From: Oligoflexales bacterium
GTDB taxonomy: Bacteria > Bdellovibrionota_B > Oligoflexia > Oligoflexales > JAPPIL01
Assembly (NCBI GenBank): GCA_965215515.1
Contig: OZ244057.1
Coordinates: 1,568,001 to 1,632,000 of the forward strand
Length of the DNA: 64,000 nucleotides
Direction of reading: 5' to 3'
The position numbers and the translations under genes are program-made. Positions 1 to 64,000 of this stretch are shown one piece after another. The notes under the pieces were generated by a model. The model searched no databases and was not told where the DNA came from. It saw nothing but the letters and a program-made list of their open reading frames with translations. How positions within the stretch are numbered: position 1 is the stretch's first letter; the number at the start of each line of letters is the position of its first letter.

Positions 1-1284
1 CTCAGTGTCTTGGTAATCTTCGCACCTACCCCCTAGGGGGTTAATGCCTCTGCAAGTGTAAGGGATAGTTCTTGTCTGGATAAATTTATCGCAGTCACAC
101 TCAGTGCTCGCTTTTGGCTTCCATGCGGTGGGAGTCCCCCTTGTGCAGGGGCACGAGTTGTGGCAACAGCCCTTGTTACGGGCACTAGCATTGAACGTCC
201 CATACCACCCGTCATTGCAGATTAAGCCAAACGTATTGTGCACCTCGGTATTACCATCGCAACACTGCGTTGCTGTGTTGCATTCATCAGGTGGCGGCGG
301 CAGCGGCGTTGGCGTTGGCGTTGGCGTTGGTGGCGTTGGCGTTGGTGGCGTTGGCGTTGGTGTTATGCAAACCTTCGTCCCTCTAACTGTCCGTTGCACA
401 GTCCGTGTTGCTGCTGGACAGGGAGGCGGTCCACTACAGACTCTCGTCTGTGGTACATTTTCAATTCTCGATTCGCCCTCACAGGCGTTGGGATCTGTCC
501 TACTATCACTCACCGCAGGCTGCCAAGGAGTACATCCGCATCTCCTACAGCAGCCCTTATTAGGGGCACTATCATTGAACGTCCCCCACCACCCGTTGCA
601 GGTTAAGCTAAATGTATTAGCCACCACGGTATTACCATCACAGCACTGTGTTGTCGGATCACATGGTGGCGGAGGCGGTGGTGTTGGTGGCGGCGGCGGC
701 GGCGGTGGTGCCCCTAAGCCTGCGGGGCAGTACTTGGTGATGTTGCGGCAGACCGTGGGTTTGGCATCGCGCAACGCCATCCTCACCGCATCACCCCGCG
801 TATAGTCACACTCCTCTCTCCCCCCGCCATGACAATCGGGATAAATATACCTGCCCTCAGCATCGGCATAGGCAAAGGCAACCGCAACATTACCAGGACG
901 CAACTGATAAAAATAACGTAACTGTCCACAGGCTTGCGGACGGAAACCCAGATGGTTATTCAACCCCAGATCGCGATCATCGGCGTAGTCCCCACAATCA
1001 CCCCTAGTACCGTCCTCATTCTTGTAGCCGATACCACCATCAGGAGCGAGCAACGCGGAGCCACTGTAGTACCTGAAGTGCTCGATCTTATACACCGCCT
1101 GCAGACTAGCCAGATGGGCGAGATTGCTCTTCGCCTCCCCCCGCCGTGCCTGCGCCAAGAAAGCATGATAACGCGGCAGCGCCAAGGCCACCAAAATGCC
1201 GATAACCGCCACCGCGACCATCAACTCCACCAAACTTAAACCCGCTCTCGTCCGCACCACTTCCCTTTTTTTGGCTAAAAACAA
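1..1284 (-). CDS. Type IV pilin-like N-terminus fused to Pro hinge and Cys-rich variable domain (copy 1; 3' end outside the window)
   Basis: Hand translation: RTRAG|LSLVELMVAVAVIGIL prepilin cleavage motif, ~190 aa nearly identical to 34853..36820, then PPPPPP and CDPTTQCCDGN... The frame stays open to base 1. It is absent from the ORF track because it has no stop in the window. Confidence 0.85.
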   Translation of the reverse strand, partial: MFLAKKREVVRTRAGLSLVELMVAVAVIGILVALALPRYHAFLAQARRGEAKSNLAHLASLQAVYKIEHFRYYSGSALLAPDGGIGYKNEDGTRGDCGDYADDRDLGLNNHLGFRPQACGQLRYFYQLRPGNVAVAFAYADAEGRYIYPDCHGGGREECDYTRGDAVRMALRDAKPTVCRNITKYCPAGLGAPPPPPPPPTPPPPPPCDPTTQCCDGNTVVANTFSLTCNGWWGTFNDSAPNKGCCRRCGCTPWQPAVSDSRTDPNACEGESRIENVPQTRVCSGPPPCPAATRTVQRTVRGTKVCITPTPTPPTPTPPTPTPTPTPLPPPPDECNTATQCCDGNTEVHNTFGLICNDGWYGTFNASARNKGCCHNSCPCTRGTPTAWKPKASTECDCDKFIQTRTIPYTCRGINPLGGRCEDYQDTE

Positions 1285-1578
1285 AACTTTCCCGCGCGAA
1301 CACCATCGGCGTTTTTTTTTTCACTTTAGTTGCGTTGCCAAAACCCCCAAATTACCATTGTTTACCTGCAATATTGCGGGGAGAGAGGGAAGAGAAAAAA
1401 CAATGGACATTCCGCCGTCGTACCACCAATATCGCACGGTAAGCAGGAAGTTAACTTGGGGGATATCTAATAATGGGTAACGCAAAAAAGAACAGTGCAA
1501 GGCCATCTAACATCCACAATGACTACGCTCTTGACCAACTAGAGACAGAGGAAGATTGCCGCGGCTTGATTGCCTTGC
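700..1578. repeat. ~0.87 kb direct repeat (pilin constant region, promoter, Rpn 5' end); other copies at ~32382-33241 and, shorter, ~36240-36921
   Basis: Visual alignment. Identity to copy 2 ends abruptly after GATTGCCTTGC at 1578/33241. Confidence 0.9.
1473..1578 (+). pseudogene. 5' fragment of Rpn/YhgA-like gene
   Basis: MGNAKKNSARPSNIHNDYALDQLETEEDCRGLIAL, identical to the start at 33136, truncated at the junction with island DNA. Confidence 0.6.
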
Positions 1579-1700
1579 TGAGGCTGTCCTTGTCCTTCTT
1601 GGCTAGATAGTCAGCCCTCGACCTAGCCTTCTTGCACTCCTTACATACACTGTCTAGACGGCTACCTTTGGAGCAGGAGCTTAGGCCACCCTGTATGTAT

Positions 1701-2528
1701 CTAGCGCACACAGAAAATGTCCCCACTCGCACTTTTAAAAATCATTTCACTTTTTGTATCAACAACATCGTTAAACATGGCGAAGTAAAATTTAGACTGG
1801 CAGTAATGGCGTTCGGCTGCCTCTCTATCTAGCTTTAGCAGGGTATGCAAGATGTATCTGTTCGCACAAATGTAGAGCACTCCATCAATCTTTTGTTGGC
1901 GATAGTAGGCATAGAGCTTGCGCCTATAGCTGCGGTGGTTTTTGTGCGTCGTATCGAACTCAATAGCAAAATTTAATGTCCCAACTTTTGAATCAACTGC
2001 AATCATTGCGTCACTGTTCAGTGCAATGAATGGCTTGAACCACTCGTTGTTCTTGAAATCGGTGCGAGTTTGCAGGACATTTTCAGTATAGTAGCCTTGC
2101 ACTGTTGCTTTAGCTTCAAATACTTGGCGAATATCGTTCAGGGCTATATCATGCAGCGGGCATTCGCTTCGTGTCGCTTTGGTTTTTATTTTGTAGGGCA
2201 ACGTTGGTGTAATTTTGGTAAGGCCGCGTAGTGTCAACGAGTAGCCCGAAATTGCCCTGCGCTCGACATATGCCGTAGTTTTTTTGATCAAGCCTAGCCC
2301 CGCAATCTTGCGCAATCTCCTGTTCACCTTATCTTTGCAGACATTGGGAAAGAACTGGTCGCCTATTTGCTCCCTGCTAACGATCTTGTTCTCAAACAGC
2401 AAGCGCATTATTTTGAAATCTCGCTCGCCTAACACAACACGTGTGAATGTCCTGTCGCTGGTAAAATAATCACTTGCCCGCCAACTTTGGTATTTGGCTT
2501 GCCTATCGACCGCAAAAACAACTGACAT
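1701..2528 (-). CDS. Replication-relaxation family protein (wHTH plus PD-(D/E)XK-like domain)
   Basis: ERDFKIMRLLFE...RRLRKI wHTH, HDIAL, DAMI...FAIEFDTT..K...Y..KL..Y, VLYIC motifs. Confidence 0.7.
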   Translation of the reverse strand: MSVVFAVDRQAKYQSWRASDYFTSDRTFTRVVLGERDFKIMRLLFENKIVSREQIGDQFFPNVCKDKVNRRLRKIAGLGLIKKTTAYVERRAISGYSLTLRGLTKITPTLPYKIKTKATRSECPLHDIALNDIRQVFEAKATVQGYYTENVLQTRTDFKNNEWFKPFIALNSDAMIAVDSKVGTLNFAIEFDTTHKNHRSYRRKLYAYYRQQKIDGVLYICANRYILHTLLKLDREAAERHYCQSKFYFAMFNDVVDTKSEMIFKSASGDIFCVR

Positions 2529-2838
2529 GCGATACCTCCATACTGAAATGGAAAAAACTTCCCCCCACTAATAGCGGAAAAGGTCAACCCCCTAGACGAA
2601 AGTCAACCTTTGTCAACATTAGTAGGCATTGCCGCAAATAACTGTCTACCTATGCCATACCTGTTGCTGCGGCGATGGCACATCTGGTAAGTGGAGCTAG
2701 AAAGAGGTTAAGAGCAGCCCCACGAGCCAAGGGAGGGAGGTAAAGACGGAGGGTTAATTATCACCCCATACGCATCACTGCATAGACGGCAGTATTGATG
2801 CACCCTCACTAGGTCTTGGTTGTGCTGAACTCTCGTTG

Positions 2839-4117
2839 CTAAGTGGCTTGTGTCTGATGCTGGTCTTGCACCCTCGCGACCACATGTAGCGTGCCTTCAG
2901 TGGCTTCGGGAATTTCGTTGGCAGAAATGCTAAATCCCATGTCAAAAGGCTTGATGGACTCCCAATCTTGAAAACGGAGCGTGATGTAGTCACATTTTCT
3001 ATAAAACTCATGTTTTAGCTCATCAACACTAATACGCACTGAAGAACCATCTTCTTCTATTACAGGCTTGCCATTATTATTGAAAAGCAGGCTAGGGAGG
3101 GTGGGGGCAGGCTGATCCCTCATAAAGTAGTCTAGTTCCTCACCAGGAGGAGGTGGACACTTCGGTTTTCCAGGAAGTTTGTCAACAGCCTTCACACTAT
3201 CAGGAAGGTTTAGGTACAGGTCGATGTTTGATGTGGGTGCTGTTCCAGCGTTACTAATTACCAGCTTGAAACAAAAGCAGAGACCTAACTTGTCTCTGTA
3301 TACCACTATGTCAGCGTAGTATTTATCATAACGCTTGTAGTATTCTTCGAGCTTTTTATTCTGGTAGGTGGGTGAACCCAGCTGGGCGTTGATCCGCTCA
3401 AATGTACTGCATGGCTCAGGTAGTTTTTCCTCTGGGATGTTTACATCCTTGAGCGGATACTTTTTTCTTATCTGCGAAGGAGATAACTCGCCCTTCATAG
3501 TTGGCTTTGCAAAGATAAGCTCTAACTCATTCTTCCCACTCTCAAAAGCGACAGATAGCTTTGGAATGCGAGACAGTTGTTGGTGGAGCTTCTTATTTTC
3601 TCCCTCTAGTTTGTCTGGCTCAGGCTGCAAACGGAGATCATCGGGCAGTTCAAGCAACTCGATCCCTTTGTTAGCTTCGATCTTGAGCTTGAGTCCAAGA
3701 CCGCCTGTAGCAATATAAACTGACGCATTGATATGGTTGTGAGGCATAGTCTAACGCACTAGCAATAAGTTGGTCGTCAGCAATGTGACGCGACAAGTTG
3801 TAGGATTCAAAATCTATTCTCGGCTCGTAAGTGATAAAATGCAGGCTAACACCGTCTCGAATACTTTTGCCGCCTTTGAAAACTTTCCACAACCATTTGA
3901 CAGTGCTACCTGCCCGATCACGTATTTTTCGAGACTGATTACTGACCTTCTGTTCCTCCAGCTCTCTGATCAGCACAGGAGCAATCACAATGACAACCTT
4001 GTCAGCACCCGCCAGCTGCCGCCAATCTATCTGACCCAGCCTCTTGTAATGGAGGGCAACGTTGGTGTCGATGAAGATGTGCACGGTGCGATTAGTGCTG
4101 GGCATACTGCCTATCAT
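2839..4117 (-). pseudogene. PIN-domain ribonuclease with C-terminal beta domain, frameshifted near 3745
   Basis: IFIDTNVALH, VLIRELEEQK and ADDQLIAS in 3671..4117 continue as VYIATGGLGLKLK in the 2839..3747 frame. Confidence 0.7.
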
Positions 4118-4280
4118 TGCTTTTCAAGTCCGCATGGCTTGGCCTTTATCAGGCTAATCGGCAAAAGGTACCGCAGGAAAAGGGCAATAGCAAGCCTTGA
4201 AATGTGACTAACCAGCCGTTACATACGTCTATTGATGGTTACAGTGCTCTGTTGCAGCAACGCACAATGTTGGCAGAACT

Positions 4281-4700
4281 TTATCTCAACGTAGACAGCT
4301 TTACCCAGTTGCCATCTTCGTTTTGAACATACCAGTAGTTCCATCCATTTAATCTACTACCAAGTGCAGCTACAGCTGCACCAGAGGGAGAATCATATAG
4401 CTTACCTGCATATTTTATTTTTCCTGAAGTCAACAAGCTTGCCTTATATTCTTTCCCTTTAAACTTAGTTGAGAGTAGTGGCCTTGCTGTGCTGAATTTA
4501 TTCTTTAAGGTAGGTCGCTTTGTTTTGGTTTTCAATTTCTTTCTCTTGCTAGAGCGTTTTGTGCCAAATAATCTACCAATCTCCTCTTCCTGTCTTTTTC
4601 TGACAAGGACCTTCAGCTCCTTTATTAGCTTAGCGTCAGCACTGCCCTTAGGTTTAGCTTTGTTTCCTCTTGGATTTGAGTGAGCTTTTCTGGCTCAAGG
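4281..4700 (-). pseudogene. RAMA/DUF4357-like domain protein, 5'-truncated
   Basis: YKASLLTSGKIKYAGKLYDSPSGAA...LNGWNYW signature. The frame is open upstream (SNPRGNKAKPK) with no good start. Confidence 0.6.
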
Positions 4701-5837
4701 CTACCAACTTCTTGGGTGCGGTAGCCTTTATTTTTTTTGAGAATTTCAAGCAGTTCAGGATTACTTGCGATACTGTCTGCTGATGATAGAAATACCAAGA
4801 AATGTTTGTGGGTATGGCCAACTATGTGTTTACAGATATCATCATCTTTCTCATCTTTAATACACAACTCACGATAATATAGGCATTTATGAAAGTATCA
4901 ACAGAGAAAATTGCATTTTCGTGCGGAAGTCGGGTGTGATCGTGTTAAGTTTCCAACCAAGTTCTCCGACAAATCTGGCATGAAGTTTGTCGTTCTATCC
5001 TCCGTATATCTAATGTTTGTTGGTTGTGCAACCACAGGGGATGCTTACTTTGCAGATCAAGTGCCAGGCAAGAATGTCAGGAAAGAATACAAAGTGGATG
5101 GCTGTGGGGTAAGTGCTAGTTAGCAAGACAGATACAACTTTCTGTAGTATCCCCGTATTAATGCCCCAGAAAAAAACTACAAGTTTAATAGTCATAGTCC
5201 CTGAAAACAACAGCAGACACCGTACACTTCCCGATACATAGCCCTGGCTCTTATCTACACATCTTTACCGCTTCTAGTAAGGATTAGTTTCGCGGTGCTT
5301 CTCGTCAATGTTCATAATCTTTACCAACACTCCGATCTGTTCTGCTACCTTTTCTTCTGTGTGCCTTTTTCTACCAGCATTAGCTATCCCTTTATCTGGG
5401 TACCCTGTAAAGTCGTAGACAACAAGCTGTTCGGTTTCACGTTCGCCAATCCTATGTTCCACCATATTCGCAAGAATGCGATAAAGTCTAGATACTGGCC
5501 ATGATGGCTTGTTTATCCAACTGGTGTTGGTCTGATATGGAGCCGGTGGAATTGGAACTACCCCTTCAAAATCAAATATCTTGTTGATGCAAGGGTATCA
5601 TCAACACCCGCATTCCGATCGAGATGTTTATTTGGTACTTATAGCTCATCATGTTATGCCTATACATCATACGACTCATATAAAGTTAGCAAATGTCCAT
5701 CAGTTGATGTGCCTGATGGTGGGATCTAGAACAAGTGTGGCTATCAAAAGATGAACGGTAGAGGGATCAGCATGAATTGCTGATAATGATTAAGATAGAG
5801 AAGTAGAATGTACTCTAGGAAATCTTGATTACCATAA

Positions 5838-7904
5838 CTATGAAGGCAGGTGTACAGGAACACGAGAGTCTCTTTGCTTAACTAAGTCTTTCCACCTGTG
5901 TAAATGTTGTAGGAATCTTAGTGTTTCCATGTTGATTTCATTAACGACATTGCATTTAGGAAAACTTCTCACACCATGCTCACAGGTGTAGGGGCAATAA
6001 CAGCCACTGAAGTCAAATATGTTAAGGATAATGCGGGTGAAAACTTCGTGGGACAGAGCAAAAAGTGGTGCAAGTTTATTTTTGTCACCGGTAAATTTAC
6101 CTTCGTGTGCCAAATCATTTCTAGTGTCAACTAATTTTTTTATGTCATCATTCTCAATGTCAATAGATGAAATATCCCTACTTTTTAGAAATGATTTTAA
6201 TTCACCAAGTGAACTGCCATCAAAAGTTTTCATTAGCCCTTCAATTGCAATCAGATTCAGTAACATACGGGCTTCGTCATAGTTAGGTGCAGAGAGAACA
6301 AAGCTAACTGCCTTCTCTATTCCTTTCCATTCATCAATACTGAGCTTTTGTTTTTCAATTACCTTGACAATCAGTTTCTTGAGATCTATGTCACTTTGTA
6401 TCACTGGCATGAATTGGCGTGCAGATTCACCATGACTAATAAAGGTGGTTTCTACTCTATTGCCATGGCATACCTCTGTTACGGGACAGAACAGCTTTCC
6501 TCCTTGTGCAAATTCCAACACGGAAAGTAGCCTTTTCAGAAACTCGCTTGCTCTCCTTTGCCAGTCCCCCGTATCTTCTGGTTTTGATCTTGCCGTTAGG
6601 GAAAGAGAAGCTGTTATTCTTTTATTAGTTCTATTCTTAATGCTAGTCTCAAAAGTATCTTCTAATGCAAGGATGCCAAGTCCTTCTATATGAGGTGCAG
6701 GCAATAGCTCCACTGGCTCTGCAAAACGACTATCTGATATGCTATTAACAAATTCACCGGGCGGGAAATTAATTATATGTATGTTAGTAAGGCAATCTAA
6801 TTCAGATAAGCAAAGCGTAATCTTATTGGTATTTTTCTCTAATAGATACGTGTTTTTGCCCTCTTCACTAATGACAACTTGGTTGGTCTCAAGCCACATT
6901 GGAACAGGGTTTTGGTAAATGTTACATTTTATCAACACATTCTGGCTAGTCAGCTTTCGGTTGTGGTTAGTAGTGCTTACGCAGGTCAAGTTTATCTTCT
7001 TGCTGTATACAAACAATAACTGCTTATCAGTCTCTGGCGTTCTAGGAAATGGCTCTACGTCGAGCACTATCTTGCCCGAACGGTCGGCACCTACAGTTAG
7101 GATTAACTCAAAGCTCCCCTCCTCATTGAAAATTTTACCAGTAAATTTTTCACGCTTGAGAAGGAGAGTGTCGATCCCTGTGAGACTGCACCTTTGCGCC
7201 ACTCCCCAATTTTTGACAGTGTCCTTGTAAATAATGTGTTTGAGGCAGTCGATAGATGGATGTTTGCCAACAATGAGGCTACCCTCAATCTTTACTAGTC
7301 CCCGTGATTTAAGCCAGCTGATTGCCGAATCCAGACGAGTCTTATCCCATTTGCATTTTTCCACTACCTCGGCGATTTCAACCTTAAATTCAGAGTTACG
7401 GAACAGAAAGTTTTGTACGATAAACTGAGTATCTATTTCTGCTGCCGACGGCTTAGGGAAGCTATCACTTGCACCGCGTGACATAGGTGGTTGATCAGGG
7501 TCGGTATTGAGTTTTTTGATGTGTCCCACCAAGAGATCCACATCGCATCTTTCATCTATCACATACACAGGTATTTTCAAAAGATTAGGGGGTGCTTGAT
7601 TAGTAGACAATCCATGCACAATGGGAATAAATCTGGAGCTCTTGATTAGATTAGAAAACTCGTCCTCACTCATGCCCTCTGGCCACATCTTTATAGCAGA
7701 GTATGGTGTTAGCAATATAAGAAAATGTATGTGATCATCTGTGGCTTCTCTAATTTTTTGCCACAATTTGGTAACATCATGCACACACCAAGTGCTCAGC
7801 TGGATATAAAACTCCTTCTCCTCTATGCCATCAACAATGCCACGGGCAAGCCAGTCATCTTTAGGAGCGTAGCATAGGATAGCACTAGGTATTTTGTCGT
7901 TCAT
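5838..7904 (-). CDS. TIR-like - wHTH - ApeA-like/HEPN fusion protein (putative defence nuclease)
   Basis: N-term AILCYAPKD...HFLILLTPYS..W...RFIPI is TIR_2-like; C-term RNDLAH is a HEPN RxxxxH motif (6105-6122). Confidence 0.65.
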   Translation of the reverse strand: MNDKIPSAILCYAPKDDWLARGIVDGIEEKEFYIQLSTWCVHDVTKLWQKIREATDDHIHFLILLTPYSAIKMWPEGMSEDEFSNLIKSSRFIPIVHGLSTNQAPPNLLKIPVYVIDERCDVDLLVGHIKKLNTDPDQPPMSRGASDSFPKPSAAEIDTQFIVQNFLFRNSEFKVEIAEVVEKCKWDKTRLDSAISWLKSRGLVKIEGSLIVGKHPSIDCLKHIIYKDTVKNWGVAQRCSLTGIDTLLLKREKFTGKIFNEEGSFELILTVGADRSGKIVLDVEPFPRTPETDKQLLFVYSKKINLTCVSTTNHNRKLTSQNVLIKCNIYQNPVPMWLETNQVVISEEGKNTYLLEKNTNKITLCLSELDCLTNIHIINFPPGEFVNSISDSRFAEPVELLPAPHIEGLGILALEDTFETSIKNRTNKRITASLSLTARSKPEDTGDWQRRASEFLKRLLSVLEFAQGGKLFCPVTEVCHGNRVETTFISHGESARQFMPVIQSDIDLKKLIVKVIEKQKLSIDEWKGIEKAVSFVLSAPNYDEARMLLNLIAIEGLMKTFDGSSLGELKSFLKSRDISSIDIENDDIKKLVDTRNDLAHEGKFTGDKNKLAPLFALSHEVFTRIILNIFDFSGCYCPYTCEHGVRSFPKCNVVNEINMETLRFLQHLHRWKDLVKQRDSRVPVHLPS

Positions 7905-8016
7905 GGCAGAAAAACCCTTGAAATAGAGCGAAGTAAAGCCCTGCTACTTGTCATAAGTTGCCCCTTGCAAGTGTCAAGAGTGTAGCTGTGGTTTGCGATA
8001 AGCATCTCCACCGATA

Positions 8017-9900
8017 TCAACTCTTCTTTAGATACACAGCGATATTCTCTCTATTGGGGTAGATACGGGAAACAGTAAATGGATACGTTCCCTTTGCCAT
8101 GTGCCCTTCAACTAGTTTGTGTTCCATAAGGTAATGAATGGCAGGATTTAATCTACGTGGTGGGAGATTAAGAACCTCTGATACTAGCTTGGGTTCAGTT
8201 GGAAAATTGGGGTGATGTGAAAAGCTAAGTGCAATTTCCCACGCATCATCAGCTGGGTTCCATGGCTTCCACAGGTGATCAAATCTAGTGAACAACAGCT
8301 TATCAGCATATACAAGTGTCTCTCCAGCTTCTTCTCCATCTTTTCTTGGATAATCATCATGTATAAGCTTTTCTTGCTCCAGCTCTTTGATAATTCTCAT
8401 AACATCATCAATGCTAATACTAGTTGCCTCTACAAGCTCTTTGGCGCATATAGATGCGTCTATCCCTACACCTGCTTTCGCTTTCTCCACAAATACTCGG
8501 ATAACCGCCATTTTCCCTGTGATCTGATACCTTCCTGTTCTTGTTCCTCCTTCAAAATCTATGAAACCTTGATCTTTCAGGCTCTTGAGATCTCTCTCTA
8601 CTGCTCGCTGGCTTATCTCCTCACTTTCGGCAAAGGTAGCTTTGGAAAACGTGTTATTCTTGATTGTTGCTAGTAGCTTCAATGTTCGCTGTGATTGCTT
8701 AAAAGGACTGTGTTTGCCCCTCGCTCTGCGACGGTATACCCTGCGTTTAAAAACTACTGTAAAAAATTTACCAAACTCAAATTTCACAGGAGGAAGACCA
8801 GCAAGCTTGACTGACTTCTTCATTCTCTGTATCCCTGTTCCGTACCTCTCGATGTATTTTGCTCTGTGCATGAGATCAGCGATGAGCCTGTTTCTTAGAA
8901 CACTTTTCTTGCCAAAATTTTTTTTATCAAGTTCCTCTGGCAACCCCCCGTAGTTGGATATTTCCACACGGTTATCGTAGACCTCCACAGTCACATTGGT
9001 TCTCTTGTTCAGATAATCTCTATGAGTTACAGCGTTTATCAGAGCTTCACGTAAAGCATCTTCTGGAATTTCAAATACCTCTTCCCTTTGTAGTTGCCCA
9101 GGTACAATCCTGTATTCAAGTCTGAGGCTTTTTAGCAAAAATGTCATCGCACCATCTACACTGGAAATAAGGTCACTATTGAGTTGTATGGTGTCTATTA
9201 TTTTTGTTTTATCTTTTCCCCGATACAAAGCACAGGCCACTTCTGTATGCCAAAATATCTTGCCTAGAGCCTTTGCAAAAAACAACACTCCTGCGTTGTT
9301 AAAGATAGGCAATGGCTGTTTCTCCTTGTCTATGCTAACAACTTGCAGGCTTTCTAGTGATGGCAGAATGCCATCCTTATTTGGCATTGGCAGGCTAGCC
9401 TTTTCCAAGAATAGAAACAACTTGTCAACATCAAAGTCTTTCCGAGAATCGAAATCTTCACACGGAATAGTGTCAAAACCTATCAAGCCTTTTTTTTCTG
9501 CCATTTCTATGATCTCACCTCGCCGCATTTTTTTGTTGGATGCGCCGCGGCGGATATAGAAGGTATTGTTATGGGAGTGTGGTTTGCCACTACCCTCTTT
9601 CACCGCTACCACTAGGACTTTCTTGTCTCGCCTTCCTTTTGTTGGTGCATATTCCTTCATATTGACATGGATGGGAGGATCGCAGTTGTCAACCAAGCTC
9701 CCAATGTCGCCCTTGAGCTTGTTAGTCACCTCAATTCCTACCACTGCCCCAGAATCAGAAACTCCAAGGATAACTTTTCCTCCTGATGCATTGGCAAACG
9801 CACAGATAGACTTCCCTATATCGCTTGTGTATTCCTTCTTGAATTCAACGCTACTGCCCTCCCCTGTTTCCAGAGCCTCTTCAATATCTCTGATACTCAC
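8017..9900 (-). CDS. Schlafen/AlbA_2 + RecG-C/HATPase_c_4 + wHTH protein with an extra C-terminal domain
   Basis: GEGSSVEFKK, ICAFANASGG, ALREALINAVTHRDY, RNRLIADLM, IERYGTGI, SQRAVERDLKSLK. Confidence 0.85.
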   Translation of the reverse strand: MSIRDIEEALETGEGSSVEFKKEYTSDIGKSICAFANASGGKVILGVSDSGAVVGIEVTNKLKGDIGSLVDNCDPPIHVNMKEYAPTKGRRDKKVLVVAVKEGSGKPHSHNNTFYIRRGASNKKMRRGEIIEMAEKKGLIGFDTIPCEDFDSRKDFDVDKLFLFLEKASLPMPNKDGILPSLESLQVVSIDKEKQPLPIFNNAGVLFFAKALGKIFWHTEVACALYRGKDKTKIIDTIQLNSDLISSVDGAMTFLLKSLRLEYRIVPGQLQREEVFEIPEDALREALINAVTHRDYLNKRTNVTVEVYDNRVEISNYGGLPEELDKKNFGKKSVLRNRLIADLMHRAKYIERYGTGIQRMKKSVKLAGLPPVKFEFGKFFTVVFKRRVYRRRARGKHSPFKQSQRTLKLLATIKNNTFSKATFAESEEISQRAVERDLKSLKDQGFIDFEGGTRTGRYQITGKMAVIRVFVEKAKAGVGIDASICAKELVEATSISIDDVMRIIKELEQEKLIHDDYPRKDGEEAGETLVYADKLLFTRFDHLWKPWNPADDAWEIALSFSHHPNFPTEPKLVSEVLNLPPRRLNPAIHYLMEHKLVEGHMAKGTYPFTVSRIYPNRENIAVYLKKS

Positions 9901-9973
9901 CTTTGTTCTCCGATTTTTAAAGATACCACCCTAATTGTCCTCCTCTCTTCCTCTTGAGCAAGGGATATCCATC

Positions 9974-10297
9974 TGCACCGACACTTTGCACCGACATTGT
10001 AGATGGTGATCCATGCCTCTCAAAAAATAAAGTAAATAATAACAACGTATTATACCACAAACCAGACAATTGCACCGACACTTTATGCCGACATACTCCG
10101 ATTTACAACCCCTATTCGTAGTATGGCATGGTGAATACTACAGATAAAGGCAAGGGGAGACCCAATCCCCCCTGCTTTTCACCGACACTTTGCACCGACA
10201 TTGTCAACATCACCTCGCATCCACAAAATAATAAATACTTTAATAACAATATCTTATCTTGTGGGAACAAATATTTAACCGACACTTTTCACCGACA
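9974..10297. promoter_or_regulatory. Four CCGACA-N7-CCGACA boxes in two 97-bp-spaced pairs, each pair enclosing an IHF-like site
   Basis: Boxes at 9978, 10075, 10182, 10279; TAACAAnnnnTTA at 10040 and 10244. Confidence 0.6.
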
Positions 10298-10545
10298 TGT
10301 GATTATTTTTTCCGCAAACAGGACTGGATTCTCGTTATCCAACTGACGGCTGTTCTTTCACGTGCTGACCTAGTCACGGCATCAGGTAGGCAATCCCAAA
10401 CTCATAATTTTTATGCGTTTTGCGCATGACTCCCACGTGCAGGAAAGCAGATTACCCCCCTACCTCACACACTCCCGACAACAGATCTAGCAAACACCAA
10501 GACCAGCTTCACCTTGTCAGGATCGAGGTGGTCGATCAGGTCGTG

Positions 10546-10559
10546 TGTAGATGCCCCCG
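10546..10559. mobile_element. Solo IS3-like terminal repeat remnant
   Basis: TGTAGATGCCCCCG matches the MITE end at 23864 and joins two unrelated gene fragments. Confidence 0.5.
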
Positions 10560-10868
10560 CTCCTCGCCACTTTGCGTACGCATCTCGGCAAGATCGACAC
10601 AAAACCCTTTCGCCTCCCCATCGACCGTACTCAATCCCTGCCCAGGCAATAGCGCCAAACTCGCGTCCTCGCCATACACGTTCTTTTCAACCAGCACGGC
10701 GTTCACGTCCCCCCCCCACCGCCAATAGGCATATCAGCAACAACCTCCCCCGTATCACATACCCCTCCCCACCCTAAAATTAACCCAGCCCCAATAACCT
10801 AACAGATCGCACCCCAAAAAATGGCTGAGCTTTGCAGCTCAGCGAACGCGGTAACAGCTAATTTGTTT

Positions 10869-11804
10869 TTAACTACAAGATGTTATCCAGCAAAATGAGT
10901 GTTGGGGTGCTAGCATATGCTTGATACTTCGATCCCGTTTGTGAGAGACACAGCCTGTCTGTTCGGAACAAGTTAACCGAGGGCGCTGACGCGATCGGGG
11001 GCGATGTCGCTCTGGATATTTGCTAGCATATACAAAAAGAAAACACCCGCAAGGGAGCTTTACACCTCTTTGTATTAAAAATTTTTCTATTACGGTCATT
11101 CGATGAAAAATCCCCAAAGGATCATGCAGAAGCCCATCTAAGTGTAATTCTTTTTTCATTATTTTTTTTAAAGCTAAATAATATTTGATTAGCAAAGCGG
11201 CAGGAATTAGAAAACTAAAAAAATATTTGTACTCCACAAGTGTAAAACCAGCTTTTGTCAGCACAGTTTGTATCGAGGTATGGGTGTATCTACGGCGATG
11301 CCCTAGTATTGCATCATGCCACGAATACAACCAGGGGTATGCGGGGACTGTCAGCAAAAGTTTTCCGTTCGGTTGGAGTACTGTGTGTATGTCTCTCAAG
11401 GCTTTTTCGTCATTTTTGATATGTTCGAGAACATCTAATGCTGTGATAATATCATAGGTGGTTCCAGTTACGTCTTTAAATGTTTTTAAAAAATTAATTC
11501 TTTTGTCTTGTAAAATTTTCAGGTCTTTTGTGTCATCAAGTGTCCAATATGGTTCGAAGCCAGTCAAAGACAGAGAGAAATTGTTATCACGTAGATATCG
11601 CAAGAAGTGCCCACTTCCACATCCAAAGTCAAGCAATTTTTGTTTATCGGTGATGGGGTTGGGAATGAAGTTGGTCACAAGAGCATAACGATGCCGATTA
11701 AACCAATTGTCTGCGTTGACTAATGAATGATCTTTCATGTAGTGAGCAGCATCATCTTCTGAGGCAATTTTGTATTTTTTGAAAAAGTCATGTGTAGATG
11801 CCAT
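10869..11804 (-). CDS. Class I SAM-dependent methyltransferase
   Basis: LLDFGCGSG, YDIITALDVLEHI, TVPAYPWLYSWHD..GHRRRY. AT-rich; the C-terminal ~45 aa look like read-through. Confidence 0.85.
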   Translation of the reverse strand: MASTHDFFKKYKIASEDDAAHYMKDHSLVNADNWFNRHRYALVTNFIPNPITDKQKLLDFGCGSGHFLRYLRDNNFSLSLTGFEPYWTLDDTKDLKILQDKRINFLKTFKDVTGTTYDIITALDVLEHIKNDEKALRDIHTVLQPNGKLLLTVPAYPWLYSWHDAILGHRRRYTHTSIQTVLTKAGFTLVEYKYFFSFLIPAALLIKYYLALKKIMKKELHLDGLLHDPLGIFHRMTVIEKFLIQRGVKLPCGCFLFVYASKYPERHRPRSRQRPRLTCSEQTGCVSHKRDRSIKHMLAPQHSFCWITSCS

Positions 11805-12169
11805 TGTGTTTACTCATAATGAGATTGAAATTATTTGGAATAGCTCAATTCTTTTCCGTATACAGTACCCTCATTGTAACATAAATTCGTTGCGATTGAT
11901 ACCTGCCTCAACGTCACGCCCTTCGGTGAATACATGCGACAGCATGGCAGGAATGCACCGCTCGAAAAAATACGCTGCATGTTGAACTAAAAGTGATCGC
12001 TCTTGTCTTGAATGCCTAACTCCCTGACGTTGGTGTTGATCGCATCGGTATAGCCGTGCGCTTTTTGTCGTCCATAATTAACCAGCGTGGAGCCGATCAC
12101 CTTGTTTTCCAGTGTTTCAGCGCTGGTAAAGCCCACGATACGTGCTGGCAACGCATCGCTACTGGTCTG

Positions 12170-12700
12170 CTATGCCTTGTGCACCAACGCAGGCATGTCC
12201 CCCTTAACCCATGCCTTGAGATCGTGTTGTAGTTTACGATAACGCTGGGCACAGGCAGGATCGCTCATGTTCAAGAGATCGCCCATCGTGCTGCTTGTAT
12301 TTGCCACCTTGCCCTTGCGGGTGTCCGAGCACTGCGCGAGAAAATCGTCCAGCTCGGTGGTGCTACGGGCATCGTCGAGTTGCACCGCTGCGGTCGCGGT
12401 CAAGAGCTTAAACATCAGATCGGGCGAGCGCATGAACGTATCATCGCCAAAAATTCCGCTAGCGATGCTGGTCATGTATTTTGATACCGAGACGGTCGCA
12501 CCGTGCAACAAGCAATACCACCACAAGCCATCGGTGCTGTTTTTAAGTTGCTGGTAATTTGGACATGCTTCACCTGAATTTAAATTGAAGAGTCTGTCAC
12601 GGTTACCATCACTGTTTTTATGTTTGATACCACTGCCGCCACACCCCAGCAACATCACCACTGAGCTACTCACTACAACTGAAAGCATCTGTGCACGCAT
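12170..12700 (-). CDS. Hypothetical lipoprotein
   Basis: Signal peptide with LLGC lipobox; AAGGAG RBS. Confidence 0.6.
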   Translation of the reverse strand: MRAQMLSVVVSSSVVMLLGCGGSGIKHKNSDGNRDRLFNLNSGEACPNYQQLKNSTDGLWWYCLLHGATVSVSKYMTSIASGIFGDDTFMRSPDLMFKLLTATAAVQLDDARSTTELDDFLAQCSDTRKGKVANTSSTMGDLLNMSDPACAQRYRKLQHDLKAWVKGDMPALVHKA

Positions 12701-12715
12701 TCTCTAACTCCTTGT

Positions 12716-13992
12716 TTAAGATCTTGCGGGAGGTGACTCCCGCGGCCAGCTCGCCAACTGCGCGTGGGCATACTGCAACGCCTGCACATCGCCGTGATGA
12801 TTGGCCGCCAGCCAGTAATCGTGGCCCGTGGGCACGTACGCAACCGAGCCGCGCACTTGATCGCTTAACCACAGATGCTCGGAAAATTTACCGGGCTGCT
12901 TGTCGAGTGAGGCGGCAAGCTCAGCGATGTAGCTATCGTTAGTCAACTCAACGAGCCGTTTGCGCTCTCCTGCCTGCATGACGGGCAAGATGATATTGGT
13001 CGCACTGCTGTTCCACGCGGCGCGGCAAAATGTAAAGGCAAGCAGGCGATGAAGATCGGTAACGCGGCATGGTTTTCACGGAAACAAGGAAGCACATCGT
13101 TTAAGGTACGACAGACTGCTTCGCCTTTGCGCTGTTCTTTAGGCGCGTGCGAGGGCATGTTGACGTTGCGCACCAAGACGTGCAGACTGCAAGCGAGTAG
13201 CTTTTCGCCACCCACCACCCGATCTTCGGCAGCAGAGACATCTTGCTTTTGCTGTTCCTGATACGGATCGCCGCCTTGCAGTTTGTTTGCCAATCCCTCA
13301 AGATCGGCGGCGTAATGACAGGGGCGCACATTCAACACACACTACAACGGTGCTTTGATCTGCATGAGCACAGTCATCAGTCCCGCAAAAATTCGCGCGG
13401 GTTGTTGCGACCACGAGAGCACTTCCCAAGTATCGTCACCTATGCCAATGCCGTCGAGCTCCCACGCCAGTGTGCCGCTTAGCATACGTGCAGCGAGGCG
13501 TGTGGGTGTGCGCTCTGGCGTTACCTCACGAAAAAATAAACCGTGCTTGTTACTTTCGCCGTGCAGTGTCTCGCGCAACAGCATGATCAAGTCGTTTTCC
13601 GTCGCGTGTTGCAAGGGACTGAGCGATTGCCAAGCATTCTCAATGCTCTGGGCATGGCCGCGCAGTTTTAGCAGCGCGGCGTTGATGATCGCGGTCTCTT
13701 TGATGATTAAATCAGCGAGCGTAGCTGTGCCCGTATCCAAAATTGTGCCCGTGGTCTCAACGCGCAGAGTCAGATAGATTTGGTGTTGATAGAGCGATGG
13801 ATTATCGCCATGCGCTAAGCTCTTGATCGCGGCGATGCGTCGTCCCAAAACTTGGCAGGCATACGTATCTTCTTGCCATGCGGGTACGGGAAAATCTGGC
13901 GTAATTTTTTGCCGGTAGATAACTTGCAGGGTGACGTGAGGATCGCTGATCTTTTTAAAAATTTTAGCAAAGCACATATTCGCCATCAGCAC
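12716..13992 (-). pseudogene. Fragmented TraC/VirB4-like gene (no ATPase core seen)
   Basis: Three consecutive fragments (13342..13992, 12943..13338, 12716..12988) after the traB remnant; no Walker A seen. Confidence 0.5.
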
Positions 13993-14379
13993 GCACGCAG
14001 GACAGCGTATGCGGGGCGATGATCACCTATTCAATACTCAAGTCGGCAGTTGCACTACCGAGCATCAGGCAACCATTGAACGGAATTTTTGTGCCGTTCG
14101 GCCCCGTGTAGGCGTAGTCTAACTGCATCAACACCTCGTATTGCCTTGCACAGGTGCATAGAGCTGTTGGCGGCGCATGTTTTCCAATTCAAGCTTGAGC
14201 CGCTGGTTTTCATCGTGCACACCTTCGGTATCGGCGATTACTTTTTCGTAGACCCGCTTGTATTCGCTATCGATCCGGGTTTGCATATCAGTTGCCATGA
14301 TACGCTTAGCTTCTCTATCAGGGACGGGCAGGTCAGCGTAAACGGTATTGGCTAGCAGCAACGCAATTAAAATTCTCAT
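13980..14379 (-). pseudogene. traB: TraB/VirB10-like remnant
   Basis: Signal and coiled coil (14128..14379), then out-of-frame YTGPNGTKIPFNGCLMLGSATADLSIE*VII...LSCV with a nonsense codon. Confidence 0.6.
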
Positions 14380-15143
14380 CGTTTACCTCCAGACAAGAAG
14401 AGCAAGCCCGCGGGCGCGGTGCTGGCGATAAAATTTTTGGTGCGTAGCACAAGGTGCATCGTTGTCGTGCAGACACCCGTTTTGCACAACGTAAGGGTTG
14501 CATGATCGGTGTGAAACAGCGCGGCACGGGGTAAGTTGAACAGCTGCGGCGTGATCGCGACTGTGTGCTTATCGCGGTTTTCGACCGCAAAAACCTTGCC
14601 GCTAAGCTGTTGCCCGCTAAATTGTCTAATTTGGGTCGCTTTGAGTTTGTGATTGTGCAGGACAAATTTTTGTTTGGTTACTGTGCGTACGAAACCCTTG
14701 CCCTGCTCATCTTTGAGCAACTGCTGCATCAGAGCCAGCTCGCGTGTCAGGAACGCCCCGCCGCGGGTTACGCCAGCAGCAGCAAACACAAGGCGCTGAT
14801 GCTTGGCCGCACTGCGTTGTGCCTTTAGCTGCAAGGTCAAGGCACGGTGTCCGTTCAACATGAATGCTACTTCCTCGCGCGTTGCCCGTGGCTTCGTAGT
14901 TATTTTGACGATCCGCACATCGACTGCTTTGCCGTTCTTGTCCACCTGCGTGGCGATGCGTTGAATTTTGAACTGGGCTGATGCCGAAACCACCAACAGC
15001 GGGCGAGGGAACTCAACCAATGTGCCGAGCCTGCTGTTGATCGGCACTTGCACTTTTTCTTGTCCGTGCACGTGAATGTTAGCGGCGACTGCGATACTGG
15101 CTGCTGAGTTGTCAGTAGTGAGATAAGGTAACGCATTGCTCAT
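14376..15143 (-). CDS. traK: TraK-like secretin-type conjugation protein
   Basis: Position after the traE-like gene, ATGA overlap, GTLVEFPRP motif. Confidence 0.5.
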   Translation of the reverse strand: MSNALPYLTTDNSAASIAVAANIHVHGQEKVQVPINSRLGTLVEFPRPLLVVSASAQFKIQRIATQVDKNGKAVDVRIVKITTKPRATREEVAFMLNGHRALTLQLKAQRSAAKHQRLVFAAAGVTRGGAFLTRELALMQQLLKDEQGKGFVRTVTKQKFVLHNHKLKATQIRQFSGQQLSGKVFAVENRDKHTVAITPQLFNLPRAALFHTDHATLTLCKTGVCTTTMHLVLRTKNFIASTAPAGLLFLSGGKR

Positions 15144-15916
15144 CCCTCCTTGCTTGCTGAAAAATTTTTTAAATCGTCGAGCTGTTGTTGCGTTTTGCGT
15201 TTGATGTCGAGCAGTTGAAAGACCCACGCCTTATCGCTAGTCACTGCGGCGGTGGTAAAAGACAAAGTGATGCATTCACGATACGGCTCGACGGCGCGTC
15301 CCTCGACATACTTGCGGGTCGTGCCCCAGATGGCGACGCGATAGACCGACTTGTCGCCGCCGTAAATTTTGGCGGTGCGGCGGGTAAATTTTTCCACCTT
15401 ATCGAAGGCAAACACCTGATCGATTTTACGCAGCCGCCACAACTCGATATTGCCGCGCATTTCCCGCAAGAAACGGGCTTTCAGTTGTGGGTGCATCCAG
15501 CGGCTCAGCTCACGATAACGGGTGGCGACATCTTCGTAGTTGGTATTGGCGAGATCGTGCACGATCGTCTCGGCAAAATCATAGACGAGGCGGTCGGCGA
15601 TACTGTTAGCTCTGATACGCATGATGTCGGTGATGTTGCTGGGTACGATGTAACTGTCGGGATGTTCGAGTTGCTGTTGCAAACTGTGATTGACGCATCC
15701 TTGCCAAATGGCAACTGCGAGCAGACAGACGAACACCGCGGTAAAAGCAAGCCGTTCTACACACAGACGATGTAGTAAAGTGACGACGACCATACTGTGA
15801 GGTGGCAGCGCGGTACGAGCGATGATCCTCGCGTCTTTAGTAATATAGGCACGGATCAGGGCAAGCGAGATTTTTTGTTTCGTTTTTTCTGGCGGTAAAA
15901 TTTTGCGTTCCATCAT
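15140..15916 (-). CDS. traE: TraE-like conjugation protein
   Basis: Single TM helix followed by a VirB8/NTF2-like domain; synteny. Confidence 0.55.
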   Translation of the reverse strand: MMERKILPPEKTKQKISLALIRAYITKDARIIARTALPPHSMVVVTLLHRLCVERLAFTAVFVCLLAVAIWQGCVNHSLQQQLEHPDSYIVPSNITDIMRIRANSIADRLVYDFAETIVHDLANTNYEDVATRYRELSRWMHPQLKARFLREMRGNIELWRLRKIDQVFAFDKVEKFTRRTAKIYGGDKSVYRVAIWGTTRKYVEGRAVEPYRECITLSFTTAAVTSDKAWVFQLLDIKRKTQQQLDDLKNFSASKEG

Positions 15917-15921
15917 CTTTC

Positions 15922-16254
15922 CTACAGCACGAAGTAACTTTTATGTAGTCGGTTAAGATTCTGTGGCAAGCTGGCATTCCAGAGCCCACAGAGCCACAAG
16001 GCGTGCACAAAGGCATTCGGTGGTAGTTTCAGGCGCAGTCGTTTTAAGCCCAGCGGCACGATGATCGCCAGCACGAGAAACAACAGAGCAAGTAACATGG
16101 AAAATGCCGAGGTATAGACCATACCGATAAAACATCCAACTCCCGCCATGATCTCGCCTTTGGTCATGCCTTTGAGAAAAATCACCGGTGCATCGATCAA
16201 CGGGTTGGTTTCCTTGCGAGCAAAACGGCGATAGCGGTCGTAGTTTGCAGGCAT
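15922..16254 (-). CDS. traL: TraL-like membrane protein
   Basis: 110 aa, ID.P..F, two TM helices, KLPP..FVH.LW..G. Confidence 0.6.
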   Translation of the reverse strand: MPANYDRYRRFARKETNPLIDAPVIFLKGMTKGEIMAGVGCFIGMVYTSAFSMLLALLFLVLAIIVPLGLKRLRLKLPPNAFVHALWLCGLWNASLPQNLNRLHKSYFVL

Positions 16255-16299
16255 TGCCTTACCCTCGGATAGCGTTAAGGGTTTGCGAAATTATCACCG

Positions 16300-16839
16300 T
16301 CAACGCGAACATGCCGAGATCGTTTCGATGACATGGCGTTGCCGTCGGCAGGCGGGGCAATCGGAACGATAGATGTAGACGATGGCGACGCTTGCCCAGT
16401 CGAAGCCTGTGGGTAATTCCTTTTTAGGCGTTTGCAAGAAGGGTGAAGTTGTGTGCAGGAGATTGTCTTGGCGGGCGGCGTGTTCCAAAACATTTTCGCC
16501 GATCAGATCGGAGTAGATAGCGAGTTCGTTTGCGCCGCCTAGTGCTCTTATAATCTGTTCGATCGTTTGCCACTGGCGTTTTTGCCATGCTAACAGCTTG
16601 TGCACATTCTCCCGCGTCGGCTCACCTGCCAAGTGTAGGAACGGACGCGGCAGGATGCCGTCAGCCCCATCAGCCCAAAATTCAGGCCGCGCCGGGTCTT
16701 GATAGACACTCCAGTCAAACGGCAAGTGAGCGGATTAACGAGGACTGCCGGCTATCACTACCTGCTGCACAGTCGGCACGGTGTTATCAAGTCCGTGCCC
16801 TTCCACGACGCGTAGATTCCTGCATCCCATACTGAGCAT
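16300..16839 (-). pseudogene. TrbB/TraF-like thioredoxin-fold lipoprotein with internal stop, truncated
   Basis: In-frame TAA at ~16735; FWADG..PF; YRSDCPAC CxxC. Confidence 0.55.
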
Positions 16840-16840
16840 A

Positions 16841-17993
16841 CTAGCTAAACAGAGCATAAGCTTCGTGTGCACTTATTTCTCCCTCTTGCACTAATGCAAA
16901 AGCCGCGTCCCTTGAGACTGCCGACCTGTGTAATCTTTTTTTCTTCGTCTTTATGCAGATATTCAAAGACAAGTGTGTGTCCTCGTGTGCCGCTGGCATG
17001 GCAGTGTTCACAGCCCGCCGCGCTGTAGGGCACAATGTCTGGTGCTGCTTGCGGGAACATCGCTGCGAGCATCATGCTTACTTCTTTTGCTGCCGTTTTG
17101 CAGGCGGGGCACAGGGTCTTAGCTAGCCGTTGTGCAGAAGCAAACAACAGCAAGCTCTCGACGAGCTGGTGCTCAACACCTAACCCCTCTAGCCGCGTTA
17201 AAATTTCTTGGGCACTGTTGGCATGCACGGTGGTTAGCACGAGATGCCCGGTGCAGGAGGCATGTATCGTGGCGATGGTGTTCTCGCGATCACGCACTTC
17301 ACCGATCATGATCACGTCGGGGTCTTGCCGCATTAGAGCACGCAAGGTGGCAGCGAAAGAAAAATTTTTGCGTAGATCGATGGCGGTTTGGTTAATCCCT
17401 ACCAACTCGCATTCGATCGGGTCTTCGACGGTGCAGACGTTAAGCTTATTGCGATCGAGGCTGCCGAGAATTGAGTAAAGCAACGTTGATTTGCCCGAAC
17501 CGGCGGGGCCGGAGATAACGATCAAGCCTGCTTTTTTATTTATCAAGCGTTGTAAGATTGCCTTTGCTTCGGTCTCCAGCGGGTAACTTGCGAGACTGAA
17601 ATCTTTGCCGCGTTCCAGTAGCCGTAAGCAAATTTTTTCGCCGTAGCGGGTGGACATAAGTTCACCACGCAGATCGAGCATCTCTTCGGGATGTGTCCAG
17701 CGTGTGTCTTGCGGCATCCCGACGACGGTCATGTTGAAACCGAGCAGGTGTTTGGTTTGTTCGGCGAACAACGTGCTGTCGTCACGCGTAACTTCCTTGA
17801 TCTTGTGCAGTGTGCCGTCGATGCGTTGGCGAATACAGATACCGATTGCAGTGGGTTCGATGTGAATATCCGATGCGCCGTGGGTGAAGGCATAGCTACA
17901 GATATCGAGCAGGGCAGCTTGATGTGGGGTCATAGTAGCTTGCATGCGTTCTCCAATATCAAGTACTTTTCCGTTTTTACGGTTAGCTCCCAC
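16841..17993 (-). CDS. GspE/PilB-family traffic ATPase, apparent frameshift near 3' end (~16910)
   Basis: ASDIHIEP, GPAGSGKST, TVEDPIE, RQDPDVIMIGEVRD, TGHLVLTTVHAN, CPAC/CEHC. The canonical-looking tail RDAAFALVQEGEIS is in another frame. Confidence 0.85.
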
Positions 17994-18918
17994 GCTGTGT
18001 CACCGAGGGGCGGAAAACAGCTGGTCTTTTGCTTGCGCCAGATGGCGAAGATGTAGGTGATCCCCTGTTCGTTTTTGTTGCGTTTCTTTTCGTCGGGGCC
18101 GGGCAGTGGCCAGTCGCTAGCAATATTGCCCGGTCGATAGCAGCCACGCATGTCATGTCAGTCAACGGGTAGACGAGTTGCCACTTGTCAGTTGCTTTAA
18201 TACCGCCCACGCCTTCGATAAACGCGTCTTTGCTCAGCGAAGCGAACTTCCACGCCACCATTACCGCGGAACGAAACTGGTCGTCGGTGTTGATCAATCC
18301 CGTGCGCGGCAACAGTCCGCCCATCTCGCCCATGCACAGTTTCTTGTAGTCCAACGCATCGGATTCAGAGGACAGCGCATCACCAACGCCGTGTTGCCAT
18401 TGATCGACGACGAATTCGCTGATGCCGTAGTAAAGACTAGGCACTGTCGCTGACCCACCGGGCATGGGTGGTAACGCGGGGTAAGCGAAAGCCGCGGTGG
18501 CAAATGGCACTGCCAGCGTGTGGGCGTGCCAGAAAAAACTTTTGCTCGCCCCGCCATCGCTACCGCCACTGTCGCTGATATTGTGTGTGGGTAGGGGGTT
18601 GCGGCTCTTATATCAACTCTTTGCGAGCTTGAGGTGCTGGCGTAGCACCAAGTATTCGTCGGCGAACATGCTCTTACCCCAGCGGGTGGTTACCTCGATC
18701 AGAAACATGGGTCTATACATATAGCCGCGCTTGCTGGGTAACTTAGGGCAGAGAAAACTATCACAGTCTTTCCAGTCACACCTGCCGAAATGCGGTTCAG
18801 CACAGCTCCAAAAATAGTCGTCCAGCTCCTCGTAGAACGTGCAACCGGTCACCGGCCCCCAACCCGCTTCGACAACAAGTGATATTAGCGGAAAAACGAT
18901 GGCAATCAGGACGAACAT
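17983..18918 (-). pseudogene. traU: TraU-like mating-pair stabilisation protein, fragmented
   Basis: Cys-rich signal-peptide fragment, GGLLPRTG, DKWQLVYP, YIFAIWRK..C spread over three ORFs. Confidence 0.6.
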
Positions 18919-18986
18919 CGGCTAAAGTGCTCCCTTAGTCATCAGCCGCTGCTGACGGAAGTTAAGACCAAAACAATAGTCTTTAT

Positions 18987-19619
18987 TTGAATTATGGGGA
19001 CACCGTAGCGCGGAAAGTTTCCCCTGTAAAAAAAACTGAGTATTTTATCAAAAAAAATTCGGGAGCATTACAACTAATGAATATGACGACTGAATTTATT
19101 GTTGGCTTGGGTCGCACCTTTAGAGCGGTGCGGGAACGGGAGGGCTTGACGCAGCAGGAATTGGCGGCGGGCATGGGCATCAGTGTGCAGCAGGTCAAGC
19201 GTTACGAGCAGGAGAACCTCGATCTGATCGGCCCGCACGGTTTTTCGATCAGTATGCTGGCAAAGCTGGCGCAGTGTCTCGACATGCATCCAGTGACGTT
19301 GTTTACGGAGATCGTTTCGCATTCAAGGATTGCGCGACGCGATGAACGGGCGAAGGAGTTACAGAAGGTGCTGGCCTCAGTGGCGAGCGACAGCCTCGAT
19401 GTCTTGCTATCACCGAAGTCAAAGCGCACCTCCAAAGCACCGTTCGGTAACGTGGCGGTGTGGAATTTAGAGATGGCCGCTAACCTCGCCCGTTTGCCCG
19501 CTAAAGCACGAGCACGGGTGGGGGTGGAAATTCTGCGGGCGTTGGCTGATAGTGGTATCGCTTCTCGCCAGGAGGTTGACAGCCAGCAACGGCAGTTGTT
19601 TGAATTCTCGGTATTGTAA
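18987..19619 (+). CDS. XRE-family HTH transcriptional regulator (probable start ~19077)
   Basis: RAVREREGLTQQELAAGMGISVQQVKRYEQ; divergent from the tra genes. Confidence 0.8.
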   Translation: MNYGDTVARKVSPVKKTEYFIKKNSGALQLMNMTTEFIVGLGRTFRAVREREGLTQQELAAGMGISVQQVKRYEQENLDLIGPHGFSISMLAKLAQCLDMHPVTLFTEIVSHSRIARRDERAKELQKVLASVASDSLDVLLSPKSKRTSKAPFGNVAVWNLEMAANLARLPAKARARVGVEILRALADSGIASRQEVDSQQRQLFEFSVL

Positions 19620-19703
19620 AATGTTATTAGTGAGGTTAAGCTCGACGGCGTGGAGCGAGGAACGTAGCAGTGCGACTGCATATGAATCTGGCGTACCAAT
19701 AGG

Positions 19704-21320
19704 GTGCTCACCCTCTGCTTGAGGCAAAGTATGTTTGGCAGGACAATCGTAGCGGTGCTTATCGTTTTGTTTTTTTGTCTTAGCGCTCTGTCAACACCGC
19801 GTTTGCCCCAACTTTACTCACGCTCCTATCCCGATATAGATAAGTTAACCCGGACGTGGGCGCAAGATGCTATCGGCATACCAGAGACACGCGCCTTCCT
19901 AAGACAGGTTAAAGCGGATATTTTTGCTCGCCCAAGAACAAGAATAGGTATCATGGATGCCGGTTTTGAAGTTGCAACTCTCCTCGACTACATTAGACTT
20001 TCAGACGATTTGCGTGCGTATCTGCTTCTGCCACCGACCGCTGAATTACCGTCTCGTATTCCTGACACTGAAGTTTTTCACCACTTGCATGCCATTTTGG
20101 TGAGGAGTGGTCTTGATAAAGAGCGCGTGCATAACAGCCTGCGACGGTATTCTCGCTACTCTGCTAAACGCAGACGGGGGAAGCTTCAGCACGGAACAGC
20201 TGTAGCTAGTTTACTAGCTGGCACCCATCCCTTTGGGGTAAGTGAATACGGCGAAATAGATTTTCTCTTTCTGTTCATCGACAATCTTGCCCTTGCAGAA
20301 GAGGCTTATCGCTTTAGTTTGCTCGCCGCGCAAGAGACACTGCCAGATATCATCAACACGTCAGCGTCATTCAGCACGCAAAACACCGCGCAAAGCGAAC
20401 TGTTTACCCCAGTAAAACTGCTTACCCAAATCAGAAAAATCGCGCGCCAGACGCTTGTCGTTACCAGTGCTGGCAACAGATTTCCCGATCCTATTGAAAG
20501 TGGCAAAATAAAATTAGCAAATGAGATAGTGATTGTCGGCAGCTCCGAACCAGCAGGCGGTGTCAGCAAATTCTCGCCCGCCGGTGAGCCGGTGACAGTG
20601 TTCGCTCCAAGCGATGAGTATTTGCAAACTATCGGCACGGATGGTCGCATCATCAGTTTCGGTGGCACGAGTGGAGCAACATCGCTGGTGACAGGAGCAT
20701 TGGCAGACGTGTTAGCCATTTTACCTACCTTGACGACAAACGAAGCTATCCACCTGTTACGAAAAACCGCTGTCGTGGGAAATGGTGCCGGTGCACCGCC
20801 GAGCTTGAATTATTACAAACTCATGCGGGTGGCGGTAAAACTGCGTGACATGGGCTGGCCTGAACCGCGAGAAATGATATTCAGCGACGAACTCTATGAT
20901 TTCACTTCCGAAGCACAGCAACTGCTCGCTGCTGCTCCGCAGTCAACATCTTTCACCCAACTACGCCGAGCATTTTTCCTCGACTCACCCAATCCTGCTA
21001 TAAGAGAGAAACTTGCGGGAATGTACGCACAAGCTGGTTACACAACCCAAGCTTTGTTTTACAGTAACAATTCCATCCCCGCGCGCTGCACGACTAAATA
21101 TGATTTCCTTACTGCTCTTGCTACCGCCGACACTGAACGTCTTAACGAGATGCTCCCTATCTTGAGCGATGCAACGTTCTGGGAAAAAACCTTTTTCAGC
21201 CACATCATAAAACATATGGATGTGCAAGACCGCACTGAAGTAATAAAATTCCTCAAAGAAAAAGGCATAGTCTCCATAGAAATGAACGACGCGGGTGGTA
21301 TCAAATGGCAAAAATTGTGA
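19704..21320 (+). CDS. Secreted S8 (subtilisin-like) serine peptidase
   Basis: IGIMDAG (D), QHGTAVAS (H), SAGN, GTSGAT (S); signal peptide. Confidence 0.85.
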   Translation: MLTLCLRQSMFGRTIVAVLIVLFFCLSALSTPRLPQLYSRSYPDIDKLTRTWAQDAIGIPETRAFLRQVKADIFARPRTRIGIMDAGFEVATLLDYIRLSDDLRAYLLLPPTAELPSRIPDTEVFHHLHAILVRSGLDKERVHNSLRRYSRYSAKRRRGKLQHGTAVASLLAGTHPFGVSEYGEIDFLFLFIDNLALAEEAYRFSLLAAQETLPDIINTSASFSTQNTAQSELFTPVKLLTQIRKIARQTLVVTSAGNRFPDPIESGKIKLANEIVIVGSSEPAGGVSKFSPAGEPVTVFAPSDEYLQTIGTDGRIISFGGTSGATSLVTGALADVLAILPTLTTNEAIHLLRKTAVVGNGAGAPPSLNYYKLMRVAVKLRDMGWPEPREMIFSDELYDFTSEAQQLLAAAPQSTSFTQLRRAFFLDSPNPAIREKLAGMYAQAGYTTQALFYSNNSIPARCTTKYDFLTALATADTERLNEMLPILSDATFWEKTFFSHIIKHMDVQDRTEVIKFLKEKGIVSIEMNDAGGIKWQKL

Positions 21321-21486
21321 TGTTTAATAAGCGTGAAGGCTCTGCGCACTAGGGCTTTGGGTGGCATGTCAGCTCCACAGTGGCTGTTAAGGGCGAGGGG
21401 TGGGATTGTTTCTGCGCTGCTGCTCCGCCAAAACCTAACTACAGCAACTAGTCGCACTGTTTAGCTACTGAAGTCAGAAAAAACTC

Positions 21487-21514
21487 TTGACCACACACCG
21501 TAAATTTTTATAAT
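21487..21514 (+). promoter_or_regulatory. Sigma70-like promoter
   Basis: TTGACC-16 nt-TATAAT, followed by a GGAGG RBS and ATG at 21559 of an apparently truncated gene. Confidence 0.45.
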
Positions 21515-21923
21515 CCGCCTTCGTTCTCATGGCACTTACTTTTTCTGGGAGGTTTCACATGCGCGTGTTAGCAGTGTCCAGCATCGTTCAGCTGCTAGTT
21601 CTCGGTGGTAAAGTGCTGGTGGGTGATAGTGAGCTAGAAGCGTTGTTTCCTGACGGTAGTTTGCGTTACAAAAGTTGTCAGGTTGTCAGATCGATCTGCG
21701 CGTCGATGACGCGGCTTTACGAGATCATAGTCAGGCCAGTATGGTTCTCTCCTCGTATCAGTAGCGTAGTAAGTCAGCTTCATGTCTACTAAGTAAGGGG
21801 GGTCATGAACGCTAATTTCTGGGAGGTCGTTAAGCTGCTTTCCTAGATTTAACAGAGAACTCCAGACCGAGAACGGATTTCTTTCTCCAAAAAAACGATC
21901 TTGGCGCAAATCTAACAGGCAGT

Positions 21924-22145
21924 CACTTTGTTCTATAGGACGAATCGTGATCTGGGTGAATCGATACTACCACCATGTAACGTTCCATTCTGCAAACAAC
22001 CGCACGCATCTTTGCCGACAACCTAACCGTAGCAAGCCGATGACCAGATGCTATCCTGCGATCGATCAATTCGTAGTTAAACCAGTCTTACGCCGTGAAC
22101 TTCCAGCTGATTGTGGATTTTGCCTTAACCCTTTGTTTTGCCACG
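21924..22145 (-). pseudogene. RelE/ParE-like toxin remnant with internal stop
   Basis: VAKQRVKAK...FTA*DW...VRLSAKMRAVV...SIHPDHDSSY; overlaps the upstream antitoxin-like ORF. Confidence 0.45.
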
Positions 22146-22360
22146 TCTACCAGCCGCTTTGATCTTCATCACCTCGTCTGCAAGCTCATGCACAGATGAA
22201 TGCTTGGGAATGTAGCTGCTTGCTAGCTTGTCAAACTCATCTATCCGTTGCAACATCTCGTCAGGCAAAGACTCTGCTTCACATACTGGCACGATCTCCA
22301 CCGGTGTGATTAGCACACGTCCATCGGCAAAGCTATCCACACGAGCAAAACTGCCACCGA
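22125..22360 (-). pseudogene. AbrB/MazE-like antitoxin, 5'-truncated
   Basis: RVDSFADGRVLITPV strand motif, coupled to the toxin remnant. Confidence 0.4.
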
Positions 22361-22543
22361 AAAGACGATACTAGCACAGAAGGATAGCTGATCTCCACGT
22401 AATTTCCACCAGCGTAGTTCCATCGAAAAACATCCCCTCCAAATTCCTTATCCTGCAAGCTTTTCAAGACCAAAGTTGTAGCATCGCCGTGAAGCAATTT
22501 TTCGCGGGCAGGTAAACTTGTTCTATTTGGAGGTATTTTCGTC

Positions 22544-22738
22544 GTGAGAAGCAAATCGTATGACAAAATGATTGCAGAGAAGATGCGTGACCCAGACCTT
22601 GCTAAGGCTGTGGTCATACATGCAGTTGAAAACGGTGATAGCATCGAGGAAGCCCTGACAATTGCCATTACCAGTATGGGTATAAAGGAATTTGCCGACA
22701 AATCGGGCTTATATTTGCTGTATTCAAAGACAGGGTGA
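22544..22738 (+). pseudogene. Addiction-module antidote (HTH) protein, truncated
   Basis: YDKMIAEKMRDPDLA...GIKEFADKSGL, then stops early in the HTH. Confidence 0.55.
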
Positions 22739-23722
22739 CCTGAAAACTGAAATGCTCACCAGTGTAGCTGCAGCTCGACACCAAAAATTAGCTGCGGTCA
22801 AAATAGCCGTTAATTTCTTGACTGCTAGACACCTCCCCGCATTATTAATTAGTAACATCAATCACTTATCTTTCTTTGCCTACTGCAGCCTGAAGTAGCC
22901 ATGAAGCAAGCACCGATAGCACCATGTATGTTCCTAACACACACGCTAGATGTCCTAGCTGGTATTGGTGAATGTCACTGATGAAGAGGGAGAAATGACT
23001 TTTAAAAATACGAGCAAGAACATCTTCTGTATGCGCTAGTGACATGCTGGGTGCTCTTTGCTCTTGCTTGCGAGATGATGTTGGGGTCAGTAGTCAAAAC
23101 GCCATAACTAATTGATATTAGGTTATTTTTAGGGATGAGATTTTATCAGTCCAGAGGGATGTCACTGTTTTGTTAGTTCACACTTAAGAGTAGAAATTTT
23201 GATGCAAACTGACCATGTGGTCAACGCTGTGTTGTGGTGAGAAGGCACGGCTAGGACTGACTACCAAACCAAGAAGGGCAAGGACAGCTTCAACAACTAG
23301 GCGAGGTTTATTAAAATCATGAGTCAATTAGAGGTTGTCGGATGTGCGCGATTATTTCTCGTTGTTGACGATACACCTGCCAATCTTGCCGCTTATTTCT
23401 GGCGGGTGTTGCCCACCAATCAGCGCGATGGCTATCGCCTTGAGTTCAGTTGATCACCTTATCACGATAAAAAGTGCCTTTTAAGACCGTTGCCTGTCAA
23501 GCCATACAGAAGCGAAGCCGCAGGATCAACACAGAGCTGCTTTTTTTGCTCTGGTAAGGGTGTAGATATCACCTTGTAAATTATTATATAACCACTTGAT
23601 TTTACGTAGTTGTCAAAATGGCAGCCACATCTGTATTCTTTGAGCAATCAGAAGTAGCATGTTCTCTGATTGTTCGACCAACACCGATGAGTTTTACTAG
23701 TAATAAACACCAGAGGTTTGTC

Positions 23723-23863
23723 ATGGTTACAATTGCATTTGCATCGCCCAAGGGCGGTGTCGGAAAATCAACCGCGGCGATACTGCTGGGGACTGAGTTT
23801 GCTCATGCTGGAGTTGATGTTCTTTTTCTAGATTGCGACCATAATCAAACGATAACAAGGTGG
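23723..23863 (+). pseudogene. parA: ParA-family ATPase truncated by a MITE
   Basis: ASPKGGVGKST deviant Walker A, LDCDHNQT, cut at 23864. Confidence 0.8.
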
Positions 23864-24037
23864 TGTAGATGCCCCCGTAAAAAGCGGAACATCACCTTGC
23901 CGTTGCTCTGCAACAACGGCCGCTTTCTCTCTATCGGGTGCCTCCGAACTTACGAAACGATCACTAACCATAACTGAACTCCTCCACGTGATTGTTAGAA
24001 GCCGATAGGGTGTCCGCTTTTTACGGGGGCATCTACA
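23864..24037. mobile_element. 174-bp MITE / internally deleted IS3-family-like element
   Basis: Perfect 25-bp terminal inverted repeats TGTAGATGCCCCCGTAAAAAGCGGA; residual GGAGGAG RBS and ATG on the minus strand; no target duplication. Confidence 0.85.
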
Positions 24038-24053
24038 ATGGGATTTTGATTTT

Positions 24054-25088
24054 TTATCCCGCTAGCGGTGATTCTTCGTGCCCTTCGTCTCGGTGGTGGC
24101 GGGGAAAATTTTCCGAGATGATGGTCAGCAGGGTACGGGAGAGGAAAGGCCAACGTGCCGAAGCGACCATTTCACGTGGTAGGGCGGCGAGGGCAGGATG
24201 CACGTAGCGCAGGTAATCACCCTTGTGGGTGACGAGGGTGAGCTTGGCGAAACTGCCGATTGCTTTTAGTTGACGTTGCAACAACAGCGCCGCCCAGTGT
24301 TCGTCGTTGCTTGCCACCGTAGTCGCGGGCAGTTGTTGTGCGATTCTTCGTTGCCCCGCGGCGAACAGCTGTAGTCTGGTGTCCAGTGTCAGAGGCAGAT
24401 AACTGTCGAAGCAGAGCGAGATAAGATCGTAGAGCGGCGAACCGATGCAGGCATCTTGAAAATCGATCACCATGATACGATCGGCGGTGACCATAAGATT
24501 GCGAGAGTGGAAATCTTTGTGAACAAAAAAATCAGAAAACTGCGCCAAAAAGTTGCTGATGGTGGCGAAATCACGGGTCAGAGCGTCGTTATCCGCGGGT
24601 GAAAGCGAGAGCTGCAGGGCATGATCGAGGAACATGCGGCGAAAAAAATTAAGTTCTTGCTGGTACGCTTCCGACGTGAAGCAGCGTTGTGCCCAGACAC
24701 GGTGATTATCCTTCGCGATGACCAAGAAATTGGCCACAATGTCAAAGCAACGTGCGAACAACGGTCTCCGCTCGCCTTCCGCCAGTGCTTTCTCCAGTGT
24801 TTGGTCACCGCAATCTTCGATGAGCAGACCGTCGGGCAGCGAGGCAACGATGTGTGGATAGCTGATCCGTGCCGTCTCTAGCACTGCGGCAACGTCCGTC
24901 CACTCGTAGCAACCTGCGGCCAGCTTGACCGCATCGGCGGGCGACAGTGCCATCAACACGTATGTGCGGTGTCGGTTAGCGTGCACACGATAGTAGCTGC
25001 GATCCGAGCCGTCGCCTGCGAGCGGCGCGATGTCGGTGACGGTGTTATCGAGGTGTTTGCCAACCTCGCGATAGAACCGTTCCTGCAT
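24054..25088 (-). CDS. amgK: Aminoglycoside phosphotransferase family; MurNAc/GlcNAc kinase AmgK-like
   Basis: LAGDGSDRSYYR, HKDFHSRNLM, IDFQDA, QRQLKAIGSF. Confidence 0.75.
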   Translation of the reverse strand: MQERFYREVGKHLDNTVTDIAPLAGDGSDRSYYRVHANRHRTYVLMALSPADAVKLAAGCYEWTDVAAVLETARISYPHIVASLPDGLLIEDCGDQTLEKALAEGERRPLFARCFDIVANFLVIAKDNHRVWAQRCFTSEAYQQELNFFRRMFLDHALQLSLSPADNDALTRDFATISNFLAQFSDFFVHKDFHSRNLMVTADRIMVIDFQDACIGSPLYDLISLCFDSYLPLTLDTRLQLFAAGQRRIAQQLPATTVASNDEHWAALLLQRQLKAIGSFAKLTLVTHKGDYLRYVHPALAALPREMVASARWPFLSRTLLTIISENFPRHHRDEGHEESPLAG

Positions 25089-25150
25089 GACGCATGCCCC
25101 TTAAGTACTAGGACTATCCTAGCGCAGCTTGTGCGTCTGAGACAGCATTA

Positions 25151-25315
25151 TTTTACGGGGGCATCTACACTATACCCCAAAAAATCAATCCAATCACTAC
25201 TTAGCAACAGCCCGAAACTTAAGCGGGAAATTTGGCAATTCCTGAACAAAATTAGTCCCACAACCATGATTGGCAATGGCCGCGTCTATGGTGGGGGCTT
25301 AAACTTTCAGGAGGA
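25151..25315 (+). pseudogene. Solo IS end followed by an N6-adenine methyltransferase C-terminal fragment
   Basis: TTTTACGGGGGCATCTACA (25151-25169), then LYPK...IWQFLNKI...GRVYGGGL. Confidence 0.5.
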
Positions 25316-25326
25316 ACTCCCACAGA

Positions 25327-26883
25327 CTATGCGGCAAACTTTCGCTTACGCCGATAGTATCCTTGGGCAATACGATCCATCACCATCGCACAGAGCAGAA
25401 TAGCCAGTCCTGCCAGCAAGCCTTGTCCTTTTGCGGCGTATTGCAGGGCTTCCAGGATCAGCGCTCCTAGTCCTTCCGCTCCGATCAGCGAGGCGATAAC
25501 CACCATCGATAAACTCATCAAAATCGTTTGATTAACACCTGTCATAATAGATGGTGTTGCCAATGGCAATTGCACTCTCCACAGTAGCTGCCACGACGAA
25601 CAACCGAAAGCGAGTGCGGCCTCTTGCGTATCGGCGGGCACAGCGCGAATGCCAAGTGCCGTGAGGCGAATTACAGGGGGAATAGCAAATATAATCGTCA
25701 CCAGCACACCTGGTGGTTTGCCTGTGCCGAAAAAAGCGATGATAGGAATTAGGTAAACGAAAATCGGCATCGTTTGCATGAAATCAAGCACAGGTTCGGC
25801 AAGACGATAAGCACGCGCATTACGCCCGAACCAGATGCCGAGAGGAATACCCAAGACGATGCAAATGCCTGCCCCCGCACCGATCAAAGCTACCGTTATC
25901 ATGGAAACTTCCCACAAACCGAAGAGAGCAAGATACGCCAGCGACGCGGCGGTAAAGATTGCCACACGTGTCCCTGCAAGACGAAAAGCTATCACCACCA
26001 ACACCAACATCACCACAGGCCACGGTGTACCCAGTAACATAACCTCCAAAGCATCGAGCAATATCACCACCGCCCGCACCACACCATCGAACACCTGCCC
26101 GAACTCGGCGATCACCTCCGCAAAAGCACGATCGCCGAGCCGTGCCACGTAGTTGAAAAATTCTCGCTCCAACGGAAATTTGGTAATGGTAAGCTTAGTG
26201 CCGAGCCAGCCGCCGCTCAACTTAGCCAGTGCCTGGTCGGGATCGAGGGCGACGAAACGGAAAATGGTGAGCGGGATGATCGCCAACAACAACACCGCAC
26301 CGATCACACAGCCGCGTCCGCTACAGCCACTCGTCTCGGAAGAAGGGCGGATACGCCAACGCCGATATTTTTTCTGGTAAATTTTATTGGCATAGAAGCC
26401 CGTGCAAATTTTAATGAGCAGCAGCACCGCAATACCGAGATACAGCGGGGCGAAGTTATCTTCCTGCCCTATTTGCTGAGTAAGCTGTGCAGCTACTTCG
26501 GTCAGGTTAGCGATCACGCGGCTAGCCGTCTCCACTGCGGCATGATTACCTGCCGCTTGTGCCTCCTGTAATTGTTGTTGACGAGTCGCGATGTTGGCTA
26601 ACAATTTTTGCTGCCGCAGCACCAGTTCTCCGCCCGCTTGTCCCCAGATCCCACGACCGATCTGCACCAGAGCCAGCAGTTCGAGCAACAACAGAAGCCA
26701 AAAAAGTCCCCACATACGTCGCCATGCCGCCCACAGGGAACCACCGACCGCGGCGGCACCGTTCCAACTCCATACCCATTGTGCCCTGTCGGCATTTTGA
26801 ATTTGGTCGAATGCCTGTCTGTAGTAGGTTGCGTGTCGTTGTACGAAAACAGGTACGTGTGCACCGAGTTCCTGTGTGCTCAC
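25327..26883 (-). CDS. proW: Glycine betaine/proline-type ABC permease with N-terminal DUF2628-like extension
   Basis: LDFMQTMPIFVYLIP, EAALAFG, GVNQTILMSLSMVVIASLIG; GTG start with AGGAG RBS in the last repeat unit. Confidence 0.85.
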   Translation of the reverse strand: MSTQELGAHVPVFVQRHATYYRQAFDQIQNADRAQWVWSWNGAAAVGGSLWAAWRRMWGLFWLLLLLELLALVQIGRGIWGQAGGELVLRQQKLLANIATRQQQLQEAQAAGNHAAVETASRVIANLTEVAAQLTQQIGQEDNFAPLYLGIAVLLLIKICTGFYANKIYQKKYRRWRIRPSSETSGCSGRGCVIGAVLLLAIIPLTIFRFVALDPDQALAKLSGGWLGTKLTITKFPLEREFFNYVARLGDRAFAEVIAEFGQVFDGVVRAVVILLDALEVMLLGTPWPVVMLVLVVIAFRLAGTRVAIFTAASLAYLALFGLWEVSMITVALIGAGAGICIVLGIPLGIWFGRNARAYRLAEPVLDFMQTMPIFVYLIPIIAFFGTGKPPGVLVTIIFAIPPVIRLTALGIRAVPADTQEAALAFGCSSWQLLWRVQLPLATPSIMTGVNQTILMSLSMVVIASLIGAEGLGALILEALQYAAKGQGLLAGLAILLCAMVMDRIAQGYYRRKRKFAA

Positions 26884-27325
26884 TGCTCTGCTCCTGCGTA
26901 CACAGACAGGTACGTGTGCACCGAGTTTACGCAAGCAGGTACGTGTGCACCGAGTTCCTGTGTGCTCACTGCTCTGCTCCTGCGTACACAGACAGGTACG
27001 TGTGCACCGAGTTCCTGTGTGCTCACTGCTCTGCTCCTGCGTACACAGACAGGTACGTGTGCACCGAGTTCCTGTGTGCTCACTGCTCTGCTCCTGCGTA
27101 CACAGACAGGTACGTGTGCACCGAGTTCCTGTGTGCTCACTGCTCTGCTCCTGCGTACACAGACAGGTACGTGTGCACCGAGTTCCTGTGTGCTCACTGC
27201 TCTGCTCCTGCGTACACAGACAGGTACGTGTGCACCGAGTTCCTGTGTGCTCACTGCTCTGCTCCTGCGTACACAGACAGGTACGTGTGCACCGAGTTCC
27301 TGTGTGCTCACTGCTCTGCTCCTGC
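26851..27325. repeat. 57-bp tandem repeat, 8 units plus one 29-bp partial
   Basis: Units start at 26851, 26937, 26994, 27051, 27108, 27165, 27222, 27279; partial at 26908. Confidence 0.95.
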
Positions 27326-28126
27326 CACAAATTCTCGCACGTAATCGTCAGCAGGGTGGTTGATAATCTCCTCAGGGGTGCCGATCTGCACGATACGACC
27401 GCTCTTCATCATGGCGATGCGATGCCCGATGTTGACCGCTTCGGCAAGATCGTGCGTAATAAACACCGTTGTCTTTTGTAAACGTGCCGCGATGTTCTTG
27501 AATTCCCGTTGCAGCTGCCTTCTTATCAGAGGATCAAGTGCCGAGAACGGCTCATCCATCAACAACAACGAAGGATCGGAAGCAAGTGCTCGTGCCAAAC
27601 CTACCCGCTGTTGCATCCCGCCCGACAACTGTGCGGGGAAACGTTCCTCGTTGCCTGCCAGATTGACCAGTGCTAAACACTCACACGCCACCTGCCATGC
27701 CCGTGTCTGTGATTCGCCCCGTATCGCTAGAGGCAAAGCCACATTGTCCCGCACCGTTAGATGCGGCAACAAGGCCATGTGCTGAAAAACCATGCCTATC
27801 TCATGTGCTCGCAAGTTCCGCAGTTCCTTTGACTTAAGGGCGAGCAGATCGTGTCCCAGAACCGTTATCTTGCCCGTCGTGGGGGCGATGAGACGATTGA
27901 GATGCCGCACCACCGTCGATTTACCCGAGCCAGACAAACCCATGATGCAAAAAATCTCCCCCCGCCGCACACTAAACGAACAGTCCGCAACACCGACATG
28001 ACAGTCATATTCCATGTAAATCTCGGAAGCAGTGAGTGTACGCTGTTGCATGGCAGCGATAACTTCTGCACCTCGCTCCCCAAAAACCTTCCACACACCC
28101 TCAAGCTTGATGACCTCGTCACCCAC
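27308..28126 (-). CDS. proV: Glycine betaine/proline ABC transporter ATP-binding protein
   Basis: GLSGSGKST, LSGGMQQRVGLARAL, DEPFSALDPLIR, PADDYVREF. Confidence 0.9.
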   Translation of the reverse strand: MGDEVIKLEGVWKVFGERGAEVIAAMQQRTLTASEIYMEYDCHVGVADCSFSVRRGEIFCIMGLSGSGKSTVVRHLNRLIAPTTGKITVLGHDLLALKSKELRNLRAHEIGMVFQHMALLPHLTVRDNVALPLAIRGESQTRAWQVACECLALVNLAGNEERFPAQLSGGMQQRVGLARALASDPSLLLMDEPFSALDPLIRRQLQREFKNIAARLQKTTVFITHDLAEAVNIGHRIAMMKSGRIVQIGTPEEIINHPADDYVREFVAGAEQ

Positions 28127-28293
28127 ACCACCAGTCCCCTATGCTATCTGCCCTCGCTGTGTAGTTTTTTTCCACCATCTTTGCAACCACGGAAGAACGA
28201 GAGTGCGGCGCACAAGACGCACCAAGATAAATATATGCTAAAGAAAATGCCGCTCGCACCGATAGGGCATCCGAGCGGGTCTGTGGGTGGGGT

Positions 28294-28917
28294 GTGGCAA
28301 AAATTCTGTTTACCATTGTAATGTCAGTAATTGCAGGTGCTTGTCATGATGATAGCCACCACTCCACGAAGCGTTTTCACGATGAAGCCGACGTGGTGTT
28401 GGCAGGCCATATCTACGGAGAGTGCGATGCGTATGTGGTGACGGATCGCACTAAGGGTATCGATATCTCTTCGCAAGATAAATTTTTCCGCCCCGCCGTG
28501 TTCAAGATTGAAGTTGCTGAAGGCGTGCCTGCAGCGGTTGAGATACTCATGCTCGCGAGCGATGATGACCATGATGAACCTCTCTATCCTCGGCCTGACA
28601 GCCTGTTGCAAATCGCTATCACACAACAGCCTGATCTGTTGCTGGGGGGTGGCAAGGAGGAGCGTTACCGCGGTGTGAGCGAGACCCAGCAAGACAACAT
28701 CGAGATCGGTTGGAGTACAGAAACGGGCCTAGAACTAGATGCACCGCACAGCACCGAGCATATTGTGCGAGTTGATTTGGCCAGCGATCCTTACGATGGT
28801 GAGGAGGGGGAACGCAGGTGGGGAAAACACTATGTGTGCCATCGCAACAACGCGGACATCGCTGCACTCGAGCGCGACTCCTACACGAGCCTCGTCGAGC
28901 AAGCGACGGCAGAGTAA
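28294..28917 (+). CDS. Hypothetical lipoprotein
   Basis: Signal peptide with IAGAC lipobox, acidic 207-aa ORF. Confidence 0.6.
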   Translation: MAKILFTIVMSVIAGACHDDSHHSTKRFHDEADVVLAGHIYGECDAYVVTDRTKGIDISSQDKFFRPAVFKIEVAEGVPAAVEILMLASDDDHDEPLYPRPDSLLQIAITQQPDLLLGGGKEERYRGVSETQQDNIEIGWSTETGLELDAPHSTEHIVRVDLASDPYDGEEGERRWGKHYVCHRNNADIAALERDSYTSLVEQATAE

Positions 28918-28960
28918 CTCCTTGTAGATGCACCCAAGAGAGAGGAAGCGGGGGTATAGT

Positions 28961-30055
28961 TCACTCCTCTTTTTTCAGTTCACCCCAGGTGGTGGTTTGT
29001 TTTCCTTTTGCCGCGACAGGCATAGCCTTGGGGTGGGCGGCGATGAGCTGTGCGAGCTCGTCGTGCCCGAGTTCTTTCGCCAACTCTAAAGGTGTTTTCC
29101 CCTCCTCGTTAGTCAAGAATGGTTTGGTGTCCGCGTGCTGAAGTAATTTCTGCGCCAGCCGCTGATAGCGGTGCTGTACCGCGTGATGCAGGGCGGTCAT
29201 CCCTTCCGCATCACGGGCGTTGACAGCGAGATTCTCATCCTGTTCGAGGACAATTATCGCTCCAATCTCCAACCCGTACTTGATGGCAAAGATCAGCGGA
29301 TATTTAGGGCGGCAGCCGAGCGGTACGTGTTCCAGTTCGTAATCGTCGAAAAAACAGTCCTTAAGCGATAACCCCTCATATCTTTGCTTGTAGAGCCAAA
29401 GGACACCGTTCTTGTCATCTCTACCGAGCATTTCGCCATCCTTGTTGAGACCCGAGGCTAGCATCATGGCGGAAGCGGGCTGCGTGCCTAGGCCACTATC
29501 AAGACCGCCCTTGTCCAGGTGCTGCAGTTCGTCTCTCTTGGCCTCAGGAATATAGGTATCCGCTAACCCGAAGGCATGACCCACCTCGTGCGCCAGGATA
29601 AACATGAAGCTGCCCACGACCTGCGTGCCCTTACGCATACGGATTAGCGGTGCTACTTTTTCGCCTATGAATGCACTCGAGTTATCTCTTTGATCACAAT
29701 GGAAGACGACGGAGAGGTGGCTACCTGGCAGTCTCTCTCCCAACAGGTAGCGGAAATCAGCGACAATTTTCCCTTGCTTGTTCTCGTATTCTCGCAGCGG
29801 TTGCAACCACATCTGTAGCACGGCGGTGATTGCCTCAGTCAAGGCGTTATCGTTGTTACGCTGTTCAGCGGGACAGTCAGCACCATAACTGTAGCTGATA
29901 TCCCAATGCGGCTCATGGACGCTATCGACCATAATGCGTGGCCGATAATCCCGCTTATGCTGCAACGCGATGAACTTCTTAGCCGCGGTCGGTGGCCGCA
30001 GCAGACAGGCGGTGAGCAGAACGAAAGAGCTGAGAATGGCTAGCAGTTTCATCAC
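28961..30055 (-). CDS. Lipoprotein metzincin-like Zn protease with ankyrin repeats and TTTWGELK tail
   Basis: LLTAC lipobox, HEVGHAFGLAD, QPASAM Met-turn, GMTALHHAV/GKTPLELA. Confidence 0.85.
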   Translation of the reverse strand: MMKLLAILSSFVLLTACLLRPPTAAKKFIALQHKRDYRPRIMVDSVHEPHWDISYSYGADCPAEQRNNDNALTEAITAVLQMWLQPLREYENKQGKIVADFRYLLGERLPGSHLSVVFHCDQRDNSSAFIGEKVAPLIRMRKGTQVVGSFMFILAHEVGHAFGLADTYIPEAKRDELQHLDKGGLDSGLGTQPASAMMLASGLNKDGEMLGRDDKNGVLWLYKQRYEGLSLKDCFFDDYELEHVPLGCRPKYPLIFAIKYGLEIGAIIVLEQDENLAVNARDAEGMTALHHAVQHRYQRLAQKLLQHADTKPFLTNEEGKTPLELAKELGHDELAQLIAAHPKAMPVAAKGKQTTTWGELKKEE

Positions 30056-30064
30056 GCTTCCTCC

Positions 30065-32949
30065 CTATGGTTCCCGCGTAAAAAAGCTAGGGGGCTCGCA
30101 ACACTGTGTTCCTGATATCCCGCACCTCGTATTATTGTCGGAGCCTGTCCCACAATCATTAGCATCACTAACAATGTGATTATTGAGCTGTGTGTTGACA
30201 CCCTTCGTAAAGTCGGTCTCATCCTGCAAGGCAGTATCAATTGCAAGGAGACAGGCGCAGGTGATGCTGCTGCCGCTTGTAGTTGTTTGGAAAATACCTC
30301 CGTCGACCTCACACTTATACTTTGCCACAGAGATTGTGTCACCTATCGAATAATTAGCATCACAGGTAGAGGTAGTGGGTTCTTTTTGGCAAGTGCATGA
30401 GCTGACTATCTCTTGTGCTGTCGTATACTGGAACTCCTGGGGTACGCAGAGTGTTGCTTTTGATCGACTCTTTTTAACCTCAGTTAGGCCCGCAGCGGAA
30501 CAGGGACTGGTGCAGGTGCGTTTTGCAATCGTCTCCTTCTGGCAAGTGCCGTTAGCATGTTCGATGCATCCTGGTTCCAGACCTGCCTGCCATTCATTGT
30601 TATCGCCGTTCACCGCACCATCCACCCAGTTGCCACAGTCCCCTACAGACCCAGGAGTTCTATTGCCATTGACATTTTGTGAGATACTTCTACTCCATCC
30701 TTGACTTGTGCATGCCGTTTGCGCCGCACTATAGCCAGGATCAGAAGCACCCCTAAGGCTTTCAAGTGTACAAACTTGCTCCATCTCCCCAGTCTGCTCG
30801 ATACAATGGCAGGTATACAGGTCGGTAAGGTCTACCGTACCCCAGCTTGTCGTAGTCCCACACTCGCATTTAAGGCAGCAGCCTGTACCTGAGTTATCGG
30901 TTGCTACGCCTGTCCAGTAGTCAGGGCTGGTGCAGCTCATGTAGTTAGTACCATCTGCTGGGATTACTTCCTCACCACTGAGACAGCACTTTGTGTTTTT
31001 GTCGCATACTTCGGGCTCAATCGTGCATTCCCCCGTACATTCACTCTCGTCGAAGCTCCAAGCCCCGCCACCACTGCAGTTGTTGCAGGTACTTCCATCC
31101 CAAGTGCCCATTACTTTGCCGCATTCAGCCGCATGATTATTACACACGCACTTGCCCGTCGGAGTAACTCCGAACACAGACAGCGCCTTGTTGAGCAGGC
31201 TGAATGAAGTACGAGCAGAGAAGTTCCATACCTTCTTGGGATCAGAGCAAGTGCACTTGCACCTATTATCGTTCCAGGTTGCATTGCTATCACCTACGCA
31301 CGCAGTCCTCTCAGCTGCTTTATCATCAGGGCACTGACACGTACAATTACTCGAATTGTATACTCTGTTCACGTATGTCGTCCCATCGCTGCTGTTGCAA
31401 TTGCAGCCACTATCATATGTAGCCCTTTCCCGTTCCCGACAGCTACCGTCCCTCGTCCCATCCAAACAGGCACTCTCACACTCTCCCACTTCCACCGCCG
31501 GCCCCCCTGAGCAATGCCCCTCCACTTGCTGTTCTGTCTCTGACTTCTTCGCACACACGCACCTACCCACCGTCCAGGGAGTAGGAGCCGTCCAGATGAC
31601 GGTGTAGTCTGAAGTTGGATTTATACAGGGGTCATCTTGAAGCACGCCTTCGTCGCTGCAGCAGTAGTGGGTATTGTGGTTGTCCTCCTTGCATCCTTCG
31701 GGCTCCTCAGTTTCAATGGCGGAGCAGTCACACGCATCTGGGTCCAAGTCCGTGTTCCAGCTGATTGTGTATGCATCATCACAGTTATCACCGCTGGGAA
31801 TGACACCACCAGTACCTTCCTCACTGCAGCAGTAGTTGCTCATGTTGCGCTGTCGGCATTCTTGGTCTCCATCCTTAGGATTGCAAGTGCAGTTAGCAGT
31901 ATCAACCCCGTGTGGGCAATCAGTAGCAGTAAGTGGACACTCGCACTGGCAGGTTGTGGAATTCCATGTGTAGTTGCCAGTACAAGACTGTGGAGCACAT
32001 CCACATTGGCAGTGACTGGGAATCCAGGTGTAACCTGGAGCACAATCATCTGCGCTTTTGTTGCATATACAACAATCAGGCTGACTTATATCTGTTTCCC
32101 ACCCGCCAACTTTGGCGCAGGTGGTGCATGGGGGGGGGGGTAGTACACGTACAAGTAGTACCATCCAGCACTGCTGGGGGAGTGCAGGTAATATTGCAGG
32201 CACAACAATCGTTACCGTGAGCAGTAACATCAAAGCTCCAGTTGGAGTTTAACCCAGCTTTATCGCAGGTTGTCTTTGGGTTTCCATACTCTCCTTCAGG
32301 ACAACACTGTGTACTCGGGTTGCATGTCGGAGGTGGTGGCGTTGGTGTCGGATCAGGCGGTGGTGTTGGTGTTGGCGGCGGCGGCGGTGGTGCCCCTAAG
32401 CCTGCGGGGCAGTACTTGGTGATGTTGCGGCAGACCGTGGGTTTGGCATCGCGCAACGCCATCCTCACCGCATCACCCCGCGTATAGTCACACTCCTCTC
32501 TCCCCCCCGCCATGACAATCGGGATAAATATACCTGCCCTCGCTATCGGCATAGGCAAAGGCAACCGCCTCATTACCAGGACGTAACTGTCCACAGGCTT
32601 GCGGACGGAAACCCAGATGGTTATTCAACCCCTGATCGCGATCATCGGCGTAGTCCCCACAATCACCCCTAGTACCGTCCTCATTCTTGTAGCCGATACC
32701 ACCATCAGGGGCGAGCAACGCGGAGCCACTGTAGTACCTGAAGTGTTCGATCTTATACACCGCCTGCAGACTGGCCAGATGGGCGAGGTTGCTCTTCGCC
32801 TCCCCCCGCCGTGCCTGCGCCAAGAAAGCATGATAACGCGGCAGCGCCAAGGCGACCAAAATGCCGATAACCGCCACCGCGACCATCAACTCCACCAAAC
32901 TTAAACCCGCTCTCGTCCGCACCACTTCCCTTTTTTTGGCTAAAAACAA
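30065..32949 (-). pseudogene. Pilin-Cys-rich fusion copy 2, split by two homopolymer frameshifts
   Basis: ORFs 32488..32949, 32076..32594 and 30065..32233 join if C7 (~32502-32508) is C6 and G11 (32130-32140) is G10. Confidence 0.85.
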
Positions 32950-33135
32950 AACTTTCCCGCGCGAACATCATCGGCGTTTTTTTTCACTTTAGTTACGTTG
33001 CCAAAACCCCCAAATTACAGTTGTCTGCCTGCAATATTGCGGGAGAGAGGGAAGAGAAAAAACAATGGACACTCCGCCGTCGTACCACCAATATCGCACG
33101 GTAAGCAGGAAGTTAACTTGAGGGATATCTAACTA

Positions 33136-33671
33136 ATGGGTAACGCAAAAAAGAACAGTGCAAGGCCATCTAACATCCACAATGACTACGCTCTTGACCA
33201 ACTAGAGACAGAGGAAGATTGCCGCGGCTTGATTGCCTTGCACAATCCGCAGGAGGCTGCACGGTTGGGCAAGATAACCGCCCTGCCGACGAGCTACAGC
33301 GATGGCAAGCAGAGCGGGAACGGCGGCTTGAAAAGGGCTGTACTTTTATTGTAAAATATGCGTCTGAGTTCGGTTGGGGGCGTTTGATCAGGATTGAGCA
33401 GAAAACTTTTCCAGAGGAGGAATGGTTAGTGGCACGCTTGAAATTCAGCCGTGAGGCTTATGGTGATGAGCAGCGGGAACAAGGGATAGAGCTGGGCATC
33501 GTTAAGGGCCGAGCCGAGGGCGAGGCCAAAGGCAAGGACGAAGCGCACCGTGACATCGCGATGAAGATGCTCAAGGAAGATGAGCCTGAAGCTAAAATCA
33601 TCCGTATCACGGGGTTATCCAGGAAGGAATTGCAACTCCTCAAGCGCGGTCTGAAGGGCAAGAAGGTGTAG
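33136..33671 (+). pseudogene. Rpn/YhgA-like gene, nuclease core deleted; C-terminal small ORF (33429..33671) intact
   Basis: HNDY...LHNP N-term; EQREQGIELG..GRAEGEAKG..IAMKML...ITGLS C-term; GAGGAGG at 33414-33420 before an in-frame GTG. Confidence 0.7.
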
Positions 33672-33692
33672 ATCTGGGGTTGCCTCCGACGG

Positions 33693-34832
33693 TCACTCCT
33701 CTTTTTTCAGTTCACCCCAGGTGGTGGTTTGTTTGCCTTTTGCCGCGACAGGCATAGCCTTGGGGTGGGCGGCGATGAGGGCAGCGATGCGCTCTTGTCC
33801 TGTCTCTTCGGCTAACTGTAGGGGGGTAAGCCCGTCCTTGCCTTTCAAAAAAGGCTTAATGTCAGGACGGGCGAGGAGAACACGGATCACTTCTTCGAAC
33901 CGATGGAGCACCGCGTGGTGCAAGGCAGTCATCCCATCTGCATCCTGTGCATTGACCGCAAGATTTTTGTCGTCGGCAAGCACCCCGAGAGCAAAACTCT
34001 CAACGCCATGTTTGAGTTCAAAGATAAGCGGGTACTTGGGCGCACAACCGAGTGGTGTCTCTTCCAGTTCATAGTTAGAAAAAAAACAGTCTTCCATGGG
34101 CAGTCCTTCATAGGTATATTTGTAGAGCCAGGTGATGCCATTCTCATCGTCTTTCCCCAGTGGCACAAGCCCATGCAGAGGAACGGGGTCGTCAACTATT
34201 ACAAGGCGGCCTTCATTTTGTAGTAGTGTTTTGTTTAGTAGCGTGAGAAAACGGCTGCTCATGATGGAGCCAGGTTGCGACCCTCTTGTGCCGTCTAGCC
34301 CGCCAGTGCTACGGCCACCCGCTCCAAGAATAGCACCAACGTAGGTGTCCGCTAAACCAAAGAGATGCCCTAGTTCGTGCGGCATCGAGTTCATCCCGCG
34401 CCAGGTAAACTCAAGACCAGTATGCGTGGGATTGATGATCCCCAGCGGGCCAAAGAATGCTTTAGGAGCTTCTTCAAAAACACAGATGTGGGTGACACCA
34501 AAAGTAGCGCCACGCCAATCAGGGTTGAGCCGATAGCGAAAATCAGCGACGATCGGTTTGTCAGTGTACTCCCGCAACGGTTGTAGCCACGATTGCAGAA
34601 ACTTGGTCACGATCTTAGTAAACCTCAGCTGCGTCACCTCGTCCACAGGCGGGCAGCGATCAAAACTATAGTGGATCGTCCAAAAAGGCTCATGCACCTT
34701 AGCTATCAGATAACCATCGAAGCGTTGGCGAAGCTCGTGATCCACGGCCATAAACTTAGTGTCCGTGCTCTGTGGTCGCACTATGCAAGACAATAACGAT
34801 AGAGAGAACGACAAAACAAATGAGTGCCTCAT
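33693..34832 (-). CDS. Lipoprotein metzincin-like Zn protease with ankyrin repeats and TTTWGELK tail (paralogue)
   Basis: LLSC lipobox, HELGHLFGLAD, QPGSIM, GMTALHHAV, identical C-terminus. Confidence 0.85.
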   Translation of the reverse strand: MRHSFVLSFSLSLLSCIVRPQSTDTKFMAVDHELRQRFDGYLIAKVHEPFWTIHYSFDRCPPVDEVTQLRFTKIVTKFLQSWLQPLREYTDKPIVADFRYRLNPDWRGATFGVTHICVFEEAPKAFFGPLGIINPTHTGLEFTWRGMNSMPHELGHLFGLADTYVGAILGAGGRSTGGLDGTRGSQPGSIMSSRFLTLLNKTLLQNEGRLVIVDDPVPLHGLVPLGKDDENGITWLYKYTYEGLPMEDCFFSNYELEETPLGCAPKYPLIFELKHGVESFALGVLADDKNLAVNAQDADGMTALHHAVLHRFEEVIRVLLARPDIKPFLKGKDGLTPLQLAEETGQERIAALIAAHPKAMPVAAKGKQTTTWGELKKEE

Positions 34833-34852
34833 AAACGTATTCTCCTAAGGGT

Positions 34853-36820
34853 TTAGAATAGACAGGTTTCTAGCCTTCCTCGACTTGTATGACGAAAACC
34901 ACTCGCGCAATCGTAAGCACTGCATCGGTCGAGTGCTTCGAAGAGATACTCTTTTGAAGAATTTAAAGCTTCTAGAACTGGATGCTCAGGACCTAGCTCA
35001 GCATTAATTGCCCTTCGGCATGGAGCGGACATCTTACTCTTGTCCTTATTGCCCGCATGGAAATAGTCCCACCACAGTTGCTGAGCACGAGCATTCTCCC
35101 CTGGCATGTTGCCTACAAGATCGCCTGAAAATGGGTTCTGGTGGGACTCGAATCCAGCTTCTGAATATCCTATGCAATCATTAGGAATAGCCCTACCCCC
35201 TCCTGCTTTAGTACCGTGAAGGAGAATGTTTTGGACTTCACCAAGTTTGAAGGAAGACAGCTTGTTGCAAGCGCCCAGGGCCACGATGGGGTTGTAGCAG
35301 TCGCAGTGGTCCGCCCCGTCCCACGAGGTAAATATTTCCCCCTCGGGGCAAGTCTCACAAAGACATCTGCATGTGTATAATTCTGTCGACTCATCGGTGC
35401 TAATAAGTGTGGAGTGAAAAATTCTGTATCTATTACAGCCGATATTCTTCGCTTCCTCTAGAGTCTTCTCGGGGAAATCGCTGTCGCTATCGCATTTTTT
35501 TTCCACAGCTGGGCATCTACAGGCTTGTTCATCTGGTGTCGTGGGTCGCGAGGTGGCACAGGCAGCGGGGATGGAAGCGGGACATATGTCCGTACCGACA
35601 CTGCAAGGATTAGTGCAATCCCTGGTTTCATTACCTGCACGTTGCTTACAGATGGGGTTGCCGTCATCATCTGTATCGACCTGAGTGCACGGCCCCCACC
35701 TAGGTGAAGGTGGTGTCCATGCCTCGCAAGAACAGACGGGCGGTTGCGTGCCACATATTGGATCCTCACGTCTCGTGCTCGTCTGGTCGGGGCAGGTGGG
35801 TGGTGGTGGAGTGTACTGGTGGGTTATGCTCTTGGTACAGACAGTCTCTGCGCAGGTAAGAAGACTGGCAGGGGCTCCTGGTGACCAGGTGCAAGGCCCC
35901 TCTGTGCTGCTTGCTAAAGTGCAGGGGGAGCAAACGGCTCTTGTCTCTGGCGGTTTCCAAGAGCAAACACAAACAGCCGCGGTGGCATCCTCAACGAATG
36001 GCCGCGTGCCCCACACAGTTCGGCGCTGGGTTTGGGAGGTGGAGGCGGGGCAGGGCACAACTACACAGGCACCGCGTCCGTCAGGAGTGTATGCCCAGGT
36101 ATTAAGCCTGGTCTGCACAAAACTCTCACACTCGTACTTGGTCGTGAGATCCACAGCTGGACTCCAAGTTCCTGGCGTTAGTATTGCCGTGCAAGGACAG
36201 GGAGGATCGGGCGGAGGTGGCGGCGTTGGTGGTGGCGGAGGTGGTGCCCCTAAGCCTGCGGGGCAGTACTTGGTGATGTTGCGGCAGACCGTGGGCTTGG
36301 CATCGCGCAACGCCATCCTCACCGCATCACCCCGCGTATAGTCACACTCCTCGCTCCCCCCGCCATGACAATCGGGATAAATATACCTGCCCTCAGCATC
36401 GGCATAGGCAAAGGCAACCGCAACATTACCAGGACGCAACTGATAAAAATAACGTAACTGTCCACAGGCTTGCGGACGGAAACCCAAACGGTTATTCAAC
36501 CCCTGATCGCGATCATCGGCGTAGTCCCCACAATCACCCCTAATACCGCTCCCACTCTTGTAACCGATACCACCATCAGGGGCGAGCAACGCGGAGCCAC
36601 TATAGTAATTACCGTGCTCGACTTTATACATATCTTGTAAGGTGGCCAGGTGGGCGAGATTGCTCTTCGCCTCCCCCCGCCGTGCCTGCGCCAAGAAAGC
36701 ATGATAACGCGGCACTGCCAAGGCGACCAAAATGCCGATAATCGCCACCGCGACCATCAACTCCACCAAACTTAAACCCGCCTTCGTCCGCACCACTTCC
36801 CTTTTTTTGGCTAAAAACAA
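34853..36820 (-). CDS. Type IV pilin-like N-terminus fused to Cys-rich variable domain (copy 3, intact)
   Basis: G|LSLVELMVAVAIIGIL, EAKSNL, Pro hinge, TSP1-like W..W.PC...TRDC. Confidence 0.85.
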   Translation of the reverse strand: MFLAKKREVVRTKAGLSLVELMVAVAIIGILVALAVPRYHAFLAQARRGEAKSNLAHLATLQDMYKVEHGNYYSGSALLAPDGGIGYKSGSGIRGDCGDYADDRDQGLNNRLGFRPQACGQLRYFYQLRPGNVAVAFAYADAEGRYIYPDCHGGGSEECDYTRGDAVRMALRDAKPTVCRNITKYCPAGLGAPPPPPPTPPPPPDPPCPCTAILTPGTWSPAVDLTTKYECESFVQTRLNTWAYTPDGRGACVVVPCPASTSQTQRRTVWGTRPFVEDATAAVCVCSWKPPETRAVCSPCTLASSTEGPCTWSPGAPASLLTCAETVCTKSITHQYTPPPPTCPDQTSTRREDPICGTQPPVCSCEAWTPPSPRWGPCTQVDTDDDGNPICKQRAGNETRDCTNPCSVGTDICPASIPAACATSRPTTPDEQACRCPAVEKKCDSDSDFPEKTLEEAKNIGCNRYRIFHSTLISTDESTELYTCRCLCETCPEGEIFTSWDGADHCDCYNPIVALGACNKLSSFKLGEVQNILLHGTKAGGGRAIPNDCIGYSEAGFESHQNPFSGDLVGNMPGENARAQQLWWDYFHAGNKDKSKMSAPCRRAINAELGPEHPVLEALNSSKEYLFEALDRCSAYDCASGFRHTSRGRLETCLF

Positions 36821-37099
36821 AACTTTCCCGCGCGAACACCATCGGCGTTTTTTTTTTCACTTTAGTTACGTTGCAAAAAGCCCAAAATTACCATTGTCTA
36901 CCTGCAATATTGCGGGAGAGAGAAGATGGGGCGCGGCCCCACACACCCCGCTGACTTTTTGCAAAAAGTTGGAGCAAAAACTCAATTCCTGAGTTCCGCA
37001 GGTAAATCAGCATTGTTGCCTAAGTCGGTGTATACTCAGGCACTACGAGTCAGTTTGGCAAGCGACGATGTGATAGCAGCTCGGAGGAAAAAGTTAGTG

Positions 37100-38161
37100 C
37101 TACCCTCTTCTCTTTATCTCGATGCTACGGGTAGGGAAGGCAAACTTTACTCCGCTATCGACAGCGAGTTGCATGAAGGCATAGTTATTACTTTCCCGTA
37201 TCTCAAGATGTTCAACCCAGGCGATAGTAGTGGTGAAATAGTAGACAAGAATTTCCAGCGAACTTGCTTGAAAATCGGTAAATTTTACCAGCATAAACTC
37301 CTGGTTGACGTTTTTGTTGTCCTGCAAAATTTTTTCAATGCCTCGCACAAACTGCTGCAATTTGTCAACAGGGGTATCGTAGGTTATTTGTAATTTCTGT
37401 TTGACGCGGCGCTTGCTCATTTTGCCCCAGTTTTCGATGTTGGCGGACGATAGCGCTTTGTTGGGCAAAGTTACCAATGACTTGTGCCAAGTTCTGATAC
37501 GTGTCGAACGAAACCCCATCTCTTCGACATCGCCATCGACATCACCGACGGTAATCCAGTCTCCGACTTTGAAGGGACGATCGACTAACAGTACTAGCGA
37601 GCCGAAGAAGTTTGCCAGTGATTCTTGTGCAGCTAAGGCCATCGCTAAACCACCGATACCTAGTCCTGCGAGTAAGCTTCCGACATCGACACCGATATTT
37701 TGCATCACGAAGACGGTGCCTGTTACGAAAATAAAAACACGCAAGCCGCTTCTTAACAAAGGCAAAGATCGTTGTGTTATGTCATCGTGTTTATTGTATA
37801 ATTTTTTATTCAGCAGTGCGACGATCAAATCTGTAAGTCGTATCAACAACCACAGCATAAGGACACTGACTACTGTCGTAAAACCACCTCCCAAATGCTG
37901 ACTTGCGGCGGGGGGTAATTTACAGATCAGCAAAGCGATATATATTGCCAACACGAGAAAGAACGTGCTGGCGGGGGGAGTTATGGCGTGGATGAAGAGA
38001 TCGTCGTATCGTGAAGTTGTTTTTTCTGTCATTTTTTTTAACTGCACGGCGATGATGTTGGTGAAAATTTTGCTGGCTAGGTAGCCTGCGGCGATGACGG
38101 CTAGGGCGATGCCATAGCGTAACCAGGCTATTTCTTGCTGCCTCAGATACTCCCACCACAT
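37100..38161 (-). CDS. mscS: MscS-family mechanosensitive channel
   Basis: LLAGLGIGGLAMALAAQ, DRPFKVGDWI, GFRSTRIRT, FAFPTRS. Confidence 0.92.
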   Translation of the reverse strand: MWWEYLRQQEIAWLRYGIALAVIAAGYLASKIFTNIIAVQLKKMTEKTTSRYDDLFIHAITPPASTFFLVLAIYIALLICKLPPAASQHLGGGFTTVVSVLMLWLLIRLTDLIVALLNKKLYNKHDDITQRSLPLLRSGLRVFIFVTGTVFVMQNIGVDVGSLLAGLGIGGLAMALAAQESLANFFGSLVLLVDRPFKVGDWITVGDVDGDVEEMGFRSTRIRTWHKSLVTLPNKALSSANIENWGKMSKRRVKQKLQITYDTPVDKLQQFVRGIEKILQDNKNVNQEFMLVKFTDFQASSLEILVYYFTTTIAWVEHLEIRESNNYAFMQLAVDSGVKFAFPTRSIEIKRRG

Positions 38162-38212
38162 GTGCTGTGCCTTTCTTTTGTCAACAGACTGTGCATCGGT
38201 TAGGGGCGAATT

Positions 38213-39640
38213 TTAATTAACTACGTCGATGAAGGCAGGCAGTGTTCTGAGGTTATCGAAATCTGTATCCTCATGTGCGTGTTGACGCAGGGTGGCATCG
38301 AGTTCGATCGCTTTTTGTAACGAGGAGATTGCCTCCGCGTTACGGCTGAGTAAAGCGTAGATACAAGCTTCGTTGTAAAACGCGGTCGCGTCGAGGGAGT
38401 TGAGGGCACGTGCTTTGCTGAACATGTGCAGTGCTTGCTCGAACTCTTTCAGGCGATAGTGTGCCATCCCTAAGGCGCTGTAGAGCCCGCTGTTGTGAGG
38501 GTCGAGGACGATGGCATTTTCGTAGGCAGCCGCGGCCTGACGATAGTCACCGAGGTATTCTGTCCAGACATCACCGAGCAAACCGTGATAGATGGCATGG
38601 CCAGGTCTCTCGATGTTGAGTTGTGCTAAAAAATCAGCTAGCTGGCGAAATTTACCTTCGTCGCGGTAAGAGTCGACGATTAATTTCAGCAGATGATCGT
38701 CATCGGTATAGTTATCGCAAGCGGTCAAAAAAGCTTGCTGTGCTTTGCTGGTCATATCTTGGCGCAGGTAGATAATACCTAGATGCAGATTGATTACGGC
38801 TATTTCGAGTCGCACAACGTTGTCCGCCGAAGCGAGCAGGGCTAGCAATTCTTGTTGTGCCTCTTCTTCTTTATCCATGAAGGTGTAGGCGATGATTGCT
38901 TTGTTGCGGCGCAGTTCACGATTGTGGGGATCGCGGCTGAGCAGAGTGCGGTAAAGTTGCCAAGCTCTCTCGTATCCCGACGCATTCATGTGCAACGCCG
39001 CGAGATATTGATCGAACAGGTGATGCGGGGTTTGTGCTCGCCACTTTTCTAGTGCCATCGCAAGCTCGTGTTGATCACCTGCGTATTTGGCGTTGAGCAT
39101 GACGATAACGTAGGGGATAACAACTTCGGACAACACGCCTTCACTGTGCAGTGCTTGGCGGAGCAAAGACAGGGAGTCGTTTAATGTCGTTGTGCTGAAC
39201 GAAACTTTTGCTTTGCTCAAAAAATAACGCCAGCTTTTTCGTATTGTGGGACGATGGATAAAAATGCGTAAAACTTCTCTCGCTTCGTTATTCCTACCTA
39301 CTGCGTTGTAGATGTCGGCTAGTGCAAGGTAACCGAGTTCGGAGTTACTATCGAGTGCGATTGCCTGTCTCGCTAGGTGCAACGCTTGTTCCAGCAGTTT
39401 GTTGCGCGCGGGTAAGTGTAAGAAACGCTGTAGGTAGATATTGCTCAGCAAGTAATGGTACGACACTGATCGTGGGTTACGTTGAATAGCATGCACTACC
39501 GTCGCTTCCAATGCGGGTAAGTTATCGTCCTCTGTCGTCCACAGCTGTGTCTCTAGTTGTGCGATACTCGCCGCGTGCAAAGGGGAGGCGACAGCTCCTC
39601 CTGCCATGATTAACGCCAGTGTTAAGCATAAGTTACGCAT
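38213..39640 (-). CDS. Secreted tetratricopeptide repeat protein
   Basis: Signal peptide, multiple TPR helices, terminal YNEAC...D.DFDNLR. Confidence 0.85.
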   Translation of the reverse strand: MRNLCLTLALIMAGGAVASPLHAASIAQLETQLWTTEDDNLPALEATVVHAIQRNPRSVSYHYLLSNIYLQRFLHLPARNKLLEQALHLARQAIALDSNSELGYLALADIYNAVGRNNEAREVLRIFIHRPTIRKSWRYFLSKAKVSFSTTTLNDSLSLLRQALHSEGVLSEVVIPYVIVMLNAKYAGDQHELAMALEKWRAQTPHHLFDQYLAALHMNASGYERAWQLYRTLLSRDPHNRELRRNKAIIAYTFMDKEEEAQQELLALLASADNVVRLEIAVINLHLGIIYLRQDMTSKAQQAFLTACDNYTDDDHLLKLIVDSYRDEGKFRQLADFLAQLNIERPGHAIYHGLLGDVWTEYLGDYRQAAAAYENAIVLDPHNSGLYSALGMAHYRLKEFEQALHMFSKARALNSLDATAFYNEACIYALLSRNAEAISSLQKAIELDATLRQHAHEDTDFDNLRTLPAFIDVVN

Positions 39641-39758
39641 AATACGGCCACTCTGTCTCCATCTTACTGATCGACAAAAAAAAATAAAACTTTAGCAAAG
39701 ATATAGAAAATATATTTATTTTTATAAAAAGTTACTCGAAAGCGGTAAGTTTTTCTGT

Positions 39759-42188
39759 TTGAAAATTAAGAAACTGCTAATTGTTTCCGATCAAAGTGGT
39801 ATGGAGAACATAGCAAGAACAAATTCTAAATTCCTCAAAACGTTTACTGCGGTGATAGCAGTAATTATTTTCTCTTATGTAACATACGGTTTTTACAGAA
39901 TTTACTTTGTGCACGGGCATGGTGCTCGTCAGTCTGTGTCGCGGGTGTTCGGTGATGAGGAGCGTTTACGTTTGTTGGCGGAAACGAGTGCGGCGATCGT
40001 GCAGGGGTATTATGTCGATCAGGAGCGGGTAGGGGCGGGGGCGTTGTTGGCTCTGGTGATGGAGAAGTTGGTGGACATGCAAGTTGTTGGGGTACGGCGT
40101 GTTGCTGCGGGGCAGTGGCAATTGCGTGATGGGGCGCGGCTGTTACGGGTGCAGGCAGTTACTGATCTGGCACGTTTCAGTGATACTTTGTTGGCGATGG
40201 CGGCTTGGTTGGGAGGGAGTGCGAAATTTACGCAGCGTTATGATTTACAGGAGGCAGACGAGGGTGTTTATCATTTGCTCAATGAGCTGTTAGCTGGTTT
40301 GGATGGTCACAGTGCGCTGTTAAACAGCGACGAGTACAGTGAATTGAGGCAGGGCACTGAGGGACAGTTTGGTGGGATTGGTATTTTAGTGGGTATTCGT
40401 GATGATTTATTGACGGTTATCAAGCCTTTGCCTAACAGTCCAGCGTCGCGTGCAGGGATACGAAGGCGTGATCGTATTATAAATATTGATGGGCGTAGCA
40501 CGTTTGAGTTTTCGCTCGATCAGTTGGTCAAGCATATGCGTGGTGATCCTAACACGCAGGTTAATTTGTCTTTGTTGCGCAGTGGTGACATGTCGCCGCG
40601 GCAGTTGCAGATTAGGCGGGAGGTTGTGCAAGTTGCTTCGATTGACACGCGTCGTTTGCAGGCGGGTGATTATCCTATTTTGTATGTGCGAGTAGAGAAT
40701 TTCGCCTCGCGTACGGCGGCGGAGATTGAGATGGCACTCAACAGTTTTCGGCGACGGGTGGCGGGTAGTTACGGGGTTGTGCTTGATTTGCGGGGTAATC
40801 CTGGCGGTCTCCTCGATCAAGCAGTGCGGGTAGCGGATTTGTTTATCAGTTATGGGCGTATCCTCAGTACTACGGGGCGGCGGGAGGAGATTGAGGAGGC
40901 TAGCTATACGCGGGGCGAAACGGATTATCCTTTGTTTGTCCTTATCGACACGGATTCTGCTTCTGCTAGTGAAATTGTGGCGGGTGCGTTGCAGGATCAG
41001 GGGCGTGCTTTTGTTGTCGGTCAGCCGAGTTTTGGCAAGGGTTCGGTGCAGACGATTTTTGAGTTACCTTATGGGCAGGCGTTGAAGCTTACCATTGCGC
41101 GTTATTTTACCCCCGCAGGGCGTAGTATTCAGGATACAGGTATTCATCCGCATATTTTGATGCAGCCAGTTACACGTCAGGAGAACAACAGCAATTTATT
41201 GGGGGAGTATCGTTATCGGCATGATCTTTCTGTTCCAGTCTCCTCCCATAGTATGGCGCATTCGCTTTATTTACGTGACATGGAGGCGGAGGACGATTAT
41301 GCCGAGCAGCCAGCTAAGAGGGATGCTGAGTTAGATGTCACATTGGCATGGTCAGCGCATATTTTGCGTCGTCATCGTTATGGTAGCGTTTTTTCTACAG
41401 CACGCTATCAGAGTGTGCCGTCACAGGTACAGAAAATTTTACGTGCTAACAGTGCTGCTGCTGAGCGTTGGCTTTTGCGACAGCATCAAATTGATTGGCA
41501 TGCTACGACCGTTCCGTCGGAGCATAGTTTAAGTTTGCAGCTTGCTGCTCGCAATATCGAGGTAGTTGCGGGGGAAGTGCTTAAAATGGATTATGTTTTG
41601 CGTAATCTTGCGGTTGTACCTGCGGCGCGTGTTTCGCTTTTTCTGCGTACTAATTTTCATGATTTTAGGAGCGAGGAGTATTTGTTGGGTGAGATTGTTC
41701 AGCAGAAAAAGGCAACTTTTGCTTTTAAAATTCCTTTAGATACGCGTCCTGGTGTTTATCAATTCGAGGTCGGTGCAGCTCTTGATGGTATTGTGCAGCA
41801 GCGTAGTGTGCAGCGGTTTCATTGTAGGGTGTTACCGCCGCAGCCGCCCGTGTTGGATATGGTTATTAGCTTGGAGGATGAACAGCCTAATGGCAAACTT
41901 GAGGCGGGTGAATATGGTGATGTTGTTGTTGTTATTCACAATCACAGTGCAATTGTCGCTAAAGACTTGACTGTCAAGGTATTAAATCTTGCGGGTCGTC
42001 AGCTACATCTACTCAAAGCACAGCAGCAACTCTCGCATTTAGCCCCAGGGCAGCAGAAAAAAATACGTTTTCCTTTGCGTGCTACCCAGCAGCTTTTTTC
42101 TTCTCTGTTGTCTCTCGGTGTATCGCTCAAGAGTGCTAATCTATCCCAGATAGTGAAAAAACAGTACACTCTCGAAGGGGCAATGTGA
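39759..42188 (+). CDS. ctpA: S41 carboxy-terminal processing protease (PDZ + peptidase + Ig-like domains)
   Basis: FGGIGI, DLRGNPGGLL, SASASEIVAGALQD, FGKGSVQ, LKLTIARY. Confidence 0.9.
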   Translation: MKIKKLLIVSDQSGMENIARTNSKFLKTFTAVIAVIIFSYVTYGFYRIYFVHGHGARQSVSRVFGDEERLRLLAETSAAIVQGYYVDQERVGAGALLALVMEKLVDMQVVGVRRVAAGQWQLRDGARLLRVQAVTDLARFSDTLLAMAAWLGGSAKFTQRYDLQEADEGVYHLLNELLAGLDGHSALLNSDEYSELRQGTEGQFGGIGILVGIRDDLLTVIKPLPNSPASRAGIRRRDRIINIDGRSTFEFSLDQLVKHMRGDPNTQVNLSLLRSGDMSPRQLQIRREVVQVASIDTRRLQAGDYPILYVRVENFASRTAAEIEMALNSFRRRVAGSYGVVLDLRGNPGGLLDQAVRVADLFISYGRILSTTGRREEIEEASYTRGETDYPLFVLIDTDSASASEIVAGALQDQGRAFVVGQPSFGKGSVQTIFELPYGQALKLTIARYFTPAGRSIQDTGIHPHILMQPVTRQENNSNLLGEYRYRHDLSVPVSSHSMAHSLYLRDMEAEDDYAEQPAKRDAELDVTLAWSAHILRRHRYGSVFSTARYQSVPSQVQKILRANSAAAERWLLRQHQIDWHATTVPSEHSLSLQLAARNIEVVAGEVLKMDYVLRNLAVVPAARVSLFLRTNFHDFRSEEYLLGEIVQQKKATFAFKIPLDTRPGVYQFEVGAALDGIVQQRSVQRFHCRVLPPQPPVLDMVISLEDEQPNGKLEAGEYGDVVVVIHNHSAIVAKDLTVKVLNLAGRQLHLLKAQQQLSHLAPGQQKKIRFPLRATQQLFSSLLSLGVSLKSANLSQIVKKQYTLEGAM

Positions 42189-42302
42189 ATTTTGGGGCAA
42201 ACCTATCATCGTCTCTAGTAGCATACAGTAGTCTCTGCAACCAAAACAACGGATGTTTGCATTTCATTCACGCGGTGGTACACTGGCTGTGTCGGTTGTA
42301 CG

Positions 42303-42974
42303 ATGAGTATGGAGGCGGTGATGGCAGGCGTGAGCAAGAGGCTGGATGACATCGACCGTCGTTTGGACCGCATCGCTGAGCTCTATGAGGACATGGCACT
42401 TAGAGAGGCACAGCGGCAGAAGGAAGCTGACCAGCGGCAGAGGGAAGCCGATCAGCGGCAGGCTAGGATCGATCAGCAGTTGGACAAGCTGTCGAGGTCG
42501 ATCAAGGACTTGCGCAAGCATGTCGGTGGGCAGGACAATCGCTGGAGCAGAATCGTCGAGTCACTGGTCGCGGGTCTGAGTGAGGTACTCGCTGTCTCCT
42601 TGCAGATTGAGGTGAATTTCGCCAGCACGCGCGTTAAGGGAACGTATCGAGGCGAAAACTGGGAGATAGACGTGCTGGCAGTCAACGAGGGCACGGTTGT
42701 GCCTGTCGAAGCCAAGACGACGCTGAAGCAAGAGGATGTCGACCATTTCATCGCTCGGATTCCCAGCAGGCTTACCCGCCTCATCCACAGATACAAGCAC
42801 GACAAGATCTACGGGGCGATCGCCTTTGTAAAAAGCGAAGGTAACGAAGATAGCGTCATCAACTATGCACTGAGCAAAGGTCTGATCGTCATCAAAGCCA
42901 TGCGCGGCACGAACCACGTTATCGACCCCCAAAAATATCCGCTCCGTGACTTCAACCCCCGATCTAACATGTGA
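42303..42974 (+). CDS. Coiled-coil + PD-(D/E)XK nuclease-like protein (DUF3782-like)
   Basis: QRQKEAD heptad repeats; EIDVLAVN...VEAK. Confidence 0.7.
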   Translation: MSMEAVMAGVSKRLDDIDRRLDRIAELYEDMALREAQRQKEADQRQREADQRQARIDQQLDKLSRSIKDLRKHVGGQDNRWSRIVESLVAGLSEVLAVSLQIEVNFASTRVKGTYRGENWEIDVLAVNEGTVVPVEAKTTLKQEDVDHFIARIPSRLTRLIHRYKHDKIYGAIAFVKSEGNEDSVINYALSKGLIVIKAMRGTNHVIDPQKYPLRDFNPRSNM

Positions 42975-43013
42975 TGTTGCATGGACAATACCTTCAAAAA
43001 CCAAAAAAATACG

Positions 43014-43042
43014 TTGACAGATGCTGAGCTTTTATCTAGGTT
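43014..43042 (+). promoter_or_regulatory. Sigma70 promoter of the S10 operon
   Basis: TTGACA-17 nt-TAGGTT with an upstream A-rich UP-like tract. Confidence 0.6.
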
Positions 43043-43183
43043 CTGCCCTTCGCCTGCATCACGCTGGAGGACTGTGGTGTCGCAGCGAGGGGGCGGCAGA
43101 TGAAGCCCTCTCCCCGTGTTCCGCCGTTTTTGTTCTCTTTCGTGTGGTAGGTGTCGGTCGCTGTAGTTGGTGCTGAGTTGGAC

Positions 43184-43495
43184 ATGGAGAGCCAGAAAAT
43201 CAGGATAAAACTCAAAGGCTACGACCACAGCTTGGTCGATCAGTCCGCCGCCGAGATCGTCGAGCGCGCCCAGCGCACGGGAGCGCGGGTGGCAGGGCCG
43301 ATTCCCCTACCCACCGCCATCAGCCGCTACACGGTGCTGCGCAGTCCGCACGGCGATAAGAAATCACGCGAACAGTTCGAAGTGCGAGTGCATAAGCGCT
43401 TGCTCGATATTCTGAGCCCCAAACAACAAACGGTCGATGCCCTGATGAAGCTTGATCTCGCCTCAGGCGTGGACGTGGAAGTAAAACTACGATAG
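43184..43495 (+). CDS. rpsJ: 30S ribosomal protein S10
   Basis: [26 protein letters not shown]. Confidence 0.97.
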
Positions 43496-43503
43496 GGACG
43501 AAG

Positions 43504-44196
43504 ATGAGCGACGTGACTGCCCCGACAAGTACCCCCCCCTCTTCGCTACCCCCACCCCTCTTCGCCCTTATCGGGCGCAAGGCAGGTATGACCCGTATCC
43601 CGCACGAGGGTGAACTGGCCGCGGTAACGCTGATTAAAGTCGAGACACAGAAAATCATCGCCATCATGAACGCCGAACGCAACGGTTATCACGCCCTCAA
43701 GATCGGCTACGACGTGCGCAAGGAAAAACGCCTGCGTAAGCCCGACCGCGGTCGCCTGCGCAAAGCAGGTATCGGCGATAACTTCATCCGCAGCAAAGAG
43801 TTCCGCAGTGCGCAACCCCTGCCCGACGATTGTGTCGGTACAGCCCTGAATGTTGAAATGCTCAGGGAGGTGAAACTGCTCGATGTGCAGGGTATCGTCA
43901 AGGGACGTGGCTTTCAAGGTGCAGTCAAACGCTGGGGACACAAGACAGGACGGCGTACTCACGGCTCGCGCTTCCACCGTCGCCCTGGCTCACTGGGAGG
44001 GCGCGCCGCACCCGCCCGCGTCTTCAAAAACAAAAAACTGCCAGGGCAGATGGGTAACGTCAGATGCACCGTGCAGAGCCTCAAAGTACTCGCAGTCGAT
44101 AGCGAACAACGTGTCGTGGCAGTGAAGGGTGCAGTGCCAGGTCAGCGCGGTGGCTACGTAGTGCTCAAACCCGCCATCAAAGCAGGGCAAGCATGA
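43504..44196 (+). CDS. rplC: 50S ribosomal protein L3
   Basis: [26 protein letters not shown]. Confidence 0.95.
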
Positions 44197-44849
44197 AACC
44201 CGTCGTCAGCGTCAAAGATACCAGCGGGACAGAGGTGCGCAAGCTAGAGCTGGACACGGACATCTTCGCCGTTAAACCCAACCCTGGTTTGATCCACGAG
44301 GTCATCGTCAGTCTGCAAGCCAACCAACGGCAAGGTACTCACGCCACCAAAACGCGTGCTCTCGTCAGCGGTGGTGGCAAAAAACCCTTTCGGCAAAAAG
44401 GCACAGGCCAAGCACGACGAGGCTCAAACCGCTCACCCCTGATGCGTGGCGGTGCGATCGTGCACGGGCCGCAGCCGCGTTCCTACCGCCGTACTCTGCC
44501 ACGCAAAATGAAAAACTCGGCCCTGAGAGTCATGCTCTCGGAACGGATGCGCAGCGGCGACCTACACGTCATCGATGCCATCCCTCTGCAAGAATACAAA
44601 ACCAAAAAAATCTGCGCTCTGCTGCAAGTCTTCGGCACACACAAGACACTGCTGTCCGATATCCGCGAGGATGACTTTCTCTACAAATCAGCTCGTAATC
44701 TCTATCGCACTGCGGTCATCGACCCACACACCATCAACGCCCTGCACATCGCCGCACACGACAGCCTGATTATCAGCACCGCCGCTTTGCACATCATCAC
44801 AACAAGACTGGGCGGACGAGAAAAACAACGACAAGAGGCTTCAGCATGA
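44193..44849 (+). CDS. rplD: 50S ribosomal protein L4
   Basis: RQGTHATKTR, KPFRQKGTGQAR. Confidence 0.96.
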   Translation: MKPVVSVKDTSGTEVRKLELDTDIFAVKPNPGLIHEVIVSLQANQRQGTHATKTRALVSGGGKKPFRQKGTGQARRGSNRSPLMRGGAIVHGPQPRSYRRTLPRKMKNSALRVMLSERMRSGDLHVIDAIPLQEYKTKKICALLQVFGTHKTLLSDIREDDFLYKSARNLYRTAVIDPHTINALHIAAHDSLIISTAALHIITTRLGGREKQRQEASA

Positions 44850-45142
44850 ACCGCTTCGCCGTGCTAGACAAGCCTATCATCTCCGAAAAAGGCGGCCAGC
44901 TGCGTGAGAACAACAACAAATACCTGTTCAAAGCCGACCTGCGTGCCAGCAAAACCGACATCAAGCGCGCCGTCGAGAGCATTTTTGCCGTCAGAGTCAC
45001 ACACATCAACACCTGCGTCGTGCGTGGGGCGACCAAACGATATGGGATGCACTCCGCCGTTGTCGGTAAACGTAAAAACTATAAGAAAGCCTACGTCACC
45101 ATCGCGCGAGGCTCTAAGATTGCCATGTTTGAGGACAATTAG
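44846..45142 (+). CDS. rplW: 50S ribosomal protein L23
   Basis: [24 protein letters not shown]. Confidence 0.95.
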
Positions 45143-45144
45143 TC

Positions 45145-45942
45145 ATGGGGAAACGCGGCGCGACATGTGTCAACTACCGACCGTTGAGCAGGGTGGACGC
45201 TTTCAAACCACTGCTGGCCAAGCTTAGTAAGAAGTCAGGCCGTAACAGCAACGGACGAGTGACCGTGCGCCATCGTGGCGGACGACACAAGCGTCTCTAC
45301 CGCATCGTAGATTTCAAACGCAACAAATTTGAAGTGCCAGGCAAGGTGGAAACCATCGAGTACGACCCTAATCGTACCTCGTTCATCGCCCGCATCCTCT
45401 ACCGTGATGGTGAACGCCGCTACATCCTCGCTCCGATGAAACTACAAATCGGCATGACCGTCGTCTCTTCCCCACAAGCACCGATTAAGGCAGGCAACGC
45501 CCTGCCTCTGAGCCGTATTCCCTTCGGCACAGTCATTCACAACATCGAAATGAAGCCAGGCAAAGGCGGACAACTCGGTCGCGGTGCGGGGGCGGCTTGC
45601 CAACTGGTAGGGCGGGTCGATGGCAAGGCACAGCTGAAGTTGCCTAGTGGCGAAATGCGCCGTGTGCCAGAAACCTGTCTGGCTACCGTGGGCACAGTGA
45701 GCAATCCTGAACACAGCAACATCAACTATGGCAAAGCAGGACGCAGACGCTGGCTAGGTCATCGACCGAAAGTGCGCGGTGTGGCGATGAATCCCGTCGA
45801 TCACCCGCATGGCGGCGGTGAAGGTAAAACCTCAGGCGGTCGCCATCCCGTCACTCCGTGGTCGAAACCCACCAAAGGCTACAAGACAAGGCGCAACAAG
45901 CGTACCACCAAAGACATAATTCGCCGCAGAGGAGCAAAGTAA
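45145..45942 (+). CDS. rplB: 50S ribosomal protein L2
   Basis: [22 protein letters not shown]. Confidence 0.97.
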
Positions 45943-46217
45943 TGCCGCGTTCAGTAAAAAAAGATCCCTTTGTTGCCGATTATCTGCTAAGGAAGGCCGA
46001 CAAGGCGCGGCAGGATAAGAAGCCGATTAAGACCTGGAGTCGGCGTTCGACTATCATCCCCAGTTTTGTGGGCTTGACCTTTGCGGTGCACAATGGCAAA
46101 AAATTCGTCCCCGTTTATGTCACCGAGAACATGGTGGGACACAAGCTGGGAGAGTTTTCTCCCACCCGCACCTATCACGGGCATGGCGACGATAAAGCCA
46201 AGAGAGGGAAAAAATAA
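45942..46217 (+). CDS. rpsS: 30S ribosomal protein S19
   Basis: [22 protein letters not shown]. Confidence 0.97.
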
Positions 46218-46219
46218 CC

Positions 46220-46558
46220 ATGCCAGCAGCATATACCGCTAAGCTGCACCGTTTCCGTGTCGCCCCCCGCAAGGCGCGTCTAGTCGCTGACCTTGTGCGT
46301 GGCCAGCACGTGCAGCGTGCCCAAGACCTGCTGCGCACCACACACAAGAAGAGTGCCCCCATCATGGCCAAATTGCTCGACTCCGCACTCGCTAATCTGC
46401 GCAGCACCACAACGATCGATGAGGAGCGGCTGGTGGTGAAGGAAATTTTCGTTGACGAAGGCCCCACCATGCGGCGTTTTATTCCGCGTGCGAGAGGTCG
46501 CGCTTCCCCCATCAGGAAACGCACCTCACACATCACCTTGAAACTAGAGGAGCTGTAA
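46220..46558 (+). CDS. rplV: 50S ribosomal protein L22
   Basis: [21 protein letters not shown]. Confidence 0.96.
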
Positions 46559-47193
46559 TGGGGCAGAAGGTCAACCCGATCGGGTTTCGCTTAGGAATCA
46601 ACACCAACTGGTCTTCTCGCTGGTTCGCCGACCGCAACTACGCTGAGTTGCTCAAGGAAGACATGCGCCTGCGTGCCTTCGTCGAAAAGAAATTCGAGAT
46701 GACAGGTATCGACCGTATCGAAATCGAACGTGCCTCGAAAAGCTTGAAAGTCAACATCTACAGCAGCCGCCCAGGTATCATCATCGGCAAGAAGGGTGCG
46801 GGAGCAGAAAGCCTGAAATCCGAGCTGACTAGACTCTGCCGAGTGCGGTCGGGCGAGCCGATCCTCAATGTCTATGAAGTTAAAAAACCCAACTTATCGG
46901 CACGCTTGGTGGCCGACAACATTCGGCAACAACTGGTGCGGCGAGTATCGTTTCGACGTGCGATGAAAAAGGCGCTCGCCAACACCGTCAAAGCAGGAGC
47001 ACGTGGCGTGAAGATCACCTGCCGCGGTCGTCTTGGTGGAGCAGAGATGTCACGAGTCGAACAATACAAAGAGGGGCGTGTGCCGTTGCACACCCTCCGT
47101 GCCGACATCGACTACGGGACGGCAGAAGCCTTGACTACCTACGGACTGATTGGTATCAAGGTATGGATTTTCCGTGACGAAGTGTTGCGCTAG
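46558..47193 (+). CDS. rpsC: 30S ribosomal protein S3
   Basis: [27 protein letters not shown]. Confidence 0.97.
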
Positions 47194-47214
47194 ACAGAAA
47201 AGTGAGGCGCTGCT

Positions 47215-47655
47215 GTGCTCGCACCCAAGAAAATGAAATTTCGCAAGATGCACAAGACACACATCAAAGGTGACAGCAAGGGCGGTACAGAGCTAGCCTT
47301 CGGCAGTTACGGTTTGGTGGCCACCGAGACGGGTTACATCACCGCACGACAGATCGAAGCGGCGAGGATCGCGATGACACGACACATTAAACGCGGCGGT
47401 AAGGTATGGATTAAAGTCTTCCCCCACAAGCCCGTGACCAAGAAGGCCGCGGAGACACGTATGGGTAGCGGTAAAGGGGCTGTCGATCATTACGTCTCCC
47501 CCGTTGCGCCAGGCTTGATTCTTTACGAGATGGCCGATGTCAGCGCGATTGTTGCCGCCCGTGCTCTGACCCTAGCTGCCTCAAAGTTGCCTTTCAAGAC
47601 ACGCCTGTTGATGCGCAACACAGATGCCTGGGAGCAAACACGTGGAGCTAGCTAA
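47215..47655 (+). CDS. rplP: 50S ribosomal protein L16
   Basis: [16 protein letters not shown]. Confidence 0.97.
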
Positions 47656-47661
47656 CTAACG

Positions 47662-47922
47662 ATGGTGGAAATCAGAAAAATGAGCGCCGCCGACATGAAA
47701 GAGACGGAGGAAAACGTGCGAGAACGGCTGGCAACAAACAGATTACATGCACCGCTCAACAAAGAAGGCATTAACCTCAGCCAACAACGCGGGTTGCGGC
47801 GAGTGCTGGCACGCATACTGACTGTTCGTACCGAACGACAAGATCGCGTGACAACACCCGCGGTGAAAAAGCTACCGACAGCAGAGGCAATACAGGCCCA
47901 GGAGATGCGGGACGATGAGTGA
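47662..47922 (+). CDS. rpmC: 50S ribosomal protein L29 (divergent)
   Basis: Position between rplP and rpsQ; EIRKMS...LRRVLARILTV. Confidence 0.8.
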   Translation: MVEIRKMSAADMKETEENVRERLATNRLHAPLNKEGINLSQQRGLRRVLARILTVRTERQDRVTTPAVKKLPTAEAIQAQEMRDDE

Positions 47923-48178
47923 AACACAAGCGAGCATCAAAACACTGAAGGGTGTGGTGACCAGTGCTGCACTGACCAAGACTCGCACCCTGCGTATCGA
48001 GCGTCTGGTCAAGCATCCCACCTACCACAAGTACATCAAACGCACGACGAAGATTCTCTTTCACGACGAAGAAAACAAATCACAAGTCGGCGACGAGGTG
48101 CTGGTGCGCCCCTGTCGGCCACGCAGTAGACGCAAAAGTTTCAGTTTGTGGGAAATCGTCAAGGTGGCTGCGAAATGA
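47915..48178 (+). CDS. rpsQ: 30S ribosomal protein S17
   Basis: [20 protein letters not shown]. Confidence 0.95.
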
Positions 48179-48543
48179 TTCAAATGGAAAGCATGCTGCA
48201 AAGCGGCGATAATTCAGGCGCACGGAGGCTGAAGTGTTTCAAAATTCCAGGTGGCACGAACCGTCGCTACGCCGCACCTGGCGACATTATTATCGTCTCG
48301 GTGCGTGAGGTTTTGCCAGGCAGTAAAACTAAAAAAGGCAGCGTGCACCGCGCCGTCGTCGTGCGCACCAAGAAAGAAGTATCGCGTAAAGATGGCACAA
48401 CGATTAGGTTTGACGAAAATGCCTGCGTCCTGGTCAACAAAGACAACGAGCCGATCGGCACGCGTATCTTCGGGCCCGTGGCACGGGAGATCCGTAGTCG
48501 TGGCTTTATCAGAATCGCCTCACTTGCACCAGAGGTAGTGTAG
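48175..48543 (+). CDS. rplN: 50S ribosomal protein L14
   Basis: [23 protein letters not shown]. Confidence 0.97.
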
Positions 48544-49113
48544 ATGGCAGAGAAGACCGCAACAACAACCACGATGCCTGTGTTCAAGCAGGCGTACCAG
48601 CAGTTTCGCCGTGAACTGCAAAGTGAGCTGGGCTTAAAGAACATCATGCAAGTGCCACGCCTACAGAAAATCGTCGTCAATATCGGCAAAGGCGAGGCAG
48701 CGCAGAACATCAAGCTGCTGGACAGTTCGTTGCAGGAATTAGCCCGTATCACAGGACAGAAAGCCGCCGTGCGGCGTGCCAAGAAGAGCATCGCAGGATT
48801 CAAAATTCGTGACGGCATGCCGATCGGTTGTATGGTGACCCTGCGCCGTGACAGAATGTACGAGTTTTTCTACCGCCTGATCAACATCGCCGTGCCCCGT
48901 ATCCGCGACTTCCGAGGCTACCCTCCCAAGTCGTTCGACGGGCGGGGGAACTACTCGTTGGGGATCGCGGAACAGATTATCTTCCCCGAAATAGATTACG
49001 ATAAAGTCGAAAAAATCAGCGGTTTGTCGATAACTGTCGTTACTTCGGCAACCGACGATATGACCGCCAAAGCCCTGCTGGATCGGTTTAAATTTCCCTT
49101 TAAGAAGAGTTAA
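48544..49113 (+). CDS. rplE: 50S ribosomal protein L5
   Basis: [24 protein letters not shown]. Confidence 0.97.
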
Positions 49114-49123
49114 GAGGTGGAGT

Positions 49124-49309
49124 TTGGCACGTAAATCTTTGATCGCTAAGGCAAGCCGTAAACCGAAGTTCGCAGTGCGTGCCTATACCCGCTGTAGCCG
49201 CTGCGGGCGGTCAAAGGCAGTTTACCGTAAGTTCCTGATCTGCCGTATCTGTTTTCGCCTCATGGCATTGGCTGGGCTGTTGCCTGGCGTGAAAAAATCG
49301 TCGTGGTAA
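49124..49309 (+). CDS. rpsN: 30S ribosomal protein S14, zinc-binding type
   Basis: 61 aa with CSRC...CRIC. Confidence 0.95.
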
Positions 49310-49322
49310 AGGAGAAAAGACC

Positions 49323-49754
49323 GTGAATACCGACCCGATCGCTGATCTTCTCACCCGTGTCCGTAACGGGCAACGAGCTGGTAACGAAGTGATCAGCGTT
49401 CCCGCATCGCACATCAAGATAGCCATCGCTCACATTCTCAAGAAAGAAGGGTTCATCACTAACTACCGCTGTATTCGCGATGGCAAACAGGGTCTGCTGA
49501 AAGTTACCCTGAAATACCGAGAGCGCGGCGCTAGCGAACAACAGCAAGCCTTCACAGACGGAGTGCATGGTGTGATCAGGGAAATCAAACGTCTCAGCCG
49601 TCCTGGTTGTCGGTGGTACGTGGGGAGCAAAGAGATTCCACTGGTCAAAAACGGTTTCGGCATCGTCGTGCTCTCAACCTCGCGGGGAATCATGACCGAT
49701 CGTGAGGCACGGCGACACGGTACAGGGGGGGAACTGTTGTGCTCGGTATACTGA
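49323..49754 (+). CDS. rpsH: 30S ribosomal protein S8
   Basis: DPIADLLTRVRN, SRPG, STSRG. Confidence 0.96.
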   Translation: MNTDPIADLLTRVRNGQRAGNEVISVPASHIKIAIAHILKKEGFITNYRCIRDGKQGLLKVTLKYRERGASEQQQAFTDGVHGVIREIKRLSRPGCRWYVGSKEIPLVKNGFGIVVLSTSRGIMTDREARRHGTGGELLCSVY

Positions 49755-49764
49755 GGAAGCTAGC

Positions 49765-50307
49765 ATGTCGCGGATAGGCGAGTTGCCCATCACCCTGCCG
49801 AGTGGAGTCGCGATCAAGATCGACCACGATGTCGTCACAGTCAAGGGTGCGAGGGGGGAGTTGCAACAAAAAATTCACCCCAGCACGCAGGTTACCCAGG
49901 AAGGCGACAAGCTGTCGGTCGCCTTGCGCGACAAAAACAAGGAAAATAAAAAGTTTCATGGTCTGATGCGCACCCTGGTCAACAACATGGTTATCGGGGT
50001 GACGGAAGGATTCACCAAAGAGCTGCTGATGGTCGGAGTTGGTTACCGTGCAGTGATGAAAGGCAAGGTGCTAAACTTGAGTCTCGGTTACAGTCATCCC
50101 ATCGCCTTCACACCGCTGGAAGGAGTGACGGTGCAGGTAGGCAAACAAAACAATATTGTCATCAGCGGCGCAAACAAGGAACATGTCGGACGTACTGCGG
50201 CGATTATCCGAGGCTTCCGTAAACCAGAGCCGTACCACGGCAAGGGTGTGCGCTATAAGGATGAAGTCATCGCCACGAAAGTCGGCAAGTCAGGGGCCAA
50301 GAAGTAA
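49765..50307 (+). CDS. rplF: 50S ribosomal protein L6
   Basis: MSRIG, GVGYRA, PEPYHGKGVRY. Confidence 0.97.
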   Translation: MSRIGELPITLPSGVAIKIDHDVVTVKGARGELQQKIHPSTQVTQEGDKLSVALRDKNKENKKFHGLMRTLVNNMVIGVTEGFTKELLMVGVGYRAVMKGKVLNLSLGYSHPIAFTPLEGVTVQVGKQNNIVISGANKEHVGRTAAIIRGFRKPEPYHGKGVRYKDEVIATKVGKSGAKK

Positions 50308-50309
50308 GC

Positions 50310-50666
50310 ATGAAGAAACAAACACTGAAATTGAGACTACTGCTGCGACGGAAGAAACGCATCCGCAAAAAAATCAGCGGAACGGCGACACGTCCCCGCC
50401 TCTCGGTGTTTCGCTCGGCACGGCACATCTACGTGCAGATAATCGACGATGTGCAACAACACACACTGGTGGCGGTCAGTTCGTTCGGTAAAGGTGGGAT
50501 GGCGCGCGCTGATGTCGGCAACTGCAAGATACTAGGGAAGAAACTCGCCGCGGCCTGCTTGGCCAAGGAAGTGAACACCGTCGTGTTCGATCGTAATGGC
50601 TGTAACTATCACGGCCGCCTGAAAGCATTAGCCGAGGGTGTGCGCGAAGGAGGGGTGAAGTTTTGA
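50310..50666 (+). CDS. rplR: 50S ribosomal protein L18
   Basis: RPRLSVFRS, VFDRNG..YHGR. Confidence 0.96.
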   Translation: MKKQTLKLRLLLRRKKRIRKKISGTATRPRLSVFRSARHIYVQIIDDVQQHTLVAVSSFGKGGMARADVGNCKILGKKLAAACLAKEVNTVVFDRNGCNYHGRLKALAEGVREGGVKF

Positions 50667-51193
50667 CCGATAAGAATCCATTTGGAGTTGGTGGCGAGCC
50701 TGTCGCGGAAGGGTTGCAGGATCGCGTCATTCACGTCGCACGCGTCGCGAAGGTCGTCAAAGGCGGTCGCCGCTTTAGTTTCAGTGCTTCCGTGGTGGTC
50801 GGTGATGGTGTGAGTAGGGTCGGTTACGGCTTGGGCAAGGCGACCGAAGTGCCCGAAGCAATTCGTAAAGGAGCAGAACAGGCACGCAAAGGTTTAACCG
50901 AGATCGCCATCGTCGATGGCACGATTCCCTTCCCTGCCATCGGTTGTCACGGCTCGTCGCGAGTGTTGATGTACCCTGGACGGAAAGGCAAGGGGATCAT
51001 CGCAGGCGGTGCAGTGCGAGTCATCGTCGAGTTGGCGGGAATTTCTGACATCGTATGCAAGGTACACGGCACGAAAAATTTTCATAACGTCATCAGGGCG
51101 ACCATGGACGGTTTAATCCAGATGATTTCAATCGCCGAGTACGCCGCTTTTCGTGACAAGTCAGTTGAATATTTTGCACAGGGTATTGGATAA
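50663..51193 (+). CDS. rpsE: 30S ribosomal protein S5
   Basis: RVAKVVKGGRRFSF. Confidence 0.97.
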   Translation: MTDKNPFGVGGEPVAEGLQDRVIHVARVAKVVKGGRRFSFSASVVVGDGVSRVGYGLGKATEVPEAIRKGAEQARKGLTEIAIVDGTIPFPAIGCHGSSRVLMYPGRKGKGIIAGGAVRVIVELAGISDIVCKVHGTKNFHNVIRATMDGLIQMISIAEYAAFRDKSVEYFAQGIG

Positions 51194-51198
51194 GAAGC

Positions 51199-51390
51199 GT
51201 GGACAAGATCGTCATTCGCCAAAAACGCAGTTTGATCGGACAACCCCAAAGAATGTGCCGTGTAGTGCGCGGGCTAGGTCTACGACATGTTGGACACACC
51301 GTAGTCAAGAAAGATACCGACTGTATCCGCGGCATCGTCAACAAAGCAATACACCTGTTGGAATACAAGCTGGAACGAGGTGTCTTATGA
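51199..51390 (+). CDS. rpmD: 50S ribosomal protein L30
   Basis: RSLIG...LGLR; position. Confidence 0.9.
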   Translation: MDKIVIRQKRSLIGQPQRMCRVVRGLGLRHVGHTVVKKDTDCIRGIVNKAIHLLEYKLERGVL

Positions 51391-51836
51391 CAACATTGCA
51401 TAACTTGCGCCCCAACGCAGGAGCGAAACAAGCACGCAAACGTCTAGGACGTGGCATCGGTTCAGGCACGGGGAAAACCGCAGGCAAAGGGCATAAAGGG
51501 CAGACAGCTCGACGTGGCGGCAAAATCGCCTGTGGTTTCGAGGGTGGACAGACTCCACTCTACCGCCGTTTGCCCAAGCGCGGTTTCCGCAATATCTTCA
51601 GAACCGTTTACGAAGTGATGACGGTGGAGAAACTTAATCGCTTTGAGACAGGCACAGAGGTCGGCACGGCACAGCTGAAAGAGAAAAAACTGGTGTCGTT
51701 GACCAAAAACAAAAAACTCAAAATTATCGGCACGAGCAAGCTGACACGTAGTCTGACCGTCTCGGCACATAAGTTCAGTAAGGGGGCGCGGGAGGCGATC
51801 ACCGCGGCGGGGGGACAATGTCGAGAGCTATCGTGA
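51387..51836 (+). CDS. rplO: 50S ribosomal protein L15
   Basis: GRGIGSG.GKT, FEGGQTPLYRRLPKRGF. Confidence 0.97.
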   Translation: MTTLHNLRPNAGAKQARKRLGRGIGSGTGKTAGKGHKGQTARRGGKIACGFEGGQTPLYRRLPKRGFRNIFRTVYEVMTVEKLNRFETGTEVGTAQLKEKKLVSLTKNKKLKIIGTSKLTRSLTVSAHKFSKGAREAITAAGGQCRELS

Positions 51837-51846
51837 AGGTGTCCCC

Positions 51847-53166
51847 GTGAACCTCGTCAGCAGCATGCCAGCTGGAAAACTCAACCACTTGCAGCGCAAG
51901 ATTCTATTCACGCTGGCCTTCCTCGCCGTCTATCGTGTCGGTGTGCACATACCTATCCCTGGCGTGGATACGGTGGCACTGGCTGAATTCTTCGATCAAC
52001 AGGGCGGCAACCTCCTGGGTATGTTCAACATGTTTTCAGGCGGGGCACTGGAACGTTTCAGTGTCTTTGCGCTAGGAGTGATGCCCTATATCTCCGCGTC
52101 CATCATTTCGCAGCTGCTGACGGTGGTCGTGCCCCAGCTGGAAGCTCTGTCCAAAGAAGGCGATGCAGGGCGCAAAAAAATCAACCAATACACCCGTTAT
52201 GGCACGATCGTGCTGGCGTTGATTCAGGGGTTCATGATTGCCAACACTCTGGAAGGCTCGAATTTTCTCGGACGTAGCTTGGTTCTCAGTGGCGGTCTCG
52301 GCTGGAAATTAAACACCACCCTTTCACTGACTGCAGGCACGGCTTTCGTGATGTGGTTGGGCGAGCAGATTACCGCGCGGGGAGTAGGCAACGGTATTTC
52401 GCTGATAATTTTCGCAGGTATTGTGGCAGGGTTGCCAGGCTTGATCGGCAATACCTACACGCAGTATACGAGCGCACAACTCGACCTGTTCCGTATCGTG
52501 ATCATCCTCTTCGTCGTTATCGCCGTGGTCGCGGGTGTCGTCTATGTCGAGCAGGCGGCACGACAGATACCCGTGCAGTACGCCAAACGGCAGGTGGGAC
52601 GACGGGTCTATGGAGGGCAGAACACCCATCTGCCCGTGCGAGTCAACCCTGCAGGCGTGATTCCACCCATCTTCGCCAGCTCGATGTTGCAGTTTCCCGT
52701 GACGATGGGAGCGCTGTACCCTAACTCGTGGATGGGTGATTTTCTGAACAGCGTCTTCGGTCCTGGCGAGTGGCTCTACAACTCGGTCTACGTGTCGTTG
52801 ATAATTTTCTTCACCTTCTTCTACACCTCCATCACCTTCAAATCTGACGATATCGCGGAAAACTTAAAGAAATATGGCGGTTTCGTGCCTGGCATCAGAC
52901 CAGGAGGCCGCACGGCAGAGTATATCAACAAGGTGGTAACTCGCCTGGTGTTGTGGGGTTCGGTCTACCTGTCGGCGGTGTGCGTATTGCCTGTCATCCT
53001 GACGGGTAAATTCAACATCCAGTTTTTCTTCGGGGGTACGAGCCTGTTGATTGTAGTGGGGGTTGCACTGGATACGTTTCGCCAAATCGAATCGCAACGG
53101 CAGTCGTTGCGTTACGACGCGTTTCTGAAGAAGAACACTATTCGTTCGCGGGGAGGGCGGTTGTGA
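51847..53166 (+). CDS. secY: Preprotein translocase subunit SecY
   Basis: FALGVMPYISASII, GNGISLIIF, GGTSLLIVVGV. Confidence 0.98.
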   Translation: MNLVSSMPAGKLNHLQRKILFTLAFLAVYRVGVHIPIPGVDTVALAEFFDQQGGNLLGMFNMFSGGALERFSVFALGVMPYISASIISQLLTVVVPQLEALSKEGDAGRKKINQYTRYGTIVLALIQGFMIANTLEGSNFLGRSLVLSGGLGWKLNTTLSLTAGTAFVMWLGEQITARGVGNGISLIIFAGIVAGLPGLIGNTYTQYTSAQLDLFRIVIILFVVIAVVAGVVYVEQAARQIPVQYAKRQVGRRVYGGQNTHLPVRVNPAGVIPPIFASSMLQFPVTMGALYPNSWMGDFLNSVFGPGEWLYNSVYVSLIIFFTFFYTSITFKSDDIAENLKKYGGFVPGIRPGGRTAEYINKVVTRLVLWGSVYLSAVCVLPVILTGKFNIQFFFGGTSLLIVVGVALDTFRQIESQRQSLRYDAFLKKNTIRSRGGRL

Positions 53167-53813
53167 TCTACCTTCTCAGCGGCCCGCCAGGGGCTGGTAA
53201 GGGGACGCAATCGGATATGCTAGTGCGGAGAATGCAGTTTAAGAAGCTATCGACAGGTGATGCGCTGCGTGCCGCCGCACAGGCAGGCACACCCGTAGGA
53301 CGACAGGGAGAAATGTTTATGGCACGAGGCGAGCTTGTTCCCGACCCTGTGTTATTCGCAATAGTCAAGGCGGCTTTGCAGGATTTCGGTTCGATACGAG
53401 TGGTTCTCGATGGTTACCCACGCACACGACAACAAGCACACGACCTGGCTAGTCTGCAAGACGAGTTTCCCGTCGCCATGTTCATCCTCCTGCGTATCGG
53501 AGATAAAGAAATCGTGGCGCGCGTCACGGGACGCAGAGTGTGCCCGCGATGTCAGGCAGTCTATCACCTGCAGAACCATCCGCCGCAGCAGATCGATGTT
53601 TGTGATAGATGTGGCACAGATCTGGAACAACGCAGCGATGATATGGTAGAGAAGCTAGCGCGACGGTTGCAAGTGTACCGTGCAGAAACCGAGCCGTTGG
53701 TGGATTTCTATGCCCCCCGCAAGCTGTTGCGTGAAATCGATGCAGCGCAAACAGAGGAGAAGGTGTTCGTGCGCTTGCAAGCACTGATCGCTGAGGGCAG
53801 CGACGATGCCTAA
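53163..53813 (+). CDS. adk: Adenylate kinase
   Basis: [17 protein letters not shown], Zn-lid CxxC. Confidence 0.96.
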
Positions 53814-54039
53814 AGAAGGTATCCTCGAAGTAGACGGGGTGGTTAAGGAATCGTTGCCCAATGCGATGTTTAAGGTTAAGCTGGACAACGGACGTGATAT
53901 TCTGGCACACATCAGCGGTAAGATGCGTATGCACTTTATCAAAATACTGCCAGGTGATCGTGTCAAACTGGAGGTTTCACCGTACGATCTGAAACGAGGG
54001 CGTATCGTGTACCGAGAAAAGAAACAGCGAGGGGTCTAG
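53806..54039 (+). CDS. infA: Translation initiation factor IF-1
   Basis: [18 protein letters not shown]. Confidence 0.97.
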
Positions 54040-54042
54040 GTG

Positions 54043-54156
54043 ATGAAAGTGCAGGCGAGTGTAAAGCCGATTTGTGCCAAGTGCAAGGTGGTGAAACGGC
54101 GGGGCGTGTTGCGAGTGATCTGCGCAGTTAAAAAACATAAACAGCGACAGGGGTAG
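54043..54156 (+). CDS. rpmJ: 50S ribosomal protein L36
   Basis: Hand translation [37 protein letters not shown]. Confidence 0.95.
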
Positions 54157-54160
54157 CGTC

Positions 54161-54544
<384 letters not shown>

Positions 54545-54554
54545 GAGGAGCTGA

Positions 54555-54947
54555 GTGGTAGCGAAAACAGGTGGTGGCAGACGTAGGCGGGCGAAACGTA
54601 ACGTACCGATTGGGGTGACGCACGTCTACGCGACATTCAACAACACCATGATTACCATCACCGATGTCAACGGTGCGGTGGTGTGCTGGGCTTCGGCTGG
54701 CACGAAGGGGTTCAAGGGCTCGCGCAAAAGCACACCTTTCGCCGCACAAACCGCGGCGGAGGAAGCGGCGCGTAAAGCGATGGACTGCGGGATGAAAAGT
54801 GTCGCCGTGCTGGTAAGAGGGCCTGGTGCAGGGCGGGAAAGTGCGGTGCGAGCGATCGCCGCAGCAGGATTGAAGATCAACCTGATCAGAGACGTGACTC
54901 CGATTCCACATAACGGTTGCCGTCCACCGAAAAGGAGGCGAGTCTGA
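54555..54947 (+). CDS. rpsK: 30S ribosomal protein S11
   Basis: [22 protein letters not shown]. Confidence 0.97.
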
Positions 54948-55576
54948 TGGCAAGATACCGCGGCGCAGTCTGCCGTTTCTGCCGACGTAGTGGGCAAAAA
55001 CTGTTTCTGAAGGGCGACCGCTGTCAAACGGACAAGTGTGCTTTCGAGCGGCGAGCCTACCCGCCAGGACTACACGGACGAGCACGACGACAGAAAACAT
55101 CCGAGTATGGCACGCAATTGCGAGAAAAGCAAAAGGTGCGGCAGGTATATGGTTTGCTTGAAAACCAATTTCGTAATACCTTCGCACGCTCGACCCGTGA
55201 ACGGGGGATTGTCTCGGAGGTGTTCTTCAAAAACCTGGAGTGTCGCCTCGATAACATCGTCTACCGCATGGGTTTCGCCCGCAGCCGTAACGAAGCACGA
55301 CAACTGGTGCGACAGAAACACATCGCGTTGAATGGCCAGATTGTCAACATCCCCGCCCTGCAGGTGAAGGTTGGCGACGAGATCGCCGTACGAGAGAAAA
55401 GCAGGAAGATGGAAATGCTCAAGCTAGCCGCTGATTTGTTCAACAAACGACCTGCACTCAGCTGGTGCGAGACAGACCAGGATAAAAAATGTGGTAAAAT
55501 AAAATCGTTGCCCGTGCGGGACGAACTTGGTCTGAATGTGAAGGAAAGGCTCGTCGTCGAGCTCTACAGTAAGTAA
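54947..55576 (+). CDS. rpsD: 30S ribosomal protein S4
   Basis: MARYRG, QLREKQK, RLDNIVYRMGF, VELYSK. Confidence 0.97.
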   Translation: MARYRGAVCRFCRRSGQKLFLKGDRCQTDKCAFERRAYPPGLHGRARRQKTSEYGTQLREKQKVRQVYGLLENQFRNTFARSTRERGIVSEVFFKNLECRLDNIVYRMGFARSRNEARQLVRQKHIALNGQIVNIPALQVKVGDEIAVREKSRKMEMLKLAADLFNKRPALSWCETDQDKKCGKIKSLPVRDELGLNVKERLVVELYSK

Positions 55577-55594
55577 GTGAGTGAGGAAGTAAAT

Positions 55595-56605
55595 ATGCAA
55601 CGCAACTGGCTGGAACTGATCAAGCCACGGTCGATCGAAGCCGAGATTACCGACGATACATACGGCAAGTTTGTCGCCAAACCACTGGAGCGCGGCTATG
55701 GCACAACAATCGGTAACTCGCTCCGCCGTATTCTCCTTTCTGGAATCAACGGTGCCGCGATCACCGCCGTGCGTATCCCAGGAGTCGACCACGAATTCTC
55801 CACCCTACACGGAGTCAGGGAAGACGTGACCGACATCATCCTCAACCTCAAACAAATTAATCTGCGCTACCTCGGCGATAAACCTGTGACAGTGCACCTG
55901 AAAGGCGGAGCAAACAGCGTGGTACGTGCTGGTGACATCGAGAGCAGCGGCGATGTAGAAATCCTCAACCCCGATCAGCTGGTTGCCACCATCGGCGAAG
56001 ACGGTAGCCTGGAAATGGAGATGGTGGTAAAAGTAGGACGTGGCTACTTCCCCTCCGACCGTAACCGTGACGAAGAACTGCCTTTAGGAATGATCGCTAT
56101 CGACTCCATCTTCGCTCCCGTGCGACGAGTGGCTGTCAGTGTCTCCAACACACGCGTCGGACAGATGACCGACTACGATCGCCTAACCCTAGAAGTGTGG
56201 ACAAACGGTGCGGTGCGTCCTGACGATGCCGTCGCCTACGCCGCGAAAATTCTCAAAGAGCAGCTGACCTGCTTCATCAACTTCGACGAGGCAGAAGAAG
56301 ACGAGAGCTATGACGACGATGCCGAACGACAATCAGCCTTGAACGAAAACCTGTTCAAAGCAGTCGATTCACTGGAACTGAGTGTGCGGGCCGCGAACTG
56401 CCTAGAAAACGCCGATATCAAATATATCGGTGAACTAGTAACACGCTCGGAAACAGATATGCTGCGAACAAAAAACTTTGGACGCAAATCGCTGAACGAA
56501 ATCAAAGACATTCTGAGCGAAATGGGACTATCACTCGGCATGACGATCGACGGATTCGACGCAGACAAGTTCCGCAAAGATATGGATAACCAACAGAAAC
56601 ACTAA
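55595..56605 (+). CDS. rpoA: RNA polymerase alpha subunit
   Basis: [32 protein letters not shown]. Confidence 0.98.
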
Positions 56606-56670
56606 CTCAACTAATCGTCAGGGTCTGTGTTCCCGACACCCCCCAGTTGGAAGAGGAGGAGAGAAGAGGC

Positions 56671-57060
56671 ATGAAGCACCTACACGGACACCGCAAACTA
56701 GGACGAAATACAGCACACCGACGGGCGATGCTGGGCAACCTGAGCACTGCCCTGATCATGCACGAAAGTATTGAAACCACCCTGCCCCGCGCGAAAGCCC
56801 TACGTGCGGTGGTCGAACGCTGCATCACCTGGGGCAAGCAAGGCACACTGGCAGCGCGACGACGTGCCGCGGCACTACTGCACGAGCGCGAGGCCGTCGG
56901 CAAACTATGCGACGAACTAGCACCGCGCTTCAAAACACGGCAAGGCGGCTACACACGCATCCTGCGCAGCGGCCTGCGTCTTGGCGACGGTGCACAGATG
57001 GTGATAATCGAATTCGTCGATTTCCACTGGGAGGAGAAAACCCATGAAAAAGATACTTAA
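56671..57060 (+). CDS. rplQ: 50S ribosomal protein L17
   Basis: KLGRNTAHR, GGYTRI, GDGA. Confidence 0.96.
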   Translation: MKHLHGHRKLGRNTAHRRAMLGNLSTALIMHESIETTLPRAKALRAVVERCITWGKQGTLAARRRAAALLHEREAVGKLCDELAPRFKTRQGGYTRILRSGLRLGDGAQMVIIEFVDFHWEEKTHEKDT

Positions 57061-57478
57061 CACAACCTGCATCGCTGTCCTGTTGCTCACAACAAGCTGC
57101 AAACAATCGCAGACCGCCCTGCAACGCCTCGACCTGTGGGGGTTTCGCCTCTTCGGACAATCCCTGCTGTCAGATACTGGCTACGTGCGTATCAAGGAGG
57201 TACACCTCAATAACCGCGTCCTACTCGGTAAACCTGTGATCGTCGCGGGGACACTGCAAAGAGTAGGAGCGCAACACACCTACCTAGTGATGGCAGACAA
57301 AAGTGCCAAACTAGTGGTAGACTTAACCAAACTATCGGCCGCAGAACGTGCCCGACTAGACAACACGCGACAAGACCCTACCCGCCTGAAAGTCTTTGGC
57401 GTAGTCGGTATCAATAACAAGGGGCACCCGCATCTTCTAGCCAAAGCATTACGACCCTTGGACAACACTTCGAGCTGA
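57044..57478 (+). CDS. Hypothetical lipoprotein, possible OB-fold
   Basis: LTTSC lipobox; GKPVIVAGTL strand pattern. Confidence 0.55.
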   Translation: MKKILNTTCIAVLLLTTSCKQSQTALQRLDLWGFRLFGQSLLSDTGYVRIKEVHLNNRVLLGKPVIVAGTLQRVGAQHTYLVMADKSAKLVVDLTKLSAAERARLDNTRQDPTRLKVFGVVGINNKGHPHLLAKALRPLDNTSS

Positions 57479-57559
57479 CTACACCGTGGCACGGATAACA
57501 ATCACTATCGCAAGTACCCTGATAACGAAGGACGCACCTAGTTACCGATAGGAGATGTC

Positions 57560-58639
57560 TTGCGACTGCCACTGCACGATACACACCTTGCGCTAGGGGC
57601 GAGAATGATACCCTTCGGCGACTGGCAAGTGCCTCTACGCTACCGTGCAGCACTGGACGAACACCACCAAGTGCGTAAATATTGCGGACTGTTCGATATC
57701 AGCCACATGGGCGAGTTGATGGTAGAAGGTAAAGGAGCGATGGCACTGCTACAACATCTGACTATCAACGATGTTGAACGTTTACAGGATGGACAAGGAC
57801 AATACACCGCCATGCTCAACGAGCGCGGTGGATTTATCGATGATCTCATCCTCTACCGCCTAACTGCGACACATTTCCTGCTGTGTGTCAACGCTACCAA
57901 TACCCAAAAATGCCTCGCACACATCTCTACACACCACAACCCCGCCACGACAAAAATCAACGACTGCTCTCCAAACTACTGCCAGTTTGCCCTCCAAGGC
58001 CCCGCCAGCACGCAATGCCTGACAACGCTGCACACATACCGCGCCCTGCCCCCACTAAAACGTATGCATATCACCATGCTGCACAACTACAGCCCACCCC
58101 TCTACATCGCCCGCACAGGATACACAGGTGAAGACGGTTACGAACTGTACGTGCCCCAAAAACTCGCCGCACAGATATGGCAAGAACTGCTGACTGACGC
58201 AACAAAAGTGCGCGCAGTTGGTTTTGCCGCACGCGACACACTGCGCATCGAAGCATGCCTCCCCCTCTACGGCAACGACATCAACGCCAACATCAACCCC
58301 TACGAAGCAGGATTAGACTGGGTAGTTAAACACAACGCCAAGGATTTTATTGGCAAAATTTCTCTGCTTGAAGCAAAGAACAGAAAAAGACAGTTGGTTG
58401 CTTTCCAAATGCAGCAACGCGGTTACCCGCGTGCGGGTATGGAGGTTGTCGTGGATGGGGAGAAGTGTGGGCATGTAACCAGCGGCTCGGTACTGCCTAG
58501 CGTAAATGAATACGGTGGGTTGGCGTTGTTGACGGACGTGACGATGCGGACGGGTGACGAGTTTTCTGTCGATGTACGCGGTCGACACCGCAAAGCGGTT
58601 ATAGTTGACAAACCTCATTACAAGGCGAAGAGCAATTAA
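57560..58639 (+). CDS. gcvT: Glycine cleavage system T protein
   Basis: GLFDISHMG, RTGYTGEDGYE, ARDTLRIEA. Confidence 0.95.
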   Translation: MRLPLHDTHLALGARMIPFGDWQVPLRYRAALDEHHQVRKYCGLFDISHMGELMVEGKGAMALLQHLTINDVERLQDGQGQYTAMLNERGGFIDDLILYRLTATHFLLCVNATNTQKCLAHISTHHNPATTKINDCSPNYCQFALQGPASTQCLTTLHTYRALPPLKRMHITMLHNYSPPLYIARTGYTGEDGYELYVPQKLAAQIWQELLTDATKVRAVGFAARDTLRIEACLPLYGNDINANINPYEAGLDWVVKHNAKDFIGKISLLEAKNRKRQLVAFQMQQRGYPRAGMEVVVDGEKCGHVTSGSVLPSVNEYGGLALLTDVTMRTGDEFSVDVRGRHRKAVIVDKPHYKAKSN

Positions 58640-58651
58640 GGAGCAGTAGTT

Positions 58652-59038
58652 ATGGAATTTCCCCGCCATCTTTTTTTCACCAAAGACCATGAATGGGTCT
58701 CCGACAGCGGCGATGAATTTAGTATAGGGATCAGTGCCTACGCTGTTGAGCAACTCGGCGACATCGTCTACCTTGAACTGCCTGCCGTCGGGGATACCTT
58801 TGCAGCACGGGAATCCTTTGGCACAGTCGAGTCGGTCAAAACTGTCTCCGACCTCTACATGCCACGCCATGGCGAAGTCATCGCGGTCAACGATGCCGCG
58901 GCGCAAGATCCAGAGATCGTACAGGACGATCCCTATGGTAAGGGTTGGCTGATTAAGGTGAAGGCGACTAGCGACGCAGCTCCTGATTTACTCGATGCCC
59001 TCAGTTACCAGAAATACCTTGCGCAGGAAGAAAACTGA
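58652..59038 (+). CDS. gcvH: Glycine cleavage system H protein
   Basis: HEW, VESVK lipoyl site, PYGKGW. Confidence 0.96.
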   Translation: MEFPRHLFFTKDHEWVSDSGDEFSIGISAYAVEQLGDIVYLELPAVGDTFAARESFGTVESVKTVSDLYMPRHGEVIAVNDAAAQDPEIVQDDPYGKGWLIKVKATSDAAPDLLDALSYQKYLAQEEN

Positions 59039-61860
59039 TGTCGTTGCGCGGTGATTTTAGTACCCGCCATATCGGTGTCGGCGAAGCGGAAATAAAACAC
59101 ATGCTGGCCGCTTTGCGTTACAGTTCGTGCGACGAATTGGTACGTGCCACCCTTCCCGCAGCACTGCTGGCCAAGGCTACGCCCTTGCGGGCTGCCGCAC
59201 CGTTATCGGAAACACAACTGCACAGTACCTTGTTCAGGATCGCGGCACGCAACATCTGTGCCAAAAACTACATTGGACTGGGCTACAATCCTGTCGCGAC
59301 TCCCGCGGTAATTGTGCGTAATGTACTCGAAGACCCGCGCTGGTACACAGCTTATACACCCTACCAAGCGGAGTTAGCGCAAGGCAGGCTGGAAGCTCTG
59401 CTTGTTTTTCAACAGTTAGTGATGGATTTAACCGCTCTTGACATTGCCAACGCTTCGCTGCTCGATGAAAGTTCCGCGGCTGCGGAGGCGATGAACATGG
59501 TTTTCAGTCACCACCGTCAGCGACGCTGTCGCTTCTTTGCCGACAGCCAGCTGTTCCCGCAAACGCTGGCAGTATTACGCACACGGGCTGCACCACGTGG
59601 CATTGAGTTGGTGGTAGGTGAACACGCACAGGCAAACTTGGACAAAACTTTTTGTGGTGGTATTCTGCAGTACCCTCGCGCAGATGGTACGATTCCTGAT
59701 TTGAGTTGTTTCAACAACGCCTTGCATGCCGTCGGGGCACTGGCAATCACCAGTGCTGACCTGTTTGCTTTGACTCTGCTGCCACCGCCTGGTGCTTGTG
59801 GCACAGACATTGCTGTCGGAACGACACAACGGTTCGGGTTACCGCTGTTCTTCGGCGGGCCGCACGCCGCGTATCTGGCTACTCGCAAAGCTCTATTGCG
59901 CAACCTGCCAGGCCGACTGATCGGTGTGACCAAAGATATGCACGGTGCTCAAGCCCTACGTCTTGCGCTACAGACTCGTGAACAGCACATTCGCCGTGAG
60001 AAGGCGACCAGCAATATCTGCACCGCGCAGGTGTTGCCTGCGGTGCTTGCGGCATTTTACGCTGTTTATCAGGGAGCTGCACGTTTGCGCGCCGCAGCAA
60101 AACGTATCAACGTGTTAACTCTACTGTTGCGTAAAGTTTTGCGTGAACTGGGCAACAACGTCACCAACGACAGCTGTTTCGACACACTGACTATTGCTGT
60201 GTCTGCCGCCCAACGCCGCACCGTATTGGCACGTGCAGCGCAGCAGCACATAAACCTACGCACCGACGTGGCGGACAAAATCGGTATTACTCTCAATGCC
60301 ATGACTACTGAAGACGACGTGCAAGAACTGACTACCTTGTTTTTGCCACAGGTTACGCTCAATTGGCAAAGCCTGCTGCGGCAAGCCGAGCAAGAAGCAA
60401 GCGCACAGATTTGGCGTGCACAGGATTTTATGACCCATGCGGTGTTCAATGATTACCAAACCGAGACGGAGTTTGTGCGCTACGTCAACCGTCTCGTCAG
60501 CAAAGATATTTCGTTGACACAAGCGATGATTCCACTCGGTTCGTGCACGATGAAACTGAACAGTGCGGCGGAGTTACAGCCTGTCAGCTGGCCACAGTTC
60601 AGTGCTTTGCACCCTTACGCACCAGCTGCACAGACACGGGGCTATCGACATCTCGTCGCGGAATTGCAGCAGAAGTTAGCGGAGATTAGCGGGTTACCCG
60701 CAGTCTCCTTACAGCCCAATGCTGGTTCACAAGGCGAGTTGGCTGGTCTGCTGGCGATCAGGAACTATCACGCGGCACGAGGGCAGGAACAGCGCAATGT
60801 GTGTCTAATTCCCGCTTCGGCACACGGCACGAACCCCGCGAGTGCGGCGATGGCGGGTTTGCGCACGGTTGCCGTCGCTTGCGATCGAGATGGTAGTATT
60901 GCGACATCCGACCTGTGCTTGAAAACGGAACAGTATCATGAACAACTTGCCGCTTTGATGATTACTTACCCTTCGACGCATGGTGTGTTCGACGAGAATG
61001 TCATCGAAGTGTGTGACATCGTGCACGCACACGGCGGGCAGGTGTACTTTGATGGGGCGAATATGAATGCCCTAGTCGGTCTTGCTCGTCCTGGCGACAT
61101 CGGGGCGGATGTGTTGCACCTCAACTTGCACAAGACGTTTTGCATTCCGCACGGCGGTGGCGGGCCTGGTGTCGGCCCGGTGGCCGCGGCCACGCACCTT
61201 GCCCCGTATCTGCCTGCAGATCCGCTGAGTGAAGACAGTCACGCGCTCGTTTCTGCTCCACACGGCAGTGCTGGTATTGTAATGATTTCGTGGGCTTATC
61301 TACAGTTGATGGGCAGCGAAGGACTGCGACATGCTAGCCAAGTTGCCATCCTCAACGCCAACTACCTCGCGCGCCGCTTAACACCGCATTACGACATCCT
61401 GTTTCGCGGGCGTAACGGTCTTGTGGCGCACGAGTGTATCGTCGATTGTCGTGCCTTCAAAAGCGTGGGGATCGATGTCAGCGATGTGGCGCGGCGTTTG
61501 ATGGATTATGGCTTTCACAGCCCCACGATGTCGTGGCCTGTAGCACAGACGCTGATGATTGAACCGACCGAAAGCGAAAGTTTGGCTGAGATTGAGCGGT
61601 TTTGTGCCGCAATGATTGCTATCCGAGCAGAGGTCGAGGCGGTGGCCTGCGGTGGGTTGCCGCGGGATGATAACCCGCTGGTAAACGCACCACACACACT
61701 GGTCGATTGTTTGGCGGACAGTTGGACGCACCCTTATAGCAAGCAAGTTGCCTTCTACCCGTTGCCGTATGTACGGGAACGCAAGTTCTGGCCTGCGGTC
61801 AACAAAGTTGATCAGGCGTATGGCGATCGCAATTTTCACGGCGGTTTAAAAGGAGTTTAG
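59038..61860 (+). CDS. gcvP: Glycine dehydrogenase (decarboxylating), P protein
   Basis: YTPYQAE, REQHIRREKATSNICTAQ, LNLHKTF. Confidence 0.97.
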   Translation: MSLRGDFSTRHIGVGEAEIKHMLAALRYSSCDELVRATLPAALLAKATPLRAAAPLSETQLHSTLFRIAARNICAKNYIGLGYNPVATPAVIVRNVLEDPRWYTAYTPYQAELAQGRLEALLVFQQLVMDLTALDIANASLLDESSAAAEAMNMVFSHHRQRRCRFFADSQLFPQTLAVLRTRAAPRGIELVVGEHAQANLDKTFCGGILQYPRADGTIPDLSCFNNALHAVGALAITSADLFALTLLPPPGACGTDIAVGTTQRFGLPLFFGGPHAAYLATRKALLRNLPGRLIGVTKDMHGAQALRLALQTREQHIRREKATSNICTAQVLPAVLAAFYAVYQGAARLRAAAKRINVLTLLLRKVLRELGNNVTNDSCFDTLTIAVSAAQRRTVLARAAQQHINLRTDVADKIGITLNAMTTEDDVQELTTLFLPQVTLNWQSLLRQAEQEASAQIWRAQDFMTHAVFNDYQTETEFVRYVNRLVSKDISLTQAMIPLGSCTMKLNSAAELQPVSWPQFSALHPYAPAAQTRGYRHLVAELQQKLAEISGLPAVSLQPNAGSQGELAGLLAIRNYHAARGQEQRNVCLIPASAHGTNPASAAMAGLRTVAVACDRDGSIATSDLCLKTEQYHEQLAALMITYPSTHGVFDENVIEVCDIVHAHGGQVYFDGANMNALVGLARPGDIGADVLHLNLHKTFCIPHGGGGPGVGPVAAATHLAPYLPADPLSEDSHALVSAPHGSAGIVMISWAYLQLMGSEGLRHASQVAILNANYLARRLTPHYDILFRGRNGLVAHECIVDCRAFKSVGIDVSDVARRLMDYGFHSPTMSWPVAQTLMIEPTESESLAEIERFCAAMIAIRAEVEAVACGGLPRDDNPLVNAPHTLVDCLADSWTHPYSKQVAFYPLPYVRERKFWPAVNKVDQAYGDRNFHGGLKGV

Positions 61861-61874
61861 AGAGAGAGAGAGAG
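61859..61874. repeat. (AG)8 dinucleotide tract
   Basis: Fills the gap between the gcvP stop and the yebC GTG. Confidence 0.85.
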
Positions 61875-62599
61875 TGGCGGGGCACAGCAAGTGGAAGAAT
61901 ATTCAGCATCGTAAGGGTGCGCAAGATGTCAAGCGTAGCAAGGTATTTTCCAAGATCGCTCGAGAACTCGCCGTGGCGGTACGGCTAGGGGGTGAGGATG
62001 CCGACCGTAACCCACGTCTACGCCTGGTGCTGGGCAAGGCACGAGCGGCTAACATGCCGAGCGATAACATTAACCGTGCTATCAAGAAAGCCGCGGGCGG
62101 GCAGGACGGCAGTAGCTACAGCGAGACAATCTATGAGGCCTTTGCCGCGGCGGGCAGTGCGTTTCTCGTGCAGTGCCTGACCGACAATGTTAAACGTACC
62201 GTCGGTGAAGTACGACATGTCTTCGCACGTCACGGCGGTAATCTGGGCAACGACGGGGCCGTAGCATGGATGTTCGACCGTGTGGGTCTGCTCGTCTACC
62301 CGCGTCATGCGCTTAGGGATTACGATGAGTTCGTGGACAGAGCGGTCGAATGCGGTGCTGATGACATAGAGGAAGCAGAAGATACACTGGCAGTAAGTTG
62401 CCATCCCAAGGTTTTCACATCATTGCGGCAAGGACTGGCAATCTTCCGTGTGTCACCGCAAGTCGAAATGCTGACGTACGCGGCCAAAGATCTCGTCACC
62501 GTTAGTGCAGCACAGGCGGAGACGATTGTTAAACTGATCGGTCACCTTGAGGACCTCGACGACGTACAAGAGGTCTATCACAACGTCAATTTGGACTGA
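61874..62599 (+). CDS. yebC: YebC/PmpR family protein
   Basis: MAGHSKWKNIQHRK, LTDNVKRT, LDDVQEVYHN. Confidence 0.95.
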   Translation: MAGHSKWKNIQHRKGAQDVKRSKVFSKIARELAVAVRLGGEDADRNPRLRLVLGKARAANMPSDNINRAIKKAAGGQDGSSYSETIYEAFAAAGSAFLVQCLTDNVKRTVGEVRHVFARHGGNLGNDGAVAWMFDRVGLLVYPRHALRDYDEFVDRAVECGADDIEEAEDTLAVSCHPKVFTSLRQGLAIFRVSPQVEMLTYAAKDLVTVSAAQAETIVKLIGHLEDLDDVQEVYHNVNLD

Positions 62600-62741
62600 A
62601 TCACCACGCGAACCTGCCTTCTAAAGTACGGAAGCCTTTGGTGCGGTCGATAAGTTTCCCCACGGAGGGTTTATTGGCGCTGGTGGCTGGCCTGACTGAT
62701 CAAGCAGGTTAATATTTTATTTTCTTTGCGTTCTCACTTTG

Positions 62742-64000
62742 TTAGGGTGCTGCCGCACATCGGGGCGTAGCGCAGTCGGTAGCGCGCGTGCTTTGGGAGC
62801 ATGAGGTCGCTGGTTCGAGTCCAGTCGCCCCGACCAGTCCCGCCGCTATGCAATTTGTGACCTCATCATCCCCGCTAGGTGTGGATAAGTTTTTGAAGAT
62901 GAACTGTAGACGCACTTTTGCCTCGTCCATAGGTCGAATGATGATCTTTTCAAAGAGCTTCCTGTAGGCGGATTTCAGCGCAATTGCATCCTTCCTTTTG
63001 ATGCAGCTGATCGCGGTGTTAACACACTCCAACCCGCTGTCTTTGGGAAGAACTTGCGCCTCTCTGATCTGTTTTTGCAGTAACTGAAGCTGTACCTTAC
63101 TGCTTCCCAGCTCTCGCTCTTCGTTTTGCAGGGCTGAAAACTGCTTCTCGTATTCGTCCCTGAACGACCGTGCCAGTTCCAAGTTGTTGCTTTCCAGTAG
63201 AAAGCTTAGGCGGTCGTCGAGCTTCCTTCTCTCTAACGCCAACTCAGCTAGTCTTTTGTCAACCTCAACAATTTTCCCATTCACCACCCCAACAGAAGCA
63301 TCTTTACGAGCCGCGTAGTCAGCAACGCTTTGCCGAAAGGCCGCGGAATTCTCAACAACATGGTGCAGTATTTTCTCCGCCGCAGACTCAAATACTCCCG
63401 TTCTCACCCTAACCTTGTTGGCTCTGTTGTAGTAGTAGGTGGACTTGGTAGCATTTCTTCCCCAAGCACCGCTACCTACGAAGCCAGAGCCATCATCGAA
63501 GAACAGTATGCCAGAGAGAGGGTAGCAGTGCTTTGTTCCCTTCGTCCTTGTCCCATCTAGTTCTTTGATCTTGTCTTGCGCCCTCTGCCACAGCTGTTTG
63601 TCTACAACACAGCCATGAGGTAGCTTGACTTCAACATAACGCTCGTAAGGCATAAGCTTGCTCTGACGTTTGTCAGCATTGTGCTTGTTGCGATACCACT
63701 TGCCGATGTAACGGGGATTTGCCAGCAAACTTCTGATGCTATCGCTGTTAAAATCATTACCCCGTTTGCTCTTAATCCCCCGCTCCTTGCATAGCTCAAG
63801 CAGGGTCTTATATCTGTCCACGTTGAGAAAAGAAGTCATAATCCACTCAACCTGCTTCAGTTCTTCCTTGTTAGGCTGATAGATGCCCGTGTATTCGCCA
63901 TGCTCATTTTTGACAGCATCAAACCCCAACAGTGGATAGTGACCGTTGAACTTACCTGAAGTCAACAAAGCAGAGTGATTGCTTTCCCTGATGCGCTTGG
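62742..64000 (-). CDS. Large serine recombinase/integrase (5' end outside the window)
   Basis: LLGFD, LLANPRYIG, YPLSGIL, long coiled coil; the 3' end runs antisense through tRNA-Pro. Confidence 0.85.
   Translation of the reverse strand, partial: KRIRESNHSALLTSGKFNGHYPLLGFDAVKNEHGEYTGIYQPNKEELKQVEWIMTSFLNVDRYKTLLELCKERGIKSKRGNDFNSDSIRSLLANPRYIGKWYRNKHNADKRQSKLMPYERYVEVKLPHGCVVDKQLWQRAQDKIKELDGTRTKGTKHCYPLSGILFFDDGSGFVGSGAWGRNATKSTYYYNRANKVRVRTGVFESAAEKILHHVVENSAAFRQSVADYAARKDASVGVVNGKIVEVDKRLAELALERRKLDDRLSFLLESNNLELARSFRDEYEKQFSALQNEERELGSSKVQLQLLQKQIREAQVLPKDSGLECVNTAISCIKRKDAIALKSAYRKLFEKIIIRPMDEAKVRLQFIFKNLSTPSGDDEVTNCIAAGLVGATGLEPATSCSQSTRATDCATPRCAAAP
62761..62836 (+). tRNA. tRNA-Pro(TGG)
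   Basis: CGGGGCG acceptor stem, TTTGGGA anticodon loop, GGTTCGAGTCC T-arm, encoded CCA. Confidence 0.95.

Follow-up and report, generated by a model that had tools for sequence, protein, structure and literature searches.

Type IV pili are usually described as having one major pilin and a few minor ones, and modular pilins have only recently been recognised as a way of grafting functions onto the filament. The locus studied here raises the question of what a single bacterium does with a whole series of modular pilin genes, each followed by a metalloprotease gene. In the 64,000-nucleotide stretch of DNA that we analysed (the window), the original prediction had placed two tandem pilin-protease cassettes and a third pilin copy, and the ORFs were found at those positions (Table 1).

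The host genome, a single contig of 2,180,710 bp (2.18 Mb), contains 13 such two-gene cassettes, which sum to 54,055 bp, or 2.5% of its length. In 13 of 13, a modular type IV pilin gene is followed on the same strand by a lipoprotein metzincin-ankyrin gene, whose start ranges from an overlap with the pilin gene to 95 nt past the pilin stop (a 20-nt gap in c09; 9 nt past the preceding open frame in c08). The head of the pilin is near-constant in 12 large ORFs and diverged in a 13th, and head-bearing ORFs are 590-1205 aa long. Because the head recurs in this way, with the same protease family after all 13 copies, chance can be excluded. The predicted co-occurrence extends to the copy at 1284 (c07), whose protease gene lies just outside the window (genome 1566463-1564826) and encodes 545 aa ending in a dockerin and FlgD_ig/Por_Secre_tail in place of the TTWGELK peptide. 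It also extends to relatives: a protease gene follows six of six long pilins in the sister genomes G001 and G002, and the pairing is kept in same-genus genomes. In one more genome, five long pilins have heads that are 88-100% identical and tails that differ.

Eleven of the 13 pilin ORFs are open as assembled, up to 1205 aa, and two genes are defective as assembled. The pilin gene of the second window cassette, c08, runs from 32949 to 30065 as predicted, but it is not the single ORF that had been expected. Compared with its closest paralog, c11 (94.5% identical to relative position 1029 in a pairwise alignment), it is one base longer at each of two homopolymers, a G7 run (32502-32508) and a C11 run (32130-32140), and these two +1 frameshifts divide it into three frames; its head also carries an 18-nt in-frame deletion (YFYQLR). 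In c02, A8 in place of A7 takes the shared TTG start out of the reading frame. The genome also holds two to three decayed remnants. It contains an internally deleted mini-cassette and an orphan protease gene with YExxH. An IS/MITE end motif, present in 52 copies genome-wide, abuts several cassettes.

Table 1. Cassette features in the window, by position and strand.
Feature	Position	Strand	Details
Constant upstream block, c09	36821..36930	-	alignment of 13 upstream regions
Poly-A tract in c09 upstream block	36848-36857		A10
Palindrome in c09 upstream block	about 36904-36913		GCAATATTGC
Modular type IV pilin, c09	34853..36820	-	655 aa, TTG start
Leader and pilin module, c09	36245-36820		leader MFLAKKREVVRTKAG/LSLVE; module to ~aa 192
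Pro-rich hinge, c09	~36185-36244		followed by 440-aa Cys-rich tail
Lipoprotein metzincin-ankyrin, c09	33693..34832	-	379 aa; lipobox LLSC, motif HELGHLFGLADTY, Met-turn, ankyrin repeats 266-360, C-terminal peptide PKAMPVAAKGKQTTTWGELKKEE
3' constant block, c09	33693..33779	-	last 87 nt of protease gene; alignment of 11 cassette 3' ends
Constant upstream block, c08	32950..33055	-	poly-A tract A8 at 32977-32984
Pilin, c08	30065..32949	-	three frames: 32949-32488, 32594-32076, 32233-30065
Lipoprotein metzincin-ankyrin, c08	28961..30055	-	364 aa; lipobox LLTAC, motif HEVGHAFGLADTY
3' constant block, c08	28961..29047	-	alignment of 11 cassette 3' ends
Pilin, c07, first 428 aa	1..1284	-	937 aa in genome; runs off window
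Constant upstream block, c07	1285..1395	-	poly-A tract A10 at 1312-1321

A modular pilin and a metzincin-ankyrin lipoprotein

The pilins share one layout: a class III signal peptide, a pilin module of ~190 aa, a flexible hinge and a Cys-rich tail of 400-1000 aa. The leader, ...RTKAG/LSLVELMVAVAIIGILVALA, has the basic stretch, Gly, Glu at +5 and hydrophobic helix of a class III signal peptide. The Pfam model N_methyl scored above its cut-off of 21.2 on all heads scanned (21.3-25.4 bits), including all three window heads (23.4-25.4 bits); TIGR02532 scored 22.2 on the head against a cut-off of 16.3, and the N-terminal 60 aa match the NCBIfam models PilA_Myxo and GspG. The head ends at CRNITKYCP (aa ~192), after which comes a Pro/Thr-rich linker, giving the pilin module, linker and extra module by which modular pilins are recognised. 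The genome also encodes a prepilin peptidase (Peptidase_A24, one match, 80.7 bits), T2SSE ATPases of PilB/PilT type (eight matches, two of them ~600 aa long and some PilT-sized) and secretins (three matches). The prediction of a pilin-type first gene with a grafted variable part was thus borne out, although sequence cannot separate a type IV pilus from a T2SS-type pseudopilus here. Passage of a tail of up to 1000 aa through a secretin would be plausible only for a thin, tip-located stalk.

The tails contain 7.6-10.2% Cys. None of the 13 has a Pfam match, so there is no recognised adhesive domain among them, and domain scans found no toxin or lectin domain. The original prediction had described TSP1-like modules in the tails, and this we could not confirm. 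The pattern W(G/S)xC...C...R.(R/T)C..PC occurs 10 times in 8 of 21 pilins, a resemblance of pattern: TSP_1 gave no Pfam match in the tails at E up to 1, and a profile of eight tail modules searched against the PDB found no TSR chain. The c09 tail has one homolog outside, P0122. The hinge is Pro-rich in this genome and Gly-, Ser- or Thr-rich in relatives, which speaks against a conserved Pro-specific cleavage site.

The second gene encodes, as had been predicted, a lipobox protein with ankyrin repeats that is assigned to the metzincins by its motif, its Met-turn and its modelled fold. All 13 paralogs, and 22 of 22 family members, retain the H, E, G, H and D of the motif HExGHxFGLxD, along with the Met in the Met-turn G(T/S/K)QPxSxM. 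A profile search of the PDB with HMMER put snapalysin at the top (1c7k, E 0.007, a match of just 50 residues) and aligned the Met-turn (MMP-7 segment SDPNAVMYP) and a DDxxGI..LY helix to MMP-7. The catalytic domain modelled alone reached a pLDDT of 70, and the top Foldseek matches of this model were all metzincins (MMP-11/13/7 and snapalysin; best E 1.5e-3; TM about 0.55 on target). The top VIA-align match was MMP-9 (Z 9.4, rmsd 3.5 Å, 143 aa), and ranks 1-34 were metallopeptidases, nearly all of them metzincins; the fold scores are moderate. Peptidase_M10 scored 14.5-18.4 bits, under its curated cut-off of 24. Since the proteins fall below the matrixin cut-off and the snapalysin match is short, we file them as a separate, unnamed metzincin family, which has 162 database members, none with a functional name.

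Lipoboxes, taken as a signal peptide ending in [LVI][ASTVI][GAS]C, were read directly from the 13 proteases (LLSC, LLTAC, LLTSC, LLISC, IVSC and similar), and some homologs from Poribacteria are without the lipobox Cys. Ank_2 matched both window proteases (33.1 and 55.2 bits; cut-off 27.3), and the protease model matches ankyrin structures at Z 13-15. Two paralogs carry Dockerin_1 and FlgD_ig/Por_Secre_tail, which together with the lipoboxes suggests that the protease is extracytoplasmic. The family also has a short conserved C-terminal peptide, TTWGxLK.

Constant heads and mosaic tails

Twelve of the 13 copies carry the same upstream block (~110 nt), start region and full head. The onset of the block falls at -120 to -101 in 42 of 66 cassette pairs, and the three window blocks of upstream region plus head are 84-92% identical at the DNA level. 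This region had been called a promoter; it is indeed a conserved block of ~110 nt, but no sigma-70-type consensus site was found in it. At the other end of the cassette, the predicted near-identity of the protease gene ends amounts to 86 of 87 bases (28961-29047 versus 33693-33779), and for c08 versus c09 identity is 0.5-0.6 deeper in the gene and 0.2-0.3 past the stop. The constant flanks are real, and of 66 cassette pairs, 50 lose their 5' homology at the hinge. Homopolymer tract lengths differ between paralogs of this one assembly: A8-A11 upstream, A7 or A8 in the leader, G6 or G7, and C10 or C11.

Within the genome, heads are 90-99% identical (12 copies), proteases 34-79% and tails 20-85%. 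In a tree, eleven heads group in a single clade (100/100) whose branches are near zero. In the protease tree, members from this genome interleave with those of the sister genomes, c09 grouping with G2a at 100/99, and at least three label changes are forced. Near-identical heads beside diverged proteases that interleave with those of sister genomes indicate that the heads have been homogenised by gene conversion.

The tails are mosaics of DNA blocks of at least 95% identity at shifted positions: c02 1145-1588 corresponds to c11 1022-1465 (98.6%), c13 1360-1967 to c10 1933-2540 (96.9%), and c10 4136-4521 to c13 3695-4080 (99.2%). Exchange between copies within the genome, which had been predicted, is visible in these mosaics. 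Complete divergence past the hinge was also predicted, and it describes the three window copies but not the genome as a whole, where six tails share their first module and many tails share blocks. In contigs of runs from three studies, the unique parts of the c08 tail were letter-identical, with no variation seen there; contigs over this region mix paralogs, and position 32502 is outside coverage in the best runs.

The idea that each pilin has its own cognate protease was not supported. The tail of c12 is 85% identical to that of c04, yet its protease groups with those of c05 and c08, so tail and protease have recombined independently. Moreover, in 'Candidatus Poribacteria' MAGs the protease family occurs without any pilin at six of six loci, and the primary target of the enzyme therefore need not be a pilin. 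Poribacteria are sponge-associated.

What the cassettes may do

We think it probable that the cassettes of this Oligoflexales-related bacterium are a family of modular pilins with metzincin-ankyrin lipoproteins, whose tails are reshuffled by recombination as filament-displayed binding modules. The two genes would be co-transcribed. The pilin module, with its signal peptide and alpha-1 helix, would be the carrier, open to processing and polymerisation by a type IV filament machine, and the hinge a flexible linker; the disulfide-rich tail would be what the filament displays, most likely at its tip. Each tail would serve to bind a host or some other surface, and the genome keeps 13 versions. Homologous recombination between copies would make and maintain this diversity: gene conversion would hold two regions near-identical, the upstream block with the head and the final ~100 nt of the protease gene, and copies would trade tail blocks, sometimes tail plus protease, between these anchors, breaking mainly at the hinge. 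The protease, presumably a secreted or surface-anchored MMP/snapalysin-like enzyme, would be made with the pilin. For it we favour a role at the same interface, in trimming or releasing the tail or in cutting a bound substrate, over that of a strictly cognate partner.

An unlikely alternative use of the same parts would be export followed by release, the pilin module pushing the tail through the secretin and the metzincin freeing it as a soluble effector or matrix protein. Such a role would account for the tight coupling of a protease gene to every pilin gene, for the long flexible linker between carrier and cargo and for an extracytoplasmic protease, and the available text of PMC8610288 offers a precedent in PPEP-1/CD2831 and PPEP-2/VMSP; but linker composition varies among relatives, tail and protease have been reshuffled independently, and the protease family exists elsewhere without pilins. 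We are decidedly sceptical of a display-and-release scheme driven by recombination, in which a retractile type IV filament would show one of a dozen exchangeable disulfide-rich modules at its tip, homopolymer tracts would pick the copies that are on and the metzincin would cut the linker, to drop the target or to hand over the module.

The Oligoflexales are in the phylum that holds Bdellovibrio, and ankyrin repeats are of a type typical of eukaryote-facing proteins. By analogy with the chimeric fibres of Bdellovibrio, the tails might recognise the surfaces of other bacteria, prey or competitors, with the metzincin attacking the envelope of the bound cell. We would be surprised if this were so. 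The closest named records are 'MAG: Oligoflexales bacterium', the available text of PMC10769870 describes a Bdellovibrio fibre repertoire with diverse tips, and the combination of constant N-terminus, variable C-terminus and linked downstream gene recalls Rhs/TpsA polymorphic systems (PMC2935791, PMC3848433); however, the tails have no recognised toxin or lectin domain, the downstream gene is one homologous family rather than a diverse set of immunity genes, and the ankyrin repeats, with a protease family common to Poribacteria MAGs, would point to an animal host and away from bacterial prey. Finally, it is highly improbable that the cassettes are relics of little present function, scattered by duplication and IS activity while the genome shrank, and that their heads are identical through recent copying only: the frameshifts of c08, the start shift of c02, the mini-cassette, the orphan YExxH gene and the abutting IS/MITE ends would fit decay, but most pilin ORFs are open, all 13 cassette proteases keep every catalytic residue, the protease tree shows old rather than recent copies, and sister genomes keep the pairing.

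On the preferred reading, of tails reshuffled for display, this organism devotes 2.5% of a 2.18 Mb genome to a dozen modular pilins that have one carrier module and reshuffled displayed parts, each coupled to a protease from an unnamed metzincin family that also occurs in Poribacteria MAGs. If the tails are ligands, they would amount to a natural library in which disulfide-rich binding modules share one scaffold, and to a clear case of concerted evolution, where the carrier stays constant while the cargo diversifies. If display and release were true, a host-associated bacterium would here have a novel means of varying, deploying and shedding surface ligands, with the pilin fold as its basis in place of autotransporters, Rhs or fimbrial tip adhesins. 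The metzincin-ankyrin family and the TTWGxLK peptide each merit characterisation.

Known systems compared

In agreement with the original prediction, literature searches found no named system with this pilin-protease layout. Modular pilins and mosaic multigene surface families, from which it is built, are already known. In Neisseria, pilE is the one expressed locus, the pilS copies are promoterless, partial and silent, and variation lies inside the pilin fold. The cassettes resemble this system in their constant N-terminal part, variable C-terminal part and conversion between many copies. They differ in that the variable part is an appended tail and that each copy has an upstream block, start codon and full head (12 of 13 for block, start region and head), and we rejected antigenic variation of the pilE/pilS type. 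In the vlp genes of Mycoplasma hyorhinis, with their poly-A promoters, and the opa genes of Neisseria, homopolymers control multigene surface families. Every cassette likewise has homopolymers at positions that are regulatory or early in the coding sequence (A8-A11 upstream, A7 in the leader codons); unlike in vlp and opa, the tract lengths here are a comparison between paralogs of one assembly. A polymorphic toxin system (Rhs/CDI/TpsA) was rejected, given downstream genes of one homologous enzyme family and tails without a toxin domain.

Like snapalysin (M7), the protease belongs by motif to the metzincin clan and has HExxHxxGxxD with Asp as third ligand, and like the MMPs (M10) it has the C-terminal helix DDxxGI..LY, a Met-turn and, in the model, a metzincin fold. 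Unlike either, it has ~100 extra aa N-terminal to the core, a lipobox, ankyrin repeats and the conserved C-terminal peptide. PPEPs are of peptidase family M34 and are not metzincins. In the available text of PMC8610288, PPEP-1/CD2831 and PPEP-2/VMSP are secreted zinc metalloproteases encoded beside adhesins that they cut at Pro-rich sites, with release as the proposed function. Here, too, a protease gene adjoins a gene for a surface protein with a Pro-rich linker, but the PPEP systems described there are single pairs in Firmicutes with sortase-anchored substrates, whereas the cassettes form a 13-copy family of pilins whose cleavage is only putative.

The mosaic adhesive trimer (MAT) fibres of Bdellovibrio bacteriovorus are presented in the available text of PMC10769870 as a large repertoire with chimeric tips and many targets. 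The likeness is one of many surface fibres with diversified tips in a related phylum; in that text the MAT proteins are phage-tail-fibre-like trimers with no paired metzincin, whereas the cassettes encode pilins and a metzincin. The cassette pilins also compare with modular type IV pilins such as PilB and PilC of Streptococcus sanguinis and CofB of ETEC (Raynaud et al. 2021, PMC8179133), whose available text counts more than 1,200 modular pilins in 264 architectures, documents grafted adhesive modules and proposes their exposure at the tip. Both kinds of pilin start with a pilin module that bears a class III signal peptide and continue, through a linker, into a bulky C-terminal module. The cassette pilins go beyond that account, as far as its available text extends, in having 12 pilins of one genome share a single pilin module while carrying different tails, in tails of 400-1000 Cys-rich residues without a database domain, and in a metzincin-ankyrin gene beside every copy.

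Cassettes in the window and across the genome

In an ORF listing, the minus strand of the window carries two tandem cassettes (c09 and c08) and the beginning of a third (c07), a cassette being a modular pilin gene followed by a gene for a metzincin-ankyrin lipoprotein, here called the protease. The coordinates and description in the original prediction were borne out: the ORFs lie where it had placed them, and the last 87 nt of the c08 and c09 protease genes are equal at 86/87 positions, with similarity of 0.5–0.6 deeper in the gene and 0.2–0.3 past the stop. The two tandem cassettes and the third start therefore stand, but the c08 pilin is not the single ORF that had been described, as two frameshifts interrupt the gene. 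Relative to its closest paralog, c11 (94.5% identity over the first ~1030 nt), the c08 pilin gene has one additional G in a G7 run (window 32502–32508) and one additional C in a C11 run (window 32130–32140), and its head, the ~190-aa pilin module, has an 18-nt in-frame deletion.

The genome is a single contig of 2,180,710 bp with 52.6% G+C, and tblastn combined with the ORF listing identified 13 cassettes in it, c01 to c13, which together span 54,055 bp (2.5% of the genome). Their pilins are 590–1205 aa long. A protease-family gene is the next same-strand gene in 13/13, starting anywhere from a short overlap with the pilin stop to 95 nt downstream of it. Ten pilin genes are intact from a common TTG start. 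That of c05 is also intact, diverged and with its own start region. In c02 the leader codons have A8 in place of A7, so that the TTG falls out of frame; from a GTG eight codons downstream the reading frame is open.

Positions of cassettes, remnants, mosaic blocks and neighboring features
Feature	Window	Genome	Strand	Remarks
Pilin c01		start 99382	+	
Pilin c02		start 240166	+	
Pilin c03		start 416899	-	
Pilin c04		start 1041511	-	
Pilin c05		start 1343685	+	
Pilin c06		start 1491008	-	
Pilin c07	from 1284, past window edge	start 1569284	-	third cassette
Pilin c08	start 32949; frames 32949-32488, 32594-32076, 32233-30065	start 1600949	-	three overlapping open frames; N-terminal sequence as in c09
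Protease c08	30055->28961		-	364-aa ORF
Pilin c09	36820->34853	start 1604820	-	655-aa ORF, TTG start
Protease c09	34832->33693		-	379-aa ORF, 20 nt after c09 pilin
Pilin c10		start 1864522	-	
Pilin c11		start 1874368	-	
Pilin c12		start 1919415	-	
Pilin c13		start 1947545	+	
Mini-cassette L020		964645-964971	-	remnant
Orphan protease		2172390-2171320	-	locus L021, 1806-2924 (genome about 2171305-2172423)
Protease tail fragment		2153314		22 codons
ORF in locus L047		986640-987557	+	
ORF in locus L048		659691-660641	-	
Mosaic block				c02 1145-1588 = c11 1022-1465, 98.6%
Mosaic block				c13 575-1296 = c04 923-1635, 95.0%
Mosaic block				c13 1360-1967 = c10 1933-2540, 96.9%
Mosaic block				c10 4136-4521 = c13 3695-4080, 99.2%, within protease
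Replic_Relax protein	1701-2528		-	E 2.5e-8
PIN_4 protein	3671-4117		-	E 6.5e-6
T2SSE-family ATPase	16938-17912		-	PilT-sized; open frame 384 aa, 279 bits
86-bp period array	26842-27013			
57-bp tandem repeat	26936-27325			perfect, 6.8 copies, 100% matches
ORF between c09 and c08	33219-33668		+	150 aa
Motif GGGGCATCTACA	about 10546, 23864, 24026, 25158			with its reverse complement, 52 copies genome-wide
Palindrome GCAATATTGC	about 36904-36913			perfect, 10 bp

Several decayed fragments of the family lie elsewhere in the genome. What mini-cassette L020 retains is the upstream block, head codons 1–50, ~47 nt from close to head codon 150, and ~49 codons of the protease end. At its first deletion two copies of GGCGGGGGGA(G) are joined, suggesting that the missing DNA was lost through short-repeat recombination. 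A further protease paralog is an orphan: no pilin precedes it, its C-terminus is truncated and YEMGH replaces HExxH. Directly 3' of it, head codons 1–24 are fused in frame to an unrelated 90-aa ORF. The genome also encodes five ordinary short pilins (157–224 aa).

Homopolymer tracts recur in and before the pilin genes. A tract of A8–A11 precedes the start by some 40–50 nt; within the coding sequence the leader codons have A7, the head has G6, and C10 lies in the region of the hinge, the linker that follows the head. Tract lengths vary among paralogs, and both defective pilin genes, c02 and c08, are broken exactly at such tracts. Homopolymer tracts switch other multigene surface families, and on the sole basis of these length differences and two defects, they could act as on/off switches here. 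Of 10 sequencing runs listed, no RNA run among them, 8 contain part of this stretch, and we compared four (X1, X4, X5 and X6) as Logan short-read contigs, which break in repeats. These contigs gave indel rows at 32129/32130 and 32976, and an X5 contig has one base fewer at 32502 plus the 18 nt absent from c08, all indistinguishable from misplaced paralogs. Position 32502 has no coverage in X1 and X4, and one side of a joint at 29314->29470 is just 20 letters long. The c08 frameshifts may thus be real, assembly errors or phase variants.

Other elements adjoin the cassettes. The Replic_Relax and PIN_4 proteins just upstream of c07 suggest a mobile-element remnant. The GGGGCATCTACA motif forms the ends of IS or MITE-like repeats that directly adjoin several cassettes, either upstream (c06, c11, c13) or downstream (c03, c10, c11, c12, c13). 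Behind c11 and c12 come IS3-like transposase fragments. The opposite-strand ORF between c09 and c08 has no Pfam match and may resemble Rpn-type nuclease tails; C-terminal sequences like its own (..LSGEEL..IK..L) also end ORFs upstream of c03 and c12. Where an ABC-type ATPase ORF (28126->27308) meets a long ORF (27330->25327) there is the 57-bp repeat, flanked by the 86-bp array; in the long ORF this repeat would encode repeated QEQSSEHTGTRCTRTCLCT units.

Evolution and distribution of the family

The evolution of the family is the best-supported part of our analysis. The heads of the 11 intact copies and the readable part of the c08 head share 90–99% protein identity, and only the c05 head stands apart, at 59–62% to the others. 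The 13 proteases are only 34–79% identical among themselves, and the variable Cys-rich tails that end the pilins are 20–85% identical by best local alignment. In the head tree, a single clade (100/100) unites eleven heads, whose terminal branches measure 0–0.03. In the protease tree, the branches of this genome are long and interleave with those of two same-genus genomes, G001 and G002: c09 pairs with the G002 cassette G2a (100/99), c02 lies near the G001 cassettes G1c and G1d, and G2b, also from G002, falls among c01, c10, c13, c04, c03 and c11. The label of this genome requires 4 changes on that tree, and well-supported branches force at least 3 of these. Aligned over at least 90% of its length, the c01 tail comes closest to the G2b tail (37%), and the c05 tail has its nearest match in that of G2a (39%), whereas the c01 head is 91–96% identical to its paralogs in this genome versus 55% to the G2b head. 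Because the heads are near-identical while the proteases are diverged and interleaving and the c01 and c05 tails are nearest to those of another genome, we conclude from these comparisons that the cassettes are old paralogs whose upstream block and head have been homogenised within the genome by gene conversion. The c05 cassette escaped this, although c08 and c12 have the sisters of its protease.

The boundaries of the shared DNA were counted over the 66 pairs of the 12 homogenised cassettes. Homology at the 5' end starts at -120 to -101 in 42/66 pairs and further upstream in 23/66. It ends at the hinge (relative position 550–649) in 50/66, at 900–1049, the close of the common first tail module, in 13/66, and beyond 1600 in 3/66. 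At the 3' end, ~95 nt of coding sequence and ~20 nt past the stop are near-identical in most copies, synonymous sites included, with c05 and c02 deviating. Between these ends the tails are mosaics, in which DNA blocks of at least 95% identity are common to different sets of cassettes at shifted offsets. The c12 tail is 85% identical to that of c04 and its protease groups with those of c05 and c08, so tail and protease do not form a fixed pair.

Among relatives, every long pilin with this type of head is followed by the protease in G001 (4/4) and G002 (2/2), a small sample of genomes that are kin to each other. These pilins are 579–691 aa long with 6.9–8.9% Cys, and their heads are only 43–62% identical to each other. 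Two shorter hinge-bearing G002 pilins (235 and 376 aa) had no HExxH ORF in the fetched 4-kb loci. In a fragmented assembly from another genus of the family, one contig has a Cys-rich open frame running into the protease, another an 858-aa pilin, and another a protease of the c06/c07 type; the same query did not find the protease in two genomes of another family of the order. A collection of 5.8 billion proteins holds 43 proteins of at least 337 aa (579–1087 aa) with this head type at E≤1e-10, none named. Five such pilins on one 2.85-Mb contig have heads 88–100% identical, the same hinge and different tails, indicating that a second genome, whose head sequence differs, also came to a constant head with variable tails.

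Named records with the protease are confined to 'MAG: Oligoflexales bacterium' and to six loci titled 'MAG: Candidatus Poribacteria bacterium'. None of the six Poribacteria loci (0/6) has a pilin-like neighbor, and the proteases there are single or in tandem. Poribacteria are established as sponge-associated (cf. PMC8546597). The organism may live with an animal host, judging only from this sharing of the protease and from its ankyrin repeats.

Pilin and protease

The pilins begin with MFLAKKREVVRTKAG|LSLVELMVAVAIIGILVALA, where Gly occupies position -1 and Glu position +5, and a hydrophobic helix is present; Pfam N_methyl scores above cut-off on all heads scanned. The NCBIfam Myxococcus PilA and GspG models cover only the first ~60 residues. 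A conserved CRNITKYCP ends the head at aa ~192 and is followed by the Pro/Thr-rich hinge and a tail of ~400–1000 aa with 7.6–10.2% Cys. None of the 13 tails matched Pfam or NCBIfam (0/13). For the c09 tail, 5.8 billion clustered proteins and 1.84 billion representatives yielded a single real outside relative, P0122, at 41–45% identity. A word-indexed search returned the query itself and P0122 only, and an exhaustive search of the 1.84 billion representatives gave 5 matches at E≤1e-3. Two of these are weak and were treated as spurious: both proteins are long and repetitive, and their Pfam content (DUF11 repeats, a stray DrmE_C match) has nothing in common with the pilins. The ESM Atlas gave no usable match for c09 pilin residues 205–655 or 484–655. 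The TSP1-like modules once proposed for the tails were not confirmed; jackhmmer started from one module retrieved, within the family, only its ortholog.

The constant upstream block has no sigma-70-type consensus site (7 sites in the region against 6.1 expected) and, by eye, no sigma-54 consensus. At its distal edge, 12/12 homogenised cassettes carry the palindrome GCAATATTGC, which could be a regulator site.

All 13 proteases have a signal peptide with a terminal lipobox Cys. They conserve HExGHxFGLxD(T)Y, G(T/S/K)QPxSxM with its invariant Met ~29 residues downstream, DDxxG..W.Y and a Cys pair around YELE..P.GC.PK, and ankyrin repeats lie C-terminal to the catalytic part. That part belongs to no Pfam family (Peptidase_M10 14.5–18.4 bits against a cut-off of 24), and assignment to M10 or M7 was rejected as scores were below the cut-offs of both. 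A profile of the 13 catalytic domains searched against the PDB found snapalysin first (1c7k/4hx3, E 0.007), with HETGHVLGLPDHY aligned, then MMP-7, with the Met-turn and the LSQDDIKGIQKLYG helix aligned. Snapalysin has Asp as third ligand, and the cassette protease has Asp at the same position. With a whole-protease model, Foldseek and VIA-align returned ankyrin proteins only, uninformative on the catalytic domain, which we therefore modeled alone with AlphaFold2 (mean pLDDT 70.3). Foldseek then matched metzincins only (MMP-11, -13, -7, -8, snapalysin, astacin and karilysin; best E 1.5e-3). The best VIA-align match was MMP-9 (Z 9.4, rmsd 3.5 A, 143 residues), and ranks 1–34 of that search are metallopeptidases, nearly all metzincins. 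With moderate structure scores and with motif, Met-turn and predicted fold in agreement, we classify the protease as a metzincin. At E≤1e-5 the family comprises 162 database members, all titled 'hypothetical protein'.

In ten of the 13 proteases the C-terminus is PKAMPVAAKGKQTTTWGELKKE(E) or closely similar, and the c02 protease has a diverged form. In c06 and c07, a Dockerin_1 and a FlgD_ig/Por_Secre_tail domain stand in place of this peptide, which argues for an extracytoplasmic location. The peptide LPV..KGK..TTWG.LK is kept even in distant members, and part of the 3' constant flank is therefore a functional motif. The otherwise unrelated L047 and L048 ORFs, paralogs of ~310 aa with signal peptides and no Pfam family, end similarly in K(L/V)(S/A)TTWG(A/R)IK. 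The TTWG-type peptide may be a sorting or recognition tag of the lineage.

Proposed function and known systems

The cassette joins a processable carrier, a linker and a diversified disulfide-rich part to a tightly spaced, co-oriented gene for an extracytoplasmic protease, and over evolution its interior is shuffled while carrier and gene ends stay constant. This family is of clear interest for pilus and symbiosis research; what it does we infer throughout. The genome encodes one prepilin peptidase, eight T2SSE-family ATPases and three secretins, so a machine for subunit processing and assembly exists, either a pilus or a T2SS-type pseudopilus, which sequence cannot tell apart. One T2SSE-family ATPase lies in the window ~11 kb from c08.

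We propose that a type IV filament displays the tails, most plausibly at its tip, because a 40–100 kDa appendage along the shaft would not fit the secretin, but a thin stalk built from small modules with disulfide bonds could go first. The tails would bind external targets, and 13 versions would broaden or vary the target range. The protease, made alongside the pilin, would trim or release the tail or act on what the tail holds. Hinges are Pro-rich in this genome and Gly/Ser/Thr-rich in relatives; together with the independent reshuffling of tails and proteases and the pilin-free family in Poribacteria, this change argues against strict enzyme-substrate pairing. A complex prediction for c09 protease residues 37–379 with the C-terminal domain of the c09 tail (172 aa), whose own fold is uncertain, gave a score of 0.00 and a mark of 0.32, an outcome that speaks neither for nor against a complex.

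It is also conceivable, if unlikely, that the head is an export handle from which the tails are released as secreted cargo. Recognition of prey or competitors by the variable tails seems rather improbable; it would have analogies in the MAT fibres of Bdellovibrio (PMC10769870) and in Rhs/TpsA C-terminal displacement. A decaying repeat family is the weakest explanation and very hard to credit, since the paralogs are old and have retained long ORFs and all catalytic residues.

Each ingredient is already known: modular pilins, metzincins, ankyrin lipoproteins and mosaic multigene surface families. In a literature search that reached few subscription journals, we found no publication on pilin and metzincin-ankyrin cassettes, no genome with a dozen modular pilins sharing one homogenised pilin module, no account of cassette tails without a database domain and no fixed coupling of a pilin to an unnamed metzincin-ankyrin family. 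The cassette pilins have the layout of the "modular pilins" of Raynaud et al. (PMC8179133), who describe a pilin module, a linker and a bulky extra module in more than 1,200 proteins of 264 architectures and argue for exposure at the tip. PMC8610288 describes PPEP proteases, encoded beside adhesins that they cut at Pro-rich sites. There the protease gene lies beside the cleaved adhesin and here it lies beside a pilin, a likeness that we draw as an analogy only.
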